A DNA stretch of 32,000 bases from Trichodesmium erythraeum IMS101 (GTDB taxonomy: Bacteria > Cyanobacteriota > Cyanobacteriia > Cyanobacteriales > Microcoleaceae). Position numbers and translations under genes: made by a program. This document shows, one piece after another, positions 1 to 32,000 of this stretch. A model generated the notes under the pieces. It was not told the origin of the DNA. It was given only the letters and a program-made list of their open reading frames with translations, and made no database searches. Position 1 is the stretch's first letter; the number at the start of each line of letters is the position of its first letter. Location of the stretch: positions 1,770,001 to 1,802,000 of the forward strand of contig NC_008312.1 in assembly GCF_000014265.1 (NCBI RefSeq). The letters are read 5' to 3'.

Positions 1-224
1 TCTTGCAAAAACCGCCATTTTTTTAGGTGAGTAAATATCCCACAAACCACTATCTCATAATAGTTTGAAAGTGCTTGATACCCCGTAATAGTTTCATCCC
101 ATCCAAGTTTTTGTAAAGCTCGAAACATACCAATGTCAGTAAGAGTCACCCAATTTCCTGTTTTAAGTGTAAAGAATGCACATAATTTTACAATAGTAGT
201 ATCTGGGCGTTCTGATACCAGTTG
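1..224 (-). CDS. partial ORF of unknown function running off the left edge (possibly a gene fragment)
   Basis: The minus-strand frame is open from the stop at 225-227 (TAA) down to position 1, 74 codons: ..ERPDTTIVKLCAFFTLKTGNWVTLTDIGMFRALQKLGWDETITGYQALSNYYEIVVCGIFTHLKKWRFLQ.. The first in-frame ATG is at 126-128. No family recognised. Confidence 0.25.
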
Positions 225-530
225 TTAGAAATCTAAATCTGCATTTATAGATGACTAAATCTTGGTTTCCCAGGTTTTAATGCTTCACTCATTGCCATCT
301 ATTATGACCTTATCGTAGAACTTACACAACTTAATTCCCAAAATTAGGCTTAATGCTTGATATCTAAGGGTTTTACCTCACAGCTATTGATAATGATGAA
401 AAAACTACCCCTACTGCAATGCCCCCCTTGCGCGTGAAAATAGGAAGTCCGATCCCACTATAACTAAAGCTTTAAAAAGATTGATCATACAAGAAAAAAA
501 ACTTACGACTATAAATTAAAAAGATAAAAA

Positions 531-559
531 GAGAAGAAAAAAAACTGGGTGGCCACCCA
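531..559 (-). terminator. possible orphan intrinsic terminator (short GC hairpin plus U9 tract on the minus strand)
   Basis: A 14-bp perfect palindrome TGGGTGGCCACCCA lies at 546-559. On the minus strand it is followed after 2 nt by a run of nine T (plus-strand A9 at 536-544). The stem is at most 5 bp with a 4-nt loop, so it is weak. No annotated gene ends here. Confidence 0.3.
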
Positions 560-696
560 TCTGCGATAAAAGACCGAATTTGTATATATAGATGAATCAG
601 TTATGGACAATAGAGAAGATTATAGTTATCAATGGAATGAATTAGGAAAAAAATATTAGGATTTCAAGTTAGGAAAAAAAGTATAAGGGTAAGTGT

Positions 697-805
697 TATG
701 GCAGTCGAAGTATAACACTAACAGTAAGTAAGAACTCAGAAGTCATCTATGACTGAATTTCAAGATTTAGCAATGTCTTAACCTTTGCTTTAAGTTTTGT
801 ATAAG
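697..805. mobile_element. degenerate full-length copy of a ~105-bp MITE-like element (family of 18615-18719)
   Basis: TATGGCAGTCGAAGTATAACACTAACAGTAAGTAAGAACTCAGAAGT...TTTAGCAATGTCTTAACCTTTGCTTTAAGTTTTGTATA aligns along its whole length with 18615-18719. The 3' terminal repeat has decayed. Confidence 0.5.
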
Positions 806-917
806 TGGTTTGTTTTAGAGAAAACTAGTTGCTCAATTGACACTTTTGTGGGCTCTTGTAACTATATAGTTTTTTAAAAATGGTTGAAATAAAAATTATG
901 GCCACAATCAACAATAG

Positions 918-953
918 TAATATTACTAATATTACTAATATTACTAATATTAG
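918..953. repeat. 9-bp microsatellite, (TAATATTAC)x3 plus TAATATTAG
   Basis: Direct reading of 918-953. It accounts for the two overlapping low-complexity ORFs 825-1019(-) and 880-1062(+). Confidence 0.85.
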
Positions 954-1160
954 ACAATGCAAGTTTTCACAAATCTTCAAAAATATCGAAATAGAATTAG
1001 TCGGGACGTTTTTATGCAACGTCCGTAGATTAAATATTTACTACTATATTCTCCTGAGTTAAATAAAATCAAAAATTATTGGTTTTCAATTAAAAATTGA
1101 GTCATAAAGTCAGAAGGAAGAATAGAATATTTTTGTATGGAGAGTTGATTCTGCTGCTAT

Positions 1161-1195
1161 TGTTAATATCCTAAACTTTGCTTCGATTTCTATAC
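1161..1195. mobile_element. solo 3'-end fragment of the same MITE-like family
   Basis: TGTTAATATCCTAAACTTTGCTTCGATTTCTATA matches the last ~35 bp of 18615-18719 (TAGTAATGTCCTAAACTTTGCTTCGACTGCTATA). It lies 40 bp upstream of the ATG at 1236. Confidence 0.4.
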
Positions 1196-1235
1196 AAACT
1201 CATTCAAAAGAAAATTACTTAATAGTCAAATCAAT

Positions 1236-2108
1236 ATGTTTAAGAAAATAATTTGGGGCATAATTAGTGGAACTGTTTGGGGGGTAGTATTTTGTGCTGT
1301 TTTAGCTGGTCTATTTATCGGAATTAATCAAAATTTACTCACTATTGTAAGTTCATTATTAATGGGTATTTTGTGGTGTACAATCATCAGCCTAATTTGG
1401 AAATCATTAATGGGTAAAAATGATGAATCTAACAAAAATTATATAATAGCAGGAATTATTGGTGGTTTTTTTCTCGGCAGTGCTATTGGAGGCTTGATGT
1501 TAGCAATATTAAATCGGGATGCTAATTTTGGTAATACTTATATATTAGGAGCATTTTTGGGAGGAAGTTTTGGTTTTGTTTGGAGTTTGTTTAAACCTCC
1601 TATGTTTTTGGGAGGTGTGAGAATTTGGGGTAAGTATGGAGCAATTTTAGGTGCAATTTGGGGGTCATTTTTCGGTACAATTATAGGTATCGTTGCCACA
1701 CTTTACTTGTTGTTTTCGAGTCAAGGAAATATTGATGCTAGTACTAGTAACTTACCTCAATTATTACTAGCTGTTTTGATTTTTGGTAGTGGAAATGGTG
1801 CTATTGGTGGAATTATATCAGGAATTATATTCGGCGGATTAATTAGGGCTTATCCTTTGCCTTTAGCATTAGAATTAATTGGGATAAGAGGTGCAATTGT
1901 TGGAGCAATTTGGGGTTCTTTTTTGATGGCGATCGCTTTAGGAATTATTGGCGGGATTTCATCTATAGTTATTGGTGATGATTTGTTTTTAAATGTAATA
2001 ATTAGTGGTCCAGTTACTTTGCTGAAAGGAGTAATTATTGGTACAGGTATTGGCTCAATTTGGGGAATAATTTCTGGTGCTTTTTGGGGTGGTTGTGGGA
2101 AATGGTAA
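1236..2108 (+). CDS. glycine-rich polytopic membrane protein, internally repetitive (GxxxG / IWGxxxG motifs), function unknown
   Basis: 290-aa ATG-initiated ORF, almost entirely hydrophobic and Gly-rich. Motifs recur: IIWGIISGTVWG, GAILGAIWGSFFGTIIG, GAIVGAIWGSFLMAIALG, GIGSIWGIISGAFWGG. No family recognised. Confidence 0.6.
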   Translation: MFKKIIWGIISGTVWGVVFCAVLAGLFIGINQNLLTIVSSLLMGILWCTIISLIWKSLMGKNDESNKNYIIAGIIGGFFLGSAIGGLMLAILNRDANFGNTYILGAFLGGSFGFVWSLFKPPMFLGGVRIWGKYGAILGAIWGSFFGTIIGIVATLYLLFSSQGNIDASTSNLPQLLLAVLIFGSGNGAIGGIISGIIFGGLIRAYPLPLALELIGIRGAIVGAIWGSFLMAIALGIIGGISSIVIGDDLFLNVIISGPVTLLKGVIIGTGIGSIWGIISGAFWGGCGKW

Positions 2109-2578
2109 TTACCAATAAAAATTAAAAATCAATCAAATAACTTTCATTTCTGAATTTACTGAGGCAAAGTTATTGTTTTCTTTTTGATTCCCACCAAAAC
2201 TGAATTACTACTCTCTAGTTTATAAGACCTAAATTTTTTATCTCAACCTTTTTAATAATATTATAAATAAGACTTTAGTTATCTAGATGGTACTTATCAT
2301 TTTCTGGTAGAAAAAGTGTTTTAAACTTAATCTAGATCGGGGAATTATGTCGATCCTAAAAACGCATAAAACCCATGCTGGTGTTCTTATAATTGTAGTG
2401 AGTTAACCACTTTCATTGAGAATTTATTTATATCCTATAATTATGTAAAATTTGTCTTATTCTAAACTTTAGACTAAAAGAAATAGACGTGCTAATAGTT
2501 TTCATAAATTCTCAAATTTCTGCTCCGAAACCTACCTTTATATTTTTTTTTGTTAGTTAAATTAGCTTTCATAAAAGT

Positions 2579-3475
2579 CTACTGATTTCTCAACTTAGGA
2601 TTAACAAATTCATTCAATCCTTCTCCTAATAAAGAGAGTCCAACCACCATTAAAGTTAAAGTAAAACCAGGGAAAAAAGCAGTCCACCAAATACCTGTTG
2701 GTAAAGCATTTAAAGCCAACCTTAAATCATTTCCCCATTCAGCAGTTTCAGGAGGTAATCCTAATCCTAAAAATCCTAATCCTCCTAATACTAAAACTGC
2801 ATCTGCAGCATTAAGAGTAAACAACACAGGAACACTCTGAATAACATTCATAAATAAGTAACGAGTCAACACTCTCCAAGTATTAGCACCCATCGCTCTT
2901 GCTGCTTCAATAAAAAGTTCTGTTTTGACACTAACTGTATGGTTACGAACTACTCGATAATACTGAGGAATATAAGCAATACTCAGAGCGATCGCTGCAT
3001 TTAATATTCCTTTTCCAACTACAAAAGCTAAAGTTATAGAAAGTAATAATCCTGGTAAAGTATAAACAGTATCCATAAAAAATATTAAAACTTTATCAAT
3101 TCTACCTCCAAGATAACCACTTATCATTCCTAATGGCACACCAATAATTAAACTTAATGTTGTGGCTAAAATTACAACTTTCCAAGCAACTTGTGCGCCG
3201 AATAAAGTTCGAGAAAATACATCATAACCTTGACGACTTGTGCCAAACCAATGTTCAAAAGAAGGTGGTTGATGTATAGGGTTACTGAGAAATTCTTGAG
3301 GGTCTTGCAACCAACCTAAACTTTCTAAAAGTGGAGCAAAAATACTGATTAATATAAATAGCAATGTAACTATTAAACCCAGCCACATCATCTGCATTGA
3401 AATAGTGGGTTTACTAGAAAGCCGGAAAAATTTAGCTAGTGAATATCTACTTATCATAATCTGGTAATATCTCAA
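2579..3475 (-). CDS. ABC transporter permease, DppC/OppC/NikC type (binding-protein-dependent transport inner-membrane component)
   Basis: 298 aa with multiple TM helices. It has the characteristic EAA loop (FIEAARAMGANTWRVLTRYLFMNV) and an OppC-like N-terminus (..FAPLL..WFGTSRQGYDVFSRTLFGA). The start is ambiguous (M1, M8 or M27). No partner ABC genes are in the window. Confidence 0.85.
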   Translation of the reverse strand: MRYYQIMISRYSLAKFFRLSSKPTISMQMMWLGLIVTLLFILISIFAPLLESLGWLQDPQEFLSNPIHQPPSFEHWFGTSRQGYDVFSRTLFGAQVAWKVVILATTLSLIIGVPLGMISGYLGGRIDKVLIFFMDTVYTLPGLLLSITLAFVVGKGILNAAIALSIAYIPQYYRVVRNHTVSVKTELFIEAARAMGANTWRVLTRYLFMNVIQSVPVLFTLNAADAVLVLGGLGFLGLGLPPETAEWGNDLRLALNALPTGIWWTAFFPGFTLTLMVVGLSLLGEGLNEFVNPKLRNQ

Positions 3476-4401
3476 CTTAGGAATTATAATTCTAGCATAA
3501 ACTGATATACTTGAATAAGTAGATATATAATATTAATTATATCAAATCTCATACATTCTTACTATATTTTATTTGTGGTAGGTAGTAAAGAGTAGGGAGT
3601 AGGAAATAGGGATTAGAGTTTTATAGAGTAAGATATCTTCAATATCTTCACGCTTTTACAAACGAACCCTTAAAATATTGGCCTTAACTTATTTACTGCT
3701 TAATAGTAAATTTTATTATAAAAAAAATTAATCTAGATTTCCATCTCATTTGAATATATATAATCTGAATTATTTGCTTTCTAAATATTATAGAGAATTA
3801 GAATAGACAAACAATTTTATTTAAGCATTCAGACATTAAATATTGAGCAACATTTAAAATACTATCAAAGCAAATTAGCTAATATTTATGATAAATTACA
3901 TCATTTTTAAAAAAGAATACTACAAATAAAAATGTGCATTTCTATCAGAGATCTTTCAAAAAGATATCCCCATTCATTTTAGACAGCTATCTCTATAATT
4001 TTTTCTTTGTTTTCAACATTTATTCTTTCTCTCCTAAATAACTATATCCTTATTTATTCTTCTTTCTTACTTACTTTTATAGCTCTAATAATTAATAGTT
4101 AAACAACCATATTTATTTTTTTATAATAGTCATTTAAGTTTAAATTTTTGTACAAAAAAAATACTAAGAACGAAAATAATAGTATTATTTTTTTGCACAA
4201 TTTTATTCAATAATTTTGTAGGTTTGAAGTAATAAATATCTATTTTATCATCATATATAACTAATTATTTACCCCATAAAATTGTTAAAGTTATTGATAA
4301 AAATATAGCGCTTTTTAAGTTGCTAAACTACAGTTTTTTCTTCTTTTATATACCCTGTTTTCCACATTACTACTCTTTAAGAGACTTTGCATAGAGTTAC
4401 C

Positions 4402-4593
4402 CTAATAAAACAAATAAATTTTGTGCCTTAAAAGTCTGAAAATTGCTGTAATAAACATAGGTAACTTCTCTTTTAGTTTAGGAACATTTGTCCTTCTATT
4501 ATCATTATGTATCTGATAATAATGAATATAATTATGAGTTATTACTTCTCCTTTTATGTGAGCAATAGGAAATTTGCAGGTAGTCAAATTCAA
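4402..4593 (-). pseudogene. decayed fragment paralogous to the 2OG-Fe(II) oxygenase-like gene at 4989-5900
   Basis: LNLTTCKFPIAHIKGEVITHNYIHYYQIHNDN aligns with VLNKLSIPVFSIAEIESQLTAHNNNNFYKIHNDN of the neighbouring gene and shares the IHNDN iron-binding motif. Similarity is lost after the motif and the rest of the domain is missing. Confidence 0.4.
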
Positions 4594-4988
4594 CTAAAAA
4601 TTAAGGTAAAACTAATTTAATTTAATTTAATCACTAATTATAGCTATGGAAATAGATAGTAAATGCAAAATTTGTATTTGCGAAAGGAGGTGTTATTAAA
4701 GTTTCAACTAGTAGTAAATTTTTGAAAATATGGCTCTAGTCTAATTACATATTAAAGATTTTTTTTCTTTGAGACCAAAGAAAAAAAATATCAATTTTAA
4801 CACATTTTTATTTAACCCAATTTCAATTATATTTGTCACCGAGTATAATTATTTATTTGAGGTCTAACTTTTATATTTGATAGCATATTTCAAGTATATA
4901 AAGTACAAATATTAATGATAAAACCTTGATAGAAAAGACATATTGCCTGTAATAGCTTTACCTGACACTTGATGACATCTATTTTATA

Positions 4989-5900
4989 TTAACTGCGACG
5001 TATCCAACCATTAATAGTAAAGCGACTATCCGCAAAATCTTGAGAAGGACAAGTTACCGGCAAAACTTCATGCATATAACGACTGAGGAAAAATACAATA
5101 GTATTATTTGTAGGTTCTATACTTTTAAATGTTTGAGCTTTTACATAGTATTTTCCTTGAATTTTACTATCATAAATTATTAGCTTACCTTCTGTAAATG
5201 CTTTAGGTTCTCGATAAAAATAGTAAACATAAGTAAGAACTCTAGTTGCAGTATCAGGAGAACCATTATCATTATGAATTTTATAAAAGTTATTATTGTT
5301 ATGAGCTGTTAACTGACTTTCAATTTCAGCAATTGAAAATACAGGAATACTCAACTTATTTAAAACATCAGGAAAAATTTCTTTAATTCTATTAACTATC
5401 AATTCTTGGAATTTTGGGAAAGAGTACAATACTAAAGAACGACGATAATTTTCAGCTTTAGTTGATGTTGTAGTTGGAGAAAAATCTGATTTTCTTTGCA
5501 AAACATAATTCAATAATTGTTTATTTTCTGATTGGCTTAGAAAATTTTCTATCAGTAAATAATGAGATTCTAAATTGTTTATTTTAGGAGTAGTATTAGT
5601 AGAATTTTTGAGATTATTTTTAGTATCTTGTGGCTGTAAATTCTGTAAAGAAATTGGTGGTTCGGTTACCATTCCGACTAAATGTTCACTGGGAAAACAT
5701 AAAGCAGAATGACCTTCTGCTAGAGGAATTTGAAATAGGGTAGAATTTTCATTTTTTTGATGTTTAGATAATAATGTTTTGGCTAAAAGTTGTAGTAAGG
5801 GTGCATCAGATTTGAGATAAATAGTATATTGATGCCCTCCTGCTAATAGGAGTTGAATTTTTACTTCTTGGGGTTCGCTTTCGGATACAGTAGTTATCAT
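4989..5900 (-). CDS. 2OG-Fe(II) oxygenase superfamily protein (prolyl-hydroxylase-like C-terminal domain) with an uncharacterised N-terminal domain
   Basis: 303 aa, ATG start. The C-terminal half carries the HxD...H...R signature in the usual order: KIHNDN, then RYMHEVLPV, then SRFTINGWI. The layout resembles 2OG-FeII_Oxy_3-type domains. The N-terminal ~110 aa are unassigned. Confidence 0.65.
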   Translation of the reverse strand: MITTVSESEPQEVKIQLLLAGGHQYTIYLKSDAPLLQLLAKTLLSKHQKNENSTLFQIPLAEGHSALCFPSEHLVGMVTEPPISLQNLQPQDTKNNLKNSTNTTPKINNLESHYLLIENFLSQSENKQLLNYVLQRKSDFSPTTTSTKAENYRRSLVLYSFPKFQELIVNRIKEIFPDVLNKLSIPVFSIAEIESQLTAHNNNNFYKIHNDNGSPDTATRVLTYVYYFYREPKAFTEGKLIIYDSKIQGKYYVKAQTFKSIEPTNNTIVFFLSRYMHEVLPVTCPSQDFADSRFTINGWIRRS

Positions 5901-5970
5901 ATTTTTGATAAATAATCAATGTCTTAAATTGGTTAATAGTTTGTAATGCCTCACAGCTTTATAGGAGAGT

Positions 5971-8900
5971 TTTTATTGTAGCACTTATGAAAAAACAGAC
6001 ATATTATATTGATAGTAAATAACTATTCCACTCGCCAAAATTGCTCTAAGTAAAATGAAAATATCCTCTCCCACATCCGACTTTTTCTCATCTCAAAAAT
6101 TCTGAGCAGAGTCAATTTTATTTTACCGCTTCTGGAGAAATAGATACATCATATTAATTACTAATTTTATTTTGTCGCTTCTAGAGAAATAGATACATCA
6201 TCTTAATTACTGAATCGCCAAAATTACTCTAAGTAAAATGAAAATATCCTCTCCCACATCCGACTTTTTCTCATCTCAAAAATTATGAGCAGAGTCAATT
6301 TAATTTTGCCGCTTTTGGAGAAATAAATACATCATATTAATTACTCATGTGATTTTGTCGCTTCTGGAGAAATAGATACATCATCTTAATTACTGAATCG
6401 CCAAAATTGCTCTAAGTAAAATGAAAATATCCTCTCCCACATCCGACTTTTTCTCATCTCAAAAATTATGAGCAGAGTCAATTTAATTTTGTCACTTCTG
6501 GAGAAATAGATACATCATATTAATTACTCATTTTATTTTGTCGCTTCTGGAGAAATAGATACATCATCTTAATTACTGAATCGCCAAAATTGCTCTAAGT
6601 AAAATGAAAATATCCTCTCCCACATCCGACTTTTTCTCATCTCAAAAATTCTGAGCAGAGTCAATTTAATTTTGTCACTTCTGGAGAAATAGATACATCA
6701 TATTAATTACTAATTTTATTTTGTCGCTTCTGGAGAAATAGATACATTATATTAATTACTGAATCACCAAAATTGCCCTAAGTAAAATGAAACTATCCTC
6801 TCCCATATCCGACTTTTTCTCATCTCAAAAATTCTGAGCAGAGTCAATTTAATTTTGTCACTTCTGGAGAAATAGATACATCATATTAATTACTAATTTT
6901 ATTTTGTCGCTTCTGGAGAAATAGATACATCATATTAATTACTGAATCGCCAAAATTGCTCTAAGTAAAATGAAAATATCCTTTCCCACATCTGACTTTT
7001 TCTCATCTCAAAAATTCTGAGCAGAGTCAATTTAATTTTGTCACTTCTGGAGAGATAGATACATCATATTAATTACTAATTTAATTTTGTCGCTTCTGGA
7101 GAAATAGATACATCATCTTAATTACTGAATCGCCAAAATTGCTCTAAGTAAAATGAAAATATCCTCTCCCACATCCGACTTTTTCTCATCTCAAAAATTC
7201 TGAGCAGAGTCAATTTAATTTTGTCACTTCTGGAGAAATAGATACATCATATTAATTACTAATTTTATTTTGTCGCTTCTGGAGAAATAGATACATCATC
7301 TTAATTACTGAATCGCCAAAATTGCTCTAAGTAAAATGAAAATATCCTTTCCCACATCCGACTTTTTCTCATCTCAAAAATTCTGAGCAGAGTCAATTTA
7401 ATTTTGCCACTTCTGGAGAAATAAATACATCATATTAATTACTCATTTTATTTTGTCGCTTCTGGAGAAATAGATACATCATCTTAATTACTGAATCGCC
7501 AAAATTGCTCTAAGTAAAATGAAAATATCCTTTCCCACATCCGACTTTTTCTCATCTCAAAAATTCTGAGCAGAGTCAATTTAATTTTGTCACTTCTGGA
7601 GAAATAGATACATCATATTAATTACTAATTTTATTTTGTCGCTTCTGGAGAAATAGATACATCATCTTAATTACTGAATCGCCAAAATTGCTCTAAGTAA
7701 AATGAAAATATCCTTTCCCACATCCGACTTTTTCTCATCTCAAAAATTCTGAGCAGAGTCAATTTAATTTTGCCACTTCTGGAGAAATAGATACATCATA
7801 TTAATTACTCATTTTATTTTGTCGCTTCTGGATAAATAGATACATCATATTAATTACTGAATCGCCAAAATTGCTCTAAGTAAAATGAAAATATCCTCTC
7901 CCACATCCGACTTTTTCTCATCTCAAAAATTCTGAGCAGAGTCAATTTAATTTTGTCACTTCTGGAGAAATAGATACATCATATTAATTACTCATTTTAT
8001 TTTGTCGCTTCTGGATAAATAGATACATCATATTAATTACTGAATCGCCAAAATTGCTCTAAGTAAAATGAAAATATCCTCTTCCATATCCGACTTTTTC
8101 TCATCTCAAAAATTCTGAGCAGAGTCAATTTAATTTTGTCACTTCTAGAGAAATAGATACATCATATTAATTACTCATGTGATTTTGTCGCTTCTGGAGA
8201 AATAGATACATCATATTAATTACTGAATCGCCAAAATTGCTCTAAGTAAAATGAAAATATCCTTTCCCACATCCGACTTTTTCTCATCTCAAAAATTCTG
8301 AGCAGAGTCAATTTAATTTTGCCACTTCTGGAGAAATAGATACATCATCTTAATTACTGAATCGCCAAAATTGCTCTAAGTAAAATGAAAATATCCTCTC
8401 CCACATCCGACTTTTTCTCATCTCAAAAATTCTGAGCAGAGTCAATTTAATTTTGTCACTTCTAGAGAAATAGATACATCATATTAATTACTCATGTGAT
8501 TTTGTCGTTTCTGGAGAAATAGATACATCATATTAATTACTGAATCGCCAAAATTGCTCTAAGTAAAATGAAAATATCCTCTCCCACATCCGACTTTTTC
8601 TCATCTCAAAAATTCTGAGCAGAGTCAATTTAATTTTGTCACTTCTGGAGAAATAGATACATCATATTAATTACTAATTTTATTTTGTCACTTCTGGAGA
8701 AATAGATACATCATATTAATTACTGAATCGCCAAAATTGCTCTAAGTAAAATGAAAATATCCTTTCCCACATCCGACTTTTTCTCATCTCAAAAATTCTG
8801 AGCAGAGTAAATTTAATTTTGCCGCTTCTGGAGAAATAAATACATCATATTAATGACTAATTTTATTTTGTCGCTTTTGGAGAAATAGATACATCATATT

Positions 8901-11900
8901 AATTACTGAATCGCCAAAATTGCTCTAAGTAAAATGAAACTATCCTCTTCCATATCCGACTTTTTCTCATCTCAAAAATTCTGAGCAGAGTCAATTTAAT
9001 TTTGCCACTTTTGGAGAAATAAATACATCATATTAATTACTCATTTTATTTTGTCGCTTCTGGATAAATAGATACATTATATTAATTACTGAATCGCCAA
9101 AATTACTCTAAGTAAAATGAAACTATCCTCTTCCATATCCGACTTTTTCTCATCTCAAAAATTCTGAGCAGAGTCAATTTAATTTTGCCACTTTTGGAGA
9201 AATAAATACATCATATTAATTACTCATTTTATTTTGTCGCTTCTGGATAAATAGATACATCATATTAATTACTGAATCGCCAAAATTGCTCTAAGTAAAA
9301 TGAAAATATCCTTTCCCACATCTGACTTTTTCTCATCTCAAAAATTCTGAGCAGAGTCAATTTTATTTTGCCGCTTCTAGAGAAATAGATACATCATATT
9401 AATTACTGAATCGCCAAAATTGCTCTAAGTAAAATGAAAATATCCTCTCCCACATCCGACTTTTTCTCATCTCAAAAATTCTGAGCAGAGTCAATTTAAT
9501 TTTGTCACTTCTGGAGAAATAGATACATCATATTAATTACTCATTTTATTTTGTCGCTTCTGGATAAATAGATACATCATATTAATTACTGAATCGCCAA
9601 AATTGCTCTAAGTAAAATGAAAATATCCTTTCCCACATCCGACTTTTTCTCATCTCAAAAATTCTGAGCAGAGTCAATTTAATTTTGTCACTTCTAGAGA
9701 AATAGATACATCATATTAATTACTCATTTTATTTTGTCGCTTCTGGATAAATAGATACATCATATTAATTACTGAATCGCCAAAATTGCTCTAAGTAAAA
9801 TGAAAATATCCTTTCCCACATCCGACTTTTTCTCATCTCAAAAATTCTGAGCAGAGTCAATTTAATTTTGCCGCTTTTGGAGAAATAAATACATCATATT
9901 AATTACTCATTTTATTTTGTCACTTCTGGATAAATAGATACATCATATTAATTACTGAATCGCCAAAATTGCTTTAAGTAAAATGAAAATATCCTTTCCC
10001 AAATCCGACTTTTTCTCATCTCAAAAATTCTGAGCAGAGTCAATTTAATTTTGCCACTTATGGAGAAATAAATACATCATATTAATGACTAATTTTATTT
10101 TGTCGCTTCTGGAGAAATAGATACATTATATTAATTACTGAATCGCCAAAATTGCTTTAAGTAAAATGAAAATATCCTTTCCCACATCCGACTTTTTCTC
10201 ATCTCAAAAATTCTGAGCAGAGTCAATTTAATTTTGCCGCTTTTGGAGAAATAAATACATCATATTAATTACTGAATCGCCAAAATTGCTTTAAGTAAAA
10301 TGAAAATATCCTTTCCCAAATCCGACTTTTTCTCATCTCAAAAATTCTGAGCAGAGTCAATTTAATTTTGCCACTTATGGAGAAATAAATACATCATATT
10401 AATGACTAATTTTATTTTGTCGCTTCTGGAGAAATAGATACATTATATTAATTACTGAATCGCCAAAATTGCTCTAAGTAAAATGAAACTATCCTCTTCC
10501 ATATCCGACTTTTTCTCATCTCAAAAATTCTGAGCAGAGTCAATTTAATTTTGCCACTTTTGGAGAAATAAATACATCATATTAATTACTCATTTTATTT
10601 TGTCGCTTCTGGATAAATAGATACATTATATTAATTACTGAATCGCCAAAATTACTCTAAGTAAAATGAAACTATCCTCTTCCATATCCGACTTTTTCTC
10701 ATCTCAAAAATTCTGAGCAGAGTCAATTTAATTTTGCCACTTTTGGAGAAATAAATACATCATATTAATTACTCATTTTATTTTGTCGCTTCTGGATAAA
10801 TAGATACATCATATTAATTACTGAATCGCCAAAATTGCTCTAAGTAAAATGAAAATATCCTTTCCCACATCTGACTTTTTCTCATCTCAAAAATTCTGAG
10901 CAGAGTCAATTTTATTTTGCCGCTTCTAGAGAAATAGATACATCATATTAATTACTGAATCGCCAAAATTGCTCTAAGTAAAATGAAAATATCCTCTCCC
11001 ACATCCGACTTTTTCTCATCTCAAAAATTCTGAGCAGAGTCAATTTAATTTTGTCACTTCTGGAGAAATAGATACATCATATTAATTACTCATTTTATTT
11101 TGTCGCTTCTGGATAAATAGATACATCATATTAATTACTGAATCGCCAAAATTGCTCTAAGTAAAATGAAAATATCCTTTCCCACATCCGACTTTTTCTC
11201 ATCTCAAAAATTCTGAGCAGAGTCAATTTAATTTTGTCACTTCTAGAGAAATAGATACATCATATTAATTACTCATTTTATTTTGTCGCTTCTGGATAAA
11301 TAGATACATCATATTAATTACTGAATCGCCAAAATTGCTCTAAGTAAAATGAAAATATCCTTTCCCACATCCGACTTTTTCTCATCTCAAAAATTCTGAG
11401 CAGAGTCAATTTAATTTTGCCGCTTTTGGAGAAATAAATACATCATATTAATTACTCATTTTATTTTGTCACTTCTGGATAAATAGATACATCATATTAA
11501 TTACTGAATCGCCAAAATTGCTTTAAGTAAAATGAAAATATCCTTTCCCAAATCCGACTTTTTCTCATCTCAAAAATTCTGAGCAGAGTCAATTTAATTT
11601 TGCCACTTATGGAGAAATAAATACATCATATTAATGACTAATTTTATTTTGTCGCTTCTGGAGAAATAGATACATTATATTAATTACTGAATCGCCAAAA
11701 TTGCTTTAAGTAAAATGAAAATATCCTTTCCCACATCCGACTTTTTCTCATCTCAAAAATTCTGAGCAGAGTCAATTTAATTTTGCCGCTTTTGGAGAAA
11801 TAAATACATCATATTAATTACTCATTTTATTTTGTCACTTCTGGATAAATAGATACATCATATTAATTACTGAATCGCCAAAATTGCTTTAAGTAAAATG

Positions 11901-12346
11901 AAAATATCCTTTCCCAAATCCGACTTTTTCTCATCTCAAAAATTCTGAGCAGAGTCAATTTAATTTTGCCACTTATGGAGAAATAAATACATCATATTAA
12001 TGACTAATTTTATTTTGTCGCTTCTGGAGAAATAGATACATTATATTAATTACTGAATCGCCAAAATTGCTTTAAGTAAAATGAAAATATCCTTTCCCAC
12101 ATCCGACTTTTTCTCATCTCAAAAATTCTGAGCAGAGTCAATTTAATTTTGCCACTTATGGAGAAATAAATACATCATATTAATGACTAATTTTATTTTG
12201 TCGCTTCTGGAGAAATAGATACATTATATTAATTACTGAATCGCCAAAATTGCTTTAAGTAAAATGAAAATATCCTTTCCCACATCCGACTTTTTCTCAT
12301 CTCAAAAATTCTGAGCAGAGTCAATTTAATTTTGTCACTTCTGGAG
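5971..12346. repeat. 6.3-kb non-coding tandem array: 31 x 183 bp, 4 x 134 bp and 1 truncated (106 bp) unit, preceded by a decayed half-unit
   Basis: Unit starts (TCGCCAAAATT..) were read at 6032, 6215, 6398 ... 12241 with exact 183-bp spacing. Units at 8228, 9277, 10143 and 10826 are 134 bp. There is no ORF >=60 aa on either strand. 5971-6031 resembles a degraded 49-bp sub-repeat. Confidence 0.97.
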
Positions 12347-12420
12347 TTAAAGGTAATGCATATTATGTAAATTATCACTAAAAACAGAGAACTAAAAACT
12401 GATAACTTATCCGGCTTTTT

Positions 12421-13974
12421 CTAATGTAAAAAGTGACGAATTCCGGTGAGTATCATTATCAAACCTAATTCATTTGCTGCAGCAATAGAATCTTTATCTT
12501 TCAGACTACCACCTGGTTGAATAATTGCAGTTACTCCTGCTGCTGCTGCTGTTTTTACGGAATCATCAAAAGGGAAAAAAGCGTCACTAGCTAATACACC
12601 TCCAATAGCTTTTTCCCCTGCTTGTTCCAAAGCTATTTTTACTGCCCCGACTCTATTCATTTGACCCGCACCAATACCAACAGTAGCTCGATTTTTTGTC
12701 ACAACAATTGCATTAGACTTAACGTGCTTCACCACCTTCCAAGCAAACATTAATTCTTCTATTTGTTCAGTAGTTGGTTGTTTTTCTGTAACGATTTTCC
12801 AATCACTATAATTATCTATCGTATCATCAGTATCTTGTACTAAAAAACCCCCAGAAATTACTTTTATAGTTTCCGGTTCACTCTGTTTGAAATATGGTGA
12901 AATTAAGACTCTTAATTTAGATTTAGATTTAAAAATTTTCTCCGCTTCAGGTTCACATCCAGGAGCAACTACACATTCCAAAAAGGTCTTAGTCATTGCC
13001 TTAGCAGTTGCTGCATCAATAGATTTATTTAAAGCAACAATTCCTCCAAAAGCTGAAACTGAATCTCCGGCAAAAGCTCTTTCATAAGCTGCCAAAATAG
13101 TTTCATCAACTGCAACTCCACAAGGATTTGTATGTTTAAGAATTGCTACAGTCGGAGCATCAGAAAATTCTATAATAATCCGTCTTGCTGCTTCTAAATC
13201 TACTAAATTATTATAGCTTAATTCTTTACCTTGAATAATTTTACTTGCACCCCAACCACTAGCATTAATTCCTCTTTGATACCAAGTTGCATATTGATGA
13301 GGGTTTTCTCCATAACGCAAAGTTTTAATTTTTTTGCCAGAGAGAAAAAATATTTCTTTTTCTGATTTTTCCGACTCAGAAGTTGTTTGTTGCTCCTGTA
13401 AATAAGTAGCGATCGCCTGGTCGTAAGTTGCGGTATGTTTAAATCCTGCTAATGCACATTTTTGACGAAATTCTAAGGATACTTCCCCGGCATTTTTTCT
13501 TAACTCTTCTAAATAAGAATTGTATTGAAAATGGTTGCATAAAACTGTCAGATGAGCAAAATTTTTAGCTGATGCTCTTAACATTGCAGGTCCGCCAATA
13601 TCAATTTTTTCAATTGCTTCTGCCAGAGTAACTTCTGGTTTAGAAATTGTTTCTTCAAAGGGGTATAAATTAACAACAACTAAGTCAATAGGTCGAATAT
13701 TATTAGCATTTAGTTCTTCAACATCTTGAGGCAAATCTTTTCTTGCTAAAATACCCCCATGAATGCGAGGATGTAATGTTTTAACTCTACCTCCTAAAAT
13801 TTCTGGAAATCCCGTATAGTCAGATACCTTAGTAACATAAATTCCAGCATCTTTGAGAGTTTTAGCAGTACCGCCACTACTAATTATTTCATAGTCAAAT
13901 TCTGTAACTAGACTTTTTGCTAAATCAATCAGACCTGTTTTATCAGATGTACTAAGTAATGCTAAACGTTTCAT
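12421..13974 (-). CDS. purH: bifunctional phosphoribosylaminoimidazolecarboxamide formyltransferase / IMP cyclohydrolase
   Basis: 517 aa, ATG start. It has the MGS-like IMP cyclohydrolase N-terminus (ALLSTSDKTGL..., GGRVKTLHPRIHGGIL) and the AICARFT domain (YGENPHQ..., KHTNPCG, IIQPGGS.KD). Confidence 0.97.
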   Translation of the reverse strand: MKRLALLSTSDKTGLIDLAKSLVTEFDYEIISSGGTAKTLKDAGIYVTKVSDYTGFPEILGGRVKTLHPRIHGGILARKDLPQDVEELNANNIRPIDLVVVNLYPFEETISKPEVTLAEAIEKIDIGGPAMLRASAKNFAHLTVLCNHFQYNSYLEELRKNAGEVSLEFRQKCALAGFKHTATYDQAIATYLQEQQTTSESEKSEKEIFFLSGKKIKTLRYGENPHQYATWYQRGINASGWGASKIIQGKELSYNNLVDLEAARRIIIEFSDAPTVAILKHTNPCGVAVDETILAAYERAFAGDSVSAFGGIVALNKSIDAATAKAMTKTFLECVVAPGCEPEAEKIFKSKSKLRVLISPYFKQSEPETIKVISGGFLVQDTDDTIDNYSDWKIVTEKQPTTEQIEELMFAWKVVKHVKSNAIVVTKNRATVGIGAGQMNRVGAVKIALEQAGEKAIGGVLASDAFFPFDDSVKTAAAAGVTAIIQPGGSLKDKDSIAAANELGLIMILTGIRHFLH

Positions 13975-14285
13975 TAGTTTTAAATCCTAACTTCGAGAAC
14001 TGATAGTCTATATTTTAATAATTGAAAATTAAGATATTGAAACTATGCAGATTCTTTTAATATTTTTGTCAGATAGTAACCATTCAGATGTCAGGTTTCA
14101 GCTTCCTAATAATTACTTAGTATGTTATTAGAGCGTAGTATTGATATACTAGGATAAACTCGAAAATTTTCTAATTTCATGATACTAATTCCTTATATAT
14201 TATGTTGTTTGAAGTATGTACAATTCTATTTGAATTTAATCAGCCTAATAGTCAATTATCTATGTTTCAGTCTTTAATTTCTAAG

Positions 14286-15884
14286 TTATTTAAAACTCCG
14301 CTTTTCCATTAGACGTAGCTCAAGAGACTCTGTTACTTTTCTGAGCTCCCCAATAACTTTTATATCATCATCATATTTAAACTTTTCCATCTGTTTTACC
14401 GTATCTTTTAGTTGTTTTACTAATGATTCTAATTTGTCAATATTAAAATTATTTTGATGTTCGTAGATTAGTTTTATTGCTTCTAGTCTAATTGTGAAAG
14501 ATTCTTTAGTATCCTTAATCCTAGCAAGTAGTTTCTTTAAATTCTTATAATCAAGACAGTTTAGTTTTCTCAAAATTCTTTTTCTATATAAGTGGTAACC
14601 TATAGTAATCACAACTGCTACAATTACTACTAAGATAGCAGACCATTGGATAGTAGATATAAAACGCCGTTTTTCTATACTTTTGTTCAAGTATTCAAAC
14701 CTCTCCTGGGTATTTTTAACTGATAACCGAGTTTCTCCTAACTTCTGAAATATTGACTTTTGCAGAGACTTATAACTATCAAGTTCATTCTGTATTTTTT
14801 CTTTCAAAGAAGGAAGTTCATTAACCCTGAAATTATTAACATTTTCTACCCTTCTTTGAAGATTAGGTTTTTGACTTAATGCCCCCTGAGTAAATCTTGG
14901 AGCTTTCAGAAGATCGCGACCTTCAAAATATAAGTTATTAAGGGGTGTGATTCTATCCTCTATTTTATCAGATTCCTTTCTTAAATTATCAACTAAAATT
15001 TTAGTCTTTTTTTCAGCTTGAGAAATTTGATCAAATAAATCATTTATGAGGAATAAATTATTTTCTGTACCACTAATAATTTCCTTATTTAATGTCAAAC
15101 TTTTCACGTTTTCATATTCACTAATCTGAAGCTCAAAATTGTCAGATTCTTTTTCTATAGTTTTAATCTTACGAATAAGCTCTGATTTTTCTTGTGGAAT
15201 TGTTTGTATAACACTGTCTATATTATCAATTGTTTGATCAACAAAATCCAACTCACGATTCGCACATTCTATCCAATTATCTATCTGTTCTCTAGTAATT
15301 AATCTAGTATCTACAACCTTTTTTTGTGCAGCTAGCCAATTATTCCAAGAAGGAAGAAATCTTTTGGCATCTGAAACATTTTCTTCAATCCTTATTAAAT
15401 TATTACTAAAAATTTTAAAGTTATTTGAGCTTGAATTTGTAGACTCTTTTAGTGGCAAATAAATATCTCTTAATTTATTACAATACTCATTCTTTTTAGC
15501 TAAATATTTTTCATCGCCAACTTCTTGATTATTATTGGCTAAACTGCATATATTTTCTAGCTCAGATATCAAACTATCAAGGTCTTCACCAATAGACCTA
15601 ATACTACCTTTTATTTTCTCTAAATTCCCTTGTGCTTGATCTACATATTTTTCTTGATACTTAACTTCATTCTTAAATTTCCAATAAATATTATTAATTC
15701 TATCAATTTTTGATTGAGAGGCTCTACCAGGGGGTGGCTGTCTGTAAAGTTCTTGATAATTTTCTGAATTTCTCACCTTATTTGATAGGCTTAACTCCTC
15801 TGCCAATGAAATTTCTAAACTCTCTATCTTTTCAGAAACAGTTTGATTTAATTTAGTTTCCAATTGCGTTACTTTTTCTTTCAC
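14286..15884 (-). CDS. 532-aa coiled-coil protein with a single TM helix near the C-terminus (cassette gene 4), function unknown
   Basis: GTG-initiated ORF 24 nt after the stop of the upstream ORF. About 410 aa are heptad-like and rich in E/K/N/L/I. A hydrophobic helix follows (WSAILVVIVAVVITIGYHLY plus RKRILRK), then a ~95-aa helical tail. No enzymatic motif recognised. Confidence 0.6.
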   Translation of the reverse strand: MKEKVTQLETKLNQTVSEKIESLEISLAEELSLSNKVRNSENYQELYRQPPPGRASQSKIDRINNIYWKFKNEVKYQEKYVDQAQGNLEKIKGSIRSIGEDLDSLISELENICSLANNNQEVGDEKYLAKKNEYCNKLRDIYLPLKESTNSSSNNFKIFSNNLIRIEENVSDAKRFLPSWNNWLAAQKKVVDTRLITREQIDNWIECANRELDFVDQTIDNIDSVIQTIPQEKSELIRKIKTIEKESDNFELQISEYENVKSLTLNKEIISGTENNLFLINDLFDQISQAEKKTKILVDNLRKESDKIEDRITPLNNLYFEGRDLLKAPRFTQGALSQKPNLQRRVENVNNFRVNELPSLKEKIQNELDSYKSLQKSIFQKLGETRLSVKNTQERFEYLNKSIEKRRFISTIQWSAILVVIVAVVITIGYHLYRKRILRKLNCLDYKNLKKLLARIKDTKESFTIRLEAIKLIYEHQNNFNIDKLESLVKQLKDTVKQMEKFKYDDDIKVIGELRKVTESLELRLMEKRSFK

Positions 15885-15908
15885 TAATTCAAGCTCTGAT
15901 AAACTAAA

Positions 15909-16274
15909 TTATGGAGGTTGATACAGTTGACGGACAGCAAGTATACAAAATACTAATAATATAATAATAATTGGATTTTTCCAGCAAAATTTAGCAACAT
16001 AATAATGCCATCCAACTATAATTGACTTAGGAATAGCTATTCCCGATCTGAAATAAGCAAATATTGAATAGGCTAAAGCAAAAATACAATAGACAAACGG
16101 TAAAAGCATAACAATTCTACTTTGGCTTTCCTGAAAAAGAAACCATAATAGCCAAAGATATACTAGGGCAATAAAAGTAGTTAAAGTATATCCAAAAGCT
16201 AAAGGTAAAGTTATACAAAAAAACCAATTCCAAAAAGAATTTTTAGTGAGCGATCGCTGATTATACATCTCCAA
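15909..16274 (-). CDS. small polytopic membrane protein, ~4 TM helices (cassette gene 3), function unknown
   Basis: 121 aa from the TTG at 16274. An ATG at 16266-16268 gives 119 aa. Either start overlaps the stop (16261-16263) of the upstream ORF, which suggests translational coupling. Strongly hydrophobic (FCITLPLAFGYTLTTFIALVYLWLLWFLF..). Confidence 0.55.
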   Translation of the reverse strand: MEMYNQRSLTKNSFWNWFFCITLPLAFGYTLTTFIALVYLWLLWFLFQESQSRIVMLLPFVYCIFALAYSIFAYFRSGIAIPKSIIVGWHYYVAKFCWKNPIIIILLVFCILAVRQLYQPP

Positions 16275-16851
16275 TTAAACCTCTATAAATTGCTGTAGAA
16301 AAACCGTTATAAACTTTTAGATATAATTCAAAACGAACAGAATTTCTTAACAAATATTGCAGCATAATTATCCAAATATTAATGTTAAATTTAGTTCTAG
16401 ATGCGTAGGTAAGAAGAGTAATAGCTGCTGCATCTGCAATACTTGTATCCCTGCGTTGAAGAAGCATTTTAAACAAACCAAGAGGGAGAAAAAAGAAGCT
16501 ACTATAGCCATTTGAAGATAACCTACTCAGGAATTTTAAAACTCTTAAGGGACTACAAGGATCATATTCTTTATGGGATAAATCAAAATTTTTCCGCTTG
16601 AGGAGTTGTGCCACAAAACTTTGAATAAACCCACTCAGGAGCTTTTTGTCATCAGCTCTGACAAATGAAAGGCCATTTACAACTGCTGTCGCTAATACAG
16701 GGTCTCTAGATGCAACTTTAGGGTCTAATATCTTATGAAGTTCCTTAGAAATACCAATTGAAATTGCTATTGTTCTGAATAACCAAAAATTAATTTCTCC
16801 TTTCTGGAGTATTTCCTTCAAGCCATTTTCAACAAGATAGCGAGCTGCCAA
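16261..16851 (-). CDS. 196-aa helical protein (cassette gene 2), in frame with and probably the detached C-terminal region of the upstream NTPase
   Basis: The track start is a TTG at 16849-16851. The frame is the same as ORF 16867-18537 and is separated from it only by TAA (16867-16869) and five sense codons (R A A D Y). No Shine-Dalgarno sequence, no family recognised. Confidence 0.5.
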   Translation of the reverse strand: MAARYLVENGLKEILQKGEINFWLFRTIAISIGISKELHKILDPKVASRDPVLATAVVNGLSFVRADDKKLLSGFIQSFVAQLLKRKNFDLSHKEYDPCSPLRVLKFLSRLSSNGYSSFFFLPLGLFKMLLQRRDTSIADAAAITLLTYASRTKFNINIWIIMLQYLLRNSVRFELYLKVYNGFSTAIYRGLIGDV

Positions 16852-16866
16852 ATAGTCAGCAGCTCT

Positions 16867-18537
16867 TTAATTAAAAAATCTAGAAAAATAATCATTATTG
16901 GCATCTAATTCTATTAGGCGATATTGTTCTGCCAGATCCATAATACTAGGAATTACAATAAAAAAATCAAATTTATTTTGACTTCTCAAACCTAAATTTT
17001 GCCACTGCAACTGAGAGGTATTTAAGATTTTCAGTATTCTTATAAACTGTCTATCACTTTCAATAATTTTGAGTTCTTGGATTTTATCTACTGATAGTTC
17101 ATAAGATTGATATTGAGCTAACCTTTGGCTTATTTTTTTGTCAAAATTGACTATATCATTTTTCAAATATTTGTATTTTTCATATAGTGAATTAACAATA
17201 CTATCATTGGAAATACTTACACCGTAATGAGAAGTTTGTTGAATTTTTAAAGATATCCTCATAAGATGAAAGCTCAAAACTGATAATACTTCCAAAAGGT
17301 ATTTAAATAGGACTGGTTCTATTTTTTCAAAACGGTTTTGTGGATTTATATCCATACCTTTTAATATCTCCCGTTTTAACTCTAGATCGTGCAAACTGCT
17401 GATAGATGGGATGCGATTTTTTGTATCAGCAAAATCTGATTTATCAGAAGAGAATGAAACTTGATATAGCCATAACGATAAATAGTAAGGGTTCCTTAAA
17501 AAGGATTCCTGTTCTGCATTAGTATTTATGATTGTCAAAATAGTTTTTCTAATTTGATTCTGGGCTAAAGTATCGTGTTGCAAACTTGTTAATCGCTTAT
17601 TTAAAAGTTCTTTAATTTGCAGTACACTCATGGGTTTTATTCTGATATTTGCTACTTGCAAAGTATTAGCATACGCTTTATATTCTTCTTCTCTACATGA
17701 TAAAATCCATCTAGTTTTATTACCGCTATTTTTCATTAAAATTGATAAATAATCAAAGAGAGTTTCCCGTTTACTTTTGTCTATAAACTCATCTAAAGCA
17801 TCAATAATAATCACAAAATTGAGAGATAGTTTCTTATTCCATAAAACTATAAAATCTTTAAACTCAGGCTTTGATAACTTACCATTAAGTTCATATACAT
17901 TTGTAATAAATGCCAGAATTTTTGTTATATTTTTACCATGCTTGTTTAACACTTTTTCAACATCATTAGCATGAATAAAAATGGGAATAAAATCTCCTAT
18001 GCTTTCGGAAAATTCTTTGGTATAGTTTGCAAGTGCTTTATATAAAGTTGTAGACTTTCCACTTCCTGGAGGACCGTATATAAATACCCTAGATTTGTTT
18101 GGAGATAACAAGTATTTATCAAGATTTGCTATGTTAGTTCGCTGACTACCTCCTTTTTCTTCATAAGCTTGTTGAGACATCAGACCATTTGGATTTCCTG
18201 GCTCTCCGGATAAACTTACATAATTACTTTTTAGATCAAATCCAAGTTCAAATTCTACTTCCTGGTTTACAGCAGTCAGATAATTGTCAATGACTTTTTT
18301 ATCTCTTACTGTTAATAAACGCCTAAATGTATTTCTAGTCTTGTAATACTTTATAAACCCAGAAAATAACAAGTAAATTACTAGGATACCCCAAATGAAT
18401 AGGACAATATAAGACAGGTATTTCAATAATTTATTGTCACTGGATAAATAATTTAATGCAATTGGAAGTGAAATACTTATTACAGTTAAAAATATTCTCC
18501 ATAATACTTTTTGTTCTTTTTCAGCTATGCTTAACAT
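16867..18537 (-). CDS. membrane-anchored NACHT/STAND-like P-loop NTPase (cassette gene 1)
   Basis: 556 aa, ATG start. Two N-terminal TM helices (~res 12-32 and 41-62). Walker A is GPPGSGKST (res 155-163, nt 18049-18075). Walker B is FVIIIDALDEF (res 241-251). These are followed in NACHT-like order by WILSCREEE, IRIKPMSVLQIKELL and RNPYYLSLWL. The domain call rests on motif order only. Confidence 0.65.
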   Translation of the reverse strand: MLSIAEKEQKVLWRIFLTVISISLPIALNYLSSDNKLLKYLSYIVLFIWGILVIYLLFSGFIKYYKTRNTFRRLLTVRDKKVIDNYLTAVNQEVEFELGFDLKSNYVSLSGEPGNPNGLMSQQAYEEKGGSQRTNIANLDKYLLSPNKSRVFIYGPPGSGKSTTLYKALANYTKEFSESIGDFIPIFIHANDVEKVLNKHGKNITKILAFITNVYELNGKLSKPEFKDFIVLWNKKLSLNFVIIIDALDEFIDKSKRETLFDYLSILMKNSGNKTRWILSCREEEYKAYANTLQVANIRIKPMSVLQIKELLNKRLTSLQHDTLAQNQIRKTILTIINTNAEQESFLRNPYYLSLWLYQVSFSSDKSDFADTKNRIPSISSLHDLELKREILKGMDINPQNRFEKIEPVLFKYLLEVLSVLSFHLMRISLKIQQTSHYGVSISNDSIVNSLYEKYKYLKNDIVNFDKKISQRLAQYQSYELSVDKIQELKIIESDRQFIRILKILNTSQLQWQNLGLRSQNKFDFFIVIPSIMDLAEQYRLIELDANNDYFSRFFN

Positions 18538-18614
18538 ATCCTTTATTTGCTATTTCCTAAAGTCATAAAAATTTGTACCTAATTATGCCTGAAAAGCTAG
18601 TGTAATATTTATCA

Positions 18615-18719
18615 TATAGCAGTCGAAGTATAGCACTACTGGTAACTAAGAATTCAGAAGTAATCTCTGAGATAATTTTAGCATTTAGTAATGTCCTAAA
18701 CTTTGCTTCGACTGCTATA
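18615..18719. mobile_element. intact ~105-bp MITE-like element with 14-bp perfect terminal inverted repeats
   Basis: TATAGCAGTCGAAG (18615-18628) is the exact reverse complement of CTTCGACTGCTATA (18706-18719). It has no coding capacity. Related copies lie at 697-805 and 1161-1195. It sits 78 bp upstream of the cassette ATG. Confidence 0.6.
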
Positions 18720-19539
18720 ATATTTGGAAGCGATCGCCTCTAAGAAAAAATTACCATAACTATAAAAATCTAGTTATACTCAGAGAAGCGATCGCTAATT
18801 CCTAAACAATAAATTTTTACCTAAATAACACATTGTCAGATTTTTTTTCACAATAAAAGCAAGAGCATTTTACCCCTGCACTAAACATTTTTTTTTAAAG
18901 TATGTCTCATTATTTTCAATATAAATTCCCATTAAAAATGATTAGAAAAAAAACTATTATAGAGCCTGAGACTATAAAAACAAGGAATTTATTGTTGAAT
19001 AATTAAATAGCATAAATACTGAAAACACTGTTTAATTAGTTAAATATTTACAATAGCAAAAGCCAGAAAAAAATTAGCAATATTTGGGGACTGTGCAACT
19101 TATCATAACCCTCAAGAATCTCAAGAATATTTAATGTTAATCAATCAAGATTTACCAGAAGAAGAATCGTTGATAAATTGTACAAATTTTTCTCCAAATG
19201 CTCCTCAAAAAAACCTGTTGAAGATAATTGCCTGCAAGACAAAAAAAATAATCAAAAAATTTGATAATCTTTGCAGTTATTTTAAACTATTTAAGTTAAT
19301 AATTAATTGTCTAAAACTTTTTCAGGATGAAATTTTGCTACAACCTATGCGAGGATTGCTATATTAATAATTATATTTACCAACCACAAGAATTACTTTT
19401 ATAAAACTATTCATAAATTAATTCCTTATAGCTTAAGAAAAAAAACTTAATCGTAACTTTGAAAACAGATAAATAATGAATACTTTTTCCCCATTTATCA
19501 TTCCTAATTCCCTTTTAATACATCTAATTTTTGATACAT

Positions 19540-19920
19540 TTAATCTTCAATTTTTTGCCCATTAACTTCCACAGCAGAAACATCAATTGTACCAGGAGGA
19601 GTCAATCTATTAAAATGACCTCCTTCAACCTTAAGAGGTTCTCCACAACTAGGACATTGACATTGAGTCTGATTTAAAGCAGTAAATTCATGACTGCAAA
19701 TAGGACATTTATCCGTAATTACATTGCGATTTAACCACCAACGTAGACCAATAAATGCAACTATAGGTGTAATTACAATAAAACCAAATAATATTAAAAT
19801 CGAATTAATTAACCATCCCAACCCTACAGAACCCAGAAACCAAATAACAGCTAAAAAAACTAGCCAATTACGAATATTAGATATAGTTAATTGAAATATT
19901 TTTGAGTTCCCTTGATTCAC
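19540..19920 (-). CDS. small membrane protein with two TM helices and a C-terminal CxxC...CxxC zinc ribbon
   Basis: 126 aa. The GTG start is preceded by GGAG 9 nt upstream (AAGGAGATAATTAAGTG). TM segments are WLVFLAVIWFLGSVGLGWLI and ILILFGFIVITPIVAFIGL. The zinc ribbon reads CPICSHEF..CQCPSCGEPL. Confidence 0.6.
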   Translation of the reverse strand: MNQGNSKIFQLTISNIRNWLVFLAVIWFLGSVGLGWLINSILILFGFIVITPIVAFIGLRWWLNRNVITDKCPICSHEFTALNQTQCQCPSCGEPLKVEGGHFNRLTPPGTIDVSAVEVNGQKIED

Positions 19921-20155
19921 TTAATTATCTCCTTTAATAAACTCTCTTCGTAAGCATTTAGCCGTTAACTATCAGCTACCAGTTATAAATTATTAACCCA
20001 TTATCACACCGAAGAAAGAATTAGTCTCCCAGGATAATTAAAACTTATGAACAAAAAAGTCACATTTAGCTAACTTTAGTAACTTATTACCTTTAAAAGC
20101 TGAAAAAAGCTGAAAGCTGAATACTTAACCTCCTTCTCTATCCTAATCACAAATT

Positions 20156-21316
20156 TCATAGTTGTCTTACTCTCTCAGTAAAAGCTACCCTACCAAAAAC
20201 CTTTAAACTTTCCTCTCGCAACCATTGACCATCAGACCTTTTATCCTCTCCCTTCAGCATCTCTATACAAGCATTAGCTACTGCTTCTGGACTTCGGTGA
20301 GGTACCCGCCATCCTAACCTTCCATCTTGTAAAGGTTCCGCCGAACCATCAGCATCTCCAGACAAAACAGGCACTCCACAGGCCATTGCCTCTAAATAAA
20401 CAATACCAAAGCCTTCAAAAGAAGGCATCACATAAGCATCAGCTACCTGATAATGTTTAACCAAATTCTCTGTGGGCACAAAACCTGCAAATACCACTTT
20501 TTCACCTATTCCTAAATCTTGAGCTAACTTAGCCAAGCGAGGTTGGTCATCTCCCCGTCCAATTACTAAATACTTGACTTCTGGAAAAAATTGCAGTATA
20601 ATTGGCAGAGATTTAATGGTAACATCAACGCCTTTATAGGGGTCTCCCGACCAAAGTCTAGCTACAGTCATTAATACCTTTGCTCCCTGAAGATTGTAAG
20701 CCTTAATCAAATCTACCGGTGATGGTCCAGGAATAAACTTATCTCCATCCACCATACAAGGCAACAAATGAAACTTTTCCGGATTGAGATGGTTACTTTC
20801 ACAACAGCGATCGCGACTGTAACGACTAATAGTTAGAATTTTAGTAGCTTGTTTTAATGCCTGTTGATATTTATCTGGTAGTGGCTCCCATACTTCCTTA
20901 CCATAAGTTAAAACTGTATAGGGAATACCCAGAGGTACACACAAAGCTTTAACCAATGGAGCCAAATTAATATGACCACAAAAAACTTGTAATGGTTGTT
21001 TTTTAATTAAAAACCATAGTAATGTTGTAGCTAACTTTAATCTTCCTAACCAAACAAACTTAGTTTTAAAATAATAGAAATTTAGGGTCTTCGACTGATA
21101 GGGATTTTCACAATATTGACCATCCCTTAGTAAGAAAATATCTGATTCTTGAAAGGTGTCATTAGGTTTTACATTATTTTTTAAGTCTATGTAAGCTTGA
21201 AAAATATCTCTTACATAAGATTGAATGCCACCTTCAGAAGAAAAAATTTCCAAAAAAACAAATATATTTCTTTTTTTTTTCTCAACTTGTTTATTCAATT
21301 TTATCTCCAAATTCAA
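20156..21316 (-). CDS. glycosyltransferase, GT4 family (Glycos_transf_1 type)
   Basis: 386 aa with the C-terminal GT-B signature (ADAYVMPSFEGFGIVYLEAMACGVPVLSGD). The N-terminus is typical (NIFVFLEIFSSEGGIQSY). There is no ATG at the 5' end and several TTG candidates, so the start is uncertain. Confidence 0.85.
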   Translation of the reverse strand: MNLEIKLNKQVEKKKRNIFVFLEIFSSEGGIQSYVRDIFQAYIDLKNNVKPNDTFQESDIFLLRDGQYCENPYQSKTLNFYYFKTKFVWLGRLKLATTLLWFLIKKQPLQVFCGHINLAPLVKALCVPLGIPYTVLTYGKEVWEPLPDKYQQALKQATKILTISRYSRDRCCESNHLNPEKFHLLPCMVDGDKFIPGPSPVDLIKAYNLQGAKVLMTVARLWSGDPYKGVDVTIKSLPIILQFFPEVKYLVIGRGDDQPRLAKLAQDLGIGEKVVFAGFVPTENLVKHYQVADAYVMPSFEGFGIVYLEAMACGVPVLSGDADGSAEPLQDGRLGWRVPHRSPEAVANACIEMLKGEDKRSDGQWLREESLKVFGRVAFTERVRQL

Positions 21317-21333
21317 TTTATAAAATGATTAGG

Positions 21334-21371
21334 TCTAAAACTTCTCCTCAGATCTAAAACTTCTCCTCAGA
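21334..21371. repeat. perfect 19-bp tandem duplication (TCTAAAACTTCTCCTCAGA x2)
   Basis: 21334-21352 equals 21353-21371 exactly. It lies 18 bp upstream of the glycosyltransferase start. On the minus strand each copy contains GAGGAG. Confidence 0.85.
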
Positions 21372-22240
21372 ACGGATAACTTTCTCTAGTTTTTTTCAAT
21401 CATAAATTGTTTTTTTTACAGAATAAATTTTATGGTATAGTACTAAGTATTTTATTTAGTACATAGACAATTTTGGTTATAAGGGAATAGGTTTAGAAAC
21501 ATCAGAGCCCATGATATATTTGCGTAGAAATACAAACTATTAGTTAGATATTCTTATCATAGTCATATTAAAGCCCATGATCAATCACGATAAAGCAGTG
21601 AGTAGATAGACTTGAGTAGTAGAATTGGCAAACATCCAGGTTTAAGAACTGAGGTAACAAAAATATGCAAAAATCAGAAGCACAAATGCATATTTTGTAG
21701 ACTAACCTTGAGAGCAACTGACCCGAAAAATGAGTCTGAAACTTCCCCCTTTTAAGGCAACTTTTTATTAGTGAAAAAAGTAATAAGGCTGTTATTATAT
21801 TATTAGTTTAGATAACAATTATAAAAGCCAGATTTAAGTATTTTATTTGTCCAATACCAGAAAAAATATCAGAGTAGAAAGTTATGTGTTTTTGTCATAT
21901 TTTTGGGAATGATAGTCTAGCTTACTGCTGTCTAAAAATTAGAAACTATGCTTAAATCAACCCACTAATTCTGAGCTACAAAAACTCTTTCTTACTCAAG
22001 TTAAAAAGATGGAAACTAAAAAATCACTATCAAAAGTTTCAGTTTGAGAATAGAAAGCAATCATAGAATGATTTGAATTCTAGATATCCTCACAGAACTT
22101 ACTCTTTTAAGTATACAAAAAGCCATAGAAAAGACAAAAGTATAAATCTTCCAAAGTTCAGGCTCTAGAAAATTATGCGCAAACTGCTAGATTTATCTTG
22201 AGAATCCTAAAATTATAATAGAATCAAGGATAACTTTACG

Positions 22241-22275
22241 AAATGAAAATCCCCTGGCCAAAAGGCGAGGGGATT
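22241..22275 (-). terminator. intrinsic terminator of the petB-petD operon
   Basis: An 8-bp stem AATCCCCT/AGGGGATT (22248-22255 / 22268-22275) is extended by 3 bp (GCC/GGC) around an AAAA loop. On the minus strand it is followed by UUUUCAUUU. It lies 100 nt downstream of the petD stop. Confidence 0.6.
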
Positions 22276-22375
22276 AATATCAACCCCTAGTCAATAATCT
22301 CTACAAACACAAATGTAGTTATTGTAGTTATGATTGAAAATCCACAAAGGGGGAAAAATTTTATAAATCCAAGTC

Positions 22376-22858
22376 TTAGAATAGACCAAAAGTCAAGGAT
22401 TTATCAATTGGTAAAGTAGCACCAATACCTAACCATAGAGTAACTGCAGTACCAAATAGAAATACAGCAGTAGCTACAGGGCGACGAAAAGGATTTTGGA
22501 ACTTATTGACACTTTCAATGAAAGGAACCAACATTAATCCTAAAGGAATAGAAGCCATGGCCACAATACCTAACAGTTTATTAGGTACAACACGTAGAAT
22601 TTGAAAAACTGGCCAGAAATACCACTCAGGCAAAATTTCTAGAGGAGTAGCAAATGGATCTGCTGGCTCACCAATCATAGCAGGATCTAGTACAGCTAAA
22701 CCTACGCATAAAGCAATTGTACCTACAATTACTACTGGGAATATATAGAGCAAATCGTTAGGCCAAGCAGGTTCACCATAGTAGTTGTGACCCATACCTT
22801 TAGCTAACTTAGCTCTTAATTGAGGATCGCTGAGATCTGGCTTTTTTAAAGTAGACAT
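22376..22858 (-). CDS. petD: cytochrome b6-f complex subunit IV
   Basis: 160 aa, ATG start. Canonical sequence (..[33 protein letters not shown]..). It lies immediately downstream of petB. Confidence 0.97.
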
Positions 22859-22915
22859 AATCTTTTTTTTCTCCGTAACAACTGAAAGCTAGTATTTAAT
22901 TATTGATAGCTTAAC

Positions 22916-23584
22916 TTACAAAGGTCCTGAAATACCTTGCTTACGAATCATTAAGAAATGCAGTAGCATAAACACTGCAATAAACCAGGGTAGTACAAAA
23001 GTATGAAGACTGTAGAAACGAGTTAGGGTTGCTTGACCAACACTTGTACTACCACGCATCAGTTCTACGATGAATGGACCAACAAATGGAATTGCATCAG
23101 GTACACCAGACACAATTTTTACCGCCCAATAACCAATTTGGTCCCAAGGCAAGGAATAACCAGTTACTCCAAAGCTAACAGTAATTACAGCCATAACTAC
23201 CCCTGTTACCCAGGTTAATTCGCGAGGCTTTTTGAAGCCACCTGTGAGGTAAACCCGGAAAGTATGAAGAATCATCATCAACACCATCATACTGGCAGAC
23301 CAACGGTGGATGGAACGAATGAGCCAACCAAAGTTAACTTCAGTCATAATGTATTGGACTGATGCTAATGCTTCTGTTACTGTTGGCTTGTAGTAGAAAG
23401 TCATAGCAAATCCAGTAGCAAACTGGATCAAAAAGCAAACCAGAGTAATTCCACCTAAGCAGTAAAAAATATTTACATGGGGTGGAACATATTTGCTAGA
23501 AATGTCGTCTGCGAGCGCTTGAACTTCTAAGCGTTCGTCAAACCACTTATAAGCGGGTGAATCAGTTACCTGTTTTGAGAACAT
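22916..23584 (-). CDS. petB: cytochrome b6
   Basis: 222 aa, ATG start. Canonical sequence (..[42 protein letters not shown]..). Confidence 0.97.
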
Positions 23585-23932
23585 GAAGCCAAAAATCCTA
23601 GATGAATATTGCTGGAATATTAATAAATTCAGTTTATGGGTAGCTAGGAAAAGATACTCACATCAACCTTTGAATCAGCTATACAAATATGATACCAACT
23701 GACAAAGGAATCAAGCAGCAAGTTAATTTCTTAACAAAACAAAATAAATATTTATCTTTGCTTACCCTCTAGTAAGAAAATTTAACATAATTTGTAGATA
23801 TATTTCAGATAAGATGACAATTTTTGTAGAGTTTGATATTCTCTATAATTTTTGTTTACCCTAGAAATTTAATCAAACGATTTAACTATATTGGCCAATT
23901 ATCAAGGATTAATCATTCTATACTTTTGTTTC

Positions 23933-25171
23933 ATGAAAAAAAGATTTTTGCAAATTCCACTTCTATTAATACTACCAATTCTTCTGAGTTGGGGACTTTG
24001 GATATCTTCTGCAACAGCATTAACTGAAGAACAGGGCTTATTGGGAGAAGCTTGGCGTATAGTCAATTTGGCTTATGTTGATGATTCTTTCAATCATCAA
24101 AACTGGTGGTTTGTGCGTCAAAATTTGATGAAGAAACCCCTGACAACTAGAGAAGAAACCTATAGCACTATTCAAGAAATGTTAGCTAGCCTAGAAGACC
24201 CATTCACGCGACTTCTAAAACCACAGCAGTATCGTAATTTACAGGTTGATACTTCTGGAGAATTAACAGGAGTGGGTTTACAAATTGCCCTGGACTCTCA
24301 AACAGGAGAACTAATAGTTATTTCTCCCTTAGAAGGTTCTCCTGCTGAAACTGCTGGTATCCAGGCAGGCGATCGCGTCGTCAAGATTGATGGCCATCCA
24401 ACCACAGAGTTTTCATTAGACGAAGCTGCAAATAGAATGCGGGGCACTGTTGGCTCTCCTGTGATACTAACAATTTTGAAAGAAAGTAGGGACCAACCCC
24501 AAGACATAACCATAATTCGGGATCAAATAGAGATTAATCCAGTTTACGCCAAGTTAAAGTCTAACTCTCAAGCTGGACCTATCGGTTATATTCGTCTGAG
24601 TCAATTTAATGCTAACGCTACGGCAGAAATTAGCCAAGTAATAGAGAGTTTTGAGCAGAAGGGAGCTATTGGCTATATACTTGATTTACGAAATAATCCA
24701 GGTGGACTATTACAAGCTGGTGTAGGAATTGCTCGTCTGTGGTTAGACGACGGTACAATTGTTTACACGGTTAATAGACAAAGAGTTCTTGGTAGTTTTG
24801 AGGCTGTTGGTATTGCTATAACCAATGCCCCATTAGTTGTATTAACTAATAAGGGAACTGCGAGTGCTAGTGAAATTCTAGCTGGCGCACTCCAGGATAA
24901 TGGTCGTGCAATGCTTGTAGGAGAAAAAACTTTTGGCAAGGGTTTAATTCAATCTTTATTTGATCTATCTGATGGATCGGGATTAGCAGTTACCGTTGCC
25001 AAGTATGAAACGCCAAACCATATAGATATTAATAAGCAGGGGATTATCCCTGATGTTGTGATTAAACAAGACCCGATTTTGCCTAACCAAATTACCACAG
25101 AAGCTGACAAACAATATCAAGCCGCACTAGAACTTATAACATCTCAATTTGTATTAACAAATGCAGCTTAA
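23933..25171 (+). CDS. carboxyl-terminal processing protease, peptidase S41 with PDZ domain (CtpA/B/C family)
   Basis: It has a signal-like N-terminus (MKKRFLQIPLLLILPILL), a PDZ domain (GVGLQI..ISPLEGSPAETAGIQAGDRVVKIDG) and an S41 catalytic region (GTASASEILAGAL..TFGKGLIQS). The track ORF begins at a TTG at 23891. The in-frame ATG at 23933 is the more plausible start. Confidence 0.9.
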   Translation: MKKRFLQIPLLLILPILLSWGLWISSATALTEEQGLLGEAWRIVNLAYVDDSFNHQNWWFVRQNLMKKPLTTREETYSTIQEMLASLEDPFTRLLKPQQYRNLQVDTSGELTGVGLQIALDSQTGELIVISPLEGSPAETAGIQAGDRVVKIDGHPTTEFSLDEAANRMRGTVGSPVILTILKESRDQPQDITIIRDQIEINPVYAKLKSNSQAGPIGYIRLSQFNANATAEISQVIESFEQKGAIGYILDLRNNPGGLLQAGVGIARLWLDDGTIVYTVNRQRVLGSFEAVGIAITNAPLVVLTNKGTASASEILAGALQDNGRAMLVGEKTFGKGLIQSLFDLSDGSGLAVTVAKYETPNHIDINKQGIIPDVVIKQDPILPNQITTEADKQYQAALELITSQFVLTNAA

Positions 25172-26112
25172 TTGACTCAGGCGGTGGTATACTCTTTCCC
25201 TGACCTATACCATAATAAAACTAACTTCCAATTAGCCGTTTCACTTTATTAAGTTAGGTTAGGGTCATATGCACTCCCCCGGGTAAAGTTAATAATCTCT
25301 GTGATTTAGAGTAACCCACCGAAAGCTTAAGTTTGATATGATATTAATATTTATTTTATTTTATACATAACTTTTAAAGTATCCGGCCCGCCGATCATAA
25401 AAAGCAGAGCATAAAAAGTTGTATTTTGAAATTAGATTTTGTGGAGTGTCTGTTTGTCCTTTTCTCTGCATCTTTATGTGGTTGAAGTAAAGTTCTGCTT
25501 CATCTCTAGATTTGATTACTGGAGTAGTATATAGATACTTACCATTTTAGGCAAACTTTATGCTATAATAAAATAAACTCCATTTTATTTCGTATCTCTA
25601 AAAATAATCGACTAACTAATTGTAGCGTTTACATCTATTAAACTACATTTATAGGGTTAACTTCACCTAATACTTTTATTCAGAACAGCTCTCAGCAATA
25701 AGTCCCAGAAAATTAAATTTTTTTAAGGTTTAAACTGTACCAGAGGAAAGACAAGAACAGGATATTGAAATAGAGCAAACCCTTAGAGAAAAAATAATTC
25801 GATTGATTTGATTCCCTGACCACAATTTAATTTAAGTGGACTTGTTAAACATTGAATTCTGGTTTCTCGATCTGTTCTGTGCATTTATCCCGGAGAGTAT
25901 GTCAAGTGCCTTTATTTATTCAGTAGCCAAGCAGCACTTAAATTGGATTTAATCTTTATGTCAACTAACCACCATGATTCTTCTTCAATCATTGGTTTGG
26001 TAGGACTACTATTTTAGAAATACAATTTTTTCGATTACTTCCCCACACATATACTTAATATTTAATTAATATTTATTCATTCAGATTAATTTAACTCCCA
26101 AGTCCTAAATAA

Positions 26113-26532
26113 CTATAGAGAAGAATTAGATTGTGGGCTTTGTTTAATACCATTATCTTCCAACCAAATTATCGGTATTTGATGAGACTCTACTTGGTTA
26201 CTTTGCTCCTGCATAATAGTCTGAACTTGACCCGGATCAAAATAACGGCTAAATTTTTCCTGATCATTCTGCAGTCTCTCTGTTGTCACCTCAATTTCAG
26301 ATTCTATAACCTGTAGTTTTTCTTGAATTGATAGGTAATGAGGTAACAATTTTAATAGAGCTGAAGTTACACAGATAGAAAGCAAGACATTAGTTAATAA
26401 TTTGGCGATACTTTCAATTGTTATTTCTACTGTATAAGTTGACTTTTGTCGTTTAGAGAAAACTCTTTGTTGGACTGGAATAGGCTGACTCTGAGAATGG
26501 AGTGAAAATTGAACAGGTTTAGTAGCATGCAT
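26113..26532 (-). CDS. hypothetical single-TM protein with a short coiled coil (possibly FtsB/DivIC-like; unverified)
   Basis: 139 aa, ATG start. It has one hydrophobic helix (LLTNVLLSICVTSALLKLL), then a heptad-like segment (QEKLQVIESEIEVTTERLQNDQEKF). The topology resembles small divisome proteins, but no motif is diagnostic. Confidence 0.5.
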   Translation of the reverse strand: MHATKPVQFSLHSQSQPIPVQQRVFSKRQKSTYTVEITIESIAKLLTNVLLSICVTSALLKLLPHYLSIQEKLQVIESEIEVTTERLQNDQEKFSRYFDPGQVQTIMQEQSNQVESHQIPIIWLEDNGIKQSPQSNSSL

Positions 26533-27189
26533 ACTTTTGTCCAGGATAAGTTAATTAATTATAATACTTTTCCCAATTGTAGATTAATCTATCCAGGGCT
26601 GGCTAATTAAATATAAAACTATATATACAGATAAAGGCTTTAGCGTTTTTTATCGTTTTAAAAAGTGCCTAGTTGTGCTTAGGATATTAATCCTAGTATA
26701 GATATGGTTAAGCCCAAATTCGGCGATTAAACTTTCTGGGGGTACTATCTTTTATAAGAAACTTCTAAAAATCTTGTAGGGAAAATCTAAGACGTTTTCA
26801 CTCTCCACCCCACCCATTTTAGGTTAAAGATCGAGAAGCATTTTATAATAAGTGATTAGGCTATTTTTTTCTAATATTAGATATTTTCAGAGCAAAAAAT
26901 ATATAAAGGTGCCTTTAATTTCTATATTTAGGCGATCGCTTTCTTGGAAAGAGAAAACACCTTACTCCTGATATAGAGTATAAAAAAATGTTAGACAGGA
27001 AATTTTACTTGTAGAATACTTAGAGTTGATTTTTGACGATTCTCAATCATATCTATTAGAAACCGGGTGTATCCCTAAAGTTTATAATAATGGGAAAAGT
27101 TAAATCTTCCCCAAGTTTAGCTTAAACTTTGTTGACATCCAACAAGCCTAAAAATATGGGGAAAAACCTATCCATATCCCAAAATTTAT

Positions 27190-27217
27190 TTGACATTTCA
27201 CAGGATGCCGCTATCTT
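27190..27217 (+). promoter_or_regulatory. candidate sigma-70-type promoter in an ORF-poor intergenic region
   Basis: TTGACA (27190-27195), a 16-nt spacer, then TATCTT (27212-27217). A second perfect TTGACA at 27132-27137 has only a poor -10 (TATGGG). No credible downstream ORF. Confidence 0.3.
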
Positions 27218-27728
27218 ATTGGTAATCTTAGGCTTGCCTTCAGGTCTATTTAAAGTCTCGGAATACCCGAGGGCGACTTACCAAAAATTATTGTGGGTCT
27301 TTGTTTGTGTCCTCAAGGCACTAACCTTTCCGAAGCCTAAAAGCTCTTCTTATTCTACTCTCAAGTGAATGAGTGTCGACCTAATATTCGTTTCTACAGT
27401 ATTTGTGATAAAAGGTCGGTATTTGAACGTTAATTAAACCTGCTTATTATAATTTGAATTTTCGCCCAATGGGTGGGCGAGGCTTTAAACCAAATTTTTC
27501 GGTAAGTAAGGATCTATCTGACTGAGGCCATTCTTATTATATTTGTGATTATACTACCAACCAGAATGTGGCAGTAGCCCAAATGTTTAAATAAAGAAGG
27601 TTAAGTACTGTCAGGCAGACACCGAAAAAAGATCATAGAGTATGAATTATATTGGGCTAGAAGTTGATACTCCTGTTAGGATATTCCTGTGAAGTGAAAA
27701 TACCAAACCATTCACAGCAGTGAGTATG

Positions 27729-27824
27729 TCATTTGTAAAGTTCAGTCGAAAGCCGGAATGCTAAGATTCCTGGTATTAGAGCAATTACTAGAGCAACTAA
27801 TACTTGGGTATCAGATAAAGGCAT
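27729..27824 (-). CDS. psaM: photosystem I reaction centre subunit XII
   Basis: Hand translation gives [31 protein letters not shown] (31 aa, TGA stop). As I recall them, this is near-identical to known PsaM sequences (M.L.DTQ....[16 protein letters not shown]). AGGAG lies 10 nt upstream of the ATG. Missing from the ORF track because of its size. Confidence 0.9.
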
Positions 27825-27980
27825 AGTTTAAAACTCCTAATATTTGTAGTTTACTTTGCAGTTAACTTTCAATATTTTACCTGTAATTTACAAATTACAA
27901 ATTCATAGACTGTTATTGTTACAAATTTAAATAAACATTAAACTTTTTCCTTTTTTTCTATTCTCTACTTCCCAGAAAGA

Positions 27981-28011
27981 TAGTTAGCCCTTTAAATTAG
28001 GGAGCTAACTA
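27981..28011 (-). terminator. possible terminator hairpin downstream of ndk
   Basis: TAGTTAGCCC..GGGAGCTAACTA forms a ~10-bp stem with a 1-nt bulge and a 10-nt loop. It lies 35 nt after the ndk stop. The minus-strand tail UCUUUCU is only moderately U-rich. Confidence 0.3.
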
Positions 28012-28045
28012 ATAGATATTTCAAGTCAGAACAATTTTAACTATT

Positions 28046-28495
28046 TTATTCTACAATCCAGGAAGTTAAAGTAGGTTTCCATGATACTAACTCTTCTTCT
28101 TTAAACCAAAGATTAATTTCGGTCTGAGCTGTCTCAATAGCATCAGAACCATGTATTAGATTACGGCCAAGACTAATTCCATAGTCACCGCGAATTGTAC
28201 CAGGTTCAGCGGTCAAAGGATTAGTTGCCCCAATAATTTTTCTCGCAGACGCTACAACTCCTTCACCTTCCCAAACCATTGCTACTAAAGGACCAGATTT
28301 AATAAATTCTATTAAACTTGAAAAAAATGGTCTTTCTTTGTGAACATCATAGTGTTTTTCAGCAAGTTCCTTAGTTACCGTCATGATTTTAAGACCTACT
28401 AGGGTAAAACCTTTTGTTTCAAAGCGACTGATAATCTGGCCTACAAGTCCTCTTTGGACACCATCCGGTTTAATCGCTATAAAGGTGCGTTCCAA
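28046..28495 (-). CDS. ndk: nucleoside diphosphate kinase
   Basis: Canonical Ndk sequence ([25 protein letters not shown]). The track start TTG at 28510 adds 5 residues. The TTG at 28493-28495 gives the usual M-ERTF N-terminus and is preceded by GAGGAG with a 6-nt spacer, so it is preferred (149 aa). Confidence 0.93.
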
Positions 28496-28653
28496 ACTGA
28501 TACTCCTCAAAAATTTATTCTACAGTAGTACTCTACAATACAAAGTAAATTATAGTTTAGGCTACAGTATTATAATTTTTTTGATAACTTTTATAGCTAT
28601 ACTTATTAAGTTAAAATTATTTCAAATTTAGTCTATTAAAATTAAAATATAAA

Positions 28654-30735
28654 ATGGATTTACACTCAACTATAAATGAAAATTCTTCTCAGATTTCAAA
28701 CAATACATTACTAACTAATATTTCTCAAACAGATCAAACAGAAATTAATGATATCAAGTCTGAACAAAAAAAATTATGGAGAATTGAAGATAGTGAGAAG
28801 CTATATAAAATACTTGGTTGGGGCCATCCTTATTTTTCCATTAATTCTGTTGGTCATGTAACAGTTTCTCCAAAGGGTGATTTAGGAGGTTCTTTAGACT
28901 TATATGAACTTGTTGAGTCTATTAAACAAAGAAATATAGGGCTGCCATTAATTATTAGATTTTCAGATATTCTTGAAGATAGAATTGAAAGGTTAAATGC
29001 TTGTTTTTCTAAAGCGATCGCTCGTTATAAGTATAAGAATATATATCGAGGTGTATTTCCTGTAAAGTGTAATCAAAATAGTCATTTAGTAGAGGAAGTA
29101 GTTAAATTTGGCAAACCTCATAAATTTGGTCTAGAAGCAGGTTCAAAACCAGAATTATTAATTGCTATAGCTACTTTGAATACAACGGACGGACTAATAA
29201 TTTGTAATGGCTATAAAGACAGAGAATATATTGAGACAGCAATACTAGCTCAAAGATTAGGAAAAATACCAATAATTGTTATTGAACAAGTAGAAGAAGT
29301 ACAGTTAGTGATAGAAGCTAGTCGAAAACTAAATATTAAACCTGTAGTAGGAATTCGGGTAAAACTAAGTACTAAAGGTATGGGTCGTTGGGCAGGAACT
29401 ACAGGCGATCGCGCAAAATTCGGATTGAATATTCCTGAAATAATTAAAGTTGTGAATCAGTTAAAAAGTACGGGTATTTTAGATTCTTTACAACTCTTAC
29501 ATTTTCATATTGGCTCTCAAATTTCTTCAATTAGTGTAATTAAAGATGCTATTAGAGAAGCAAGTCAAATTTATGTAGAATTAGCTCAACTAGGAGCGAA
29601 TATGAAATATTTAGATGTAGGGGGTGGTTTAGCAGTTGATTATGATGGTTCTAAAAGCAATTTTTATGCTTCTAAAAATTATGATATGCAGAACTATGCT
29701 AATGATATTGTGGCAGAAGTTAAAGAAGCTTGTGAAGAGAAAAATATATTACCTCCAATATTAATTAGTGAAAGTGGTAGAGCAGTCGCATCCCATCAAT
29801 CAGTTCTAGTTTTTGATGTATTAGGAGTTAGTCAAATTCCGAAAGAAGAACCACCAGTTATTGGCAAAGGCGAACATTTAATTTTGCAAAACCTTTATGA
29901 AACGTATCAATCTATTAACAAAGATAATTATCAGGAAGCATATCATGACGCAATTCAATTCAAAGAAGAATCTATTAGTATATTTAATTTTGGATATCTT
30001 AGTATTAGTGAACGAGCAAAAGTAGAGCAACTATATTGGGGATGTTTGAGAAAAATTCAAGAAATACTAAAAAGCTCTGAATATATTCCAAATGATCTGG
30101 AAGAACTAGAGAAAGTCATGGCATCTATTTACTATATTAATCTTTCTGTTTTTCAATCTGCTCCTGATAGTTGGGCAATTAATCAATTATTTCCAATTAT
30201 GCCTATACATAGATTAGATGAAGAACCTACTGAAAGAGTTATATTAGCCGACCTTACCTGCGATAGTGATGGAAAAATTGATCGATTTATTGATTTGCGA
30301 GATATAAAATCATTACTAGAATTACACCCTCTTCAAGTTAGTAATAAATCTTCCCAATATTCTCCTATTCAAAAACTAGAAAATTCTACTACAGAAATTA
30401 TTTCTGTTTTTGAACCTTACTATTTGGCAATGTTTCTTGGAGGTGCATACCAAGAAATAATGGGTAATCTCCATAATTTGTTTGGTGATGTCAATGTTGT
30501 ACATATTAAATTAAATCCTTCTGGCTACAAAATTGAACACGTTGTTAAAGGTGACACAATGACAGAAGTATTGAATTATGTTCAGTATAATTCTGATGAT
30601 CTAGTGGAAAATATTCGCTGTCAAACTGAGCAAGCTTTACAAGAAGAAAAAATTACCCTTAAAGAATCACGAATGCTGCTACAAAATTATGAGAGTAGTC
30701 TCAGTAGTTACACTTATTTAAGTTTAAGTAACTAA
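28654..30735 (+). CDS. speA: biosynthetic arginine decarboxylase (PLP-dependent, Orn/DAP/Arg decarboxylase family 2)
   Basis: 693 aa, ATG start. SpeA-type motifs are present: YGVFPVKCNQ, LEAGSKPEL, HFHIGSQ, LDVGGGLAVDYDG, ESGRA and a C-terminal LTCDSDGKI. The N-terminal ~40 aa are a low-complexity extension. Confidence 0.95.
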   Translation: MDLHSTINENSSQISNNTLLTNISQTDQTEINDIKSEQKKLWRIEDSEKLYKILGWGHPYFSINSVGHVTVSPKGDLGGSLDLYELVESIKQRNIGLPLIIRFSDILEDRIERLNACFSKAIARYKYKNIYRGVFPVKCNQNSHLVEEVVKFGKPHKFGLEAGSKPELLIAIATLNTTDGLIICNGYKDREYIETAILAQRLGKIPIIVIEQVEEVQLVIEASRKLNIKPVVGIRVKLSTKGMGRWAGTTGDRAKFGLNIPEIIKVVNQLKSTGILDSLQLLHFHIGSQISSISVIKDAIREASQIYVELAQLGANMKYLDVGGGLAVDYDGSKSNFYASKNYDMQNYANDIVAEVKEACEEKNILPPILISESGRAVASHQSVLVFDVLGVSQIPKEEPPVIGKGEHLILQNLYETYQSINKDNYQEAYHDAIQFKEESISIFNFGYLSISERAKVEQLYWGCLRKIQEILKSSEYIPNDLEELEKVMASIYYINLSVFQSAPDSWAINQLFPIMPIHRLDEEPTERVILADLTCDSDGKIDRFIDLRDIKSLLELHPLQVSNKSSQYSPIQKLENSTTEIISVFEPYYLAMFLGGAYQEIMGNLHNLFGDVNVVHIKLNPSGYKIEHVVKGDTMTEVLNYVQYNSDDLVENIRCQTEQALQEEKITLKESRMLLQNYESSLSSYTYLSLSN

Positions 30736-31210
30736 CAAAAAATTCAGTAGCTATAAATGATATTAAAGCTATTTATAATGGCTATTGACTAATACCTAAT
30801 TCAATGATTTTAGAGTTAATTAGCAAACCCTAATTAAACCCACCTACTTATAATAACTATAGAACTTAAACACCCATAGAAATAGGATACTATCTGTAAC
30901 GTTTAACAGCAGTTTGTTCGGAATTATAAAGAACAACACCTCTACTAAATATGGTGCTTTTGGTTAAGTGCTGAACTATTAGAAAAAACCTAAATATTTG
31001 TGGCAAAAATCTAAAAATTTGGTATCGGTAGCTGTATGTAAAGTATACAAATAATTAGAGGGAAAAAAAGCTTAGGCTACAAAAGTTTTATTATTCAAAC
31101 GTTGTAAATATAATTAATTTCCAATCCGATGTTGTAATGCTATACTCCTTGCTACCTTCTTAGCCCTTGTTCATCCACATCTATTATTAAGGGAGCAGGA
31201 CTAGCAAAAA

Positions 31211-32000
31211 CTAACCCCCATTTTCCTGCAAAATATCCTTAATTGTTTCATGTTCTGCAGGAGGAGGAGAAGGAAAAGGATGACGAGTATCAGTAATTAG
31301 CCAATCAAGGGAAGCCGCTTGAACATCAATAGATGATCCAGTCTTATCCACACAATAACGACCAAAAACCAACTTATCAACTAAGCGAACTCCTGGACCT
31401 AAACGAGAATACTCAAAAATAACACTACTATCAACAGTTGCACCACTGCAAATCCAGCAATTAGGACCAATCATACTTGGCCCAACAATTTTGGCTCCAT
31501 CTTCAATCCTGGTCATACCCCCAATATAAACAGGTCTCTTAATATCTATCTTATCCCAGTTAACGGCTACATTCAAACCAGTATAAATTCCTGGAGATAC
31601 TTCCTTTCCAGGAATAGAAACATTTTTCACTTTTCCTATGAGCACATCTCTAATTGCTTGCCAGTAGTCCGGCACCTTACCAATATCCACCCATTCAAAA
31701 TCCATTGCTACACCATAAAAAGGTGCCCCTATCTCTACCAACTTAGGGAATAACTGACTACCAATATCAAATTCCACACCAGATGGAATACAATCAAGCA
31801 CCTCTGGTTCAAAAATATAAATACCAGTATTAATATTGGTACTAAGAGCTTCTTCAACTTTTGGCTTCTCCTGAAAAGACTGAATTCGTCCTGTTTCATC
31901 TGTGACTACAACACCATAGCTAGAAACCTGTTCCCGAGGAATAGACTTCATAATTACAGTAGCCATAGCTCCTTTTTCTTTGTGCCGCTGGAGTGCTTTA
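31211..32000 (-). CDS. NDP-sugar pyrophosphorylase (mannose-1-phosphate guanylyltransferase-like), C-terminal part; the N-terminus lies beyond the right edge
   Basis: The frame stays open upstream of the track ATG to position 32000 (..KALQRHKEKGAMATVIM..). It has the nucleotidyltransferase core (YGVVVTD..GRI..FQEKP..NTGIYIFEP) and a left-handed beta-helix-like C-terminus. The GxGxR N-terminal motif would lie outside the window. Confidence 0.85.
   Translation of the reverse strand, partial: KALQRHKEKGAMATVIMKSIPREQVSSYGVVVTDETGRIQSFQEKPKVEEALSTNINTGIYIFEPEVLDCIPSGVEFDIGSQLFPKLVEIGAPFYGVAMDFEWVDIGKVPDYWQAIRDVLIGKVKNVSIPGKEVSPGIYTGLNVAVNWDKIDIKRPVYIGGMTRIEDGAKIVGPSMIGPNCWICSGATVDSSVIFEYSRLGPGVRLVDKLVFGRYCVDKTGSSIDVQAASLDWLITDTRHPFPSPPPAEHETIKDILQENGG

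What the first reader, a model, noticed from the sequence alone, without database searches (positions are those of the whole stretch)
5971..12346. 6.3-kb ORF-free tandem array of 36 x 183-bp units between a 2OG-oxygenase-like gene and purH
Allowing single substitutions, the motif TCGCCAAAATT recurs at 6032, 6215, 6398, 6581, 6764, 6947, 7130, 7313, 7496, 7679, 7862, 8045, 8228, 8362, 8545, 8728, 8911, 9094, 9277, 9411, 9594, 9777, 9960, 10143, 10277, 10460, 10643, 10826, 10960, 11143, 11326, 11509, 11692, 11875, 12058 and 12241. That gives 31 units of exactly 183 bp, 4 of 134 bp and a final truncated unit of 106 bp (31x183 + 4x134 + 106 = 6315 bp, ending at 12346). A decayed half-unit precedes the array. 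Copies differ by only a few substitutions each. There is no ORF >=60 aa on either strand, and each unit carries stop codons in all frames. Every part of the unit is conserved, so there are no spacers. An array this long, this regular and this homogenised takes up a fifth of the window and is rare in a bacterial chromosome. The exactly conserved unit length argues for ongoing homogenisation or selection on length. Possible roles, all inference: a battery of per-unit promoters producing an abundant repeat-derived ncRNA, one long repetitive ncRNA, an iteron- or centromere-like protein-binding array, or a neutral satellite. I cannot tell from sequence alone whether it has been described before.
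Basis: partly seen in the sequence, partly recalled or inferred. Interest (0 to 1): 0.9.

Follow-up and report, generated by a model that had tools for sequence, protein, structure and literature searches.

The report
Ancient 6.3-kb satellite beside purH
Between two ordinary genes of the marine cyanobacterium Trichodesmium erythraeum lies a real 6.3-kb block of 36 near-identical non-coding repeats, born from a duplication of the tail of purH and still found at the same spot in related genera, though no function for it can be shown from sequence.

Summary
There are 36 in-phase units at 6032-12346: 31 of 183 bp, 4 of 134 bp and one of 106 bp. All lie on one strand and none contains an ORF. The window is T. 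erythraeum IMS101, and the array sits between Tery_1127 (2OG oxygenase) and Tery_1128 (purH).

New findings:
- Each unit is an 85-bp core plus one or two copies of a 49-bp module.
- The core ends in a copy of the purH stop codon and its last ~12 nt, and decayed copies flank the array. The array therefore began as a tandem duplication of the purH 3' end plus its downstream spacer.
- Homologous arrays occupy the same spot in T. thiebautii-type genomes (2.8 diverged 134-bp units), two Dapis strains and one unnamed relative (3 to more than 12 units of ~150 bp). Okeania SIO2C9 and Microcoleaceae MO_207.B10 lack it.
- Units are homogenised within each genome but diverge between genomes at about the synonymous-site rate.
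- There is no conserved RNA structure, no Rfam match, no conserved ORF, no terminator and no conserved palindrome. The only conserved motif is a -10-like hexamer.

Best reading: an old satellite driven by recombination and hugely expanded in T. erythraeum. The main rival is a battery of repeat-derived ncRNAs like the published Tery_0080 array. That can be tested with existing dRNA-seq data that I could not reach.

The parts
4989..5900 (-). Tery_1127, a 2OG-Fe(II) oxygenase ('prolyl 4-hydroxylase alpha subunit', ABG50489.1). It lies downstream of the array on the purH strand.
   Evidence: ORF; Pfam PF13640/PF13661; exact match to the IMS101 protein.
5901..5960 (-). Leader region of Tery_1127. 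About 87% identical to Dapis M229 by eye over the first 56 nt, so it is better conserved than the repeat units.
   Evidence: Alignments; sequences.
5971..6031 (+). Decayed copy of the 49-bp module at the Tery_1127 end of the array. It carries a perfect TATAAT on the minus strand (6008 to 6003), in the same alignment columns as the -10-like hexamer of the units.
   Evidence: Alignment A1; sequence; hexamer analysis.
6032..12346 (+). The array: 36 head-to-tail units (31 x 183, 4 x 134, 1 x 106 bp). There are 66 copies of the 49-bp module.
6398..6580 (+). Example unit: 85-bp core at 6398-6482, module A at 6483-6531, module B at 6532-6580.
   Evidence: Period-49 rows in TRF; consensus.
8228..8361 (+). 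First of four 134-bp units, each with a single 49-bp module. The others are at 9277-9410, 10143-10276 and 10826-10959.
8896..10273 (+). A 1378-bp block (about 7.5 units) repeated exactly at 10445-11822. This is a higher-order duplication with a period of 1549 bp.
12347..12432 (+). Decayed terminal unit. Its last part (12411-12432, CCGGCTTTTTCTAATGTAAAAA) is the true purH stop codon plus the last codons, and it is homologous to the unit's conserved block CCGACTTTTTCTCATCTCAAAAA.
   Evidence: In L020 and Dapis the last unit merges directly into the purH stop.
12421..13974 (-). purH (Tery_1128, ABG50490.1). Its 3' end abuts the array.

Best explanation
This is an old non-coding satellite that exists in one lineage only.

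Origin: in an ancestor of Trichodesmium and Dapis, a segment of about 135-150 bp was duplicated in tandem. The segment comprised the last ~12 nt of purH, its stop codon and the spacer downstream.

Maintenance: since then, unequal crossing-over or gene conversion between units has kept the interior copies alike within each genome, while the edge copies decay.

Expansion: in the T. erythraeum lineage a 49-bp module inside the unit was duplicated again (134 to 183 bp). The array then expanded, partly through multi-unit blocks, to at least 26 and nominally 36 units.

Function: the sequence itself appears to evolve at roughly the neutral rate. I therefore infer that the array has no sequence-specific cellular function and is tolerated in a genome that is already 40% non-coding. 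Any transcription from its promoter-like modules would be incidental.

Shown: the anatomy, the origin from the purH 3' end, orthologous arrays in other genera, concerted evolution, and the lack of coding or RNA-structure signal. Inferred: the neutrality and the recombination mechanism.
For: Anatomy and reality of the array.

Origin from the purH 3' end: in Dapis M229 and L020 the terminal unit is identical to interior units up to GACTTTTTCT, then continues as the purH stop and last codons (TTTTTACA is shared). In IMS101 a decayed unit fills 12347-12432.

Same locus in other genomes:
- 2.8 units of 134 bp in Trichodesmium sp. MAG_R02 and in GCA_000987385.1.
- 12 or more units of 149 bp in GCA_010672085.1.
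- About 3 units in Dapis BLCC M126 and at least 8 in Dapis BLCC M229, each ~150 bp.
- One alignment (A2) with 74% mean column identity and a shared duplication junction.

Concerted evolution: interior units are 92-100% alike within IMS101. Edge copies are decayed and of the Dapis type.

Neutral-like rate: IMS101 units are 72-78% identical to L020 and Dapis units over most alignable stretches, with one 52-nt stretch at 90%. purH four-fold sites are 79-82% identical between the same genomes. The adjacent Tery_1127 leader is better conserved.

Dispensable or variable:
- Absent from Microcoleaceae MO_207.B10, whose purH is as close to Dapis and L020 as they are to each other, and from Okeania SIO2C9.
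- Only 2.8 diverged units in the sister Trichodesmium species.

No functional signal:
- No Rfam hit.
- No consensus RNA structure on either strand; folding z-scores of +0.58 and -1.5.
- Small ORFs are not conserved.
- No terminators, and promoter-like sites are not above shuffle expectation.
Against: - The tandem state has survived in five of the six sampled lineages of the clade. That is long for a bacterial tandem repeat, which is exposed to recombinational deletion.
- One hexamer resembling a -10 box (TATGAT / TATAAT / GATAAT on the minus strand) is kept in all 13 units compared. It is homologous to a perfect TATAAT in the copy next to Tery_1127.
- In IMS101 there are about 30 variable sites and no indel. 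This hints at a constraint on unit length.
- The published dRNA-seq excluded RNAs shorter than 300 nt and split multi-mapping reads. Silence in that paper's main text therefore does not show that the array is untranscribed.
Confidence: 0.5

Rival explanations
1. The array is a battery of promoter modules producing a repeat-derived non-coding RNA. Each 49-bp module would carry a promoter, so the array would fire up to 66 times. Transcription could run on the + strand, convergent with and antisense to the purH 3'-end copy, as in the Tery_0080 array. Or it could run on the minus strand towards Tery_1127. Either way it would yield abundant, short, unstructured RNAs or strong read-through into Tery_1127.
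For: - The published array beside Tery_0080 in the same genome has the same build. It is tandem and about 6 kb, each unit contains a copy of the 3' part of the adjacent reverse-strand gene, and it has one TSS per repeat (PMC4143802).
- A -10-like hexamer on the minus strand is conserved in all 13 units from five lineages, and in the copy proximal to Tery_1127.
- In Trichodesmium the + strand has TTG[TC]CA-18-CATCAT about once per unit (30 sites). T. thiebautii-type units have TTGCAA-18-GATTAT.
- The module that was duplicated again in T. erythraeum is exactly the one carrying these motifs.
- The 2014 dRNA-seq would have under-reported it because of the >300-nt size selection and the fractional counting of multi-mapping reads.
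Against: - The array is not among the 24 strongest TSS in the paper.
- The promoter-like count is not above shuffles (34 found, 37.5 expected) and there is no terminator-like site.
- The + strand -35/-10 spacing is not kept in Dapis or L020 (28 nt instead of 18).
- No usable -35 lies upstream of the minus-strand hexamer.
- There is no conserved RNA structure.
- Unit sequence diverges at about the synonymous rate.
- The sister species keeps only 2.8 diverged units.
Confidence: 0.3
2. The array is a protein-binding or architectural DNA element, such as an iteron- or centromere-like array, a nucleoid-organising element or a curved-DNA element. It would act as double-stranded DNA and depend on a regular repeat length.
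For: - Unit length is exactly constant in IMS101, with no indels.
- Short AT-rich blocks are conserved across lineages: CTTTTTCT, AAAATTTCTGAGTAG, ATTTTGCC and AGA.A.ATTAT.
- AA/TT periodicity is weak at 11-12 bp in the IMS101 unit and significant at 11-11.5 bp in the L020 unit.
Against: - No palindrome or inverted repeat is conserved across lineages.
- Unit length differs between lineages (134, 149-155 and 183 bp), and indels occur in Dapis.
- There is no phasing at 10-10.5 bp.
- No partition, replication or obvious DNA-binding gene is adjacent.
- The array is lost in MO_207.B10 and reduced to 2.8 units in the sister species.
Confidence: 0.08
3. The copy number is an assembly artefact. The repeat is real, but the 36 units in the Sanger-era reference are over- or under-counted, and natural genomes hold only 2-4 units.
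For: - Several short-read contigs bridge purH to Tery_1127 with only 1.6, 2.6 or 3.6 units (L002; L001 and L021; L024).
- A 1378-bp exact internal duplication is longer than a Sanger read.
Against: - 26 distinct unit sequences sit in a consistent register.
- Most other T. erythraeum assemblies, including GBRTRLIN201, break inside the repeat on both sides, as expected for a long array.
- Contigs carrying the 2OG protein variant named for T. erythraeum strain 21-75 extend 3-3.5 units in the same 183-bp register with their own variants.
- De Bruijn assemblers routinely collapse tandem repeats.
Confidence: 0.1

Closest known systems
The >6-kb tandem repeat array beside Tery_0080 in T. erythraeum IMS101 (Pfreundt et al. 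2014, PMC4143802)
   Same: Same genome and similar total length. Both are intergenic, with near-identical head-to-tail units. In both, each unit includes a copy of the 3' part of the neighbouring gene that lies on the opposite strand at the array's end.
   Different: That array has 7 units of 736-973 bp and this one has 36 units of 183 bp. That one has a mapped TSS per repeat, a ~260-nt transcript shown by Northern blot, and 44.7% of all primary reads. Nothing is known about transcription of this one, and it is not in the paper's top-24 TSS list.
Non-coding satellites / VNTR-type long tandem repeats of prokaryotes (survey: Subirana and Messeguer 2019, PMC6749651)
   Same: Head-to-tail non-coding repeats with a unit longer than 30 nt. 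They arise from replication or recombination errors, are unique to one locus, and are shared only with close relatives.
   Different: According to that survey, most prokaryotic satellites are short overall and many lie inside genes. This one is 6.3 kb with 36 units, and its locus is conserved across at least two genera with independent homogenisation in each.
CRISPR repeat-spacer arrays
   Same: A ~49-bp direct repeat recurs at regular intervals in an ORF-free region. Automated finders could flag it.
   Different: The 85-bp stretches between the modules are all the same sequence, so there are no spacers. The modules also occur back to back. No cas gene was seen in the window. The repeat does not form a conserved hairpin.
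Plasmid centromere or iteron arrays (for example sopC of F, 12 x 43 bp; named from memory)
   Same: Tandem direct repeats without spacers, and a constant unit length.
   Different: This array is chromosomal. It has no adjacent partition or replication genes, no conserved inverted-repeat binding site, and a much longer unit.

Membership tests
Prokaryotic non-coding satellite / VNTR | Head-to-tail direct repeats without unique spacers | tested here: met
   36 units in register, and every unit position is repeated.
Prokaryotic non-coding satellite / VNTR | Not protein-coding | tested here: met
   No ORF of 60 aa or more. The 16-aa (+) and 31-aa (-) ORFs are interrupted or lack a start codon in T. 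thiebautii-type units. 134-bp and 49-bp steps break any reading frame.
Prokaryotic non-coding satellite / VNTR | Concerted evolution: units more alike within a genome than between genomes, with decayed edge copies | tested here: met
   Units are 95.8% identical on average within IMS101, against 72-78% to L020 and Dapis units over most stretches. Edge copies are of the ancestral type. Exception: the T. thiebautii-type array has only three units that are ~84% alike.
Prokaryotic non-coding satellite / VNTR | Copy-number variation between strains | tested here: inconclusive
   Bridging contigs hold 1.6, 2.6 or 3.6 units, while other contigs break in the repeat. Collapse by short-read assemblers cannot be separated from real variation. 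Between species and genera the copy number clearly differs, from 2.8 to 36.
Repeat-derived ncRNA array (Tery_0080 type, PMC4143802) | Each unit contains a copy of the 3' part of the adjacent gene on the opposite strand | tested here: met
   The unit core ends in a copy of the purH stop codon plus ~12 nt of coding sequence. This is much shorter than a 'part of a gene'.
Repeat-derived ncRNA array (Tery_0080 type, PMC4143802) | One primary transcription start per unit and an abundant discrete transcript | not testable with these tools
   No RNA data are reachable and the paper's supplement is not held. The array is not listed among the top TSS in Table 1.
Repeat-derived ncRNA array (Tery_0080 type, PMC4143802) | Recognisable promoter in each unit | tested here: inconclusive
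   A -10-like hexamer is conserved in all 13 units. The + strand has TTG[TC]CA-18-CATCAT about once per unit (30 sites), but the total is not above shuffles and its spacing is not conserved outside Trichodesmium.
CRISPR array | Repeats separated by unique spacers | tested here: not met
   All 85-bp inter-module stretches are copies of one sequence.
CRISPR array | cas genes nearby | tested here: not met
   Pfam scan of ten ORFs of the window found no Cas family. Only the 32-kb window was examined, and not every ORF in it.
Structured ncRNA (any Rfam family) | Match to a covariance model, or a conserved secondary structure with covariation | tested here: not met
   No hit at gathering threshold. 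Only HSR-omega_2 at 18-21 bits against 55 needed. RNAalifold consensus energy is about 0 on both strands, for single and doubled units.
Iteron / centromere-like binding array | Conserved binding motif (usually an inverted repeat) in each unit, and cognate partition or replication genes nearby | tested here: not met
   The inverted repeats found in IMS101 units are not kept across lineages. No such genes are adjacent.

The most novel reading that the evidence does not exclude
The array is a second, independently formed 'ncRNA factory' in Trichodesmium. A small RNA gene or promoter overlapping the 3' end of purH would have been amplified to as many as 66 promoter modules. Its product would have been missed in 2014 because RNAs shorter than 300 nt were excluded and multi-mapping reads were split. 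Together with the Tery_0080 array, this would point to a general route by which this lineage amplifies the dosage of non-coding RNAs through tandem duplication at gene 3' ends, maintained since before the Trichodesmium-Dapis split.
Probability: 0.25. Interest if true: 0.7.

Novelty: new member of a known kind. Interest (0 to 1): 0.45.

Why it matters
- T. erythraeum is the textbook case of a free-living bacterium with 40% non-coding DNA. This array alone takes up 6.3 kb of that, and in the literature I could search it is undescribed.
- The array derives from the purH 3' end and is orthologous across Trichodesmium, Dapis and a further relative. That gives a rare dated example of a long non-coding satellite persisting and being homogenised in bacteria.
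- Its build parallels the Tery_0080 array that makes the cell's most abundant RNA. This makes one precise question testable with existing data: is tandem duplication at gene 3' ends a recurrent way of amplifying ncRNA genes in this lineage, or just a recurrent mutational accident?
- Practically, the locus breaks or collapses in every short-read assembly examined here. It is a candidate VNTR marker for Trichodesmium strains and a known trap for MAG assemblies.

Tried and rejected
- **Same as the published array?** No. That one has 7 repeats of 736-973 bp at 103-110 kb beside Tery_0080. This window holds Tery_1127-1129.
- **Literature.** Searches for Tery_1126-1129, Trichodesmium tandem repeats, and satellites found no description of this array. 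The PNAS 2015 paper and the Sci Rep supplement are not held.
- **Rfam.** Nothing at gathering threshold. The weak HSR-omega_2 matches (E 0.1-0.5, 21 vs 55 bits) are rejected as chance in AT-rich repeats.
- **Conserved RNA structure.** None on either strand, for single or doubled units. Folding energies are no better than shuffles.
- **Coding.** The 16-aa and 31-aa ORFs are not conserved. The 31-aa product is not on record in any assembly.
- **CRISPR.** Rejected, because the 'spacers' are identical.
- **Mobile or phage origin.** No match in phage or plasmid records or in viral contigs. In 185,579 species genomes the 23-mer occurs only in a Trichodesmium MAG, plus one chance hit.
- **JGI metagenome scans.** The first found nothing. 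The second returned only chance single hits.
- **DNA curvature.** No AA/TT phasing at 10-10.5 bp, and only weak power at 11-12 bp.
- **Intrinsic terminators.** None in the array.
- **Inverted repeat ATTTTGYCGC / GCGNCAAAAT around the -10-like block.** Present in IMS101 and L020 but not in the other lineages.
- **Placing the abundant ncRNA ncr1753291 ('next to DNA photolyase') relative to the window.** A relative has a photolyase gene a few kb beyond Tery_1127, but the IMS101-type contig has no such ORF there. I make no claim.

Full report
**1.

- The motif TCGCCAAAATT (at most one substitution) occurs 36 times, at exactly the listed coordinates. All hits are on the + strand and none lies elsewhere in the 32-kb window. 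The spacings are 31 x 183 bp and 4 x 134 bp.
- Tandem Repeats Finder gives period 183, 95-97% matches and 0% indels.
- No ORF of 60 aa or more lies between 5901 and 12420 on either strand. The longest ORFs within units are 24-31 aa.
- The 183-bp units are on average 95.8% identical (range 92.3-100%), and 26 of the 36 units are distinct sequences.
- A 23-nt piece of the unit occurs 66 times, against 0 expected from shuffles.

**2. Anatomy**

- Each 183-bp unit is an 85-bp core followed by two copies of a 49-bp module. The four 134-bp units have one module.
- The stretch before the array (5971-6031) is a decayed module.
- The 'truncated' last unit continues as a decayed unit (12347-12432) that ends inside purH.
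- A block of 1378 bp, about 7.5 units, is repeated exactly 1549 bp further on (8896-10273 = 10445-11822). The array therefore also grew by multi-unit duplications. That block is longer than a Sanger read, so the exact count of 36 deserves confirmation.
- GC content (~30%) matches the surroundings. GC skew is strongly negative on the + strand, as in the adjacent purH.

**3. Where it is**

The flanking proteins are identical to T. erythraeum IMS101 proteins:
- ABG50489.1, a 2OG-Fe(II) oxygenase annotated 'prolyl 4-hydroxylase alpha subunit'. I infer this is Tery_1127.
- ABG50490.1, PurH. I infer this is Tery_1128.
- ABG50491.1, named Tery_1129 by its source.

All three sit on the 7,750,108-bp chromosome (Pfam). 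Both flanking genes are on the minus strand, so the order on that strand is purH, then the array, then Tery_1127.

**4. Is it the published array?**

No. Pfreundt et al. 2014 (PMC4143802) describe a tandem array of more than 6 kb with 7 repeats of 736-973 bp, at 103-110 kb beside Tery_0080. It yields 44.7% of all primary reads. This 183-bp array is not in that paper's main text or in Table 1. The supplement with all 6,080 TSS is not held. No paper in the searchable library mentions Tery_1126-1129 or this array.

Two points from that paper matter here:
- Each repeat of the published array contains a duplicated 3' part of the neighbouring reverse-strand gene.
- The library excluded RNAs shorter than 300 nt and split multi-mapping reads among their matches. 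A short transcript from 36 near-identical units would have been under-reported.

**5. Origin**

In three relatives the last unit of the homologous array is identical to interior units up to GACTTTTTCT. It then continues as the purH stop codon and last codons (AATGTAAAAAGTGACG), where interior units read CCTGTAAAAATTTCTGAG. So the unit contains a copy of the purH stop and about 12 nt of its coding end. In IMS101 the true purH end is CCGGCTTTTTCTAATGTAAAAA (12411-12432), and the unit block is CCGACTTTTTCTCATCTCAAAAA. The array therefore began as a tandem duplication of the purH 3' end plus about 135 bp of downstream spacer. This is the same kind of event that built the Tery_0080 array.

**6. Relatives**

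| Genome | Locus | State of the purH-2OG intergenic region |
|---|---|---|
| T. erythraeum assemblies incl. GBRTRLIN201 (identical PurH or 2OG) | L003, L014 and others | Most contigs break inside the repeat on both sides |
| Contigs carrying the 2OG variant named for strain 21-75 | L022, L025 | Extend 3-3.5 units in the same 183-bp register, with their own variants |
| Some metagenome contigs | L002; L001 and L021; L024 | Bridge the gap with 1.6, 2.6 or 3.6 units |
| Trichodesmium sp. MAG_R02, and GCA_000987385.1 (T. thiebautii H9-4 from memory, not verified) | L012, L155 | The same 2.8 units of 134 bp; units only ~84% alike, so the assembly there is reliable |
| GCA_010672085.1 (organism name not obtained) | L020 | At least 12 units of 149 bp, 95% matches, with a 10-N gap |
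| Dapis sp. BLCC M126 | L027 | About 3 units of ~151 bp |
| Dapis sp. BLCC M229 | L029 | At least 8 units of ~149-153 bp, with a 100-N gap |
| Okeania sp. SIO2C9 and Microcoleaceae MO_207.B10 | L031, L032 | purH-2OG synteny kept, but the intergenic DNA is unrelated |

- For the bridging contigs, short-read collapse and real variation cannot be told apart.
- Thirteen units from five lineages align with 74% mean column identity and share the duplication junction (alignment A2).
- The MO_207.B10 purH is as close to the Dapis and L020 purH as those are to each other. Loss or replacement of the array in MO_207.B10 is therefore likely.
- In a further lineage the 2OG gene has other upstream neighbours, and no units lie upstream of it. 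In L020 the 304-aa 2OG gene is missing and the array abuts the next gene. The repeat therefore goes with purH, not with Tery_1127.

**7. Evolutionary mode**

- Interior units are homogenised within each genome. Edge copies in Trichodesmium are decayed and look like the Dapis-type unit; for example, they keep 5 bp that are deleted in the homogenised units. This is concerted evolution.
- The ancestral Trichodesmium unit was 134 bp. The 49-bp module was duplicated and spread in T. erythraeum.
- Between genera the units are 72-78% identical over most alignable stretches, with one 52-nt stretch at 90%. purH four-fold degenerate sites are 79-82% identical between the same genomes.
- The first ~56 nt of the Tery_1127 leader are about 87% identical to Dapis M229, by eye.
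- The unit as a whole therefore shows no purifying selection.
- The longest run of invariant columns is 7 (TTTTTCT). By my own estimate, that is not significant given 36% invariant columns.

**8. Tests for function**

- *RNA.* There is no Rfam hit at gathering threshold. Relaxed search gives only sub-threshold HSR-omega_2 matches. RNAalifold finds essentially no consensus structure on either strand, for single or doubled units. Folding energies of two units are no better than shuffles (z +0.58 on +, -1.5 on -).
- *Coding.* The small ORFs are not conserved.
- *Promoters.* The only -10-like hexamer kept in all 13 units lies in the module. It reads TATGAT / TATAAT / GATAAT on the minus strand and overlaps nATTAT on the + strand. 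The copy next to Tery_1127 has a perfect TATAAT at 6008-6003, about 95 nt upstream of the start codon. On the + strand, TTG[TC]CA-18-CATCAT occurs about once per unit (30 sites), but the total is not above shuffle expectation (34 vs 37.5). That spacing is 28 nt in Dapis and L020.
- *Terminators.* None.
- *DNA-level features.* No palindrome is conserved across lineages. There is no A/T-tract phasing at 10-10.5 bp, and only weak power at 11-12 bp.
- *Mobile origin.* No phage, plasmid or viral match. There is no other copy in 185,579 species genomes apart from a Trichodesmium MAG and one chance hit.

**9. Verdict**

The feature is real and unusual in size. I could not find a description of it.

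The best-supported account is a recombination-maintained satellite derived from the purH 3' end, massively expanded in T. erythraeum, with no demonstrable sequence-level constraint (confidence about 0.5).

The main rival (about 0.3) is a battery of promoter modules producing a repeat-derived ncRNA. This is made plausible by three things: the conserved -10-like element, the extra duplication of exactly that module, and the precedent of the Tery_0080 array. Remapping existing dRNA-seq data with multi-mappers retained would decide between the two.

Noticed in passing
window 4148-4846 (minus strand): Broken remnants of a second, ~206-aa 2OG-oxygenase paralog lie between Tery_1127 and the ABC permease gene. 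The tblastn fragments are 40-55% identical and have frame changes. The paralog is intact in Dapis, Okeania, L020 and GCA_000987385.1, so it appears to be a pseudogene in IMS101.
   Followed up: partly
L012 about 185-355; the same in L155: T. thiebautii-type genomes carry a ~165-bp insertion between the decayed module and the first unit. Its ends look like terminal inverted repeats (GTAAGTATTCAGC... / ...GCTGAATGCTTAC), which suggests a MITE.
   Followed up: no
L156-L159 (contigs encoding 2OG protein P0069): Contigs with the identical 2OG protein have three different upstream neighbours (arginine decarboxylase, a PfkB kinase, and another gene). The region upstream of this gene therefore seems to be a rearrangement hot spot in that lineage.
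   Followed up: no
window 14286-18537; compare L001-L004: The Tery_1129 hypothetical protein and the NACHT/STAND NTPase genes next to purH are split into different sets of smaller ORFs in several Trichodesmium MAGs. These are either pseudogenes or highly variable genes.
   Followed up: no
L020 9377-9500: In GCA_010672085.1 the 304-aa 2OG gene is missing, and the array ends ~55 nt from the start codon of the 207-aa paralog. This looks like a deletion that started inside the array.
   Followed up: partly
L013 7925-9347: The IMS101-type contig has a 1.4-kb stretch with no ORF of 80 aa or more just past the NUDIX gene. A relative (L157) has a DNA photolyase gene in the corresponding position. The paper's very abundant ncRNA ncr1753291 is described as overlapping a photolyase gene, but its position relative to this window could not be established.
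   Followed up: partly
L020 about 8052-8061; L029 7761-7860: Runs of N (10 and 100) lie inside the homologous arrays of two relatives, so their true copy numbers are unknown.
   Followed up: no

Follow-up and report, generated by a model that had tools for sequence, protein, structure and literature searches.

Do the four closely packed minus-strand reading frames at positions 14286-18537 of the window (the whole analysed stretch of 32,000 nt from Trichodesmium erythraeum IMS101, contig NC_008312.1) represent an operon of four genes, and is the system they encode a functional one? The frames lie where the preliminary description had placed them: ORF1 (18537..16867, 556 aa), ORF2 (16851..16261, 196 aa), ORF3 (16274..15909, 121 aa) and ORF4 (15884..14286, 532 aa), with spacings of 15, -14 and 24 nt; their locus tags are Tery_1132 to Tery_1129, the 556-aa ORF being Tery_1132. 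ORF1 and ORF2 share one frame split by a single TAA, and so do ORF3 and ORF4. Because the frames are continuous except for these single TAAs and the intact homologues are single proteins of about 758 aa (NACHT) and 660 aa (partner), the alignments show that the region consists of two translationally coupled genes, for which gene callers report four ORFs:

16261..18537, minus strand: pseudogene of a 758-aa NACHT protein (two TM helices, NACHT, C-terminal helical domain), formed by Tery_1132 and the 196-aa ORF, whose common frame is interrupted by just one TAA
16867..16869, minus strand: premature TAA in the NACHT gene, codon 557 (Gln557), CAA>TAA relative to the intact locus L040
14286..16268, minus strand: pseudogene of a 660-aa membrane partner, formed by the 121-aa and 532-aa ORFs, whose common frame likewise contains just one internal TAA
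15909..15911, minus strand: premature TAA in the partner gene, codon 120 (Glu120), GAA>TAA relative to relatives

With its intact counterpart P0001 (758 aa), the NACHT pseudogene product shares 93% identity; the product of the partner gene shares 91% with P0039 (intact, 660 aa) and 72% with an Okeania protein (P0040). The HMM of the NACHT subfamily matches the two fragments at positions 41-584 and 586-778, and the partner HMM matches its fragments at positions 1-118 and 121-643. Alignment of the window to L040, the syntenic locus with an intact cassette, gives 96.0% nucleotide identity without indels, and precisely two of the differences are nonsense changes. The TAA of the NACHT gene falls within the conserved motif FLNQRAxDYLAA, between a predicted β-hairpin (542-554) and the helix 557-571, and replaces a glutamine (Q557) that is nearly invariant in an alignment of 28 sequences; the TAA of the partner gene directly follows the N-terminal TM domain. 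The partner gene probably starts at the ATG at 16268, which overlaps the NACHT-gene stop by 8 nt, an overlap identical to that in the Okeania locus L001. The small polytopic and coiled-coil products, previously regarded as separate proteins, are both parts of one polypeptide, the 660-aa partner.

NCBI assembly GCA_018457135.1 and at least five SRA assemblies of independent origin contain the cassette at 100% identity, both stops included, and cultured as well as field T. erythraeum are fixed for the split alleles. In the window, petB, petD and other genes use TAA as their ordinary stop codon. A near-identical lineage (L039) shares both stops and has additionally acquired a 2-nt insertion, causing a frameshift, and three further stops. 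Between the window and L039 we counted 54 differences in the 4252 nt of the cassette vs 5 in the 4118 nt of CDS on its flanks (p = 2e-11), a divergence ten times that of the flanking genes and also above that of intergenic DNA (p = 0.007). The N:S ratio on the branches that postdate the stops is 31:9 (about 3:1). On the branch leading to the window from its common ancestor with L009, N:S is 14:7 and does not differ from that of the intact lineage (10:4), which argues that the stops are recent. Given the decay in L039, the ten-fold excess of divergence over the flanks and the N:S of about 3:1, the cassette in IMS101 is very probably a recently inactivated, non-functional pseudogene pair that has evolved neutrally since; a residual function of the fragments stays formally conceivable. 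The premature stops in both genes, together with neutral evolution, speak against the working cassette that had been supposed for this genome.

Other readings of the interruptions account for parts of these data. That the stops are sequencing or assembly errors in genes intact in the organism is a general possibility with nothing further in its favour; it is refuted by the identity of the IMS101 reference, GCA_018457135.1 and at least five independent SRA assemblies and by the presence of both stops in L039, and can practically be dismissed. A functional operon of four separate genes (NTPase, helical, small polytopic and TM coiled-coil proteins), as originally proposed, is very improbable, and the alignments already contradict it: each junction consists of one in-frame TAA at a place where all relatives have a sense codon, the first break cuts the nearly invariant FLNQRAxDYLAA, the sister lineage has added stops and a frameshift, and the substitution density is neutral-like with the N:S given above. 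These points outweigh the close packing of the ORFs on one strand, the alternative start codons near the downstream fragments (TTG 16851, GTG 15884) and the identical four ORF calls from several assemblies. Functional gene fission or stop read-through, by which the TAAs would be tolerated through re-initiation at the TTG/GTG codons or low-level read-through and the system would still work, is improbable to a lesser degree. It would agree with the fact that both disruptions are in-frame substitutions and neither a frameshift, with the fixation of the alleles in cultured and field populations, with an N:S on the branch to the window that shows no excess compared with L009, and with the position of the partner break at a domain boundary, the L010 lineage also having its partner in two pieces. 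However, TAA terminates petB, petD and others normally, the NACHT break severs a conserved motif between the predicted β-hairpin and the next helix, decay goes on in L039, divergence in the cassette is ten times that of flanking CDS and equals or exceeds the intergenic rate, and no Shine-Dalgarno-like sequence is evident upstream of the restart codons TTG 16851 and GTG 15884.

The two pseudogenes, read through their stops, indicate the architecture of the intact proteins. The first gene encodes a membrane-anchored NACHT-clade STAND NTPase, in which a hairpin of two TM helices is followed by a NACHT module, predicted to be cytoplasmic, and by a conserved helical arm of about 180 aa at the C-terminus:

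18352..18507, minus strand: two N-terminal TM helices (residues ~11-62), by hydropathy and AlphaFold (helices 2-31 and 36-68)
17638..18102, minus strand: NACHT nucleotide-binding domain (residues ~146-300), Pfam NACHT and NPHP3_N matches
18049-18075, minus strand: Walker A, GPPGSGKST (residues 155-163)
16261..16851, minus strand: 196-aa ORF, in frame with ORF1, comprising the end of the FLNQRAxDYLAA-motif helix and the all-helical C-terminal arm of ~180 aa

The TM helices and the NTPase motifs quoted in the preliminary description, GPPGSGKST, VIIIDALDEF (Walker B), WILSCREEE and RNPYYLSLW, were recovered, K161 was numbered correctly, and the columns of Walker A, Walker B and WILSCREEE are invariant in the 28-sequence alignment. 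The assignment to NACHT-type STAND NTPases was upheld by Pfam (NACHT, 27.1 bits vs a cut-off of 26.7; NPHP3_N, 35 vs 24.8) and by the model, for which the best Foldseek matches are NOD2 (E = 9e-8), NLRC4, NLRP9 and NLRP14; the family sequence profile matched no PDB chain at E <= 1e-3. By hydropathy, most family members carry the 2TM module about 90 aa ahead of Walker A, and the net charge of +3.4 after TM2 across the family predicts a cytoplasmic NACHT domain. The statement that the protein lacks a sensor arm was not correct in that form, as the '196-aa helical ORF' is its C-terminal arm (helices 573-754 in the AlphaFold model); the arm has 45.5% mean pairwise identity across the family and no Pfam match. 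A 118-residue local match in the NACHT region to the antiphage protein EruA (NCBIfam NF058535) is partial (34 bits vs a cut-off of 1000; model of 1318 positions), and membership in EruA was rejected.

The product of the second gene belongs to an uncharacterised family; this 660-aa protein is modelled with TM helices at the N-terminus, a bundle of ~410 aa, a further TM helix and a cytoplasmic tail of ~100 aa:

15921..16247, minus strand: N-terminal membrane domain of 3-4 TM helices (residues ~8-116), by AlphaFold (helices 8-48, 52-75, 79-97 and 99-116), hydropathy and loop charges
14664..15896, minus strand: helical bundle of ~410 aa (residues ~125-535), six helices of roughly 40-70 residues in the model
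14589..14660, minus strand: last TM helix (residues 537-560), by hydropathy, model and loop charges
14289..14588, minus strand: conserved, putatively cytoplasmic C-terminal domain (residues 561-660) with the motif ..DDDIKVxxELRKVxESLELRLMEKR

The bundle (model pLDDT 85) varies more than any other part of the partner, with a mean pairwise identity of 20%, and has no fold match in PDB or BFVD. The loops on either side of it are both positive (+2.7 and +3.4) and are separated by two TM helices, and it is predicted to be extracytoplasmic, facing the periplasm or lumen, in a topology derived from hydropathy and the positive-inside rule with an ambiguous first hydrophobic stretch (34 aa). The tail is the most conserved part (36.6% mean identity, 50% over the last 30 aa). 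The family has no Pfam match and is tiny, with 29 clusters in 1.84e9 representatives.

Whether the cassette co-occurs as a unit in other genomes had been put forward as a check, and it does: the partner lies directly downstream in 12/12 non-redundant loci with the subfamily NACHT, and none of the generic NACHT matches has it. All named hosts are cyanobacteria. Judging from these genomes, the intact NACHT gene and its partner form an obligate module, a rare and uncharacterised cyanobacterial gene pair. Intact proteins are carried independently by L041, L042 and L009, the partner of L010 is in two pieces, and in two Okeania species the cassette has been lost or is left only as a remnant. The loci of the window, L011 and L013 sit among housekeeping genes, not defence islands; the neighbours in L001, L002 and L015 include toxin-antitoxin, resolvase, TnpB and additional NACHT genes.

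The flanking genes petB, petD, those for the zinc-ribbon protein and purH have a dS of 0.26-0.36, and the cassette one of 0.061 and 0.074, a synonymous divergence four to five times lower. L040 is a metagenomic contig, and a chimeric assembly might in principle account for the stretch of low dS; against this, L041, L042 and L009 independently carry the same intact proteins. This low dS suggests that the cassette was recently transferred between Trichodesmium lineages, before its inactivation. Together with the Okeania remnants, it agrees with the accessory-island behaviour attributed to the region. The reported AT-richness stands for overall GC (0.29-0.34 vs 0.35 in purH), but as GC3 (0.21-0.24) is inside the range of neighbouring genes (0.16-0.35), composition does not mark the cassette as foreign.

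What did the intact pair do? As noted earlier, its products have no recognisable effector domain in Pfam, NCBIfam, PADLOC or PHROGs; the PADLOC check matched no known defence model, and the adaptor-less Trichodesmium/Okeania clade shows no recognisable effector. The proposed conflict context gained from the comparison: relatives of the NACHT protein carry EAD10 or EAD8 adaptors, in L010 the C-terminus of an adjacent caspase and the N-terminus of the NACHT protein share a 29-aa motif (55% identity, E = 3e-7), and a second motif-sharing pair, NACHT and the adjacent gene, is found in L013. From these adaptors and shared motifs we infer that the two genes, when intact, make up an obligate module of a conflict or cell-death system of NLR-like type; a defence function with a membrane-disrupting output may be envisaged. 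Taken as a whole, we hold it fairly probable that the locus comprises two coupled genes, inactivated here, whose intact form is such a module exchanged between lineages.

In the mechanism we propose, the variable extracytoplasmic bundle of the partner would sense an envelope-level event, and the NACHT protein would receive the signal from the partner's conserved cytoplasmic tail through its own conserved C-terminal arm, a contact proposed from conservation. The NTPase would then oligomerise at the membrane, with output through the occupant of its N-terminus, either an EAD10/EAD8 adaptor or a motif shared with the neighbouring gene (in one case a caspase); in the adaptor-less form, clustered TM hairpins and/or the partner might perturb the membrane. 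Loop charges fit the proposed topology, and the conservation profile fits the interface.

A non-immune role is unlikely: the pair might be a membrane-associated signalling or structural module, e.g., for envelope or thylakoid surveillance, or for filament and cell-cell physiology in cyanobacteria that are filamentous or form colonies. The missing effector domain and defence-model match, the housekeeping neighbours in the window, L011 and L013, the exclusively cyanobacterial hosts and an arm well conserved, unlike typical hypervariable STAND sensors, would suit such a role. Against it are the relatives with EAD10, EAD8, a caspase neighbour and shared adaptor-like motifs, the toxin-antitoxin, resolvase, TnpB and NACHT neighbours in L001, L002 and L015, the high dN/dS (0.26-0.68), the patchy presence with repeated loss and pseudogenisation, and the evidence of lateral exchange.

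The NLR-like reading can be placed among known systems (for EADs, BASS motifs and bacterial NACHT proteins, see PMC7159879, PMC8195603, 10.1101/2020.01.06.895854, 10.1101/2022.07.19.500537). The bNACHT antiphage proteins (Kibby et al., 10.1101/2022.07.19.500537), for which TM-containing architectures are a recognised category, share the NACHT module with Walker A, a DALDE-type Walker B and NOD2/NLRC4-like fold, the order of N-terminal output, central NTPase and C-terminal arm, and enrichment in cyanobacteria. In contrast to them, the NACHT gene here is always coupled to a dedicated ~650-aa membrane partner and has an N-terminal TM hairpin, the window copy is a pseudogene, and the family is known from sequence only. 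The relatives with N-terminal EAD10/EAD8 and one adjacent caspase gene resemble the EAD-coupled STAND conflict systems of multicellular bacteria (Kaur, Burroughs, Iyer, Aravind; PMC7159879, PMC8195603), with their EAD-based logic of effector recruitment, whereas the Trichodesmium/Okeania form has no EAD; the keyword-searched parts of these two papers contain no description of a constant membrane partner. As in BASS NLR/effector pairs (Dyrka et al., 10.1101/2020.01.06.895854; Bab/Agp, 10.1101/2024.11.07.622273), the NACHT N-terminus in L010 and L013 has a ~30-aa motif of the adjacent upstream gene's product, and in L010 it lies at the C-terminus of the caspase, the BASS-defining geometry. The L013 motif is N-terminal in both proteins, and the window has no such motif or partner gene. 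NOD2 and NLRC4 (PDB 5irm, 4kxf) match the NACHT model best (Foldseek E = 1e-7 to 1e-6, probability 1.0), at ~11% sequence identity; the protein here has neither LRRs nor CARD and is membrane-anchored.

Upstream of the NACHT gene, the MITE and ~1-kb spacer reported before were both found:

18538..19539: non-coding spacer of 1002 nt, with a MITE-like element and a ~110-nt repeat
18615-18719: MITE-like element with 19-nt inverted ends, second copy at 697-790
18717-18828: ~110-nt repeat

The segment 18613-19506 has no counterpart in the intact-cassette locus L040, whose spacer is 421 nt.

The four minus-strand ORFs and their spacings lie exactly where the preliminary description had placed them, and the NTPase motifs that it read were recovered, with K161 as the Walker A lysine. 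Long ORFs are improbable by chance at ~30% G+C and family HMMs matched all four fragments (E = 1e-46 to 1e-202), so these sequence features are real. They make up two genes with one nonsense codon apiece, not four genes:

14286-18537, minus strand, complete cassette (ORF1 to ORF4)
16867-16869, minus strand, TAA breaking the frame common to ORF1 (556 aa; Tery_1132, ABG50494.1) and ORF2 (196 aa), together the NACHT gene
16268, minus strand, ATG, likely start of the partner gene
15909-15911, minus strand, TAA breaking the frame common to ORF3 (121 aa) and ORF4 (532 aa), together the partner gene

The nearest NACHT homologues, among them P0001, P0002 from Okeania sp. SIO3I5, P0004 and P0006, are each one polypeptide of 755-759 aa, P0001 being 93% identical to the window protein. 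Across the ORF1/ORF2 break the intact homologues read ...FSRFLNQRAADYLAARY..., against ...FSRFFN*RAADYLAARY... in the window; the stop falls between a β-hairpin (542-554) and the helix 557-571 of the modelled protein, within a nearly invariant FLNQRAxDYLAA motif. The ‘196-aa helical ORF’, previously taken for a separate gene, is instead the C-terminal arm of the NTPase, as the common frame and the position of the stop inside a conserved motif indicate. Correspondingly, Okeania and other relatives encode one partner protein of 642-660 aa, reading ...YKPPEFGFSDLE... across the ORF3/ORF4 break. A metagenomic contig with an intact cassette (L040) is syntenic, in the order petB, petD, GT4 glycosyltransferase, zinc-ribbon gene, NACHT (758 aa), partner (660 aa) and purH (ABG50490.1 in T. 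erythraeum IMS101). The window cassette is 96.0% identical to it with no indels, and only two differences disrupt a frame: codon 557 of the NACHT gene is TAA instead of CAA, and codon 120 of the partner gene is TAA instead of GAA. The two genes overlap by 8 nt, at the NACHT stop and the partner start, in the window as in L040 and an Okeania locus (L001). A HIP1 palindrome (GCGATCGC, 16250-16257), a hallmark of cyanobacteria, lies within this overlap region. Promoter and terminator scans scored no higher than shuffled background, and one ‘terminator’ (16865-16842) is inside the coding frame.

The cassette is 100% identical in T. erythraeum GBRTRLIN201 (GCA_018457135.1) and in several independent SRA assemblies, which leaves sequencing error as the source of the stops with practically no chance. 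Reassignment of the stop codon was excluded, as petB, petD and further window genes also terminate with TAA in the ordinary way. A near-identical lineage (L039), whose housekeeping genes diverge from the window by 0-0.26%, carries both window stops together with a 2-nt insertion and three extra stops, of which two are in the NACHT gene and one in the partner gene. Differences between the two number 54 in 4252 nt of the cassette against 5 in 4118 nt of flanking coding sequence (Fisher p = 2e-11) and 14 in 2372 nt of intergenic DNA (p = 0.007). Polarised by L040, these substitutions are 31 nonsynonymous to 9 synonymous, plus three new stops; both this ratio and the substitution density are close to the neutral expectation. 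A branch test for relaxed selection against locus L009 did not discriminate (14:7 versus 10:4, nonsynonymous to synonymous), in keeping with stops that arose recently.

Tight packing on one strand would suit a functional four-gene operon, but both ORF pairs are single proteins in the intact homologues, and an operon of four working genes is very improbable. Functional fission, or read-through of the stops, finds some precedent in the two-piece partner at L010 (splits recur in other lineages, an EAD10 segment being detached at L015), but a functional gene would show an uninterrupted frame and purifying selection, while two premature TAA codons and a neutral-like 31:9 were found here, and we consider this reading improbable too. 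The cassette of T. erythraeum IMS101 is a pair of pseudogenes that decayed neutrally after nonsense mutations. The T. erythraeum genome comprises ~40% non-coding DNA and contains transposase remnants and other pseudogenes (PMC4143802). Tery_1129 to Tery_1132, of which we found no mention in the literature searched, are ‘hypothetical’ in this reference Trichodesmium genome and should be re-annotated as two pseudogenes. The locus is a cautionary case that tight ORF strings in decaying genomes may mislead as multi-gene operons.

The first gene encodes a NACHT protein. Its Walker A motif is GPPGSGKST (residues 155-163), with G155, P157, G158, G160, K161, S162 and T163 invariant in 28 relatives, and the Walker B motif is VIIIDALDEF, with D246, A247, L248, D249 and E250 invariant. 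The window fragment passed the Pfam NACHT threshold marginally (PF05729, 27.1 bits vs gathering threshold 26.7) and NPHP3_N more clearly (35 bits vs 24.8), and its relatives reached 36.7-46.5 bits with Pfam NACHT; the family profile had no matches among PDB sequences. The AlphaFold model of P0001 (pLDDT 78.9) comprises two N-terminal TM helices, a P-loop domain, helical and β-hairpin-containing regions and ~10 C-terminal helices (573-754). It resembles solved NACHT proteins with their NBD-HD-WHD fold, with NOD2, NLRC4, NLRP9 and NLRP14 as the best Foldseek matches in the PDB. The C-terminal arm, at the position where STAND proteins bear sensor repeats (LRR, WD40, TPR or HEAT), is ~180 aa long and all-helical in the model, had no Pfam match and is conserved rather than variable, at 45.5% mean identity, and the N-terminal TM hairpin retains its hydrophobicity at an identity of merely 17.7%.

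The second gene encodes the partner protein. Its fragments matched no family in Pfam, NCBIfam, PADLOC or PHROG, and a fold search with its model (pLDDT 85.1) against PDB and BFVD returned nothing at E ≤ 1e-3. Matches of the model to ClyA and Hbl-B were weak (probability 0.2-0.6, E > 0.5) and were discounted as general resemblance among long helices, and those of the profile to PDB sequences were of coiled-coil type only (MCP at 8e-7, designed bundles, tropomyosin) and were treated as compositional. The model is all-helical: TM helices within residues 8-116, six long helices of ~40-70 residues each over 125-535, a TM helix at 537-560 and a small helical C-terminal domain. In the 20 family members compared, the loops 75-97 (net charge +2.7) and 561-585 (+3.4) are strongly positive, with exactly two TM helices between them; this predicts an extracytoplasmic position for the ~410-aa bundle and a cytoplasmic one for the C-terminal tail. 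The partner sequence varies most within the bundle (20% mean identity) and least over the last 30 residues (50%).

Both family HMMs were run over every fetched locus. At all 12 non-redundant loci with a full-length NACHT protein of this subfamily (L001/16, L002, L009, L010, L011/12, L013/14, L015, L017 and L021-L024) the partner gene is directly downstream on the same strand, and the window likewise has it there, with overlapping coding sequences. By the partner HMM, generic NACHT/AAA matches (L025-L038) have none. The pairing is thus obligate: the co-occurrence that the preliminary description proposed to check stood as a conserved unit, but one of two genes rather than four. Partner proteins align over their full length with 22-34% identity and form a very small family of 29 clusters at E ≤ 1e-3 in 1.84 billion representatives, mostly of 640-660 aa. 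The hosts that have a name are cyanobacteria throughout (Trichodesmium, Okeania, Symploca and Microcystis). When a diverse partner alignment was put to a second, word-indexed protein search, the same 7 proteins came back; a contig profile search with a narrower alignment returned 5 loci only, and no relatives were found in viral contigs scanned with the NACHT alignment.

Among the relatives the NACHT core, C-terminal arm and partner are constant and the N-terminal region varies.

N-terminal variants of the NACHT protein
No extension: Trichodesmium, Okeania and locus L002
Extension of ~50 aa
EAD10 followed by the two-TM hairpin: P0010-12, P0020 and locus L015
EAD8 or coiled coil, without TM helices: P0031-34 and locus L024 (EAD8 in P0032)

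At L010 a caspase gene (Peptidase_C14, 4972-5976) directly precedes an EAD10-2TM-NACHT relative (6001-8532), and the C-terminal 29 residues of the caspase are 55% identical to a segment of the NACHT N-terminus (E = 3e-7; ..NINIGQIGKARDINLG.. against ..NINVRDIGKARDIILG..), making the two a candidate adaptor or amyloid-like signalling pair. At L013 (5562-5987 and 6001-8382) and L014 an upstream 141-aa protein has a 33-aa N-terminal motif in common with the NACHT protein (E = 2e-5); this motif, ..Q.G.AG.N..Q, is in the N-terminal extension, which recurs in several 793-aa relatives. The same adaptor logic appears in accounts of EAD-coupled conflict systems (PMC7159879, PMC8195603) and in pairs of NLRs and effectors with amyloid motifs (10.1101/2020.01.06.895854, 10.1101/2024.11.07.622273). 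On the window protein no EAD was detected by Pfam or in the translation, TM1 beginning the protein directly, and no BASS/Bell-type shared motif was found in the window, which has neither an N-terminal extension nor an upstream partner gene of that kind.

Values of dN/dS are high for both the NACHT gene (0.26-0.59) and the partner (0.40-0.68), and mobile or conflict-type genes (TnpB, resolvases, ParE, Imm30, another NACHT gene) are neighbours at several loci. Together with the adaptors and shared motifs this favours a role in conflict or cell death, and we lean, by a modest degree, towards the intact pair being an NLR-like module of that kind. As to the earlier proposal of a conflict system, a PADLOC check matched no defence model to the cassette: no system model was significant (mad8, E = 0.006 over 19 aa; LmuB, 2.6e-5 over a coiled-coil stretch), among NCBIfam antiphage models EruA, with its cut-off at 1000, scored 34 bits, and scans of the fragments with PADLOC, NCBIfam and PHROGs gave no meaningful family beyond the NACHT region. 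Several cassette loci sit amid housekeeping genes, which counts against a conflict role and would suit a non-immune function in membrane signalling; set against the adaptors, the mobile neighbours and the high dN/dS, the latter appears unlikely.

Comparison of IMS101 with the intact lineage L040 revealed an uneven divergence along the locus.

dS between IMS101 and L040
Flanking genes: petB 0.30, petD 0.36, zinc-ribbon gene 0.31, purH 0.26
Cassette: NACHT gene 0.061, partner gene 0.074

Cassette dS (0.06-0.07; window 14286-18250 vs L040 5732-9983) is four to five times below that of the flanks (0.26-0.36), in a tract that starts at ~18250, some hundreds of bases into the NACHT gene from its 5′ end, and runs to ~14500, near the partner stop. 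The difference indicates a probable exchange of the cassette, specifically, between Trichodesmium lineages well after these had split; IMS101 and Okeania show a similar, weaker pattern. Base composition gave no sign of a foreign origin, cassette GC3 being inside the range of neighbouring genes, and composition alone would therefore not reveal such an exchange. The GT4 gene (20156-21316) is the most divergent of the flanking genes between lineages (13% nt). It has precomputed matches to both PF20706 ‘GT4-conflict’ and Glycos_transf_1, probably through cross-matching among related GT4 families.

In Okeania sp. SIO2B3 (L019, 5944-6375) and SIO1I7 (L020, 5944-6375) merely the last ~125 partner codons are left, at the syntenic site between the zinc-ribbon gene and purH. 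Both have an endonuclease/exonuclease/phosphatase-family gene upstream of the remnant, and SIO1I7 also has bPH_2 and TnpB genes downstream of it, before purH. In one SRA assembly (L005, 7713-10779) a truncated, 522-aa partner fragment is followed by a Peptidase_S41 gene, not purH, which reflects a structural variant or else a chimeric contig. The locus records, in an ecologically important nitrogen fixer, a turnover typical of conflict genes: probable inter-lineage exchange, two knockouts by point mutation in T. erythraeum, further decay in a sister population, and deletion of all but a remnant in two Okeania species.

The intact version is a rare, strictly conserved pair in which a membrane NLR has its own partner, without known fold or family. 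Bacterial NACHT genes are reported to be only rarely in operons, and such operons to be poorly conserved (Kibby et al., 10.1101/2022.07.19.500537); the strict pairing with one membrane protein of no matched fold is new in this respect. One tentative mechanism, which we would give less than an even chance by a wide margin, is that the extracytoplasmic bundle acts as sensor and the conserved tail contacts the C-terminal arm of the NACHT protein. Output would pass through the N-terminal adaptors or, in the adaptor-less clade, clustered TM hairpins might perturb the membrane. It is about as doubtful that the intact pair is a new class of bacterial NLR with two components, in which a membrane-anchored NACHT switch leaves ligand sensing to a separate envelope-spanning protein whose large helical bundle outside the cytoplasm evolves fast, in a cassette mobile between Trichodesmium lineages. 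If so, events outside the cytoplasm (phage adsorption or injection, envelope damage, contact with non-kin filaments) would be relayed to an internal NLR. Studied bacterial NACHT proteins are described as being mostly single-gene and sensing cytoplasmic cues, and a paired transmembrane sensor would widen the known triggering modes of prokaryotic NLR-like proteins. The window copy is dead, which lowers its direct value; the finding usefully corrects a reference annotation and points to an uncharacterised, putatively two-component NLR.

Several repeats lie outside the cassette genes; an Rfam scan of the whole window returned no match:

697-790, second copy of the MITE-like element, 81% identity
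6032-12346, ~6.3-kb non-coding tandem array adjoining purH
18615-18719, MITE-like element of ~105 nt with 19-nt terminal inverted repeats (TATAGCAGTCGAAG...)
18717-18828, ~110-nt repeat upstream of the NACHT gene

The spacer upstream of the NACHT gene measures 1002 nt in IMS101 against 421 nt in the intact lineage and is mostly unrelated, the MITE-like element at 18615-18719 marking the edge of homology. Two copies of the ~110-nt repeat (77-80% identity; L001, 6874-6986 and 7818-7929) lie upstream of the Okeania sp. SIO3I5 orthologue. The tandem array has a unit of 183 nt, with a 134-nt variant lacking one 49-nt sub-repeat, in ~35 copies of 95-97% identity; no ORF in it exceeds 49 aa, and its GC skew stays at -0.25 throughout. 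Very high transcription of a different tandem array of >6 kb has been described in IMS101 (PMC4143802). Three short-read contigs (L003, L004 and L039) terminate within the array, and its counterpart in L040 is merely ~400 nt of diverged copies (11920-12313).
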